A DNA stretch of 64,000 bases from Octopus vulgaris (GCA_951406725.2 OX597825.1:15004001-15068000); one strand, 5' to 3'. Positions 1 to 64,000 are shown, counted from the stretch's first letter. The notes: a model not told the origin generated them from the sequence alone. Numbers and translations are program-made.

Positions 1-1
1 A

Positions 2-77
<76 letters not shown>

Positions 78-248
78 TGTGTCTGTGTTTGTCCCCCTAG
101 CATTGCTTGACAACCGATGCTGGTGTGTTTACGTCCCCGTCACTTAGTGGTTCGGCAAAAAGAGACCGATAGAATAAGTACTAAAGGCGGTGCTCCAGCA
201 TGGCCGCAGTCAAATGACTGAAACAAGTAAAAGAGTAAAAGAGTAAAA
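1..248 (+). mobile_element. 3' half of tRNA-derived SINE (family D here), with internal (TA)n(TG)n and (AAAAGAGT)n tail
   Basis: 75-248 is the reverse complement of 10500-10720 apart from a short internal deletion; ends in aaaagagt repeats. Confidence 0.85.
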
Positions 249-661
249 GTGTATGTTGAGAATAACCTGACCCAAGATTACTCATTACAATTGTATTAAA
301 CAAAGAGCTGAATTGTCAACACTGGCAGCCTCTAACGTAGTCAACTCCATTAGATTTTATTTTACCATAATTACACGTAAGGAAAAAATATGTAATTTGC
401 GGCCCATATTATTCATACATACCAGGACCTTTGTTCCACTAGCTTATTTTCACGAGATAATTTGGTGTGAAAAGAGAACAATCATATTTATTTGATATCG
501 AAAACATCAAAGTTTATCCGTTTTCCTCTCAAATTCACTTAAAAGTAGATCACTTACATCCGGTTTCAAAGTTACCGAAAATATCTATAACCATCCGGTG
601 TCTTCATTCATAATCTATGATCGGTTGATGCTGAAGTAATGATAAAAAAGTGATTCAATAT

Positions 662-896
662 ATATTTCTTTATTACCCACAAGGGGCTAATCACAGAAGG
701 GACAAACAGGGTCAGACAAAGAGATTAAGTCGATTACATCGATCCCAGTGCGAAACTGGTACTTTATTTATCGATACCGAAAGGATGAATGGCGAAGTCG
801 ACCTCGGCGGAATTTGAAATCAGAACGTAACGACAGACGAAATACTGCTAAGCATTTCATCCGGCGAGCTAACGTGTCTGCCACCTCGGCACCTTA
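662..896 (-). mobile_element. tRNA-derived SINE, family A
   Basis: Near-identical to copies at 5212-5704; minus-strand head aggtgccgaggtggcaga, B-box-like tttcaaattcc, core ccattcatcctttcggtatcgataaataaagtacc. Confidence 0.9.
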
Positions 897-1945
897 AAGC
901 GATTTAATATAGTATGTACCAAAAGATGTGGCTTTACTTTCAATTTGCTTCCATTACAGATCCTACAGAAAGGAAGAACGGGCAAAATAATATATAGAAT
1001 AAGTGACCGAAAAAGTTGGTATTGTTAGGGTATCGGAAAAAACTATGCAGAAGTTTCGAGAATTTGATCTACAGTAAGGAAAAGCAAATGATGGTTTGGA
1101 CCTGGTCGCCCCCCTCCCCCAAGGACAGATTTGAACAATTTCTTTCTGGTATTTATGAATTTGGAGACATTTTCAATGTTGTACGTTCAGTCATAAAATA
1201 TCTTTTTCGTCTTGTCACCAAAGCAAACAAATTTACTCAAACCGACAAATGCAAAACATGATATCAAATATTTAAGTACAATATAAAACTTGTCTGAAAC
1301 AAATTCTCGGCAAGATACAATATAACATAAAATGCAATTACGGAAATAAAAAATAAAAACTTTTTTATCAGGCAGGTACCGAGCTATCTGCAGACAGCAG
1401 ACAAACTAAAATATTTCATATTTCATTTAAAACAATATTTGTCAGTTTATTGTCATTTAAATACGAATATAAATGACGTTTCCACAGGTATTACAATTCT
1501 CAGTGTAATTCTTATTGTGCCATAGCAATCTGCCATTCCGCCATATACGCTACATATGAGACGCAAAAATAAACTTCCTGTAAAGAATAACTAACATCAG
1601 TAGATAAAGTGATACGAACAACAATCATCTGATCAAAAGTTTTCCGAACAAATTTTAGAGTCTATGCTATTAAGAGACTTTTATCTATAGATTTATGGTT
1701 TATCTGTCGAAACCGATAGTCGACGCACTATTTGGTTGAGAATATGAAATTACTTCGCCGTTATGTGTTAAATATTTATACCACAATATGGTACTTGGTG
1801 TTAGCTTTGGTGCTTTGTCGCTTATTTTATAAAAATATGTTGGTGTCATTGTATTTGTTTGATTTCCTTTACACGGTGTCATTGAAGTGTTGAATATAAA
1901 GTATGGAACATTGAGAGTACTCATACGGGCATATAAAATACGACG

Positions 1946-2008
1946 ATATATATATATATATATACATATATCTATATATATATACATGTATATATATATG
2001 TACATGTA

Positions 2009-2054
<46 letters not shown>

Positions 2055-2094
2055 ATATATATATATATACATGTATATATATATATACATATAT

Positions 2095-2154
<60 letters not shown>

Positions 2155-2176
2155 GTATATATATAATATATACATG

Positions 2177-2246
<70 letters not shown>

Positions 2247-2248
2247 AT
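1946..2248. repeat. Interrupted (TA)n microsatellite
   Basis: Seen directly; accounts for the YIYI ORFs at 1700-2326. Confidence 0.97.
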
Positions 2249-2924
2249 GAGGTGTATTTTTCTCTGTGATTGCCTCAGTGTATGTGTGTAGATAAAGCGA
2301 TAAACATATTTTAGATATAAATACATTTAACCACCACACACGCCTACATATATATACGTAGATAGGGGGGGGGTAACAAATAAATAAAAAAAAAGAGGTG
2401 AGATGTGGATGGAAACGAGGTAAGTGAGGTATAGGGGTTAGAGAGAAAATATGAATATACGAAAATTATTTCAGCTGGACAGACAATGCACGCGAGAGAG
2501 CATAGAGACACAGATGCAGACATGTATGAAAGTTGTCAGGGTAGCAAACAAGTTAATGTATGCAGAATTCTTAACTCATGAATGTTTTATTCGAACGATC
2601 AGCAATCCCATTCCAGTGACGTCTGATGTGTTGAACCACAATATGACCCAGACATTATATTGTAATATAATATTTAATAGTCATATTGTCAGCAAATTGT
2701 CTGTAATGTATTGTTAAAAAGTTGTATCGGAACCGACTAATCTCTGTTTCGATTCTTCTGTGTGGTAGCCTTGAAAATGGTCTTCTTTGTCTCGTCTGCT
2801 TGACTAATGCAGATGGAAACGGTGTGAATATTGACCACTGTCTGCGTGTGAATATACATATGTACATGCATACACACACATATATATAGATAGATATGTG
2901 TGCGTGCATACCTATATGCATAGC

Positions 2925-3184
2925 ACCGTGACCGACCAGGCTATCAGATGCTGTTACACATCGCTGGTCACACTGCGCTTCGGATTGTTTTTAGCCTTCA
3001 AAAGAGTGAGAGAAAGTTGTGGCGAAAGAGTACAGCAGGGATCACCACCACCTACTGCTAGAGCCCTATGGAGCTTTAGGTGTTTTCGCTCAATAAACAC
3101 TCACAACACCCTGTCTGGGAATCGAAACCACAATCCTACGACCGTAGGACGGCTGCCCTAACCATTGGGTCATTGCGCCTCCCC
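2925..3184 (-). mobile_element. tRNA-derived SINE, family B, internally deleted
   Basis: Matches 4025-4335 but lacks about 45 bp after tagccttcaa. Confidence 0.9.
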
Positions 3185-4024
3185 GTATATTTATATACAC
3201 ATATCTAAATATATATCACTGTTCAATGTTATCTCTACAAATTCTCAATAGGAATTAGAGCCAGCACTGAAAATTAGGACGTGTCCTCTATGAGTACATC
3301 TGTATGAACCATAATATAGATAGAGGTCTAGTCACTGAGTATGTATGCCTATACGAGGATTTGCTACTCCTTCTCAGCACCACATACAACCCATTAACCC
3401 GTCAATGAACACAGTATTCACTTCAAAAGCCTTTAGTAAACTTGGTATTATGGCTGATTAACGAAATATGGTGTTCCTACAAGCTATTGATAAAGTCATA
3501 TATGTATATGCATACAGTTATGTATATATATATATACATATGTGTGTTTGTGTGAGTGTGTACACGAGTGCAGGAATATATATATGCGTATGTATGTGTT
3601 TTTGTGAGTGTGTATTCGGGGTGCTCACACCTGCGTTTGTCTATTTGGCAAATGCTTATCAGCGGGTAGGCCAGAGACCAGATGGCATTCATCGAAAGAA
3701 TTTCAATTCAATATTTCTCCTTTACCGAATTCACATACACATATACCTGTTATATTGCCGCCGGAGCTGGTATGAACAAGTCATTATGGAAAATTGTACT
3801 TACCGACATTAATATTTATCAATTTGATTATGAAATAAATATAACATATAATCTGATTCAGTTAACCTTTTCTCCGTAGATTGCCGAGATACGTTTAAAA
3901 TTAAATCTAATGCAAAAAGGCCGTTTGCAGTTAATCAGAAAACTCACATTTACAAACAACGGTTATTTTACGAAGTAGTGCTTCAAATTATAAATAACAA
4001 TATATATTTCTAATACGTATATAT

Positions 4025-4335
4025 CACCGTGATCACCGTGACCGACCAGGCCATCAGATGTTGTTACACATCGCTGGTCACAATGCGCTTCGCATTGTTT
4101 TAGCCTTCAAGTGATGCCACCCCGCTGGCTAAGCGAGCAGGCCAACAGAAGAAAGAGTGAGAGAAATTTGTGGTGAAAGAGTACAGCAGGGATCGCCACC
4201 ACCCCCTGCCGGAGCTTCGTGGAGCTTTAGGTGTTTTCGCTCAATAAACACTCACAACGCCCGGTCTGGGAATCGAAACCACGATCCTACGACCGCGAGT
4301 CCGCTGCCCTAACCACTAGGCCATTGCGCCTCCAC
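4025..4335 (-). mobile_element. Full-length tRNA-derived SINE, family B, with target-site duplication
   Basis: Minus head ggaggcgcaatggcctagtggttagggc (A box) and gtttcgattccc (B box); aatacgtatatat flanks both ends. Confidence 0.92.
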
Positions 4336-4972
4336 AATACGTATATATATTTCTTATAAATAACAATATAATGCATATTTAACCATTAATACGAACAGGA
4401 TTGATTTCATAATTGCAGTTGTTACTTATGCAGGGTCGTAATGTTTATCTTGGCTATGATCCGGACTTTTTGTCCATGTTGCACGATTTTCCGAGTTAGA
4501 CCGTACTTACCGTGCTCTATTCATTCAGAATCCAGTTTGGTTGACAGCTCGTGTTGATTGACTATATGTCACATGGACACGGCTCATAGAGAACTATCTC
4601 GCGGAGATGGCGACTAACTAGGAGTTTGCTCGACTTGTTTCTCGGGAGAACTCGGAAAGATACTCACAAATGTTGAATGCAGCGCGGTATGTGCATCTGA
4701 CCCACACCTAACACGATGGCTATAAATATACTCCTGTACTCAAATCTCAGTTATGCATAGGAGTTTCAATTCCATGAGGACTGCATCCTATAGCACTTCT
4801 TTATGTAGGCAGCACAAAACATAAGGTAGCAGAAATACAGTATGCCGCGTTCCACATTATTCCTTCGATCTGTACGCCGGCGTAGCCATGCAGAACCATT
4901 GATTCCTTATTACTCTTTGAACTTCTACATAAATATTAACCCTGCGCGCGTAAGCGAAGCAGAGTTATTGTA

Positions 4973-5704
4973 CTTTTCTACTGTAGGCACTAGGCCCGAA
5001 ATTTGGGGGAGGGGGAGAAGAGTCAATTAGATTGGCCTCAGTACGCAACTGGTACTTACTTTATCGACCCCGAAAGGATGAAAGGCATAGTCGACCTCGG
5101 CGGAATTTGAACTCAGAACGTAAAGACAGGTGAAATACAGCTAAGCATTTCGTCCGGCGTACTAACGTTTCTGCCAGCAGCCGCCTTCAAAACGTAACGG
5201 CAGACGAAATACATATTTCTTTACTACCCACAAGGGGCTAAACACAGAGAGGACAAACAAGGACAGACAAACGGATTGAGTCGATTACATCGACCCCAGT
5301 GCGTAACTGGTACTTAATTTATCGACCCCGAAAGGATGAAAGGCATAGTCGACTTCGGCGGAATTTGAACTGAGAACGTAACGGCAGACGAAATACGGCT
5401 ACGCATTTCGCCCGGCGTGCTAACGATTCTGCCTGCAGCCGCCTTCAATGCGTAACGGCAGACGAAATACATATTTCTTTACTACCCACAAGGGGCTAAA
5501 CACAGAGAGGACAAACAAGGACAGACAAACGGATTGAGTCGATTACATCGACCCCAGTGCGTAACTGGTACTTAATTTATCGACCCCGAAAGGATGAAAG
5601 GCATAGTCGACTTCGGCGGAATTTGAAATCAGAACGTAACGGCAGACGAAATACGGCTACGCATTTCGTCCGGCGTGCTAACGTTTCTGCCAGCTCGCCG
5701 CCTT
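4973..5704 (-). mobile_element. Head-to-tail trimer of family A SINE (period about 258 bp)
   Basis: Heads (gccttc/gcctta) end near 5188, 5446 and 5704; units 2 and 3 are nearly identical. Confidence 0.93.
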
Positions 5705-6454
5705 ATTATCAATCTACTGATTATGCAGTTTCATGTTCTCCAGTTGCCATACAGACAGTCACATCTGAAGTGGCTAAAAATGTAATTGAGTTGCCAAGTA
5801 CTTGATTGTTATTTTAAATTTTAATTCCAAAGATTACAAGCATTTCTTTTCTGAATGGTCTTCTATTAAATACAATATATATTCTGATGCTGCTATTGAG
5901 AATGTCATGAGGAACAAAACAAACTGATCTAAAAAGAAAACTAAGCGTTAAGCCGCTTAACAATACTCTACAAGTGCTAAGCTGATTCTATTCTGTGCAA
6001 CTTGATTCGTTGTGTTGGGAGATTGATATAATGCGAAATGAGATTTAGCTTCTTCAGTTTACATATGTGTTTCGGCAAAATGATAAACCAACATATACAA
6101 TCTTCTATAGTTTACTTGTTAAAATTATTGAACTACGGTCACGCTAGAGCAGAGCATTGATGAGTTCTAGTCGAAATAATTGATAACAGCACATGCACTT
6201 TGGGATTTAGAGAGAGAGGGCGAGAGAAGGAGAGAGCGAGTTTAGCAGAGTTGCCATCCGTCAAATTTATTTAAAATGCATTATCAGCCCAGGTTTATAA
6301 TAGAATATATTCACCCAAGTTGCATTTTGGTTGCAAATGGAACTTGTTAATTTTAAATCTATGTCAAAAGAAACACAATTCCATCATTACTTCTTTGATT
6401 CGGTTTCATGACAAATGAAATACCGTTTTACTGCTCAAAAATGGGACTCTTAAA

Positions 6455-7541
6455 TACGAGGTCTGGCTGGAAAGTCCATAGGCTGACTATGAATGAGTGA
6501 CACAAGAGTTTGAGATTAATTTATACTCTCCTTATTAATAACTCCTGTGTTTCTTTCCAGGTAAAGCGATATCTGAAAGTTGAAAGAAGGCTTCAAATTG
6601 ACTACGTAGCGACTTCTTCTCTTGAAAATGGACAAAGTTTGTCATAATGGTGTAATCAATTACCTACAGAAAAAAGAGTTTAGTCAAAATGACATTCATG
6701 CGGTCATGGCAGCTATATTAGATGATAAACTCGGTTTATCAAAAGAAGAAAAATGGGTAGCTGGATTTTTGTGGCAAGTGGTGAGTAATAAAGATGACCA
6801 TAGGTTTGGACGTTCTCCAATGGCGACTAGTGAAGAAAACATTGACCGTGTTCATCAAATAGTCGGCAGTAACTGGTGATTGACAACAAATCACGTAGCC
6901 AATGCCATTGGCATATCCCGCGAGAGATGTGATAATATTCTATACAATGAACTTAGCATGACGGAGATTTCTGCTCGGTGTGTGAACATCCAACACCTGA
7001 TCACTAGCGCGCCAAGCTATCTGTCCCGCGGGAAAATCTATTCTTTGAGGCTGATCCAGCTGATTTCCTAGAACGTTGTCTGACCCCGAAGGAATGTTGG
7101 GTCTTCGCCGGAGACGAAGAGAAAGCCATGCTTTCGAAAAAAACTCTCCTAGCCCTGTTCCAAAATCACAAGGTCGTTTCATATGCAGGAGGGTTGTTGG
7201 CCTCAATATATTGGGATGAAAAAGGCTTTGCATTTATTGACTATCTTCCAAAGGGCCACACCATCAACGCCAACTTTCTGAGGCTATCATGGCTACTTGC
7301 CCAGGTAAACTGACAAGTCCTTCTTTCATGAGGTCAATGTCCTCGCAAACAGGTCTTTGGTTTCAGAGGCCGTTATGCATGGCCGTCGCTTTGAACTGTT
7401 TAATCGCCGTCCCTATTCTCCTGCAACGCCGATGAAAGAAGTGTGTGGACTCCAAGGTTTGTGTTGAAAAGGAAACCTAATTTGATTACTTCCCCTGAGA
7501 TTATCTTGGTAAGCCTATGAACTTTTCGGCCGACCCTTGTA
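6455..7541 (+). mobile_element. Decayed mariner DNA transposon with transposase pseudogene
   Basis: TA-flanked imperfect TIRs tacgaggtctggctggaaagtccataggctgac / gtaagcctatgaacttttcggccgacccttgta; broken ORFs with DDHRFGRSP..EENIDRV, ISARCV (WVP position) and YWDEKGFAFIDYLPKGHTINA. Confidence 0.9.
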
Positions 7542-8161
7542 GTTCAAATTATCTTGGAGCGATCAGATACTTAGATGAGATGCGTGTAAGCTGGAAATCA
7601 CAGGGAAACATCTACTACAAATATCCTTAAGTGTAGAAAATAAATTTCATTATGCTTTTTTTTTATTTTGTACGCAATTTCACATTCTATATCTTTGATT
7701 TAATGATTTAATGATTTAATTCTCCTTCAAAATTTTATAGGTTAAAAATACTAAACTGAATCCTAACATATTCCCCATGTACACAAATATTTTATAACTC
7801 ATTTTCCAGAGTATACATGATACATTAGATTTTATACCGGCAATTTTCTGATTTTTTTATTCGATATATGAAATAAATATGTTTTATCGTTTCATCATGA
7901 ATCCGTAAACAGTTAGCAAAATACAGAAGCAACAATATTTACACGATTCGCACTAAAAATATCAAATGCGTCACTCAGAAATATTGTGTAACATAATCAC
8001 AATGCTTTTGAATATTGATTTCCGAACAGAAATCTACAATATCAACCGAAAGAACCTGCTAAAGAAGTTGTTGTCAACCGGGGACCGTATGTCATTGGGG
8101 GCTCCGTGTAAGATTTCGGTGTTAAAGTTTATGTGCAGTAAACGGGTTATACTTCTACAAT

Positions 8162-8490
8162 GAAGGCGTGTGGCTTAATGGTTAGGTAGGTGCATTTGGC
8201 TCGCGTCGTATGGATGTGAGTTCCATTCCCGACGACGCGCTGAGTCCTTGAGAATGTCATTTTATTTTACGTTGCACCGGTTCATTCAGCTGGCAAAAAT
8301 GGCTAGTATCTGAATTTCGAAGGGCCAGCTACTCACACTCCGTGTCACGCCGAATCTCCCTGAGAATTACGTTACGGGGTACAGGTGTTTCTGGAGCCCT
8401 CAACCACATACACGTTGATTTCACGAGCAGGTTGTTCCGTTGACTGAATCAACTGGAACGCTCGTCGTCGTAACCGATGGAACGTCAGTT
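8162..8490 (+). mobile_element. tRNA-derived SINE, family C
   Basis: Head gaaggcgtgtggcttaatggttagg and gtgagttccattccc; related to 23051 and 30440 copies. Confidence 0.8.
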
Positions 8491-8872
8491 AATTCTACGA
8501 TACATGAAATATTTCAACAATTTCTTATACAACTCCTAATAATATTGAAATAAAAATAAATAATAGGACTTTTTTAGACATTGAATCGACATGAGGCCCC
8601 AATAGATTAAAGTAAGAATCAAATAGGTCCATAGGAAAAACATATAGGAACACTACGCAAATATATATATACATTTTATAAGGAAGGATTTCAACATATA
8701 TTCAGTAGAAGGCACACAAGATAGCAATGAAATTGAAATAATAATGTTAGTCCCTATCGTATATTAGTTAATAATAACAAAGGGTAAAATTAATTAATTA
8801 AGGAGTAATCAATAATTTCACCAAGTAGAATTGGGCATGAAAAAAGACCATTTCACGGTAAACTTAAGTAAC

Positions 8873-9142
8873 ACTTTATAATTAGGGTTCAGCAAAGATT
8901 TGCTTTACCACATACCGAAGTTTGGAAATAGCAATCAAAAACCTTAGCTATTTCTTCTACTTTAAAAAGGGACTCCCAGAAAAACCAAAATACCAAAATA
9001 CTTGAAAACATTGTTATCAAGTATTTTAGTTTTTCTGGGAGTCCCTTTTTAAAGTAAAAGAAATAGCTAAGATTTTTTGACTGCTATTTCTAAACTTCGG
9101 TATGTGGTAAAGCAAATATTTGCTGAACCCTAATTATAAAGT
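8873..9142. repeat. About 270-bp near-perfect palindrome inside a direct-repeat-flanked insertion
   Basis: actttataattagggttcagcaaa...cttgaaaaca t tgttatcaag...tttgctgaaccctaattataaagt; gtatattagttaata at 8759-8773 and 9141-9155. Confidence 0.95.
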
Positions 9143-9673
9143 ATATTAGTTAATAGATAATATATATTATTATTATATATTATTATTATATATTAATTAG
9201 ATAATAATATTAGTCCCTATACATAAAAGTCAACTGAAAAAAGTAACATTTCCCTCAAAGAAGGGCGCATTGGATTCTGCATTATTGGACAGACACGACC
9301 AATGTAGTAAGGTGGCTTCGGTCAGAAACATTTTTATCGTATGTCTTCTTCACCAACTCCCACTTCCGATAAAACAACGAATGATAATGATCCCCTTTTG
9401 ACAAGAACATAGATGATTGATTTACCGTACGAAATATCATTGACAATAACGTTTGCATCTCTCACAAATGCCTTCACCCGCTGTCTTTGTTTAATATTTT
9501 CTAACATATTTGACACACATTATGAGCAATGTTCCGTTCAGCGTGATTTCATCTATTAATATGTATAAAGGTCGACTTCGACAACTGCCTTGGAATTCGA
9601 TAAATTTACATATCAATTTCCTAAAGCAAACACCTATTGAGACTTCGTAAATTCCAGCAAAAGTAGAATTCAT

Positions 9674-9677
9674 ATAA

Positions 9678-9728
<51 letters not shown>

Positions 9729-9851
9729 TAATAATAATAATAATAATGATAATAATAATAATAGTAATAATAATAATAATAATACTTATTATTATTATTA
9801 TAATTATTATGATTATTATTATTATTATTATTGTTGTTGTTGTTGCTGCTG

Positions 9852-9937
<86 letters not shown>

Positions 9938-9950
9938 GTTATTATTATTT
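9674..9950. repeat. (TAA)n followed by (TTA)n microsatellite; orientation flips near 9785
   Basis: Seen directly; source of the poly-N/Y/I ORFs. Confidence 0.95.
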
Positions 9951-11800
9951 TCATTAACATCTTCTTTCAGTTCTGTTTCCATCCCTCGCCGAGTGTCTTC
10001 CTGACACCTAAGACATAGAAACGTACTGTTTACATTGGTAGGCCATTAAAACAAAGGCCCGAGATTGTCCAATTACTAAGTCATGTGATTGAGAAAAGGG
10101 CGAAGACAGAGAGAAAAAGGAAAAAAATATAATATAGAAAAGCAAACGAATAAAATAAAGGGAGAAAGGAAAGAAAATTCACAGCGACAATGCTCTTCTG
10201 AATATGTGTGGCGTACTAGTTAAGAAAATCTTTTGCACTTCCTGCATAGATGGTAAGCCAGAGATCATTTTAAAATAATTTTCAATTCCTTTTATCATTT
10301 CAAGTGCTCCTATAATCACTGGTATTGTACACGTCTTGAGATGCCACATCTTTTCGATTTCGAATAGCAAATCTTTGTATTTTCTGAGCTTATCTGAGCT
10401 TATGAAATTCTTGTGCCGAGATAGTATGGTTACAGGGTACGCTAATGTCAAACAAGAAACCGACTTTACTGTTTTCGTCTTTCACGACAAAATCCGGTTT
10501 ACTCTTACTCTTTTACTCTTTTACTTGTTTCAGTCATTTGACTGCGGCCATGCTGGAGCACCGCCTTTAGTCGAGCAAATCGACCCCGGGACTTCTTCTT
10601 TGTCAGGCCAGTACTTATTCTATCGGTCTCTTTTGCCGAACCGCTAAGTGACGGGGACGTAAACACACCAGCATCGGTTGTCAAGCAATGCTAGGGGGAC
10701 AAACACAGACACACAAACACACAGACATATATATATACATATATACGACAGGCTTCTTTCAGTTTCCGTCTACCAAATCCACTCACAAGGCATTGGTCGG
10801 CCCGGGGCTATAGCAGAAGACACTTGCCCAAGTTGCCACGCAGTGGGACTGAACCCGGAACCATGTGGTTGGTTAGCAAGCTACTTACCACACAGCCACT
10901 CCTGCGCCTATATGTTTGTTTATTTTGATGGGAGATCTGTACATTCTGGGTAGTCCCAAACAACAGTTACATTCTCTCCCTTAGTTACGGCCTCAGGGTG
11001 GTGCTTGTACCATTTGTCAGCAGTTTTCATTTTATAATGCCGACACATTATCCAGTGTAGATATTGACCAACTCACTCATGTCTTTCTTTGTATTCTACA
11101 GGTGTTAAAATCTTAGATTAGACTATTTCTATCTAATCGCTGCAGTATCGGCACTTTGGGTCTACACCAGTTTTCATCGCATTGGTTTGATAGTTCCTGC
11201 TCAATAAGCTCTGATCTTAGGCAGCCAAGATAAAGCCTTCACTCTCTGCCTTTAGTTCTGATCTCCATAGTCACTAATGAGTGTGCTTCTGGTCTAGATC
11301 AGATTGTTTGGTACGGGCCACATATTTGATATGAAGAGGTGGTTTTTGTTCCCACCTATTGGCCAAATGTTCAAGCGCATTTTCCTTTACTATTGATTTC
11401 ACCTTCTTTGCAACTACAGTTGCTACGCTTCCCTCATGCTGTTCGACCTGGGTATTATGCATAAACTCACTTCAAAAAATTTTGCCCTCCTTCATATCAG
11501 ATTGAAGCTTCTTACGCCTTTCATGGTTTTCAACGAGGTTTAGTATCCAGTCGTTAGATGTTTCAAGATAGTTTGTCAGTTCAATTGTGGTAGTTTTTAG
11601 GAGATTTCAAATTAGATCACACCTAGATCTCCTTGAGCTGTGGTAGTTAAAGACGATCTGTGTCTGCCTTTGGGTGGTGCATCATATTGCAAGTCAGCAG
11701 CTTACGGGTTTTTCTGTCAATCTTCTTTATTTTGCTCATATTTTAGTTCAACACATGGAAACTGTAAATAACAACCGGATCTGCTAAGGAAATTTGGTAC
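9951..11800 (-). mobile_element. 5'-truncated, decayed R4/Dong-like non-LTR retrotransposon (RT thumb, zinc knuckle, restriction-like endonuclease)
   Basis: Minus-strand peptides IDRKTRKLLTCNMMHHPKADTDRL, GFILAA*DQSLLSRNY..DPKCRYC, PEAVTKGENVTVVWDYP and KYKDLLFEIEKMWHLKTCTIPVIIGAL..EVQKIFLTSTPHIFRRALSL*; the 3' UTR runs into (TAA)n. Confidence 0.82.
10500..10910 (-). mobile_element. Full-length family D SINE inserted into the LINE ORF
   Basis: Minus head taggcgcaggagtggctgtgtggtaagtagcttgc..ggttccgggttcagtccc and aaaagagt tail; LINE peptide resumes on both sides. Confidence 0.92.
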
Positions 11801-12189
11801 CCTATCATTATCAGGATATTTCCACATATGATCATTTGTGGGTGTTATTCTTTGGTCTGCTATTGTGAAGCAGCAGTCTTCTCATCCTTATCATACTCTA
11901 CCGTTACACGCATTTTCTAATCGGACGAAACCGTGCTTCCCATTTGATGATCACCAGTAGTCGAGGGTGAGAACCATTTTCCCTTGTTCAGCTAAGCTTG
12001 GCGTATGTTCATACTTTGTATGGAAGACGTTCCTCATATCATTTGCTGATCAAACTAAACGCTTCTTTTTTACCTTACATTCATACGTTCAGATTAATGT
12101 TTCCAAATTTTACCTCTGATATTGATCGTCAAAAATTTCCTAAAATCTTCAGGGTAATTAGATCTTTAGAGTACGGACTTTCTTTATTG

Positions 12190-12477
12190 TACTACTACTA
12201 CTACTACTAATACTAATACTACTACTAATACTAATACTACTACTACTACTAATGCTGCTGCTGCTGTTTTTGTTGTTAATCAACAAGAAGGGAAAGGGTG
12301 ATTAGGTGATGGTCCAGGGCTTAGGGGTGGGAGACCCCAGACCTTGGAAAAAAAACCTTTGGTCGTCTTGTTGTAGTCGAGGGTTTTTCGTTGACACCCT
12401 ACACCACTGGGAGGTGGCCCTCGAAGTCGCTGGAAATGGAGATCTCCAGGTCCAAAGTCTTCAACGGCTGCCGTTAA

Positions 12478-12538
<61 letters not shown>

Positions 12539-12592
12539 ACTGCTACTGTTACTACTAGTGTTACTGCTACTGCTGCTGCTGCTGCTGCTACT
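12190..12592. repeat. (TAC)n/(TGC)n tracts flanking a GC-richer insert at 12285-12477
   Basis: Seen directly. Confidence 0.85.
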
Positions 12593-13217
12593 TAGGTAGA
12601 GGCCTTGGAATATCTCAAGAACGTCGGAGAAATACTTTCTTTCTACTTCATAATTTCTGACTTCACAAACCACTGGAGTCAACTCTACTCTTCTATTCTT
12701 CACTCCATGATCGATATAATAGATTACAAATGAAGACACGAGGCCAATGGTAGCGACTAAACCCCTGTTCTCAAAATCGCTGGTCTTCTGCCCCAATTAT
12801 CATCATCGGAATCTTCATAATTAATATCACTTTTATTATAGAACACATTGTAAGAATTAATTATTTCGTCACATCAACCCCGACTCTTGTGTACGATACT
12901 CACTTGTAACTAAACCGTGATTTATAATTCAAGTTTAGTTTTGCTGTTCACAGCTTTTTAATCAATATTCTTGAGTCATGATGCTAATCTTACCTACAGG
13001 AACCAAACCGAAATAGAATTTATTTATTCCTATCAGATTTATATATTTCGGATATTAGTAGCAGCCTAGGGAATGTTTAGTATTGTATGTAACACGTTAC
13101 ACAAGTTTATTGATGCAGACAAGACAAGAAAGAAAATATTGTGTAAAATTGCACATCGTAGTAGAAATAATAGATTATACGTCACGAAAAACACGACTTT
13201 CATTAAAATGTATGACT

Positions 13218-13552
13218 TTATACGGTAAGGAAGACTTGGGTACTATAGGCCTGAATGTGAATCAAAGGTCCCCACGAGTCGAATTCACAATATTTACGGG
13301 ATATTATACGGTAAGGAAGACTGGGGTACTATAAGCCTGGTACTTATAGTACTGGGGTACTATAAGCCTGGTACTTACAGTACTGGGGTACTATAAGCCT
13401 GAATGTGAATCAAAAGTTCCCACGAGTCGAAATCACAATATTTACGGGAAATTTACGGGAGATTATACGGTAAGGAAGACTGGGGTACTATAAGCCTGAA
13501 TGTGAATCAAAGGTCCCCACGAGTCGAATTCACAATATTTACGGGAGATTAT
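13218..13552. repeat. Tandem repeat, three copies of a unit of about 86 bp; the middle copy has internal 30-bp and 10-bp duplications
   Basis: ttatacggtaaggaagact-gggtactata-gcctgaatgtgaatcaaa..cacgagtcga..cacaatatttacggg starts near 13218, 13304 and 13463. Confidence 0.95.
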
Positions 13553-13794
13553 GTTGCTTCACAGTCCTAGGATCAAATTATGAAGTTCATGGACTTATCA
13601 TTAGTACCATAGCCAATGGCGATAATCAGGTGTTGCCATCCCTGCAACAGCGTAACTAATATATCTCGACTATCAAATCTTTGTCGTCCAAACCTCTTGA
13701 AGCTCTCTTAGTATTTATTCGTATTTCCTCCAGGTCTTTTCCTTTTTTTTTTTTTTTGCTCGCTGACACAGAAAATATAATTATTATTAGCATT

Positions 13795-13995
13795 ACCAAA
13801 GCAGCAAGCGAGCAGAATTATTGGCACGCCGTACAAAACATTTATCAGTATTTCGTCCGTTATGTATACAAATTCCGACGACATCAACTTAGCTTTTATC
13901 CTCTCAGTGTCTATAAACTAAGTAGCAGTCAAGTACTGGGGTTGATATAATCGACTTACACTATCACCTGTAATTGCCGGCATTGTGCCAAAGCA
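13795..13995 (+). mobile_element. Old, diverged family A SINE
   Basis: gcagaattattggcacgccg..aaattccgacg..gcttttatcctctcagtgtctataaactaagtagcagt..ggggttgatataatcgactta. Confidence 0.7.
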
Positions 13996-14004
13996 AAGCT
14001 GGAA

Positions 14005-14054
<50 letters not shown>

Positions 14055-14118
14055 CACTATTACTATACTACTACTACTACATCTAATACCACCACAACAC
14101 TACTACTACTACTACTAC
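14005..14118. repeat. (TAC)n microsatellite
   Basis: Seen directly. Confidence 0.95.
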
Positions 14119-14368
14119 AATAACAATGATAGCAAGAATATCTAGGAAAGGGAAGACGAATTTGACATAGGAAAGAAAAACACCACTCACAAATCAACAA
14201 CGTCATACCAGATCATTAATAATATCTCTTGTACCATCCCATAAGCCATCATTACAAGCATATCCCAGGTCACACACACGACCCTTACATCTCATATCCC
14301 AATACCGGGAAAATTTACTCATCATTAACTACGCAGCAATAAAGACTAAATAGAGAGAACTTATTCAA

Positions 14369-14411
<43 letters not shown>

Positions 14412-14669
14412 ATACAGGCGTCTCACACACGCAGACACGAAGAAATAACATACCAACACACATAAACTCATCTTAACAACAAAAGACACATCGCCATTAA
14501 ATTTACATACCATGAAGGAATCGGGTCTTTCAGCAGAAATATTAGCAGACTATGAAAAACCGTTCGCGGGATCATCCACATACAACCATGGGCACAAACC
14601 AACCATCCCCACCCGCTCCACAAATTCACTGTTAGCAACCTACTCACAGGCAGGCAAATGGAGTGACAG

Positions 14670-14693
14670 ATACAGAGACAGATAGACAGATAT

Positions 14694-14771
<78 letters not shown>
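14670..14771. repeat. (GATA)n microsatellite
   Basis: Seen directly. Confidence 0.95.
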
Positions 14772-14879
14772 CATCTTTCTCGTTAATATTCCCACATTAG
14801 GAATTTGGTAATGTTATGACTTCTACATTTGTTTCTAAAATTTTATTGCTTATTTTATTCAGATTCATAACAAAAAAGT

Positions 14880-15320
14880 TAATAATCAAGATATTTTGCA
14901 GGATATTTCGAACCATTTCCATCATACTGTGAACATGAATTTTCAGCAAATCTGACATTTGTAATTTGGGTGCTTCTTTCCAAACTACAAGAAATAAAAC
15001 ATCCTTGAAAGGAAATTTGACTTAATGATCTGCTATGAATTTTCAATGTGACTTCAATTACGGCAGATGTCGATGTCAAAATAATATCCGGAATTAATGG
15101 CGTTGGTGAAACCCTTTGACTAATCTTGCAGAAGGAGATGCATCATTATCACGTTCATTGATATTTCGGCATTATGCGATTGAGGGCCTGATATGTAAAG
15201 GGACTGAGGTCCTTTTATAAAAGGCCCTCCTCTATAATATTATGTAATGATATTTGCTATGCGGTGACATTTATTATGCAGTTGCATAAAAACCCACACA
15301 TCCAGATTCACTTGTCAGTT
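14880..15320 (-). pseudogene. Mutator-like (MULE) transposase catalytic-domain relic
   Basis: Frame-shifted minus peptides FYATA, YRGGPFIKGPQSLY..SH..MHLLLQD*SK and LIPDIILT..AVI..QGCF line up in order with MULE motifs IFAT, YxDGTFKxxP, VYALLPDK and PxxIxTDFExA..GCxFH. Confidence 0.55.
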
Positions 15321-15992
15321 GCTGTCAACTTTCTATATCTCTTTAAATTGATTTTCGAAGATATATGCAATGTCCATCTTATTACCTTCATTCTCTTACT
15401 AAAAGAGATATTTAAGATTGATATTTTAAAGGCACTGCAAGTTCATCTTAATTTCATGATTTAAATATATCAGAAAATGAATTGAGTATCAAAATACTTT
15501 TTGAAACTTGACACATAAAGATCTTCACTTTTACACATGCATTCATGTTTTTTTTGTTTACTCAATCTGAAAATATATATAATTTTTTCCCATTGATTAC
15601 GTGAACATGTGAGGCAAATGAAGCATTAGTTTATGATAATGCTTTTTCTCTAACTAGTATTTAATTTCAGAACGAGACGTATTCAGTTCTCCGTTTTATT
15701 ACGCATTTTCAACTTGATTTATTCCCTTAAGTGTCATAAAAAGAGGTGCGTCATATTCATTTCATGCAGAGGTCATCTGAGTACTCACAAAAATTTGAGC
15801 CATCAAACAAGGCAATTCATTGCATCATGCCGCGCATCACTTCGTCGAGGTTAAAGTGTCCATGTATTTATAATGACAACATTCCATTCTATCTTACTTT
15901 AGTACATCTTTTTTTTTATCTCTCTCTCTCTCACACACACACACACACGCACACACACAAACACAGACACACACACACACCTACACACACCT

Positions 15993-16028
<36 letters not shown>

Positions 16029-16316
16029 CGATACCGGCACCAAGTTGACCATCAATACTTGTCCAGATCTAGTTGAGGCAAGACGTTATTATTGTAGTAG
16101 TTATTATTGTAGTACTACTGTAGTAGTTTTGTGACTATTCGGTGGCACATAAGCATTTTTCATTTCTCTTTTTAGCAATGTAGGTGCTCATGTAGTGCCC
16201 TTGTGAATGTCTGTGAATATCTAATTCTGTATGTATATATTTCACTAATTTGCCTCAACGGCTGATAATTCGCTTGCCACTCGTGACAGTATTTAGATAG
16301 TGTCATCCCTATATTG

Positions 16317-16347
<31 letters not shown>

Positions 16348-16406
16348 GGGGATGATCCGGTCCTTGACTGATGTTTTTTGCATCGTCTTCTAAATGTTTT
16401 GTCTTT

Positions 16407-16452
<46 letters not shown>

Positions 16453-16579
16453 TGAGGAAGAATGTGATATCTCATTCGTCTGTTTGAATTCGGAAGTACT
16501 GGTCTTTGAATATATGCTATTCGATGGCGTTTCGTCGAGCACGTATGTTAATTATCAGTGTTCTCAAAATATATACAAG

Positions 16580-16693
16580 GAACTTCTTTCAGTTTCCGTC
16601 TAACAAATACCCTCACAATGCTTTGGTGAGCCTGAACCCGGAACAATGTGGTAAGGAAGCAAGCTTCTTATCACATAGCCACGCCTGCGCCCA
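16580..16693 (-). mobile_element. Internally deleted 5' part of family D SINE
   Basis: cttctttcagtttccgtcta..ctgaacccggaacaatgtgg..cacatagccacgcctgcgcc matches 10753-10908. Confidence 0.8.
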
Positions 16694-17439
16694 TAGTCTG
16701 TTGGTTTAATTTACAAAAGTTGAGTGCCTTTAATCTCTTACTTCACTATAACATACAATTTATGCTAAATTTGATGAAGGTTCTAAAAAAAGAAACAAGG
16801 CTTTTATTTCTGCAACAACAGAAGGTACTTTATTACACTCACCGAATTACTTGCAATGCATAGAGGTTTGTATCTTAAAGGCATATGCATGAGAGAATTT
16901 CTAAGGACCAAGTGAGCCTGAACCAACACTTATTCATAATTTAATATACATTTTATCGTAGACATATTTGATCTTATTTATGAGCACATAGATTGCTTTT
17001 ACACTGGATATACAAGGAGAAACTGAGCAAATTAAATACTATGAAGGTTGGCACTTGGAAAATTACATAGAAAAGAAGCGGAATCAATCGATGGCGCTAG
17101 TTTTCCTTTGGGTAATTTTCGAAGGAGTGTGGCGATTGGTTGTTTAGCTTAAGGTCACAGGCTTTGATCAACTTCGTTTCTAATCAAATCATTCTGTGCT
17201 CACCCATCCCGTATATCCATCACACGTACTCAATCCAGTCTGATTATTCGAAAGCATCGTTCCACGTATTAAATTTGTAGAAACGTAGATATACATAAAC
17301 ATGAGTGTAGGTACATATATACACATAGACACATAGAGACGCAGACATACACAATCGCAGACACACACACATACATATATGTATATACATATATATAAAC
17401 ACACACACATATATAAATATAATATATAGATAGAAATAT

Positions 17440-17912
<473 letters not shown>

Positions 17913-17949
17913 GTGTGAGTGTATCTTTGTTATGTATATATTTGTACGT

Positions 17950-18200
17950 ATGTTATGCACAATAGGATTTGGATGTTGAAAACACGGGGAATTATTCCCG
18001 CGTAATTTTTGCACAGCCTTGTGGTTTGTGCTTCACTATCCTTGAGTAAGAACTGGCATCCATAATTTCATTGTTGAGAAATCGCTGGAGACTGAAGCAC
18101 ACACTTTATCATGGCATCAGGTATAAATCCTTTTAGGCTGCTTTTGCCGTTACTAATTAAATGCTACGTCTTCATCGACCACACCAAAATGTCAAAAGCT
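17950..18200 (-). pseudogene. Possible Tc1-family transposase relic
   Basis: Minus peptides NEIMDASSYSRIV and FQHPNPIVH resemble Tc1 MNAxxYxxIL and FQQDNAPxH in the correct order. Confidence 0.35.
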
Positions 18201-18486
18201 GTTGATTCCGAAGATTGAAAATGTTTCTCTCTGGAGACTTGTTTTTGATTGATTGAATGTCAGACGTTATAATGAACCGCAGCGTGTTTGTTCCCGACCA
18301 GTCTTTGGACACTTGTTTGCCAAATATTTGTGATAGCATATGGGGCCCTTTCACGTCGTGATGTAATGTATATGTAAAGTATACTCATTAGTATGTCCTT
18401 CTTATTTGCCCTTTCACGTTTTGTTTTCGTTTCTCTCTCTCTTTTACTCTCTCTTTCTCTCTCACTCACTCTGTATTTCTCTCTCT

Positions 18487-18558
<72 letters not shown>

Positions 18559-18602
18559 TAGTCTCTAAAACACGCACTTTAAAGCATTCCTCTAAATATA
18601 TG

Positions 18603-18643
<41 letters not shown>

Positions 18644-18770
18644 CATCATCGTCGATCCATCTGCTTCTTTTCCGCTGGGAAACACTTCTAATGATTCGTT
18701 ATCATTGTTCTTATTGTTTAACCCGGATCAGCTCTGAGTGAGCAGGTTTATGGTCTTACACAGTCAAGCC

Positions 18771-18940
18771 TAGGCGCAGCCGTAGCTGTGTGTGTTAATA
18801 AGTTTGCTTCCAAACAACATGGTTCTGGGTTCATACCGACTAAGTGGCACCTTCGAAGAGGGCCTTCTACTATAGACGTGGGACGGTCAAAGCCTTGTAT
18901 GTGGACTTGTTGGACGGAAACTGAAAGAAGCCCGTTGTGT
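18771..18940 (+). mobile_element. 5' part of family D SINE
   Basis: taggcgcagccgtagctgtgtg..ggttctgggttcatacc..gacggaaactgaaagaagcccg. Confidence 0.8.
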
Positions 18941-19186
18941 ACATAAATACATGCATATAACGTTGCGTGGACAGGAGAAGCTGGTATGCATTTCGGCGCT
19001 TATAAGATCACAGATGTTTTTCTAATATGTATAAACTATTTAATCTATACAATATATTTAATCTGCCGCATACACTTACACGTTTTTGATCGATACTCGG
19101 CTACTGTGAAATTTTTACTCAATGTGTGTATACCCACACACAACACACACACATAAGCACACATACGCACACGGACACACACTCAT

Positions 19187-19187
19187 G

Positions 19188-19227
<40 letters not shown>

Positions 19228-19294
19228 CCGACACAAACGTAGATAGAGATAGATAGACAGACACAGAGATAGATAAATAGATAGATAGATAGAC

Positions 19295-19361
<67 letters not shown>

Positions 19362-19410
19362 CAGACACAAACGCAGATAGAGATAGATAGACAGACACAG
19401 AGATAGATAA

Positions 19411-19481
<71 letters not shown>
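19187..19481. repeat. Compound (GATA)n microsatellite with a duplicated internal gacacaaacg motif
   Basis: Seen directly. Confidence 0.95.
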
Positions 19482-19624
19482 TTCCAGCGTTCATGAAATT
19501 ATTATTATAAGCCCCATCAAGGGGCAGGGTAGTATGAACTCCAAGTATTGCAATGTTCATTCTTCTGAACTTTTCCAAATGTTCAAGAGATATATTTGTT
19601 CGTGTTATTGTATTTTTAAAATAA

Positions 19625-19682
<58 letters not shown>

Positions 19683-20142
19683 ATTATTATTTTGTCTTGG
19701 TATAATTCAAGGAATTTCGTCATTCTAACCGAGAACATTCCATACTGAGAATGTCAGATGCATATTTGTGTGTGTGTGTGTTATGTGTGTGTATATGTGT
19801 GCGTGTGCGAGCGCTCATTCTGCGTATACATAGGGAGAGTGTGTTTGTGTGCCTATTCGACCGGTTAGAGAGTTGCACTCATTACTGCGACATCGTTGGC
19901 TTCAGTTCCAGTATTCGGAGATGGTTGTGAGTAAAACGCCTCGGGTCACGTTGCTCCGCGATCACCTCGACCCATGTCATATGGTACACCGTACAGTTTT
20001 TTTTATGGAAACATCGATTTAATGAACTAAATGAGCTAATGCACAGCACGCATTTAATCACTACGAACAAATGAAATATCTATGCTATTGAACAACCTAC
20101 TAAGATATATATGTGAGTATGTGTGTATGTGTGTGTATGCAG

Positions 20143-20189
<47 letters not shown>

Positions 20190-20659
20190 CATATGTGTGT
20201 GTCTGTGTGTCGATATATATATATATATATATATATGGTGGAATATTTCATTCGGGAGGGGCGTACTGCCCCGATGATTTTAGCCTGGTCTCTGAGTATA
20301 TAATGATCAATACGTGATGAAGTTTTAAAATAGAAACAGTTCTCTACTTCAACATGCTTTGACATGATTTGTTCATTTGTTTTTTGAGATGGAGAACATG
20401 ACACAGAGAGTCTGTAACTGCTTCATTGCTTGTAGAAATGTCATCAATTAATAAAATACATTTGCAACTCTGTATTAAACCATTGCAATGGAAAAGACTG
20501 ACTTCCATTGGCCTATACGTCCAACGTTTATCAAAGAATTAAATTATGTAACCACGTATATATCTGTGTAGATATGTGTATTCGTCTGCGCATGTGTGGG
20601 AGTTGGTTAGTGATTGTGTTCATGTATATATGCATGTACATATGTATGTATATATGTAT

Positions 20660-21542
20660 TAGGGCATCCCATAAATAATGCGGTTTTCTTATACTTTTAT
20701 TTTTCAAAATTAAGATACCCAAATTTCTTTTTTAATCTAAAATATACTATGCTTCATTTTGTACAATGATCTTCCATATATCTGGTAGACTTGCAAGACC
20801 CCTCTTCTAAAATTCACTTGTCCCTGACGATAAATACTCCTCCTTTACTGTTCTGACCTCGTATACAGAATTCATATTTTTTCCATCCAAATGATTTTGA
20901 AAACTGTAGAATGAATGATAATCAGATGGGGCAATGTCTGGCGAATATGGTGGGAGGGGAATAATTTCCAGATCACACTGCTTCAGCCGTTCAAATTCCA
21001 TCCTCACTGTATGTGGCCGAGCATTATCCTGATGGAAGACAATATTCCGTGTTGAAAACCAAGATGGTTGTTTTTCTTCTAGCGCTGACTTAAGCCGCTC
21101 AAGCTGCTCGCAGTAGATCTCCTTTGTTATTGCTTGGTTCAACTTTTCCTATCCCACCAAACACATAAGAACATCTTACGTGGATGAAGACCTTATTTAG
21201 CCTGAGATGCCAGTGTTTCTCCCTTCCTTTCCTTTCCGGCTTCGAAATTCTCACAGGGATTTAGTCGGCCCGAAACCATAGTAGGATACACTTCTCCAAG
21301 ATGCCCTGCAATGGGACTGAATCCGGAACCATGTGATGGAAGCAAACCACACAGCCACACAACTTACACAGTTTATTGCATTGAATCGTCAAGATATGTG
21401 TGCATGCAACCGATGTACCCACTTGGACATCTCCTGATGTTTCTAATAAAGTTTTCAGTCCCAATAAACTCTGCGGCATTATCCATAACTCTTACATTTT
21501 TCTCAATGTTTAAAATTGTAAAATTAATTTATGGACACCCTA
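20660..21542 (-). mobile_element. Internally deleted mariner (DD34D) carrying a family D SINE fragment at about 21250-21360
   Basis: FHQDNARPH..PPYSPDIAPSDY with 34 residues between the last two catalytic D; imperfect TIRs tagggcatcccataaat / atttatggacacccta. Confidence 0.9.
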
Positions 21543-23050
21543 TTTAGAAAAAAAACAATCTGTTATATACGTATCTCAAAACTGCTGTCTTTCTGTGCCC
21601 TCATACTCGTCTTTAATACCAATATTCTTTATTAACATTAATACTTTTGGAAATTATATATTTGTACTGGTTATTCTTGTCCCTTTTCCAGTTTGTGGTA
21701 CTGTAAGTGTCCGTTTTCTTCTATTTCTTTTATTTGACATGGTAAATTTAATTTGAGGGAATGCTTGTCAGCAGGTGAAAAGATATTAATAGTTTTGCAA
21801 TTTTTTTTTTTCCTTTTGTTTTACTTTCGATTAAGATGTTTCTCTGGCATTTCTAAATATAAATTCTTTCAAACTTTTCAGAAATGCTTTCAAAACACCA
21901 AATGCAAATGAATTAACGATTGTTTCCCTCGTCATATTATAAACATCCATTTCGATATATTTTCTTTATTAATAACCCCTAGCTCATTTCTAATTCATGC
22001 CGTTTTGACTTAACCTGTTACGTACGCCATATGAGAGAAAGCAAATATTAAAATTCGTTTCTAAATGGATACAACTGAATATAAATAGAATTATACCTTG
22101 TTTCCGAGCAATAGTTCCTTGCAGAATAATGAATAAATCAATTTCGACAAGATTTTTTTTTCTGAATTACACTTGAAGTGAACTTCGCGTAAAATAAATT
22201 TCAAAAATTTCATTAGCTGCATTTTTTGGATGAGAGAACTTTACCAGTTTATATTTCATTCTGACACACACTTTATATTTCATTTTCTTAAACAAAAACT
22301 ATGTTGTACTATCATCGGCCGGTTTTCGATTCATTTTTATTTAAATGATACACGGATTTAATCTGCTATTAATATTTTCAATTCACGGTTCTTAATTATT
22401 TTTAGGGAAGTACATTTTCCCTAGCGCCATTGGCCAGCACTATGTGATACACAAAAAGGAATCCGACCGAAAAAAGGGGGTCAAGATGCTATAATTATCC
22501 CATATTTCTCCTTCAAACTGCATCTTATTTTAGATTCTTGTTTTATTATTTTTTTTACATTGTTCAATGTAATTAAATGCGATGGGTCAGTTCAAAACGA
22601 CTTTGATTGCTTACTTGATCGATCGCTCCAGAATTGGTAATCGAAAACAGCAACAACAATCAAAAGACCAACAACAACTGTAGCGTGCATATTGGTTTTA
22701 GTCACAAATGTCACTCATCTTGTTGTCTACATCTGTATCGTAAATTCTGCTACTTGTTATCCACGCTCGCACACACAGGCAGATGCTATAGCATTGTCTC
22801 CGCGTAACAGAGGTTATCAGGACGGCCATATAATCGCTTTCACATAAAAATAAACAATAATCCCTACATTACATTACGTTATGCCAAACCTGAATAAGAT
22901 AACATTATACACGTATGAATACAATATATTAGAACAATGTTCAAATTCAAAATTTCTTCAACTTTCGGCAGTGCTCCATATGTAGTGTACAGTATCCCTA
23001 ATTAAAATAATACGATATCGTTTAGTTTATATCACTGCACATGTACATGT

Positions 23051-23392
23051 GAAGGCGCGTGGCTCAGTGGTTAGAGGGTCGATCTTACGATCGTGAGGTT
23101 CTGAGTTCGAATCCCGGACCGGGCTGCGTGTTGTCTTCTTGAGCAAGACGCTTTATTTCACGTTCCTGCAGTTGACTCAGCTGCAGAAATGAGTTGCGAC
23201 GTCACAGGTGCCAAGATGTATCGGCCCTTGTCTTTCCCTTGCATAACACTGGTGACGTGGAGAGGGGAGGCCAGTATGCAGAGCGACTGCTGGTCTTCCA
23301 TAAAAAAAAAACAACCTTGCCCAGACTTGTGCCTCAGAGGGTAACTCTCTTGGTGCAAGCCCATGGTCAGTGTCTGACCGAATGGAGTCACA
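23051..23392 (+). mobile_element. tRNA-derived SINE (family C head, different 3' part) with probable TSD
   Basis: A box tggctcagtgg and B box gttcgaatc; central ttgagcaagacgcttt; acatgtacatgt on both flanks. Confidence 0.88.
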
Positions 23393-24092
23393 ATAACATG
23401 TACATGTATCTGAATTGTGTTGGTATATGTACCTCTTATTGATCAGATCTTTCGGCATATAAATGAGATTTATATTTCACTGGCGCGTCTCCAATACGAA
23501 AAATACACACTGTTCCAATGGCCCTTAAAACGGGAAAAGGATTGCTGATATTTCTTTCATTTGTATATCGACACATTGTAGCAATCAAATATATATTATA
23601 TAAACCACAGTGGACACACATCTATTCTATTCAATATCTACTTGAGAATTCGAATCAGAGTAAATTAACTATTATAGAAACGTTTCCCAGTCGTCATTGT
23701 AAAAACGTGAATACAGTTGAAATCAACTAGATATAGATTTTTTCTTCTTTACAAACTGATTAAATCATCTCATAATTCAATCTTTCAGTATCTGAAAGAA
23801 TATTTTATTTGGTAAATTAAGTGAAAGAAAGACATTTATTATCGAAAATTCATTGAGAAAAATTGTATTGAATATAAAATTGTATTTGATATGTTCGTAT
23901 GAATATCATGTGACACTGAAATGGAGAACATATGTAGAACAATATATAAATATACACCTAGTCAACAATAATAAATAACATATTTAGAGAGAGTCTAGGT
24001 CATGAGTGTGAGTTCAACGGTTCAATTATTCTTATTCAAAGCACCTATATACATACATATATTGTAAATCTTTTCATATATATGCATACATA

Positions 24093-24443
24093 TGTGATAT
24101 ATATATAAAGGAAATGAAGAAAATGCTGACAAAATAATTTAAGTAAGGGAGAGTCTATTTAATTAGGTGAAAGTTCTTTTTACCGGTTGCGCATTTGTTA
24201 TGCTTATCAAAAGATATTTTTTTAAGAGAGATAGAGTTCCTTTCTGATAGATTTTTTTTCTCTTATAAGAGATAAGAGAAAAAAATCTATCAGAAAGGAA
24301 CACTATCTCTCTTAAAAAATATCTTTTGATAAGCATAACAAATGCGCAACCGGTAAAAAGAACTTTCACCTAATTAAATGGACTCTCCCTTACTTAAATT
24401 ATTTTGTCAGCATTCTCTTCATTTCCTTTTTTTATATATCACA
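24093..24443. repeat. About 350-bp near-perfect palindrome
   Basis: Arms of about 170 bp differ at only a few positions; axis ctctta|taagag at 24265/24266. Confidence 0.97.
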
Positions 24444-24535
24444 ACTCGTGTTCTACATCTCCTTTTTTAAATATATATATATATATATATATATATTGAT
24501 ATAGATATATACACATATGTATATGTATGCATACA

Positions 24536-24596
<61 letters not shown>

Positions 24597-24604
24597 CTAT
24601 GTAT

Positions 24605-24674
<70 letters not shown>

Positions 24675-24678
<4 letters not shown>

Positions 24679-24920
24679 TTGGTGTTATGCAAAAGTGTCG
24701 AAAGTCGAAGGCGTTGCTTGTTCAGAAAACGAAAAAATAGTTTCACCATTCCATGACAAAACCGTTGTACTATACTTTGATAATTTTTCATATTTTGGCA
24801 TCTGAAACAGCTGGAGATACGATAGTTTGACCAAAAGAACCGGCTATTGCGAGCAAAATTAAATAATAATACAAAAACGCACTTGGCCAGGTTTGGACAT
24901 ACGACAGTTTTACGTAACAG

Positions 24921-24927
<7 letters not shown>
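24675..24927. mobile_element. MITE-like element with imperfect TIRs inserted in (TA)n
   Basis: atcgttggtgttatgcaaaagtgtcg versus reverse complement of the right end, atcgatgctgttacgtaaaactgtcg; pure TA runs on both sides. Confidence 0.7.
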
Positions 24928-24961
<34 letters not shown>

Positions 24962-25844
24962 ATCAATCTCCCTCTAAGTATTGATAGAGAGATAAATAGA
25001 TGCACGTATGTATGTATTTAGCTATGAATGGATGTATGTTATGTATGAATGTGCGTGTATGTATGTGCGTGTGTGTCTGTGTGATTTGCATCGAGTCAAT
25101 ATATAAGCACATACATTCTAAGAACTTGACGTACTGATTGCGAAAGGCACTAAAATAGGTATATGATATAGATTAAAAACCTGATAAAACATCCTTGAAG
25201 AGTAACCTAAGGGACTATCCATCATAGACAGCAGAAGAATTCTACATGACTTTCTGGTCATGTTTATGAACAAGAGTAAAAAGTTGAAGAAAACCTGGGA
25301 AGTGTAGGGACTTTTTACAGTAACAGTGCTCACAAAAATCAAATATTATAGAGCATCTGGTTTGCAAGGCTATTCACATTCATTCAGGATATTATTCCAT
25401 TCTCTTATCCTACACTTGGAATTGAGATGAAGTAAAAAAGAAAAAAAAGAAACGTTAAAAAGCTATGTCTGAAATATTCTGTGTTCCTGTAGCGATCGCA
25501 ATTTACTTTATTAATAGTTAATTTCCCCCCAACGAGCACCTGTGCAGAGAAGTAAGGTGCCTGTTTTTCGAAAAACCTTTTTTTAAGCATTTTCTCTCGT
25601 GTTTATCTTGCACATAAATATCCATATTTAATAAGTTGTGTAGTTCTAATTGAAGGATATATCCGGCATGTTTATTATTTCCTCTAAAAAAGAAAATGAG
25701 CGAAAACGATATTGCTACGTGTATATGTTTGTGCATACGTATGTACGCGAGAGGTTGTATAGATATATAAATATTTATGACCATATGTACATGCATAAAT
25801 GTATCCAAGTATGTATATTTATGTGTGTGTATGTATATATATAT

Positions 25845-25891
<47 letters not shown>

Positions 25892-27214
25892 TATACGTAT
25901 ATGTATATGTATAATATGTGATATATCGATTTTTGCCACGTTTAACTCACACCGTATGTATAAGAAGATATAAGCGACTTGTGTTTATTTATGATATCTT
26001 CGAGAACAGAAAAATAACAGAAGCCTAAATAGTTTTCATAGAATTTTGTCTTGGCATCAATGAAAGTGTTACCCCTTTAACTGTCCATAACTCTTCTTTC
26101 CATACATAAAGCTTTGCTAAATACAAGAATATTTACAATGAAACAAAATGAAACAAAAGACATTAGATTCTAAGATGTATGCATTTTCGGTGCAAATTGG
26201 ACAAGCTTCTTTATCAAGTTCTCCAAAAGAACGTATTTTATAAGCAGTATTTCTGAGGCGCGGAGCTGACATTCATAATCGATCTCTAGGTAAGTCCCAA
26301 GAGGCGATCCAAATTAGTCATCTTTTCCTCTGATTTCACCCTCCACCCAGTCAGGTATAATATAAATCGCTTTCCGTGTCTATATTTAGTGTATTTGTTA
26401 CAAGACAACGTTAATCAAAATAACGATAAAACCACATTTATATGTGTATTTGCATGTATGTGTGCTTATGTGTTTGTGTGCGTGTGTACAGAATTTGTTT
26501 ATTTTAGGACTTTTGTTATTCCACAATGTCACGTAACTATTATATGATATTATCAGATACCAAACTAATGAGAAGAAACAGAAAAGAATTCCGTGATTGC
26601 GGAATAATGAAGACGCGCATGGAAAACTTTGAAAAATCAATCTAAGAAACTAAAGTTTACTGTAACACCTCTGATATAACACGGAGACACAGTAAAGTAA
26701 TAGAAAATAAGGAAATATGATTTGGTGCATTAAAGGTCATATCTAAACTTGGCACTCACGCAAGAGATTATCCAGCAAATCGACTTCAAATTAAGCAATA
26801 AAAAATAGAAAAGCAGATGATTTAGTTGGAGAAGCATGTGTTACTTCCCAAGGGTTGGATTAAAATATCTGAAGAAGCATTCTGTTATTCACATCGTTCG
26901 TGTAACACGGGAAAGACTTGAGTGCTGGTATATAGAGTCAACAGAAAATTTCCGTTGCAGCATTAGATGTAATAAAGAGACGAGTTACAAACTTAATTCT
27001 TTTGTGTCAGGGGAGAATCATGTTGTGTTTGTCCATGTCCGTGTTTGTGTATGTGTAAAAATAAGAAATAAGTGGAAATTTTATTTACCGGTGAGTGTGT
27101 TACATTATAAGGCACAAATGGAAAATGACTCTCTCCAGACACAACAGAATATGCTTCAACACACGAACTCATATAAATAATCTTACAAACCAAATCGAAA
27201 AACGAAATACAAAC

Positions 27215-27400
27215 TTAATGTTTATGTATTAGTTTAGCAAGTTTCTTCGCATGTAAGTCGAATAAGTGGATCAGTTCCTCTATATCAACACTATGACATT
27301 CCACGTAGACCACGCTGATCATTTCCACGCATATCTCCATAGCAAAACCAACGTTGATGGATGGGTATAGAGATGATGAATATATGCTATTATGCAGGCC
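27215..27400 (-). pseudogene. Penelope-like reverse transcriptase fragment
   Basis: SSLYPSINVGFAMEICVEMIS..VDIEEL resembles the Penelope-type RT motif DVxSLYPSI and the helix after it. Confidence 0.55.
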
Positions 27401-28016
27401 TTCACCTTCACGTTGCAGGTGCAGATGCATTCATTAATTCTACATAGGGCGTCCTCCGTGCTGTCAACAGACATCCAGGAACATCCTGATTATGAGGCGA
27501 AGTATTATAGAGAGGAGTTACAAACCGAACTGGAACATGGTGGCTCGAGAGATTGTAAGTCTGTAAATCACGGCACAAAAATCAGACCGACTAAGGAGGC
27601 CACGCATATGACAGAATGTAAACCGAAATACCACAGAAAACCCGAATTGAATAGCAACACTGCTACCCGTCAACCTAACGCCTGAAGACAGAACAGTACA
27701 CAGAAGAGACAAGGGGACACACACAGATACAAACGGTACAATATACAAACCGTCACACATGCACACGAGACACAGAGACATATGCGAGACATATAGACAA
27801 GCACACACATACTCAGAGTCACAGATGCGGACGATTGTGCAGGCAATCATATGCACCATAGAAAGGTATCATGGAGTAAACACTGAGGCCAGAAAGAAGG
27901 GGAGGTAGTGTGAAGAAAATAGAATGGTTATTGTGGACATCAAATGATGCAACGTAAGAGCTTTTACGAAGCTACCGATAACTAGTAATTCAAAGGAGCT
28001 ATTAAATACGGTATTG

Positions 28017-28064
<48 letters not shown>

Positions 28065-28160
28065 ATAATGAGGGAGATAAGTTGAATATTAATTTAATTA
28101 ATATCAATTTAAAACCAGTAGCCTAACATACAACAATCTGTAAAATCAGAGAAAATTCTA

Positions 28161-28307
28161 ATACATGTGTATATTTAAAGGGCTAAAAAGCCACTAGGAG
28201 GTCAGCCGTATGCTAGAAGTAGATCACCTACGTAGGTGATCGTAGGTGATCTACTTCTAGCATACGGCTGACCACCTAGGTTTGTTTTTAGCCCTTTAAA
28301 TATACAC

Positions 28308-28313
<6 letters not shown>
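28161..28313. repeat. About 150-bp palindrome within an insert between two (TA)n runs
   Basis: atacatgtgtatatttaaagggctaaaaa..ggtcagccgtatgctagaagtagatcacctac|gtaggtgatc gtaggtgatctacttctagcatacggctgacc..tttttagccctttaaatatacacatgtat. Confidence 0.95.
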
Positions 28314-28369
<56 letters not shown>

Positions 28370-29911
28370 TGTAGACGTGACGGCGATGGCTAGAATGGTT
28401 GTGGTGAGTATTGACTTAAGATAATACCTATAACGAAACATTTACTCTTCACCAACAGAATTTTTGGTGTGATTGTATGTATAGTATGTATGTCAGATAG
28501 TATGTTCACATACTAGTATGGTGTGATAGAGTATGTATGATAGTATGTATCCACTGAGTAATGACATCTATAAACACTGAATTTCTTCTCGGGAACCACA
28601 TATTCATTTAGTACAGATTTTAGGTCAACATTTTATGACGTGGTGTTTAAAGTACAAGTTTAATCACATTCATTCTCGTAGAGCGCAAAAAGGTTCGTTA
28701 GTGTAATGCACATGATTCTTAGTATTAAAACTTTTCTCCATTGAGCGGGAGAGAAGAGTCGTAAATCATTGTCAATATTAAAATTTTTAATGTAGCATAT
28801 GTTTAGTCCCACTTCTTTTTCTTTATTCGTATTTCTACGAAAGTACGTGTAATGAACGAAATGATACTTTCTGTATGAATGAGTGCAAAAATCTAATTGC
28901 ACCATTTATTTAGTTTCTCTTGATTTATTAGCATTTTTGTTAAACCATACCGGTACTGAACGAAGGAATACTTAGTAGACTGTGTTGGACTGTGTTTTCT
29001 GTTCGGAAGTGAGTCCGTGCCTATTCAGTAGAAAATCATGTTTAACTAGAATTTATATCATGTTCAGCCTTAATTGAAGTTTATTAAGTTTTCCTATATG
29101 TTTCAAACAAAATTAAACTTCAGTCATTCTAGCATCAATTTATCGTCGCTAAGCCTCGAAATAATAGATATTTATAGCGTTCAGAGATATTATACTGATC
29201 AGATCAATCAACGGTCTCTATTATTGAAGATAAGATTCAGTCAAATTCTAAATCTGTTTCATGTTTGAAACAGCACAGTCACGCAATTGAATACTTATAA
29301 GATCAATATGTTTCCCTATCGACCGCATTCTCCACATTGCCAACGCCAGCAATGTTATCAACGAAAGCAGACAAAATAAGACAAACGCTACCAACGAATC
29401 TCTTCATACGTATTGCCATTATAATTCATTTGCTTTTATCCATTCTTTATTTATATAGAATTTTTCCCATGAAGAAAGGTTGAAGATTAAATGTGGAATG
29501 GAAATTATATGAAAATGAGTTTTTAAAAACCTTCCACACACATATATTTTGTACCTGGACGTATGCACACGCACAAACACACACACAAACGCACACACTC
29601 AAACATACATACATACAGGCATATATACACTCATACATAAACACACAAACATATATATACATAAGTACTTATATATGTATAACGTATTTATATATAATAT
29701 ATTATGTAAATGTATATATATATATTGGTGTGTCTGTGTGTTTATTTATAAGTGTGGGCGCGTATGTGTACTTAAATGTATGCATAATTGTTTGCGGGTA
29801 TATATTTTTATCTTTATGTATCTAGTTCTTACCCGTTGTTACAACTATTCAAGTAAATAGCTCATCACGAAATCTACGGATGCGAGTGCGCGTGTATGCG
29901 TGTGCATCTAC

Positions 29912-29954
<43 letters not shown>

Positions 29955-29958
<4 letters not shown>

Positions 29959-30250
29959 ACAAAAAAGGGGATTGGAAATGGTCGGTAGTATTACACGTGT
30001 CGCATTTGTTAATAGCAATTGCAAAGCTTTTATATGTTAGACAGATATTTTAGGAATGTCCTATCGGAAATTCGTTAGACAAAGAAATTAAGTGATTATC
30101 AAAATTTTCTGTCTGAGGACGACTAAAAGGAAATTCATTAAATGTCGGTCTAGGAATGTAAAACTTTGTAACTCATATTAGCAAATGAAACATATGTAAT
30201 GATGAATAAATAGGAACAGAACATTTCCCAACGTCCTGTTTTTTTTTATA
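29955..30250. repeat. Old, degenerate foldback next to (TA)n
   Basis: ggac..ttggaaatg..attacacgtgtcgcatttgttaata..tgcaaagcttttatat pairs imperfectly with atgtaaaactttgta..tattagcaaatgaaacatatgtaat..catttcccaac..gtcc. Confidence 0.6.
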
Positions 30251-30439
30251 CAATGACTCTGCAAATAATACTTCCATAATTCTCAATTTCAGTTTGTATT
30301 TTGCACTAACACCCAGAAGCGACTGAGGCTAAATATTCGATTCTAATATTGAAATGAACGCAGGAGCTTCAATACAGTTGCGATTTAATCTACCTACCTA
30401 ATATACATATATATATTTACATTCACACACACGCGCGCG

Positions 30440-30705
30440 TAAGATCAAGATTTCGATTCTCGGCGACATGTTGTGTCCTTCAGCGAGGCCTATTATTTCT
30501 CGTTGCTCAATCCCACTCAGCTGGTAAATTAGAGTTGTACGTGTAATTCAAAGGGTCAGACTTGCCGCATTCAGTGTGTAACATTGAACCTCCCTTCGAA
30601 CTATGTTAAACCTACACGTACCACTGGAATGCTTAGCCACTTGCACGTTGATTACTTGAGCGAGCCGTTCCGCTGGAACACTTGCCGTCGTAATCGACGG
30701 AGAGC
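30440..30705 (+). mobile_element. Diverged family C SINE
   Basis: Colinear with 8210-8485 (tattatttctcgttgc..cagctgg..aattcaaagggtcag..gtcgtaatcgacgga). Confidence 0.7.
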
Positions 30706-30758
30706 TAGGTCAGTATGGTCAGTATACGCGCACACTCACATATGTATATATATATGTA

Positions 30759-30821
<63 letters not shown>

Positions 30822-30831
30822 ACACACACAT

Positions 30832-30874
<43 letters not shown>

Positions 30875-30906
30875 ATATAATATGTGACAATTATACGGTT
30901 GCTATA

Positions 30907-30965
30907 ATAAGGCTCGAAGTTTCGGATGTCAGGGCGGAAACCTGCTCCAGCATCTTTTCAGTTAT
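30907..30965 (-). ncRNA. Decayed type-I hammerhead ribozyme-like motif (Penelope-type)
   Basis: Minus: ATAA CTGAAAA GATG..CATC CGAA ACTTCGAGCC TTAT; stems I-III recognisable, core mutated relative to CUGANGA and the UH cleavage site. Confidence 0.45.
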
Positions 30966-31413
30966 CGAGGCAATCAAAATATGCTATGAAAATGACCGTT
31001 AAACAAAAGGAAATTACTATGTAATTGACCGTTATTAAGACTATAAAGCTATTAGAATGAGCGTTCAATAACGGGAGGAAGTAAAAGTTAAGGGAGTAAA
31101 AATGCTCATAGCAATCGCGTATATGCATTATAATGTTTTACGTATCTAAGTTGTAGTATATACTAAAGTTTCTAGTTTCTTCCATTAGTTTGAAGCTTTA
31201 TTCGCTTCAAGTATTGCAAATGTGCACATAATTAGATGCTTCGTAACAAGGATAAAAATTAGAATACAGATGTATACCGATGAGATGCGCTACACTTATA
31301 TTTCTGTTACATTTTTGAAGAAAATATCTTGGAAACAATATATAAATCATTAGTTTTGAGGGTTTGTCGGCAAGAAATTAAGGATATTTAATATAATTAT
31401 TTTTTATATATTT

Positions 31414-31716
31414 ATGCGCCCTTTTCAAACCTAGCCAGTCTCACGGGCCCGGTTTCCCGGTTTCTATGGCGTATGCGTTGCCCCCAGGTGGACAGGACGC
31501 CAGTCCATCGTAGCGTCACTCAAGAAACAGAAAAAGAGTGGGAGAAAGTTTGGGCGAAAGAGTACAGCAGGGGTCGCCACCACCCTCTGCCGGAGCCTGG
31601 TAGAGCTTTAGGTGGTTCCGCTCAATAAACACACACAACGCCCGGTCTGGGAATCGAAACCGCGATCCTCCGACCATGAGTTCGCTGCCCTAACCACTGG
31701 CCCATTGCGCCTCCAC
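31414..31716 (-). mobile_element. Family B SINE head with a different 3' body
   Basis: 31530-31716 matches 4150-4335; 31414-31525 does not. Confidence 0.88.
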
Positions 31717-32479
31717 ACCTAATATAATGAAGGATATAAATATTTTCATAGAGAATATTTTAGAAATGATGCCTGCATGCAATGAACTAAGGGTTTTCTT
31801 CAATTAGGTTCTGATATCTCTAATATTGATTTGGTTATTTTGATATCGTTTAAAATAGAGTGAAGATCATCCTACTGTATGTTAGACCTCAGGGAATTTT
31901 CTCCAATTTGTGAGAGGGAGGAGAAATCAGGTACACAAATATCGATAAATTATAAAGAAAGGAAACAAGAAAGAATTAATGAAATAAAGAAAATATGTAT
32001 TGGATGGCGCATTTGTTTCATCGATGCCAAAAGTGTGATATACAAAACTGAACTTCACACGAATTGAACTTAGTGCCATGAGGCTATACGAAAGTTATAC
32101 CAAAACTGGCAACACTGCCAAGTTTGCGGAATAAGACAGTGTGCATAACCCAGAAATTAGAAAAAAGACAAAAACCACAATAAAAGCTAGCAAAGATCAT
32201 TCCGAATAGTTCAGAATGCTAAGTGATTATCGCATATTTCCTGTGCATAAATTTGTTATCGTGTTGGTTAAGTTTTCATTATACAGCATTTTTAAACAGT
32301 TTTGTTTCAGGCACGTGTTGTGAGATGCCGAGATGCCTTTTTCCTATAATGCTTAATGTGTGTATTTTAGCCACACAAAGAATGATACTGTATGAGTGCA
32401 TTAAAAAACATTCACACAATATATTTTATAATTTAGATATACGCCGTGTGTGCATGATGTGAATGCATAAATTTAAATG

Positions 32480-32830
<351 letters not shown>

Positions 32831-34168
32831 ATAGATATATGTATGTGTATGCATATGTATATATATATGTTTATATGTATATATGTACGTATGTATGCAT
32901 ATACTATTGCCGCTAGGTTTATATTTTCCGTCTGCCACACAGACGGAAATGTTATTAAATTAAGAATTTATTTCACATACAACATTCAGTACATTCTCCT
33001 TTAACTCAATTATGCAAATTAATGCTACTGGTTTATTTGAGTTATCTCACTATTATCTCTTGCTCTCTGTCTCTCCTTCTTTATCTTTCTGTCTCTCACA
33101 CGAAATGTCTCTCTTTGTCTGTCTGTCGGTCACTGTCTCTTCTGTCATTTTCCGTATGTTTTCGTCTTTTGAACAATGGATGTAAATTTCTTGTGAACTG
33201 TGTTATTCCTTGGTTGTTTTTTTTTTTCTCGGGAAGAGTGGATAGCAAGTAAAACGAAACCTAACTGCTGTTCTTACAATACTCAAGGCTATATTTAATT
33301 CCATTGCTTTCTTATACTGCGATTTAAGTATTTATATATAGTTTGAGCAAACAACTTTAGAATAAATTGAACATCATTGCTGAATTGCCATTTTTATGCA
33401 CACGACGTTATCCCTTTTGACAACCTGTTGTATCTCAATGTTTATTGATCTCGGAGCTAACTATATGATTAATTAAATTAGATAACCGTTGGAAAATGCA
33501 TTTTCGTCGTTTGATTGATATTCATTTATAGCATAGAATATATCAATAGATGTGAAGGAAAGGAAGTATATGGTATTACCATAGCCATTTTACTTGGTTC
33601 TATTACATCATCTTACGTGAATTCAGATAATAAAATCCATCTGAAAAGCGAGTTTAGGAAAATACATTTTTCATGAGTCCCGTCTTGCATTAATAATTTC
33701 CATTAAGTTTCCCCAGTTGTCTTAAGCTTGTATTTCTTCTATCACTAGTTTATATATATATTTGAATGACAAGAATGCATCAAAATACTCCACGCTGCTT
33801 GTTAATAGTATTGATATGCTCGTACATTTCTGACAGCAATTATATAGTTACATACTAAATTAAATGAAAATATGGATATGAAGGTTTTGTAGCTGCCAAA
33901 GTAAATAACGCGCTTAAAAACGGTATGGCATAGATTGATATATCATGCCCATATGAGGGCTTCCATTCCAACAAACTTATTCCTTTATGACATCAATAAA
34001 CGAAATAAAATTTTGTGGAAATGTGCTAATAGACATCTTGGTCTCATTGGCATTGGCAATAAGGTTAAGGAAATGTGCAACATCATGCGTTATCTTGTGA
34101 TAATATAAATACATACATCTTACTATCAGTTGAGTAACTTCGTGAGAATCGGAACATCGCTATGTCAG

Positions 34169-34245
<77 letters not shown>

Positions 34246-35804
34246 CTGGCTGTTGGGAAAACACACGATCTTCTATATATTCTGGTTAACTAATGCAATA
34301 TTATGCTTGATAATAAAAGTAACAAGCTAAAACCAATCACGTATTGGCAAAATATTGCCATGAATTCATTGTTTTAATTTCTACCTATGATGAAACGAGA
34401 GAAGGAAATATTTTTTTGTCGAATAGCACAATGGTATGGTTGTATGTAAGGACAGTTTTAATAACAGATTATGAAGGATTGTATCTTATCAAGTGATAAA
34501 ATACACATATCGGCTTTCAAATCGAGGGTTCTCTTGAGATATGGTGCTCTTCTCTAGGATATAATGTATGAAAGCCACTTGGGATAGCATTGAGATCTAA
34601 AGGAATGATAGTTCCCAAGCGCTCTGATATAAATTCAGGTTTATCTTCAAATGTAGAATGAAGATGTATATTCCATTGTGCAATGAAATATCAGAAACAT
34701 ACTAGGAGGGAAACCTTTTAGGGACACATCGTAGAAATCTCTATCTATAATCAGTGGAAATGTGATGTTAACTCTAACAGACAGTGTGCAGATTAAGTGA
34801 AATTGAAAGGTTCAATTCACAGGTACGAACAAAAAGTGACTTTTGTTTTATCCAGCTAAACCATAATGCTTTTAATATGTTCAGCAATATATAAATTGCA
34901 TTATCTCTTATCAGTGATCCAGCCAAAACACATAAGAAATTTATGCTAAACATTCCCTACGTCCGATACTTATTGCTTGATATCGGAGTCTTATTAAACA
35001 AGCACCTATTGAATATTAAATAACAAAATATGCTGTTTTGAAGATGCTTGATAATTTTCTATGGAGAGCCATGTACACAATAAATATAAATCATATGAAT
35101 GAAAATTATAGGGATTAGATTATTAATCATAATTGCACATGAGAAAATAAATACTAAAAGGTTTAGCATTCATATACATCTTACAAAGTATAAGCAAATA
35201 ATCTATTTTCTAATATCGAAAATTTTATATTCTGTGTTCTTGAATGACGCTTATGGAAATTACATCTTACTAAGCTATAGATCTATGTGAAGGAGTGTAA
35301 ATACATCGCAATAATGAAGTTGTTAGTCAGTAATAAGAAATAGTTTAAGCCACAAACTTGTTGATATTTCGATAGGAAGAAGAGAGCTTGGCATAAAGAT
35401 CCATTGTGCATCATTGAGTGTAGAAAACTCGCGTAAATGAGAAAATGTGCGTGTCAATATTGATGATTAAATAATCAACTGATCAACAGGAAACTAATAA
35501 AATGCTTGAAACCACCTAACATAATCAACCAAGGATGTATAATCTGATAATTAACCATTATTATAGGAAGATGAAGACCTACGTAGAGCTAAACAGGATA
35601 TGATTATAACCTTTAGGGCTGAAACAACTTATTATATTCCAAAAAGGAATTAATACCTTCTATGTTTTATGTGAAAGAAAGTTATAAATATATAGCGTAC
35701 GTTAGGTGTCTCGGCTGTAGATTTTTCCGTTTTCATTAGATATAAATATATCGACAATTAATTTTCGTGCACCTTACTGTCTGCGTTTAATAAGTAACTG
35801 ATAC

Positions 35805-35815
35805 TATCTCTCTAC

Positions 35816-35865
<50 letters not shown>

Positions 35866-35870
35866 CTGTC

Positions 35871-35901
<31 letters not shown>

Positions 35902-36096
35902 CTATCTACCTTTATATCTATCTATTTATCTATCTACCTCCCTATCTATCTATCTATCTATATATTTATCTATCTATATATTTATCTATCTATATATCTA
36001 TCTATCTATCTATCTATATATCTACCTCCCTATCTATTTATCTATCTATATATCTATCTATCTATCTATCTGTCTGTCTATCTATTCATCTATCTG

Positions 36097-36141
<45 letters not shown>

Positions 36142-36152
36142 TTATCTATCTA
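35805..36152. repeat. Compound (CTAT)n microsatellite
   Basis: Seen directly. Confidence 0.95.
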
Positions 36153-36394
36153 ATAATCCGTCTAGCATTAAACTATTTCACGCATACACTTGCACAGACA
36201 AGCCAAATACAAACTAGTATATAATTAAAATTATATGCTCCAAATAAACTAGTTATTGTGATATTTTTTTATGATGCAAATCAGACATGAACAACCTACA
36301 ATGAGAATTGATGAGAAAAAAATCTAGAATTTATTTCCAGCAACATTATCAATATGGTCTACAATTCTTCAATAATATCACATTTAAAACGCAA

Positions 36395-36600
36395 CGTTCT
36401 GGCAGAATCGTTAGCACGCCGGGCAGAATGCTTAGCAGCATTTCGTCCGTCTTTGCATTCTGAGCTCAAATTCCGTCGAGGTCTGCTTTGCCTTTTATCC
36501 GTTCGGGATCGATAAAACAAGTCCGAAGTTCAGCACTTGGGTCGATGTAATCGATTCACCCTCTCCCCGATCTTGCTGGCCTTGCGACAAAATTTGAAAT
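36395..36600 (+). mobile_element. Family A SINE
   Basis: ctggcagaatcgttagcacgccgggcagaatgcttagc..tctgagctcaaattccgtcgaggtc..gggtcgatgtaatcga. Confidence 0.85.
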
Positions 36601-38100
36601 CTATGTCACATTAATACAATTATCAAATTCTGGGCGAAGGTAGATCATATTTGATTGTCCACTGGCCTTGCAGATCAGGTACAAAACGAACGCAGATTTA
36701 CGATTAGAATTATAGTATGGATTTTATGTCGGATTAATAGTTAATAGATTGAAAAGTTTCTATTTAAAATGGAGATCTATTTTCCTCAAATACCATAAAT
36801 TACAAATAAATAAGCCTTCGGAGTTTCTATAAAAGATGAGGTCATCAGGTGCATAATTGGTATTCACTTCACGCATACACAAACAGAAAATAGGATCACA
36901 CAAGTATACACACCCTCACGTTAAACGCACATAGCATATAGGCACACAACAGCTTCGCATACGCCGGTGCACATACACATACTCATGTGTAATGGCTTCA
37001 AACTCATATACACCAGATAGCCTCACTTACAGATACACACGTCAATACACACGTATGCTCATACATAAACACAGAGCATATACACACACATACACGAAGG
37101 CACGCGCGCGTTTACACTTGCACATGCCCGCACACACACATTAGCTTCATGCCTGCCCAGGTGTTTCAACCCGCTCCTTCTCTCTCACTCTCTCATACAT
37201 GCATACACACACATAGACGAATTCAACGTTGGCTTCCTTGCCATCCACTCCTCAAGCCAACCACTTCCTATTCCGGTCATTTGAATACGCGGTCGCCATC
37301 CGATAGAAAAGCATATTTCTTTTCTCTCTTGTTTTCTCTCTTCAGCTACCTTTTCTTTTGCCGAAACCTAATACACCCTCGTTTCTGTTTATTATTTTTT
37401 TTACTTCATCTCGTTTTCTTTTTATCTACCTTATAGTTGTCAATACAACCAGTGATAATTAAGAGGAAATATTTTCACAAGACCGTTGTTAGCCATTGAA
37501 TTTATGAAAGGAAAGTTTATATGCTATCTATCATGGTGTGAGAGTCAAGTAGACTCTCTGAGTTTCTTTGTTCTGATGAAAGAATTTACGACATAAATAG
37601 CCAAGCTGTAGATCTTTGTTCAGTAGTTTTATCATTAACCATTCCATTGTCTGTGTACCCTGCACTCTAGAAATTGCTAAGTTTGAAAGAACATTCTGAC
37701 AATTGACACAGTATTAAGGCCTTTCTTGTGTAAATATTAGCATATTTAAACACAGCTCACAAGACATTATACTATAGCGTACGATAAATCCTGAAATAAG
37801 TGAAACAATTTCACTGATTTGTAAATGGTAGGGAACGTATGAATATTAGAGATAGTGGATTTAAGAAAACAATATTGATGGAACTATTGTATTGAGGTCC
37901 TCTTTACGATCTCTTTGCAATCTCTACTAAATACGCAACGCATACATCCTGCGTCATGGTGATCCATCGTAATTTCTCACAATAAACGTAGCGCATACAA
38001 TTGCTGTGTGCTAAATTGTACAACGTTCAACATAATTATTATGGTGATATGGGAGACAGAAAATATCAGGTATATATACACATGCAGCCGCAGTTTAAAG

Positions 38101-39523
38101 ATGCTTCAGTAACCTACACCCAGAACAGCTTAGGAGGGCAATGTAGGATTTCTCGTTTCTCTGTGAATCGATTTTGCACACAATGGCAACGCCCTTGTTA
38201 TATTTTCATTATTCTGTGTAAGATCCTGTCTTTTTTTACCTGTGATTCTTCAGTTTTTGGGTGAATCACGCTAATAGCCTCTCTTCTCCCTAAGAACAAT
38301 GAGGAGTGGAAAAGGCGTTAACGACGAAGAAAGGTCTGTCATCACCAAGAAAAGTGCTAAAAGTACTTGCCTTCATGTCATTGCGGAAAAATTAGTTCGT
38401 CATGTGGACACGGTTAGAAATTCTTGAAGGATTCTTCGACGAGGAAGAACCGGTCCGATTAATGGACCTAGAAGTCTATGATAGCTAGCCATTTAAGAAT
38501 TATTGGGTGCAATTTATGTGGGAAAACTGGACAAACAAGCGAAGACATTTTCCCCGACTCCAGACTTCCTCATGCACCGAAAACCACCAGAAATCGTATC
38601 TTCGAGACCCTTGACTGACATAACGGTGGGCCAAGCGGTTGGGTCAATTTTGTAGATGGATGTCACCAACGTTTACGATGTCAACTACAGGGTAGAGGAG
38701 GTATGTTGTAGGCTGGTATCATTGGAGACTGACTTGTTGACCCAATCAGGGTGCCCGAAGGAGTTAAAGAGACCGCTGCCGCCTTCTGCAATCTCCTGAA
38801 TGAGGTATTGGTTCCCTGGCCAGATGACATACCGCTGTTACTTCTAAGGAATCTCGTATTCATGCATAACAACGCTACCTCTCACTCATGTAGGACCATC
38901 CAAACTTTACAACAGCTTTAAGACATACAAGGTGGAAGGCTGATGGTGTGGCCGCCAGCTCGCCGGACCTCAACCCAATCGAAAAATTTTGTTCCATAAC
39001 TAAACAAGCTGTATATGCCTACGGACGCCAATTTACGTCGAAAAATGATTTATTGGTGACCATCAAAGCTGCAGCAGAAGCAGGCCAACCTGCTACTATT
39101 ATGAAATTGACAGAGTCCATGACCAACAGGGACTATTTAAGTTATCAGATGAAATGGCGCACATGTGGCTAAATAATTCATTATGTCGATAAATGTTATA
39201 ACATTATTACGTGTTTCTGTTAAATATATACTTATTGTATGCTTAATATGTATCATTGACTTTCATTATCTGAAAATCAATACGTCTAGATATGGGTTAT
39301 TTTCATTCAAAAGCTATTAGCGCGATTCACCCATAAACTGAAGAATCTGAAATAAAAAAGAAAGGACGTTACACAGAATAATGAATGCATAACAACGGCG
39401 TTCACGTAGTGTGCAAGCCAGCTGGGAAAAGTTTTATCAACGTAGATTCTCAGAAAATCGAGGAATCCTAAATTTTGCTCCTAATCTATTAGCGGGATTC
39501 TGGGTGCGTTTGTTGAAGTACTA
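38101..39523 (+). mobile_element. Decayed Tc1-superfamily transposon of DD37E (TRT-type) with TIRs of about 190 bp
   Basis: Inverted repeats 38101-38280 and 39312-39523; peptides MRSGKGVNDEER, GGMLxAGIIGD..RVPEGVK and FMHNNATSH..WPASSPDLNPIE, with 37 residues between the second D position and E after restoring a 1-nt deletion. Confidence 0.85.
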
Positions 39524-40951
39524 ATGGAAGAAATAGCCTTTAAATAAACATATAGCAAGTTTTTTTTATCTTAATTACAGGGAATATCCCCTCCAGGTAT
39601 TTTATCAACTGCCTTATCAAACATCTAAAGACTGCATAGACCAAACTTGAATGATTTCTTATTTCAGAGTTCTTCCTGGTAATCTTCTGCTGTTTTTGGA
39701 TAAGTATTAATTTTGCTTTCTATATGTAGTTAAAATTTTAATTTGCAGCATTTTTTTTAACGATATTTGTACTTTTTCTATGTTGTGATATTTCAGCCCT
39801 GTACTTTCTGATGGACGTGTTGTGAATGTATTTATTTCATTAACAAGTTCATGACTTATAACGTGGCAAATTTTATTTATGAGAAAATTTATGAATTTAT
39901 GATGTCATTTTCTTTTTAGCAAACACTTGCTGAGGGTAGAAGCAATCAATTATGTTTACCTTTTATCCTTCTACCTCGCTAATATACATAAAATGTCTTT
40001 CGTCTCAATCTGCCTCTTTATTTCTGTTCACTCCTTCCATATTTTCCTCTTCCTCCTTCCTCATATTCTGATTTCCTTCTTTCTACAATTCCCTTTTTTT
40101 TTGTCCATCTATCAATCTTGTTTTATCTGGTCTTGCTACATTTCATCAGTTTCCATACTGGTTAATAGAAAACGTCCAGCGTGGCCCCTGAGCCATCGAT
40201 CATGAGCTGATTTTTTTTAATACTTGGCTTAGTGGAATGCACAATATTCTATAATCTTTGTCGACATGTTTAGCGAAAATAACTATCGCTCTTGGGAAGC
40301 GATTCCGCAGAATCCGTGTCTGATCTAAACGAATAGGGTTGTGCAAAACTACAGATATAATCTTTTACTTTTCTTTTTGTCATATGATCGATACAAAACA
40401 CTATTAATCTCTATTTTATATATTGCATTATACTTTTCATTACAAATTAAGCGTAACAGATTACATTAGACGTTTCCATAACCATTATACCTGTGTAATA
40501 AGCGACTAGATTTTCCAGAAGTGCATTATACATTGCATAAAATTGCGTGATTTATGTTAGTGTCTTCTACACACAAAAGCATCGTGCATGCCATAATTTA
40601 TGACAAAGGGAATACACCAAAAAAAACGGTCCTCCACCATCCATTTTATCAGCACATAAGAAGCTATACAACTTTAGATGTATGAAGTCAAAGCCCTACA
40701 TCTACCTGACAACCTTTAGACACGGATCAGTATGTTAAATTACGAGCAAAGGGAACTGCGCAGTGACATTTATAACTGCAATGTTCTGATAATAACGCAG
40801 ATCACAATGTCATAAATTCTAAAAGATCTCAATATAATTCAAAGAGAACCTGGGTAAGATTAAAACGGATCTTCTGAAATCAATATCAAAGACGAGACCA
40901 TTCACATGTCCACTGCAGATTACATTTGACATAAAAAATCTATAGGTATAA

Positions 40952-41300
<349 letters not shown>

Positions 41301-42574
41301 TAAAACAGCCATATTCTTTATATGTACTTATATATTCACAATTTTTCATATAAATTATTGCTGACCATCTATACAAACAGTCCGCTCGCCCATTTACGCA
41401 CACATTTACCTCACCAACTAACGAGAATAATATTCTTATTAGATTGCAATGACATATAACAATAGGAATTTTCAAGTTAACGTTTAATACCAAATTTAAA
41501 GATTCATAATCAAAGCAAACGTTCTTTCAAAATTTTACACATCAAAGATACAGAAGAACCGGAGGAAATACGCACATGCATAGATGCACACTCACACACA
41601 CACACTCACAAACACAAAGGAGTATTTAATAAATCAATATATACACACAATACCTTCTACAATACGATATACAATAGAAGAGCTGCATTGGTTTATATAT
41701 TCGATGGTGATATCAATATTTACAAAGAAATGCAGGAATCTACCGAACCATACTGAAAATCCGAGAAGAAATCAAACGTGGTTGGTTTACATCTTGATAA
41801 TTAAAATTAAAATTTAAAAATAGAAAATCCTACAGTCTAGGATTTTCGGATCATATACATGTATAAAAAGTTCAGATTACTTTTTTTCTTAACATTTGAG
41901 AGCCATTGAATTTTGGCCCTTATGCTAAGGTATCAAAAAGATTTTACCTCTTCATTTTGTTTTCTTTTTGGTTTCAACGTGAATTGTTTTGGATTTGACT
42001 CTTCTGGAATAGCGTACCTATCTTCTTTAAGACAAAATTTTTTTTCAGGGGAAAAAGTATTTTTGTACGACAATCAAGCATATGCTGTCTATTTCTCTTG
42101 AGAGAATAATGGAACATTGATTTATATTTGGAAATATGGTTTCTCTTCATATATCTACCAATCTGTAACAGATTATGTTTTGTGATTTCGTGAACAAAAT
42201 ATCACATTTTAGAAAACCTTTGACTTCAGCTTTCTAGCACAAATCTACTGAACTGCAACATAAACAACACTGAAATGCTCTTCGTTGCATTATTTACATA
42301 TTTCAGTGGATGAAAACTGATAAACATTTCTACCCTTCCAATTATTGAGATTGATCTATTTTCTATGTAGAAGAATATATCAAAATCAAGTTCCCTCTAC
42401 CTTGGTTTGAATAAATTTAAGTTTTAAATTAGTTTTTAAGGATAAACAGAAGATTAGTTATAATAATATCTGTGATGGAAATAAATATTTCGTAAGCCTA
42501 AGGGAAGGATTAAGTCTTGTAAACTTTTAGTAAAGGTTTCCACAGAAAACGACATAATCACACTAATATCTAAA

Positions 42575-43138
42575 TATTAGGTTGTCCGGAAAGTTAGTGC
42601 CGATATCTAAAGGAAAGAAAAAGATCAATAGATACTTGCCATTACATTTTTAATCAACCAAATATGAATCATTTTGTTGTACAATGCGTCGCATCTTTCC
42701 TTTAACTTGAAAATACTCTCTTCCCAGAATTGAGGTGATTTCATGGCAAAGAATTCCTCAATGTATCTTTTTACGTCATCCAAGGAATTGAAATTTTTAC
42801 CATTAAGACTGCAGACACCTGAATAAGTGGGAATCCGAAGGAGCAATATCTGGTGAATATGGAGGATAGGGTAACACATCCCAACCGAGCTGCAGCAATT
42901 TTCTTCTGGTTCCCAAAGCATCAAGTGCCGAAAATGAACTTTCTTATCTTCCATTTTAAAGGGTTACAGAATTAACACAGGTTATAGGAACATAAACCTT
43001 CTTCCAGGAAAAGATAGCTTAAACTGTGCTCTAAACGGAGGTGTAGTCAAATCCTATTTTATGGACTCAACCATGTTCTAAAATAAGTCGAAAGCTAAGC
43101 TACTATAAATCGGCACGAACTTTCCGGACAACCCAATA
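42575..43138 (-). mobile_element. 564-bp non-autonomous mariner deletion derivative
   Basis: Near-perfect TIRs tattaggttgtccggaaagttagtgccgat / atcggcacgaactttccggacaacccaata; N-terminus MEDKKVHFRHLML fused to LGWDVLPYPPYSPDIAPSD (alternate frame) and the C-terminus. Confidence 0.93.
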
Positions 43139-44741
43139 TTATATAAACTGATGGGCAACTGAAAAATGATCTGCGATGCTTATATCAACTAAGCATATAT
43201 TCAATATATTCTACTGCGTGATATTCAAACGTGTGTCTAGCACATAACTGTATATACATACATCATCGATCCAGCCATAAACACAGCGGGAAAATGTGTT
43301 CGAGAGAAATTAGCAAATAGCTAAATGAAGAAAAAAAAAAAGAAAAAAATACAAATTTCAGCGAGACGATTTATAAATATATAAAAAGAATAGCATCCAA
43401 AGAATAAAGAACGAGACATAAATTAAAATTACAATGAGTGCTTCTTTGAACATGGATTCCTGTATATTACCGCCATGTACAAAAAAAAAAAATGATGTAT
43501 ACACATGTCGCCATCATCAGCAGGGAATATAGTAAACAGTATGAGAAGGTTCCTGACTTTTATACCAGCTTCCATTATTTTAATTGTTTAATCCACAAGA
43601 ATCACTGAGTCTAGTCGAAAATTTGAAAAGATGCAAATACCTGTTATGTGTAAAAATCGATATATTTGAATAATCAATATATTAGAATATTCAGTTCATT
43701 TGAATATGTGTGAAATCAATATATTTGAATAAAATTAATAATTAGATTCAGAAGAGGAATATCATGATAATATCAGCGATTCTAATAATATATCGAAGAC
43801 AAGAGAACTTTTTTAAATTCTTGCAAAAGATTAGCAAAGCGCTCATTTTAATAGAAACGAAAATCGAATTACTAGTCGATAATATATATTAACTTTAACC
43901 GAATGACATTGGGGTCAGTATTAGAAGTCACATACATAAACGTATATTTAAATGTATGCCATATATCCATGGAAAAAATATTTGAGATATGAACTTCATG
44001 TTCTTTTCTTTGGTAGGTTTCCCCCTGTCCAGTAAAGCTAGATATATGAATATGCTATTGAGTTGATATTCATTTTTATCCTTCATTGAACTTTTGTTAA
44101 ACTTTTACTCTATGTCTATGAAATATATTTTCATATCACAAGTATCATACGTTTTTTTCTCTGTATTTAATTATTAACGTCTGCTTTTGGTGTCAGACAA
44201 TTTTTCCATTGTAGGATTTTCTCCTAACAGAAATAGATTCGTGAAGTTTTACAAATTGTGTGAGCACAGGTGTATATGAAAGCCAGTAACATTTTTATAG
44301 TGTTCATTCTATAAACTAAGGATGAATCAGAGTTAGCTACGTTCGTGTAATTTTATATACTATTTCCTCACTAAAATAATTATGTCCACAGAATAAATAT
44401 ATGAAATCTGTGTTTGTATCAGATAATATACCTTAACACTTTCTGCGATCCTTCTCGTTTAATTTGTTTTTATACATTTAAAAGTATCACTCTTATAGTT
44501 GATTTTTTTTGCATGTCATTGAGTTGAGAGATAAATATTCTTGTTGTCGAGGAATCTTCTCATCAGTAATATACTTTCTATCTTCTGAATTTATTTAGTA
44601 ATGTTTATTTCTGTACGAACACTTTCAAATATAATTTTTCAAATGCAAATATATTTTTTCAAATACTTCAGTTTTTCGAATCATTAGTTATTTTCGTTTA
44701 CGTTTATGCATAAAAGAAAGGAATAATATTTGAAAAAGACT

Positions 44742-44860
44742 TACCTGCATCAGAAAGATATTTGTTCAATTTGAAACTCAAAGTGCTGGTACAGATACTC
44801 GCAGTGCATTTCGTCTGATTTGGATTTCCACCAATCCATAGCAGTGGAGTATTCTTCTGT
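44742..44860 (-). pseudogene. hAT transposase C-terminal dimerisation-domain relic
   Basis: Across frameshifts: MDWWKSKS..SVPA..VS.IEQI.SDAG, matching hAT WWK..SVPATSxxSERxFSxAG. Confidence 0.55.
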
Positions 44861-45620
44861 TTATAGGCCACGGAAGAACGAAGAATGTATAGTGAGAAAT
44901 CTTAGTGTATAAAATTGTATTAAACGGAATCGCATAGGAAAGATACACCTCTGCTCTGAATTATAGGCACGTAATTCTAACGGAAAAATATACACGCATT
45001 ATGTAAGAGCTGACGTCGTTCATTTATCATTTTGACACCATCTTTAATCAACAGGATTATCATAATAGGGCCTACTTACCAATCAGTTTTATTTTTGCTT
45101 TTTGCATGTTTTCTTTTTGATTTTTAATTTTTTTTCGGAAAGAGAGTTGAATGATATTTCATGGAATATAATTGACAGGATTTTAAACAGTATGAATTGT
45201 TTAAAGGGACTGTCTTTTCATTTACAAGCGATTGGCACAATGTTTCTAAGCATTCCACAATCCATAGTCTACTATATAGTGATAGAATACCTATCAAGCG
45301 AGTGGCCCCGTTTTAGATGTAAAACAGGATGTCGTTGAACATAGAAACAACACCGTCCCGGGAAAAGGAGCGCCACGTCATTGCTGTCATTATTTCAATG
45401 CTGGACAATATGAACAGCCTAATGCGGGCACAAAACAGAATGGCATAATATTGCCAGCGCAGCTGTGAAGCACAAAAGCTCATTTTGCAAGCCGCTGACA
45501 TGGGTGTGCTTACAAACACGGGTTCCAGGGCTCAATCCTACTACGCGGCACTTTAAAATACTAGTACTATGAACCCAGATCGACAAATAATTATGACTGA
45601 AAGTCGTAACAGGGACATTG

Positions 45621-45623
<3 letters not shown>

Positions 45624-45672
<49 letters not shown>

Positions 45673-45682
45673 TATAAATATA

Positions 45683-45780
<98 letters not shown>
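45624..45780. repeat. (TA)n(GATA)n expansion inside a diverged family D SINE (about 45500-45960)
   Basis: SINE-like flanks ggttccagggctcaatcc and tttgacaacaggtaccggttggtttac..tttaatggctgaaacaag. Confidence 0.75.
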
Positions 45781-47086
45781 GTCATTGTGTCAGTCGTTGC
45801 CCACAAAGTTTGACAACAGGTACCGGTTGGTTTACTTACCCTTTGTTAAAAAGGAAGGATAGATATGTACCAGAGTTTTTTAAAAATATATTTTAGGGTT
45901 AATTGTTCGGACCACATACCTGGAACGGGACTGCAGTTTAATGGCTGAAACAAGGAAAACGTACAGCAGACATTGAAAAGAATATATAGCAAAAAATTAA
46001 AGCTACATGTTCTTTTCGAATTTAAAGGCACTGCAGAAAGTAGTCTTGATGTATTCATCTGACAGTTAACTAAATACATAGAGTTATTGGACTGGAAATT
46101 AGAACATCCGTTATATATGCTACAGGAGAGCAACAGACCGGGATATTCAAAGAATCGTGCAGTATCTGACGTCATACGTCAACCTGATTATCAACTGAAA
46201 ACTGAATTAATATTTGCAGGAGATTTGTTCGCAAGAATATGTTTAATACTTTTTATAGATATATTTTAATCATAACATCATATATGTATTTTATTCAGAG
46301 CACGAGTGTGAGCTATATACACATTTATATATTTTGGGGAATAGCTAGAAAATGCGCTGTGCTGCACTGCACTGGAAGAAAAAAAATACAATAACATTTT
46401 ATATGTTTCTTTAAAAATAATGGTATAATCGAAAATATTTTGGATTACGTTCTCCAAAACATGGAGAAAATGACTATAGAAAAAACTATAGAAAATTCTT
46501 ATAAAAATTCCTGACAAACTCTTGCTTTGCATTTATATTTCGGCATCACATGACAATACAATAACGAAATGCTGCCATCATATAACATTGCTTAATAGAA
46601 GCTTGCCAAATAAAATAACTGTTTTGTTCTCTCAACCTGCCATGTCAATTTTATTATGCATAAATCAGTCTTCTTTTATGGAACATTCGTTTACATAATG
46701 TTCATAAAATGGTAGAACGAAGCTAGCTGGAATTTATTCCATCTATTTTGGAATCATGAATCAATTACGGAAATAAGACTTGCAGAACAGAATTGTTCTC
46801 ACCACTGATTTTTAATATTAGATAACTTGTGACATTTATGTAGTTTACAATACTTGTTCGCGTTACACTATCAGCATGGAAATTAAGATTAGGTTAAATT
46901 GTCAGGAAAGTTAACTGTAAATATGGAAATGTAGTAAGATATATATGTGCGTTTGTGAGAGAGAGAGAGAAAGAATGAAAGTGTTTGATTGCGTGTGTGT
47001 ATAAGACGTTGTACACAAAATATGGACATATATATTTATAATTATGTATGTATGTAAGTGTGCACGTGTTTATACATACACACATG

Positions 47087-47109
47087 TATCTATCTATCTA
47101 TCCATATAT

Positions 47110-47163
<54 letters not shown>

Positions 47164-47415
47164 GTATATATGTGTGTGTGTATGTACTTAGTTGTTCCGT
47201 TTAGGTAAAATCAACAAACGAAGTTTTCCGACTCTCCAACCAGTAAGAGATAAATTTCATTTAATGTATCCAGTGTAAATATGAGATTTACAAATAGTCT
47301 CTTGCTGTGGAAACACGTGTCTAAGCAGTTTTTTTATAACAAACATTGCGTCGCTAAGCAGAAATTAGGCAGTGTAAATAAAATTATATATACATGTCTA
47401 TAATTATATAGCAGA

Positions 47416-47458
<43 letters not shown>

Positions 47459-47521
47459 TATATAAATCTATATATATACACATATATATATATATATACA
47501 CACAATATATAAATCTATATA

Positions 47522-47611
<90 letters not shown>
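47087..47611. repeat. Two (TA)n clusters (47087-47182 and 47418-47611)
   Basis: Seen directly. Confidence 0.9.
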
Positions 47612-47614
<3 letters not shown>

Positions 47615-48854
47615 GCTAATTAATGTTTTAAGGCTACCATTGATTTCATGTTAAGATAGAAAATATCTTAATATTTTAAGAAGTTTTGAAGCCGAGTACG
47701 TGGAGGAATGGTGTGAGTCTCTATTTCTCCGTTTTGAATGAATATAGAAAATCGAGATGAACACCCTTCCCCCATGAGATCGGCTTGAAAAATAGTTATG
47801 ATTTAAGAATATATAAAGAAATTTTATCGACCAATGCGATGTTGAGCACTCATTCTCATTGTTCAACATGTGTCAGGAGGAAATATTACATGCGCAAAAT
47901 GTGACATGTGCAGGGGTTGATACATATTTCCATAGAAACCAATCAGCTTCGTGTAGTTCCTTCCTGTTATTTATAGCTCGTCGCATCTCGTTGATGATGA
48001 GGGTATCCATGAACTCTGTGTTAGTCACATGAATTTGTATTACTAAGAATTCTTTCAAACCACGTTCACTGCCCCCAGCAATGCCATAGCTCGTGAGCTG
48101 AAACTAGGTAAAATAAAAAATGAAATAAAATATCATTACATTCAATCATTTCTTGGTTACTTTATTTGTGATTTCGACGAACCGTTGTATCATTGCGCGA
48201 CGTTTTTCGTAATTACAGTCACTTTTATACCATGGAAATCGGATTAGCTTTTAATTAAATGATTACTAGGCTTATAAATTCCCTCATTACGTTAGTTTAT
48301 AGCGCTCGTATTAAATATTACTAATTTCACCAAGCAGACAGCTCCATACTTTCTCTAGAAACGTCATGAACCAAACTCCTCGAATAGCATTTGTGGCAGC
48401 AAGGACACCATTAATTCTTTCATTAATATCGCATGATACACAAAAACATAAGGTAGCATAAAGGATATTGAGATTGTGTTAGTCTAATTTCACTTGTAGC
48501 GTTAACTTCACAGTACCCGTCGGAGGTCATCGGAGAAATACAGTGAGTCAATAAAACGAGATAAGACGAGATTCATGAATGACCCGTTGTACTAGGAATC
48601 ATTATAACAATTGGCAATAGTAGTTACGCTGATTATCTAAAATGACGCTAGATACAGTAGTGTTACATGTTGCAGTTGATAAACGCACATCCAAGCGAAG
48701 TGCTATAATTCCAGCCTCTTCCATACCTCATCAGTATTATATGTGACCGTGTTCTCCAACCATACTATAAGGATTTCACCTTTTAACAGAAGATGATTAT
48801 TATTGTTTCTCATAAAGATGCACGTGCGTGTATGTATGGATGTAAATTATTGTG

Positions 48855-51572
<2,718 letters not shown>

Positions 51573-53721
51573 CAACTGGAAACTGTTCCTATAGGAGAAA
51601 AAAATATTTCTAGTAAACTATAGAACAAGATCAAATTATATGATTTACTACAAAAATTCTAATAAATAAATAAAATGACACGAAATGAAAGGTTTTAAAA
51701 TGCAGAGAAATCGAGGAAAATATGTTTCCATTCGCTGAAAATGAGTGGAGTTTAAATTGATTGTTTTCTTTCTTCTTTTTCAGGAATGAATTAACTCATT
51801 CAGGAGTGAAATAGTTTGAATGTTATAAAGTGATACCATATCATAAAATGGCGTGAATGACAGTTTTGGTGACTACAATTTTAACCTATAAAATTATTTT
51901 TTAAAAGAATATCACAAGCCTAATATAGGTTGCGCTGCACATATAAATGTACTTCGGTGCGTACATTCAGTTGTGTAGGTATAATTTGACCGACATGCCA
52001 TTTTCTCAGTATATATATATATATTGTTGCAATTCTTTCAAAATGTGTCGTTTTGGACACCACATTTGTTATTGATTATTATATCATCAGAAGAAGTATA
52101 CATCAATTTATTAGGTTATAATGTATCACTCAAATATCCGTGCTATGTAATATAGTCTGAATTCCATCTTCGGATTATATTACGAGCTGAAACTTTGTTC
52201 CAGTTGGTTACAGATCTCTGGTTCGCGCGACGACTCCTAGTGCAACCGTAAAAGGGAACAAACTTTTGTCATCAACCCCAAAGTTATGTCATCTGCTCTT
52301 CATGCGCAAAATTTGCATAAGTATTCTCTTCTTGTAGACGTGATATATGTCTCGCTTTATAAGCTATTGATGAAACCATGTTGATGGGAAACAGACTTCT
52401 TAGCACACAGATTGTATACGTACATACATGCATAGGTACCTGCCTAGGAATCTACATACCTACATACATAAATACTAACATACATACATACATACACAGA
52501 TACATACATGCATACATACATACATACATACATACATGCATAAAAGCATACATATATAAAATCTCGGTTTGTTGTCTTTAAATCGGAATAATACACCCTC
52601 AATAAGATCAATGGAGTGGTTATTTTTTTTTATACACCATCAAGCAGTATATTGCTTTCTATGGTATGTAACAGATCAAAATTTCGTTCACGATTTTGCG
52701 GCAACTGTTGCATTTGACAATATTGACAGCTCTTCATGCTTGTTAGCCCTAGAGGAATAGCCTCTTTTAAGCTGGATGCATATACCAGCTCTGGATATCC
52801 CGGTGTTGAACTGGAAAAATAAAATGCTAATGAAACATTTTAGCATTTTGAGGAGGAAACTATTGACTTTATATAACATAAGGAAACTTATGACATTCTG
52901 ATAGGCATGGTTGTATCATCCCGTTTATTTGTGTATCCTAGTCCAAAAATGGGTGTGACTACGTTCCCAAAACGTATTTCCACGCATGTGGGCAGGGTCT
53001 AAATATTTCGATTTTCGATTTCACGAAAACACTCGGTTTGTGTTAACTTTTAAGAATGATTCTCCTTCTCGAAACACAAAGTTTGCGATGCTTACTCCCA
53101 TACAGATGCAGCGAAAGTAGTCCTTGCATTGCCAATTTCCTTTTTCTACTGATTTGCCAATATTTAGCGTATCCTGGATTTTAAATGATGGGCCCTTCAT
53201 TTCTCCTACATGTTTCGTTGGTATATCGCACCACTATTGTTGGGCGAGACCAGCTCTGTTTCTTACGCTCCGCCTACATGTTACATTTTCTACACCCTGA
53301 TCACCTGTAATAGATCCTTCGTGATCAATCTAGCTTTGACCCGGGTCTTGTTTTTTTTTCAGCTCTTCGTTTATACTTGTATTATAATCTGTTTGCGGAT
53401 ATGGATTCAGACGACCACGGTTGATGCCACGCCGACTAACAAGCAAAAATGAATAAGGGTGATTTATCAGACATTACCTCATGTCGTTCCAAACAAAAGG
53501 TTGCGTAGATGGTGCAGCGGGCTATGGAATATCCCCCTATTTAACTATAATTCGACGAGCAAGCAGTTCATTTGAACGGTCAATTGCAATTTAACGTCGC
53601 AGAATTAATTATTATCTATTAGAACCAATATGTTACTTACATCATTGTTATTGAATTGGGGTTAATTTAAATATCTAATAGAGTTATCTTGGGAGTAAGA
53701 ATTGTTGTTTCCGATACAATA

Positions 53722-53938
53722 TATTGGTTCCAAAATTTGGCACAAGGCTATACGTGTCAGGGGAGGAGCTAAGTCGATTAGATCGACAGCAGTGTTCTAC
53801 TGGTACTTATTTTATCGACTCCGAAAGGATGTAATGCAAAGTCAACCTCAGTGGAATTTGAACTCAGAACGTAGCGAGGGACAATATGCCGCTAAATATT
53901 TTAACCGGCGTTCTAACGATTCTGCAAGCTCGCCTCCT
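53722..53938 (-). mobile_element. Diverged family A SINE
   Basis: ctggtacttattttatcgactccgaaaggatg..ggaatttgaactcagaacgta..taacgattctgcaagctcgcctcct. Confidence 0.85.
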
Positions 53939-54999
53939 CAACAGATCAAAATATATTAGTCACAGGTTTGTTCCGAATTACCTATGATATTGCAAAAGCG
54001 TAGTGTGTGTTAGGTATGATGGTAGAACTGTGACGTAGCGTTTGGTTTGGTATCACGTGAAATAGCGTGAATGTATGTGTAAAATTCTGTAAAATAACAT
54101 ATAGGTAGAACTCCTGATGATTTATAGCCAAATGTCTAATCAAGAGAGGTATTCCATTAGTTTTTCAAAGTAACGCCAAACATTATCCATGTTGCATATG
54201 AATCTGTGGTGTGTTTGCTTTGTGGCTAGAGATTCAAAATAACATATTATTTACAGATTTCCTCTGTTCATGATGAAGACCTATGAGTAAAATGTAAAAA
54301 CTCAATTAAATATGACGACAGACTAAATAATGTATATTATTTATTGTACATTTTGTTATTGTTTGTTAATTCCTAGATGTAAGACATTGAAAGTTACGTC
54401 ATATCATAAGTTCGGGAAAGTTAAGAAACCATTCAAATCTCAGAGACAACATTACAAAACTAATAATCTAATTAAATTAGGTGTTACATATTGAAAAATA
54501 AACAGTAAAATAAACGGAGAGAAAAGAAAACAGAAGAAACTTTGAGAAATCAATTTCTAAAGTTTGCGATTTTATAATGTTTGGTTGCTTAAAACATGTT
54601 ATCTAACATGTCGAAGATACACGGAGGTGGAAAACGACAAACCCCGGTGGTATATTCACATACGTGTGCGTTTATGCAGTCTATATATAGCCGTACATTC
54701 TTCTCAGCATAATGATGCGTGTGTATTTGTATGACGTCGTTTAAATGTTAGGTTATATATATTGTGAAATTTATTCCCACGCTGGAAGAAATATAAGAAA
54801 ATTTTTAACTGCTCCAGAGTCTCAAAATGTGTAGCAGTTTTTAAATTTTGTAATAGCTTTATTGAAATGTCAAATGGGTTTCAACAATGTTTTGTTGACC
54901 TATGGTAAAAAATACTGTAAATGTCAGATTTAGGAGAGTTTAAATTTACAACTCCCGTTTCTGTAATCTAAAACATATACTGGCTGCGAATATGGAAAA

Positions 55000-55135
55000 T
55001 CATGAATGATCTCAAGGATGATCATAAAATAGTTATAAAAAGAAGCTGATAAAGGGAGAACTGTAGTCATCATGGACCGAAAATAATACATAAACATTAC
55101 CATAACTCTCCTTCAAGACAACACCTATAATGCAA
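55000..55135 (+). pseudogene. Penelope-like element ORF fragment (DKG motif upstream of RT)
   Basis: ADKGRTVVIMDRK*YINITITLLQDNTY starting at 55045. Confidence 0.75.
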
Positions 55136-55959
55136 ACAAATCAACAATTGCATTCCATCTAAAACAATGGCAAATCTTACCACCTTTATCCATCAGTCTA
55201 CACAAAATTTGACTGCAAACCCAGCAGCGTTTATGGACTTCCAAAAATCCGGAAAAGGGAAGCCTCAAATGAAACGGGAGCAGATCAACCTCATTAGTCA
55301 TTAATAATGAACACCCGTGAGGTCTCAAAGTGAAGCCAATTGTTACTTATGGTTTTATTTGACCAATCACATTTTAATTGTTAAATTAATTAAATTATGA
55401 TCGTTACATATTAAATTTTCAATATTAACTGAACAATCTGTAAAACCATGTAATTCAAAAAAAAAGTTGTCTCTTCATCGCTTGTTCGAAACGCAACAGT
55501 ATATAAGCTGATACATTGTAGAGAGGCTTGAATAGAACTCGTACGAAAAATATAAAGATTGTTGCAAAAAACAAAGGGTGTATTGAACTCGATGCGTTAG
55601 TAATGGAAAGTTTTAAATGAGTTTGATAATTAAGGGCACTGAGAATGACAACTTAATTTTGTATTCAGATATTTAGACGAAGCAGAATTGAAATGTGTTT
55701 CCGTCGTCTTACAAATTGTTTTCATTTGACGTGCTTTAAAAATCTTACGAAGATTTGTTTATAGTTCAATAATCCAGGTTATTTCGTGTTATGGAGATAA
55801 TAGTAATAATTGAACACCCATCCCATCTGAGTGGCATGTGCTAGTCGTTGCAAATACTGTGAGTCTCAGTCGAGTAGTCGGTATATAGTCGTGTCTTATT
55901 TGTCTAATTAACTATATTGCTATACTGGATTGGACGTTATAGCAGTCCGACAGAGGATT

Positions 55960-56616
55960 ATAACAGCGGTGACGAGGTATTAACAAACTCACGAGGGTTA
56001 TACAAACTCACAAGGAGTTACGAATGTCACAAATGTTCCTGTGCAAATTTTACGGTATGCAAAATAGTAAAATTATGGACGAATTGTTGGCCAGTTTGCT
56101 CGAGTTGGAAAAACTGCAACGACAACTGAAAGAACAACAACAACTACAATTATTACAGCAACAACCGATACAGTCAATGAATAGCAGGTCATCAAAAAAT
56201 GTTTAAAAGATGTTCCCGTCAGATTTTGTCACAAATTCAATAACGGAATTTAAGTATGGACCAAATGAAGTTACCTTCAACGCGTATTATAGAGGATACG
56301 AATATATCTTTAATAAAGAGTGCCAAAGATTGGGACAGTGATATGAAAGTCCGTCTAATTCTAAGGAAATTCTACGGAAACTGGTAGCAGGAGAACGTGA
56401 GCGTTACAGAAATTACGTACTCCTGAAGAAACTTTTCCTGATATAAACTATAAAAAATGCAATTGATTTATTGTGTAAAATGTTTTCTAGTGAGGAAAGA
56501 TCGTTGTTCAAAACATGTTGGAAATGTTTAAACTCAGAAAAGTACAAGGATGACTACATCACATGTGCTGGCAGAGTGAACAGTGAGAGTGAAAAGAAGT
56601 TCAAACTGGACGAGGT

Positions 56617-56620
<4 letters not shown>
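55960..56620 (+). mobile_element. Ty3/gypsy (K02A2.6-like) LTR retrotransposon 5' fragment: decayed PBS and gag
   Basis: aaca-gcggtgacgagg resembles an LTR end plus PBS; gag peptides SITEFKYGPNEVTFNAYYRGYEYIF, KVRLILRK, ERYRNYVL and SLFKTCWKCLN..DYITCAGRVN..FKLDE; truncated by (TA)n. Confidence 0.8.
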
Positions 56621-56661
<41 letters not shown>

Positions 56662-56888
56662 GAGTTTACGAAAAAGATCAAATGACGAAGACAGGTGGAG
56701 TACAAAACAAACAGATGTATTAGTATAACGCTCAGGAATAGATAAAATTATTTTGCGTTTCCATCCTACGCTCTCCTACAGAGAGGGACTCATAAAACAA
56801 GGATAGAAACAAGGAGAGAGAAAAAAGGAAAGACAAAAAGTGTGTGTAGTGGCTAACGATCTATCATTGTTGTATTTACGGATGGATT

Positions 56889-56966
<78 letters not shown>

Positions 56967-57136
56967 ACGCATATATGGGTACAGGACATCAACAACTGTG
57001 CAAATATGACATACGTAAACAACGAGAGAGAAAAAACAGAAAAAGAGACATAGAGGAGAGAGAGTGACATATAGAAAATGTTGAAAGAAGGAGGGAGAGA
57101 AAAGGGAATTAGGGAAGTATAGAGGAAGAAAACAGT

Positions 57137-57176
57137 ATAGAGTAGAGTCGCATAAAAAGGTGAAGTAAAACTTATT

Positions 57177-57222
<46 letters not shown>

Positions 57223-57227
57223 TGATG

Positions 57228-57269
<42 letters not shown>

Positions 57270-57306
57270 GAGTAGAGTCGCATAAAAAGGTGAAGTAAAA
57301 CTTATT

Positions 57307-57352
<46 letters not shown>

Positions 57353-57357
57353 TGATG

Positions 57358-57420
<63 letters not shown>
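57137..57420. repeat. Exact tandem duplication (period 130 bp) of a unique segment plus (TAA)n
   Basis: atagagtagagtcgcataaaaaggtgaagtaaaacttattat at 57137 and 57267, with the same gat interruptions in the TAA run. Confidence 0.93.
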
Positions 57421-57423
<3 letters not shown>

Positions 57424-57611
57424 TATACATATGTATATATATATATATATATATATACAGAAGACACTTCTTCGGCCAAAGATGAAGCGGTACGACGCCC
57501 GTCGTCCATCATGGAATGTTAGATATGGCGATAGGCATGCGCAGTTAAAATAGGACAAACTGGACTATGTTTATTGCTTAACCGTCCAGTAGCCTTGTAC
57601 TTTTGAATTAG

Positions 57612-57756
57612 TTTTCTACTCTAAGCACAAGGTCCGAAATTGTGAGCGAGGAAGCCGGTAGATTAGATCGATCCCATTACGCAAGTGGTACTTAATTCAT
57701 CGACCCGGAAAGGAGGAAAGGCATAGTCGACTTCGGTGGAATTTGAACTCATAACG
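57612..57756 (-). mobile_element. 3' part of family A SINE
   Basis: ggtacttaattcatcgacccggaaaggaggaaaggcatagtcgacttcggtggaatttgaactc. Confidence 0.85.
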
Positions 57757-58249
57757 CTAATATGCATTCTTTTACTACGTAACTTGTATCCTAAACCATT
57801 CTTGTGAAAATTAAAAATAAATTTCTCTAAATCTTCAGGCAATTCTTTTGGTGCCATTGTATTCACGATGAAGAAGATTTTCACCACGGTACACAAATCC
57901 GAATTCCTGCAGATGCATTAACAATGTCCGGTGCAAAAACGCCAGTAGCAATAATGTATTAGAATTGAAATTATCAGCAATATCTAAATTTAGTAAAAAC
58001 TTTGGATAAAATATTGAATATAGCGAATTTCCTTTAGGCTGTATATATTTTTATAACGTTTGAAAATTAATATTTCGTTCATATCTTTGAAAATGTTCAA
58101 TTGTTTTTTTAAATTCCAAATGTGTATGATGTTTGCGTATATGATATATTTTATTCTGTACAAATTTCGTTTGATTTCCTATGTTATATCATTAATGGCA
58201 ATTTTACTGAAATTGTTTAGGGGTGTACATACTTCTGTGAGATACTATA
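57757..58249 (-). mobile_element. 5' end of a Tc1 element (TIR plus transposase N-terminus), truncated at the SINE
   Basis: Minus end tatagtatctcacagaagtatgtacacccc; ATG at 57857 gives MAPKELPEDLEKFIFNFHKNGLGYKLRSKRMHISV (Tc1 paired-like HTH). Confidence 0.78.
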
Positions 58250-58759
58250 TATAACATAAAACTGAGGCAGGCTGACAGATGGATACATTTATTTAAGCGT
58301 TTTTATCTTTAGAATTACTGCCGTTTCGTAGCTTTCATACTTTAATAACAATTAGTGCATAATAAATTGTTTTACATGTCTGCACCAATATGCCTGTTAG
58401 GTATTGCAGATAAAGATGGCTTGGTCTTTAGGTTACCAGCGCATCATGTTTACATGGATGCTTGAAACCTGAGTTGTACAAGGAGTAGCCTGAATATAGT
58501 TGCAGACTTGCAAAATAATTTATTATACACTGAAAATATTATTACATGGTGTGAAAGCTGTGAAACACCTGTAAGCCAATGAATAGCAAGTGGTTAAATG
58601 AATATATACGCCTCTCATACCTCGTGAGTTTTATGGTTTCTATACTCCTCATTTCATTGAATGGATCTTCTGGATTTCGACTGCAAAAGATTCTACATTA
58701 CACTCCTCCGTATTCGACTACTATGTGATATAGTAGCCGGATCCCCCAGGGAAGCTTTC

Positions 58760-59520
58760 TGTGTCACCAAATGATCATTCCGTGAATTTTCCTTCCTTGA
58801 AGAAAATAGTACCTATTAAACGAATGAATTTGCCTCATTTTTGCAATAGGATTTTGCAATTGTATGCTAAAAGATTTTGATGGTGAATGGGGAACGTTTT
58901 CAGAACATTTATTTTCTCTTACTTTCTTCTCTCTTTTTGTCGCTTTGTACCGCTCGCTCTTGAAAGTAGAGCTATGTTCCAGAAAATGAACGAGGATAAC
59001 AACACTACACTCCCCATCGTATAGCAATCTCCGTGATTCCATGCGATGATCATTGGCTCTTGAACATCTTAGCTCCAGGAGAAGAAGTCTGACGCCATTT
59101 CACAGATTCAGCTCTCTTAACTCGATGATGAGGTTACAGTTCCTTTCCATCATCGTAAATAGAATCATCTCCATTGACTGCGAATCAAATCAGACTTCCT
59201 GTTTTCTCGCATTTAATCGAGTGCCAACTGCCCAGTTACTCATTTTGCACAAAGTTTTCGATACCCACAATTTCACCAATCTTCTATGATGTATAGTAAG
59301 CATAGTGCAGTTGTACATCAATTCCTTGATTGCGAATCATCTTTTCGTGTCGTCTAACCGTCTAACCGTCTATTCGCTGCTAATTTGTGTCACTGGTCGC
59401 AGTCCATCTCCTTCCACTACGTTGTTTCATCCCATGTTCGTCTCTTTTCATTTCAATTGTATCTCTCTGAGTCCATTGCTATTATTAACAGTATGATCAC
59501 CCTAAGCCATCTTGTAGACA
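58760..59520 (-). pseudogene. Heavily decayed mariner transposase
   Basis: Minus peptides ANRRL, GYRKLCAK*VTGQL (WVPxxL position), KWRQTSSPGAKMFK and VILVHFLEHSSTFKSERY. Confidence 0.8.
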
Positions 59521-59732
59521 TCTCTGGATATTGAACCGTTTGCACTATTTCTTCGTTAAGAACTCAACAGCAAACTGTCTGCTATGAAATTCGCTATTTG
59601 CTTCCAGAGAAAGAAAGGAAAAATAAATAAAAAGGAAAACTATTCTATCATCAACGTGTTTGTATTAACTGATCTTTGTCAGTTAATAAAATGTATACAC
59701 ACACTAGCGCATTTATTTCGGTAAAACCTTCG

Positions 59733-60174
59733 GGATGTTTTCGGTTTGAACGGCAGTTTTTTCTAGCGGTGTCATATGAAATTGCCACCCACAATTATGA
59801 CCCTAGTATCGATCTATTGCATTTCAATCTGTTTTAGGGTGTAGGGTTAGTTAGGGTTAGGATTAAGGTTAGGGTGGGAAGAAAGGTATCTTTTTTTCTT
59901 CACAAATGTAAATAAACCCAATCTGTTTCTTAAACGAGGGACATATTCATACGGCACAGAATGTTTTTTACCTAAATAGACGTCAGTGATTGTTTGAAAT
60001 TGCAGAAATTGAAGAAGAAAAAACAACAAATATTTTACAAGCTATAGAAGTTTCTCAATAAAGCCAAGAGAAAAAGATGCTTTATAAACACATTCTACCA
60101 GTATACGAAGTTTAATTTTTTTTTTAGTTACCTAGAAATTATGTTAAAAACTGCCGTTCCAACCGAAAAGATCC
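59733..60174. mobile_element. 442-bp MITE with GG..CC 28-bp TIRs, 8-bp TSD and internal TTAGGG-like repeats (Merlin-like)
   Basis: ggatgttttcggtttgaacggcagtttt / aaaactgccgttccaaccgaaaagatcc; flanks aaccttcg and agccttcg; ttaggg variants at 59834-59875. Confidence 0.85.
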
Positions 60175-61127
60175 AGCCTTCGTAAATCATAACGCACTTA
60201 GCCGTACATATATACTTACTATTCTATATCTACGCAAACATGTTCACACTTACACATATTTGCTTTATTGTATCTTTCTCCCACTATATATCTATTCCTC
60301 TATTTATACGCGTGTTAAACGAGACGTATGTGAGAAACAAACCGAAACGCGTATTTAATGTATGCACACGTGAAAAGGCGGAGTTTAGAAAAAGAAATGT
60401 ATTTTTCATTGTACTAAATAGCTTGCCCTCTATTCCGCTAAGTACATCTGCCCGTATAAAGTACATTTACTTTTAGATAATTACCTAATTTTCACAGGAA
60501 GATATCCATCTATATGTTTTAGAGAGTAAATGTGCCTGCTGCGATAAATTCGTCGGTATATCTTTAGTCTTTATTCTCATTGTTAAATCATCCTTATCCA
60601 TTTGGAATATTTCACACATAATGGAATTTTAAATATAATCGTAACTCTAAAACGCGTTACTGCTTCAATTTCTTTTCATAACACATTAACTAACTCCGCT
60701 TTAGCTTTTATTTCCTATCTGCTTCCCTTCGACACCTACCAGTTCGAAAGATAATGATTAATCTTTGTAGATCATTACAGGAGAAAATTCAGTTGGAGAT
60801 ATTCAAATGCCTTCCAACAGATAGTTACTATATTCATCCAATTAGCCAGCATTTCAGCGTATTTATCACATCTTAGCATGTCAGCTAGACACGGATACGA
60901 AGCTGATCTAAAATATGTTTTGTACGCAATTTCAATGTTAGTAAAGGTGAAATTGCTGTAAAGTACTCGATACTTCAGCGAAACTGAAATCATAATTTTG
61001 TTAGTTTTGCCGCATCTTTTTTTTATTTTTCAAGTGATAAGTATCTTAACTCTTAAAGTATTCTTCGCCTTTTAAGAAAATTTGAAACGTTGACACTACT
61101 TAACATATCGATATTTCGGAAGGTAAA

Positions 61128-61500
61128 AGAGGCGGCAGATTGACAGAATTGTTAATTATTCCAGGCGAAACGCTGAGCGTCATTTCGTCCGTCTTTGCAT
61201 TCTGAGTTCGAATTCGGCCCCAGTCGAATTTGCCATTCATCGTTTCGAGTTCCATCAAATAAGTAACTTTTGAATACTGTGGACAATGTAATCGGTAATT
61301 TCTCTCCCTTGAAATTGCTGGCCAAGTGCCAGATGTTCAAATCGATATTTAGAAAGTTGAAAAAAGGGCCGCGACCTGACAGAATTAGCAGCATTCATTG
61401 TTTCGTGATCGTTGAAATAAGGACTAGTTTCGTACAGGACTCGCTGGAATCGACTTACCCGCATTTCAGAAACTGCAGGCCATGTACCAAAATTTGAAAG
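61128..61500 (+). mobile_element. Two adjacent diverged family A SINE copies
   Basis: gaggcggcagattgacagaattgtta..tctgagttcgaattc; second head gggccgcgacctgacagaatt at about 61366; both end in gcc..gtgcca/gtacca..tttgaaa-like tails. Confidence 0.75.
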
Positions 61501-64000
61501 GTAATCAGAGAATGGCATTAGAATACTTTCCACTATAGACAAAATGCCTGAAATCTTGGGAAAATAGTCCAGTTCATTTCGTTCCCCCCACTGCATGTAC
61601 TTGTTTTTTCGGCATCGAAAGCAGGGGCGAACTAGGTGGTATTTCACCCCCGAGTGTATGGCAGTATCAATAGAATGCCAGAGAGTATTCATTCGAGTCT
61701 ATGTTTATTTTTCGTTTAGATTTCAAGTTTTCATCCAAAGACCAAGTAAAGATAGATTATATATTCAACCCCTCCTCGGGCTATATAAAAATTACTATGA
61801 AAAACTCGCAGGCAATCACAAAATACGCATTGTTTATATCACAATACAGATCAGACTAGATTGTGCAGGCTAAGCTATATTTAAAGCACACACTCAACAT
61901 TTCCTTTATTCATTTTCCTCTATTTGTGTACAACACACATCATGTAATGCATCATTTTAGGAGATAACGATGTATAGTTTATGGGGTATTCAGCAAATAT
62001 CCAATTGCTCAGCAATCAGTTCGTTCTCTTTGAAGTGTGAGAGGAATTTTTTCCTAGATTGATATTGTTTTAGTTTCTCTCAGGTTCAACTGAAAAATTT
62101 CAATGTCAGATGATAGGTCAGTCATTTTCTTCTGCGCACACTTCTCAAAGATGTTGGCCTTCTTTTCAATGTTATAAATTGATAAGGTAACTTTAATATC
62201 AAGAAGAATAATGCCAGATTTCTAAGTGGAGACCCACAAGTCAATTTGCAATATATTCGAATGGCATTCTAAGTTTTAATACATGTGGAAAAGGAATCAG
62301 TTATTGTGTTTTTCTCAATCCGTAAAGCAACCAGTAAAGCAACCATGCAAATAAACAAAGGATTCAAAAATTAGTGGTAATAATGGTAATGATGAGGGAT
62401 TTGTTGACCCTAGTCTCCTAATTATTGTGTTGGTTTACTTTAACATCACATTTGACTTAGCATTGAAAAACATTTTAACGTGATCATCCCCCCTGTACCA
62501 TATTGTTATATATATATGGATGGAACCACACTGGCCATATGTCATGGGGGTCATGGTGTTTCTATTGCTTATTAAGAGAGTGAAGAGTAGCTTCAATAAC
62601 CAATACTTTAGGTCCTCGAGTACTGGTACATATGAATGTGGGGGGAGGGGTTTCGTATATGTGTCCGAGTGTTTTGTGCGTGTGTGTGTGCGTATGTGTG
62701 TGTGTTATATCAAAATCATTAGGCTTTGTTGTTTGATACTGATGTTCGATTGTCTTCTGTGATGCTATCTGTGAAGATGCGAACAGTACTCTCTATCAAA
62801 ACAACATACCTTGGGCAAGATTCTCTCAAGACATTGGGTAAATCTTAGAGTCATTTAGAATTGCTTTCAGGACTAAACCGGATCGTTTACAGGGCCACAA
62901 ATACGAGCACCTTCATTTCCAACCTCAACAACGGGGCTTAATTTCGGCAATCAACATTCATACATTTTGATATCTTCGACCCCGCACAGTTGAAATTACT
63001 TGTGCTGAATACACAATATATCTTCACGTCTAAGAACGTCTACATGGGAAAACTTATCCTAATATTTAATGCATAGAATCTCCAGAAGAAATACGTGAAA
63101 AGGATTCAATATTTAAGCAAATTACCCAGTATCGATGTTTCAGCCACAGCGAGACAGTTCGCTGGAAAAACTGCATTGATATCCATCTGAGTAGATACGA
63201 AGCCTACAATTCATATAGCAACTTTCCGAAGGCTGTCACCGCATTGTCGATATACGATCACTATTCAAATTAAAGGCAAATAGTTGAGGCTACTCCACTC
63301 CCAAGTTAATCAATAAAGAATCACCACTCCCAAGTTAATCAAAGTTGTTTACACATTCAAGTCAGTTCCACAGGATGTACAAATTAGTTATGTATTTCAA
63401 GAGAATTCTAGAGGGGTTCCATTTCTGTAGACCTCATGTTGAGGTCGACATTGTAGCAGGCCTTTGAAAGTTGATTGATATAGGCTTCATGGTAGACAGG
63501 TATTGTAAATGTTGTAGAGAATCATCTCAAACAAATTTTGACTGACATAGCTGTTCAACTTTGACTTTTGCTGGCAATCAGCAAATTTTATTCTTCAATC
63601 CGTAAGATTTTAGAGGACTCAAGAGCGTTGGTTTGATTCATCTGCGAAACGCCGGTGTTCACGCAAAGATGTCTCACGAATAAAGACGCGCGTGTGTAAA
63701 CAAAACAGTAACAGAACAAAAAAAAAAGGAAGAGGAAGAAAACTGATGACTTCTATAAAAACAAGAACCATAAACTGTTGGACATGTTTTGTCAGTGTGA
63801 CTCTCGTGAGACGAAAGTGTTGTCTTGAGAAAGACATGGTGTATGGACAGGGTGTGCGTCATGGAATGGTAGAATGACAGTCAGGAACGAAGTGAAAAAT
63901 AGAGAGAAAGAAAGATTGTAGGAGTGTGTCAAGAGTCAAGATGGTCGAAGTGGAAGTTAAGAAACACTGTAATGAAAGAAAAGAAACAAACAAATTTGTC

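What the first reader, a model, noticed from the sequence alone, without database searches (positions are those of the whole stretch)
24093..28313. Loop-less palindromes with a short duplication at the symmetry axis (hairpin-opening, P-nucleotide-like scar)
Seen: the palindromes at 24093-24443 and 28161-28313 are unrelated in sequence but share one architecture. The left arm folds with no loop (ctctta|taagag; gatcacctac|gtaggtgatc), and then 7 or 10 nt at the axis are repeated in tandem (ataagag ataagag at 24265-24278; gtaggtgatc gtaggtgatc at 28232-28251). The 8873-9142 palindrome has an 8-bp duplication just left of its axis. Known: off-centre opening of hairpin-sealed ends gives palindromic P-nucleotides in V(D)J joining and hAT excision. 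Inference: these elements form, or are repaired, through a hairpin or cruciform intermediate, or by fold-back priming during reverse transcription. This could be an undescribed class of TA-targeted foldback insertions.
Basis: partly seen in the sequence, partly recalled or inferred. Interest (0 to 1): 0.72.

Follow-up and report, generated by a model that had tools for sequence, protein, structure and literature searches.

The report
Head-to-head Penelope stubs with joint scars
These palindromes are back-to-back stubs of Penelope-type jumping genes, a published insertion shape, and the small duplications at their centres are rare joint scars, likely left when two DNA copies of one RNA were joined through short matching bases and not by opening a sealed hairpin.

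Summary
The palindromes and duplications are at the stated coordinates, and each belongs to a high-copy family. Family A (24093) is the 3' end of a Penelope-like retrotransposon with RT, zinc-finger linker and C-terminal GIY-YIG. Families B (28161) and C (8873) are non-coding ~550/590-nt monomers with hammerhead-type motifs, likely retrozymes. Copies sit in (TA)n. In 90 of 95 classifiable two-armed copies exactly one arm has a tail, and the arms are cut short at different 5' points (median difference ~40 nt). Joints favour microhomology (44 of 73 at >=2 nt; 16% by chance), and 15-16 of 21 longer insertions are locally templated. Loop-less axes (9 of 116) and axis duplications (12 of 116) are enriched, but together occur in only 3 of 116 (two are the window's own) and 0 of 50 centre-unbiased copies. 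Eight of nine loop-less axes lie on a native self-complementary 2-4-mer, and other copies share the window's A and B axes without the duplication. This fits annealing of two cDNA ends plus slippage, not P-nucleotides. The layout is published, and this scan has noted it before in this and other genomes. Ordinary elements; the junction statistics are a modest addition.

The parts
24093..24266 (-). Family A left arm: antisense 5'-truncated copy of the 3' pLTR end of a Neptune/Nematis-type Penelope-like element; tail-less outer end in TATATA
   Evidence: 98% to natural copy L091, whose upstream part encodes a GIY-YIG domain; RT and GIY-YIG in L113/L154
24265..24278 (.). A joint: loop-less axis on native AT (24265-24266), 3-nt insertion AAG (24267-24269), 7-nt tandem duplication bounded by native AG repeats
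   Evidence: parse; L007 has the same axis without the duplication
24270..24473 (+). Family A right arm (sense) including the ~34-nt tail 24440-24473, which is the pLTR/ORF-start junction sequence
   Evidence: tail follows the upstream pLTR and precedes the long ORF in L156
24471..24676 (.). (TA)n-rich target tract right of A
28018..28062 (.). (TA)n target tract left of B
28063..28232 (-). Family B left arm (antisense) with ~98-nt tail 28063-28160; 3' part of a ~550-nt hammerhead-motif monomer
28232..28251 (.). B joint: loop-less axis on native CG (28231-28232), 4-nt insertion TAGG (28233-28236), 10-nt duplication between native TGATC direct repeats
   Evidence: L045 has the same axis without the duplication; L171 lacks one 10-nt unit between the same repeats
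28237..28313 (+). Family B right arm (sense), tail-less, running into (TA)n
28300..28369 (.). (TA)n target tract right of B
8759..8773 (+). 15-bp target-site duplication, left copy (family C element)
8771..9011 (-). Family C left arm (antisense) with ~100-nt tail 8771-8872 and an 8-nt slippage duplication at 8984-8999; 3' part of a ~590-nt hammerhead-motif monomer
9010..9144 (+). Family C right arm (sense), tail-less
9141..9155 (+). 15-bp target-site duplication, right copy

Best explanation
Each palindrome is a head-to-head pair of 5'-truncated copies of a Penelope-like retroelement end (A, protein-coding family) or of a likely retrozyme monomer (B, C), probably made when both strands of a cut (TA)n target primed reverse transcription on one RNA, with the two cDNA ends then likely joined through short microhomologies. 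Shown: family identity, one tailed and one tail-less arm, unequal 5' ends, TA targets, 14-15-bp target duplications in four C copies, and microhomology and templated insertions at joints. Inferred: the GIY-YIG nicks both strands about 14 nt apart; one strand primes at the pLTR end and the other at the tail end (the two RT start sites of PMC11167929); both cDNAs come from one source; their free 3' ends anneal at chance complementary bases. When both ends stop at a native self-complementary 2-4-mer (AT in A, CG in B), the joint is a loop-less palindrome. If the extending strand copies a few bases, lets go and re-anneals at a native direct repeat (AG in A, TGATC in B), the 7- or 10-nt unit is written twice. 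The polymerase (host Pol-theta-like or the element's RT) is not identified.
For: RT PF00078 (E 9e-8) and GIY-YIG PF01541 (E 6e-7) in a copy ending in arm A. L156 has inverted copy + partial-tandem pLTR + ORF + pLTR. B forms a ~550-nt tandem array and C wraps at ~590 nt; type-I hammerhead core and stems in 16 of 22 B and 16 of 34 C copies. One tail/one no-tail in 90 of 95 classifiable copies; tail-less arm reaches further 5' in 50, tailed arm in 27, within 2 nt in 13. Long A copies such as L154, L254, L255, L260, L261 have one tailed and one tail-less end; in L154 the long tail-less arm holds no tail sequence, yet the inverted arm has one. Microhomology >=2 nt in 44 of 73 insertion-free joints vs 15.9% null; 33 of 57 with single-reference parsing. 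15 clear plus 1 borderline of 21 insertions >=8 nt are locally templated. 8 of 9 loop-less axes (6 of 7 distinct) lie on native palindromic bases vs 21-29% chance, p about 0.002 (L005 scored by hand). L007 and L045 share the window's axes without duplication. PAc cuts and extends both strands and starts RT at two sites whose interval is the tail (PMC11167929).
Against: Sister arms share subfamily variants (B 25 of 143 discordant vs 47% between copies; C 1 of 30 vs 42%; A uninformative). This rules out two unrelated RNAs in most copies but is equally expected from fold-back copying. Exactly or nearly symmetric joints exist (13 of 90; 3 of 42 unbiased), some with inserts between equal arms (L003, L010, L017, L026, L197), and one loop-less axis (L021) has no native microhomology; these suit a hairpin route. 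Later central deletions could make unequal arms from a fold-back product. Rfam gave no hammerhead match for B or C; no hammerhead was found in A. No autonomous partner was found for B or C. Samples are the best-scoring copies (40 scored of about 350-3500 candidates per family search), and most A and some B samples were selected with queries ending near the window's axis.
Confidence: 0.7

Rival explanations
1. Fold-back (self-priming): one cDNA, or an antisense template, folds on itself at the axis and copies itself to make the second arm; slippage adds the duplication. This is the published reading of palindromes at PLE inverted junctions.
For: PMC3846280 reads such palindromes as self-priming. 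Sister arms share variants. 13 of 90 joints are symmetric within 2 nt; L017 shows a stem-loop snap-back step. L161, whose direct arm includes the upstream pLTR and tail, is compatible.
Against: A copy cannot hold a tail its template lacks, yet the tail-less arm is the longer in 50 of 90 and L154's long arm has no tail. Median arm difference ~40 nt, up to 506. A zero-nt loop is hard to form within one strand, although PMC2943611 allows protein-stabilised snap-back between adjacent bases.
Confidence: 0.16
2. Hairpin opening: a sealed hairpin end, or a cruciform formed after insertion, is nicked off-centre, and the palindromic overhang is joined to the other arm like long P-nucleotides.
For: The A and B joints can be written as arm + reverse complement of its last 6 or 10 nt + second arm. 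L021 is a blunt perfect axis. Loop-less axes are enriched in the pooled sample (7 of 113 vs 1.1%).
Against: V(D)J P-nucleotides are 1-3 nt (PMC3528771 abstract); here 6, 10 and 21 nt. 8 of 9 axes lie on native self-complementary bases, which sealing does not need. 9 of 12 duplications occur without a loop-less axis, and 6 of 9 loop-less axes without a duplication. The families encode a GIY-YIG nuclease and RT, not a hairpin-forming transposase.
Confidence: 0.09
3. Assembly or chimeric-read artefact.
For: No listed short-read contig bridged the window's own A or B axis.
Against: Arms differ by 3-12%; one arm carries a tail absent from the other; C has a 15-bp target duplication; 116 such joints across many contigs of the genome. 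Short-read contigs of other studies hold head-to-head joints of family A, and unique-flank contigs of two studies run about 29 nt into the left arm (just under the tool's 31-nt bridging rule).
Confidence: 0.03
4. MITE or foldback DNA transposons with long terminal inverted repeats and TA duplications.
For: Palindromic, high-copy, TA-flanked.
Against: The centre differs in every copy, the ends are asymmetric (tail), many copies have one arm only (17 of 38 B, 9 of 38 C), and arm A continues into RT/GIY-YIG coding sequence.
Confidence: 0.02

Closest known systems
Endonuclease-bearing Penelope-like elements with inverted 5'-truncated pLTR, one-sided tail and TSD (Adineta vaga Pen2a and others, PMC3846280; Craig et al. 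2021, PMC8557442)
   Same: Head-to-head inverted copy, tail at one end only, partial tandems, microsatellite (TA)n bias, palindromes at the inverted junction, microhomology at 5' junctions
   Different: Tails of B and C are ~100 nt, not 30-40; TSD 14-15 bp in family C against 8-10 bp in A. vaga; the junction data here favour two joined cDNAs over the self-priming reading given in PMC3846280
Neptune (or Nematis) clade PLEs
   Same: RT with DKG motif, Cx4Cx2C linker, C-terminal GIY-YIG, (TA)n targets (family A)
   Different: No canonical hammerhead found in A's pLTR; clade not placed by a tree
Poseidon of Anolis (PAc), PMC11167929
   Same: Two RT start sites separated by the tail at the pLTR-ORF junction; both target strands cut and extended; AT-rich targets
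   Different: Shown in vitro for another clade; the joining of the two cDNAs was not addressed in the parts read
Animal non-LTR retrozymes (bioRxiv 10.64898/2026.07.22.740005)
   Same: B and C: non-coding tandem monomers with a type-I hammerhead motif, PLE-like insertion marks
   Different: Mostly dispersed head-to-head stubs; cleavage, circles and the autonomous partner not shown
SD-MMEJ / polymerase-theta templated insertions (PMC2943611)
   Same: Microhomology joints and insertions that form direct or inverted repeats bounded by native short repeats
   Different: Here the two ends are inferred nascent cDNAs of the same sequence; the polymerase is unknown
P-nucleotides of V(D)J joining (PMC3528771); hAT footprints (recalled, no call)
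   Same: Loop-less palindromic addition at an end
   Different: Much longer (6-21 nt), tied to native microhomology, no hairpin-forming transposase in these families

Membership tests
EN+ Penelope-like element (family A) | RT domain of PLE type | tested here: met
   PF00078 E 8.7e-8; DKG and YLDD motifs
EN+ Penelope-like element (family A) | GIY-YIG endonuclease in the same reading direction | tested here: met
   PF01541 E 6.2e-7, C-terminal
EN+ Penelope-like element (family A) | pLTRs in partial tandem with adjacent inverted 5'-truncated copy | tested here: met
   L156, L161
EN+ Penelope-like element (family A) | 30-40-bp tail at one end | tested here: met
   ~34 nt; one tail/one no-tail in 18 of 20 classifiable short copies
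EN+ Penelope-like element (family A) | Hammerhead motif in the pLTR (typical of canonical PLEs) | tested here: not met
   motif scan of five A loci and Rfam on L156 1600-3100 found none; variant cores not excluded
Neptune clade (family A) | CX2-5CxxC linker between RT and C-terminal EN | tested here: met
   CNRPNCGIC; Nematis shares the linker (PMC8557442)
Neptune clade (family A) | RT phylogeny groups with Neptune | not tested
   no reference set or tree
Non-LTR retrozyme (families B, C) | Tandem non-coding monomers | tested here: met
   B ~550-nt array of at least 16 units; C wraps at ~590 nt; no attached ORF >=140 aa seen in the loci
Non-LTR retrozyme (families B, C) | Type-I hammerhead in each unit | tested here: inconclusive
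   core CUGANGA/GAAA/UH with stems in 16 of 22 B and 16 of 34 C copies; no Rfam match
Non-LTR retrozyme (families B, C) | Self-cleavage and circular RNA | not testable with these tools
   needs RNA assays
MITE / foldback DNA transposon | Fixed symmetric termini and conserved internal structure | tested here: not met
   asymmetric ends and copy-specific centres
P-nucleotide (hairpin-opening) scar | 1-3-nt palindromic addition at a sequence-independent end | tested here: not met
   6-21 nt; 8 of 9 axes on native palindromic bases

The most novel reading that the evidence does not exclude
Penelope insertions finish by end-joining two cDNAs copied from one RNA, and the joint scars (microhomology, templated duplications up to 60 nt, loop-less axes on native mini-palindromes) are a genome-wide fossil record of that step, replacing the published self-priming explanation and pointing to polymerase-theta-like activity, by the host or the element's RT, as the last step of PLE transposition.
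Probability: 0.5. Interest if true: 0.45.

Novelty: new member of a known kind. Interest (0 to 1): 0.24.

Why it matters
The elements are ordinary Penelope-type insertions. The useful part is mechanistic: how PLEs form their inverted ends is still open (PMC8557442 and PMC11167929 say so), and the joint statistics give a testable model, two primed cDNAs joined by microhomology with templated slippage. More than half of tail-bearing B and C copies are palindromes (50 of 76), so these families may feed the high double-stranded-RNA potential reported for octopus (PMC5625713, passages); that link was not tested.

Tried and rejected
Rfam scans gave only microsatellite-driven miRNA-family matches and no hammerhead. 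A short-arm search for an unbiased family A sample returned only 3 candidates, so unbiased numbers rest on B and C. No RNA holder was listed. Laying contigs on A and B did not bridge the window's own axes; the listings are cut and a hole proves nothing. Four of 120 joints were dropped before counting (L013 nested piece, L154 reference-end artefact, L058 mis-parse, L225 40-nt arm); 9 long A joints were left out of the tail tally. The TSD scan found 14 of 90 against 5% null, but only 4 are clean non-microsatellite cases. The TA-flank count (90 of 90 at one end, 75 of 90 at both, 15% background) is inflated because the windows include TA-rich element ends. The duplication scan is ungapped and missed at least L025 (42-nt unit with an indel). 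Shuffle tests are weak for insertions under 8 nt. Families A, B and C show no DNA similarity to one another. A GIY-YIG ORF beside a B copy (L119, E 0.0016) is separated from it by a microsatellite and was not taken as B's partner. Most subscription papers and bioRxiv supplements are not covered, so absence from print is not shown.

Full report
Observation. Each arm has hundreds to thousands of relatives in the own genome G000, a 2.8-Gb assembly (first-look candidates 991, 832, 1614; 40 scored per search). The scan's earlier notes call this genome an octopus; I did not test that.

Anatomy across copies. With the copies oriented alike, the centre differs from copy to copy, many copies have one arm only, and one end often carries extra sequence (a tail). 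In the window the tails are 24440-24473 (A), about 28063-28160 (B) and about 8771-8872 (C). The ends lie in (TA)n. C has a 15-bp target-site duplication (8759-8773, 9141-9155), and three other C copies have clean 14-bp ones.

Identity. Walking upstream from arm A reaches a GIY-YIG frame and then an RT. Pfam gives PF00078 at E 8.7e-8 and PF01541 at E 6.2e-7, with a Cx4Cx2C linker between them. L156 shows an inverted copy with tail, a partial-tandem pLTR, the ORF and a tail-less 3' pLTR. That is the structure described in PMC8557442 (passages and section 6 read) and PMC3846280 (passages). B occurs as a ~550-nt tandem array and C wraps at ~590 nt. A type-I hammerhead core with stems is present in 16 of 22 B and 16 of 34 C copies covering the region, but Rfam did not match it. 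B and C therefore look like non-LTR retrozymes, proposed to be non-autonomous PLE derivatives (bioRxiv 10.64898/2026.07.22.740005, part 1 of 5 read). No hammerhead was found in A. A, B and C share no DNA similarity.

Two ends, two starts. 120 head-to-head joints were found in 264 loci; 4 were dropped, leaving 116. Of 107 tallied, 95 could be classified at both ends: 90 have one tailed and one tail-less arm, 4 have two tails and 1 has none. The tail-less arm reaches further 5' in 50, the tailed arm in 27, and they end within 2 nt in 13. In samples anchored on the tail, and so blind to the centre, 21 of 38 B and 29 of 38 C copies are two-armed; the median arm difference is about 40 nt, and 3 of 42 are within 2 nt. 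A fold-back copy cannot carry a tail that its template lacks, so simple self-priming fails for 50 of 90 copies and for long copies such as L154, unless later deletions trimmed the centre. PMC11167929 (parts 1-2 of 4 read) shows a PLE cutting and extending both target strands from two RT start sites whose interval is the tail, which predicts this pattern. Sister arms share subfamily variants (B 25 of 143 discordant vs 47%; C 1 of 30 vs 42%). Both arms thus usually come from one source; this result does not separate one RNA copied twice from fold-back.

The axis. Joint classes among 116: microhomology >=2 nt 44, 1 nt 13, blunt 16, insertion 1-4 nt 17, insertion >=5 nt 26. Microhomology >=2 nt in 44 of 73 insertion-free joints exceeds the 15.9% null (p 1e-17), and a single-reference parse gives 33 of 57. 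Of 21 insertions >=8 nt, 15 are clearly and 1 is marginally templated from within 70 nt. Loop-less axes occur in 9 of 116 and tandem duplications in 12 of 116, against 1.1% and 1.8% of 3000 simulated joints; both occur together in 3 of 116 against 0 of 3000, and two of those three are the window's own. Without the window's copies the counts are 7, 9 and 1 of 113; in the unbiased 50 they are 2 (p 0.10), 4 (p 0.013) and 0.

Mechanism of the scar. Eight of nine loop-less axes (six of seven distinct positions) lie on bases that are self-complementary in the element itself (AT, CG, GATC, AATT, TA), against 21-29% by chance (L005 scored by hand because of an internal deletion). Annealing of two identical strands needs such bases; sealing a hairpin does not. 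L007 and L045 have the same axes as the window's A and B but no duplication, so axis and duplication are separable. B's 10-nt unit lies between native TGATC repeats, and another B copy (L171) lacks one such unit; A's 7-nt unit lies between native AG repeats. Insertions bounded by native repeats are the signature of synthesis-dependent microhomology end-joining (PMC2943611, passages); short fold-back insertions at breaks are also reported in yeast (PMC11724301, abstract only). V(D)J P-nucleotides are 1-3 nt (PMC3528771, abstract only), against 6, 10 and 21 nt here. Against my reading: L021 is a perfect blunt axis, several joints have equal arms with inserts, and L017 includes a stem-loop snap-back step, so hairpin steps probably occur in a minority.

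Reality check. Contigs from four studies show arm depth hundreds to thousands of times the unique flank and head-to-head joints of other copies; unique-flank contigs of two studies run about 29 nt into A's left arm. No listed contig bridged the window's own A or B axis, so those exact joints are confirmed only by the assembly.

Novelty. The layout, the tail, TSDs and even palindromes at the inverted junction are published (PMC3846280, which reads them as self-priming). The scan has reported head-to-head Penelope stubs many times in this and other genomes, including the two-primed-ends reading; those notes are unchecked and are not used as support. My searches found no census of microhomology and templated duplications at PLE inverted joints, within a library that lacks most subscription papers. 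Verdict: real, new members of a known kind; interest 0.24.

Noticed in passing
window 38174-39416: Decayed Tc1/mariner-like element: ~105-bp inverted repeats at 83%, remnant frame with SPDLNPIE (family label recalled from the motif); 410 candidates in the genome
   Followed up: partly
window 32622-32696: Old ~74%-identical fragment of the family C tail inside a long (TA)n tract
   Followed up: no
window 5020-5704, also 657-896, 36399-36568, 53760-53941: 258-bp SINE-like repeat, in a 2.7-copy tandem at 5020-5704 and dispersed elsewhere
   Followed up: no
L156 (G000:C5:76177000-76185500): Near full-length family A element of a subfamily carrying ~180 extra nt in the pLTR; the window's subfamily lacks it, apparently by deletion between short repeats
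   Followed up: partly
L061 8759-9155 (window), L069, L076, L080: Family C target duplications are consistently 14-15 bp, longer than the 8-10 bp in A. vaga Penelopes
   Followed up: partly
L066, L155 3439-3629, L156 7802-8141, L160 1128-1630, L158 3986-4125: Further palindromes of other families in the flanks of fetched loci, so the genome is dense in such stubs
   Followed up: no
L072 ~2749, L085 ~2013, L158 ~1934: Additional hammerhead-like motifs of other repeat families in flanks
   Followed up: no
L079, L093: 83- and 103-nt inserts between family C arms that match no nearby sequence well; the L093 insert is itself a palindrome
   Followed up: no
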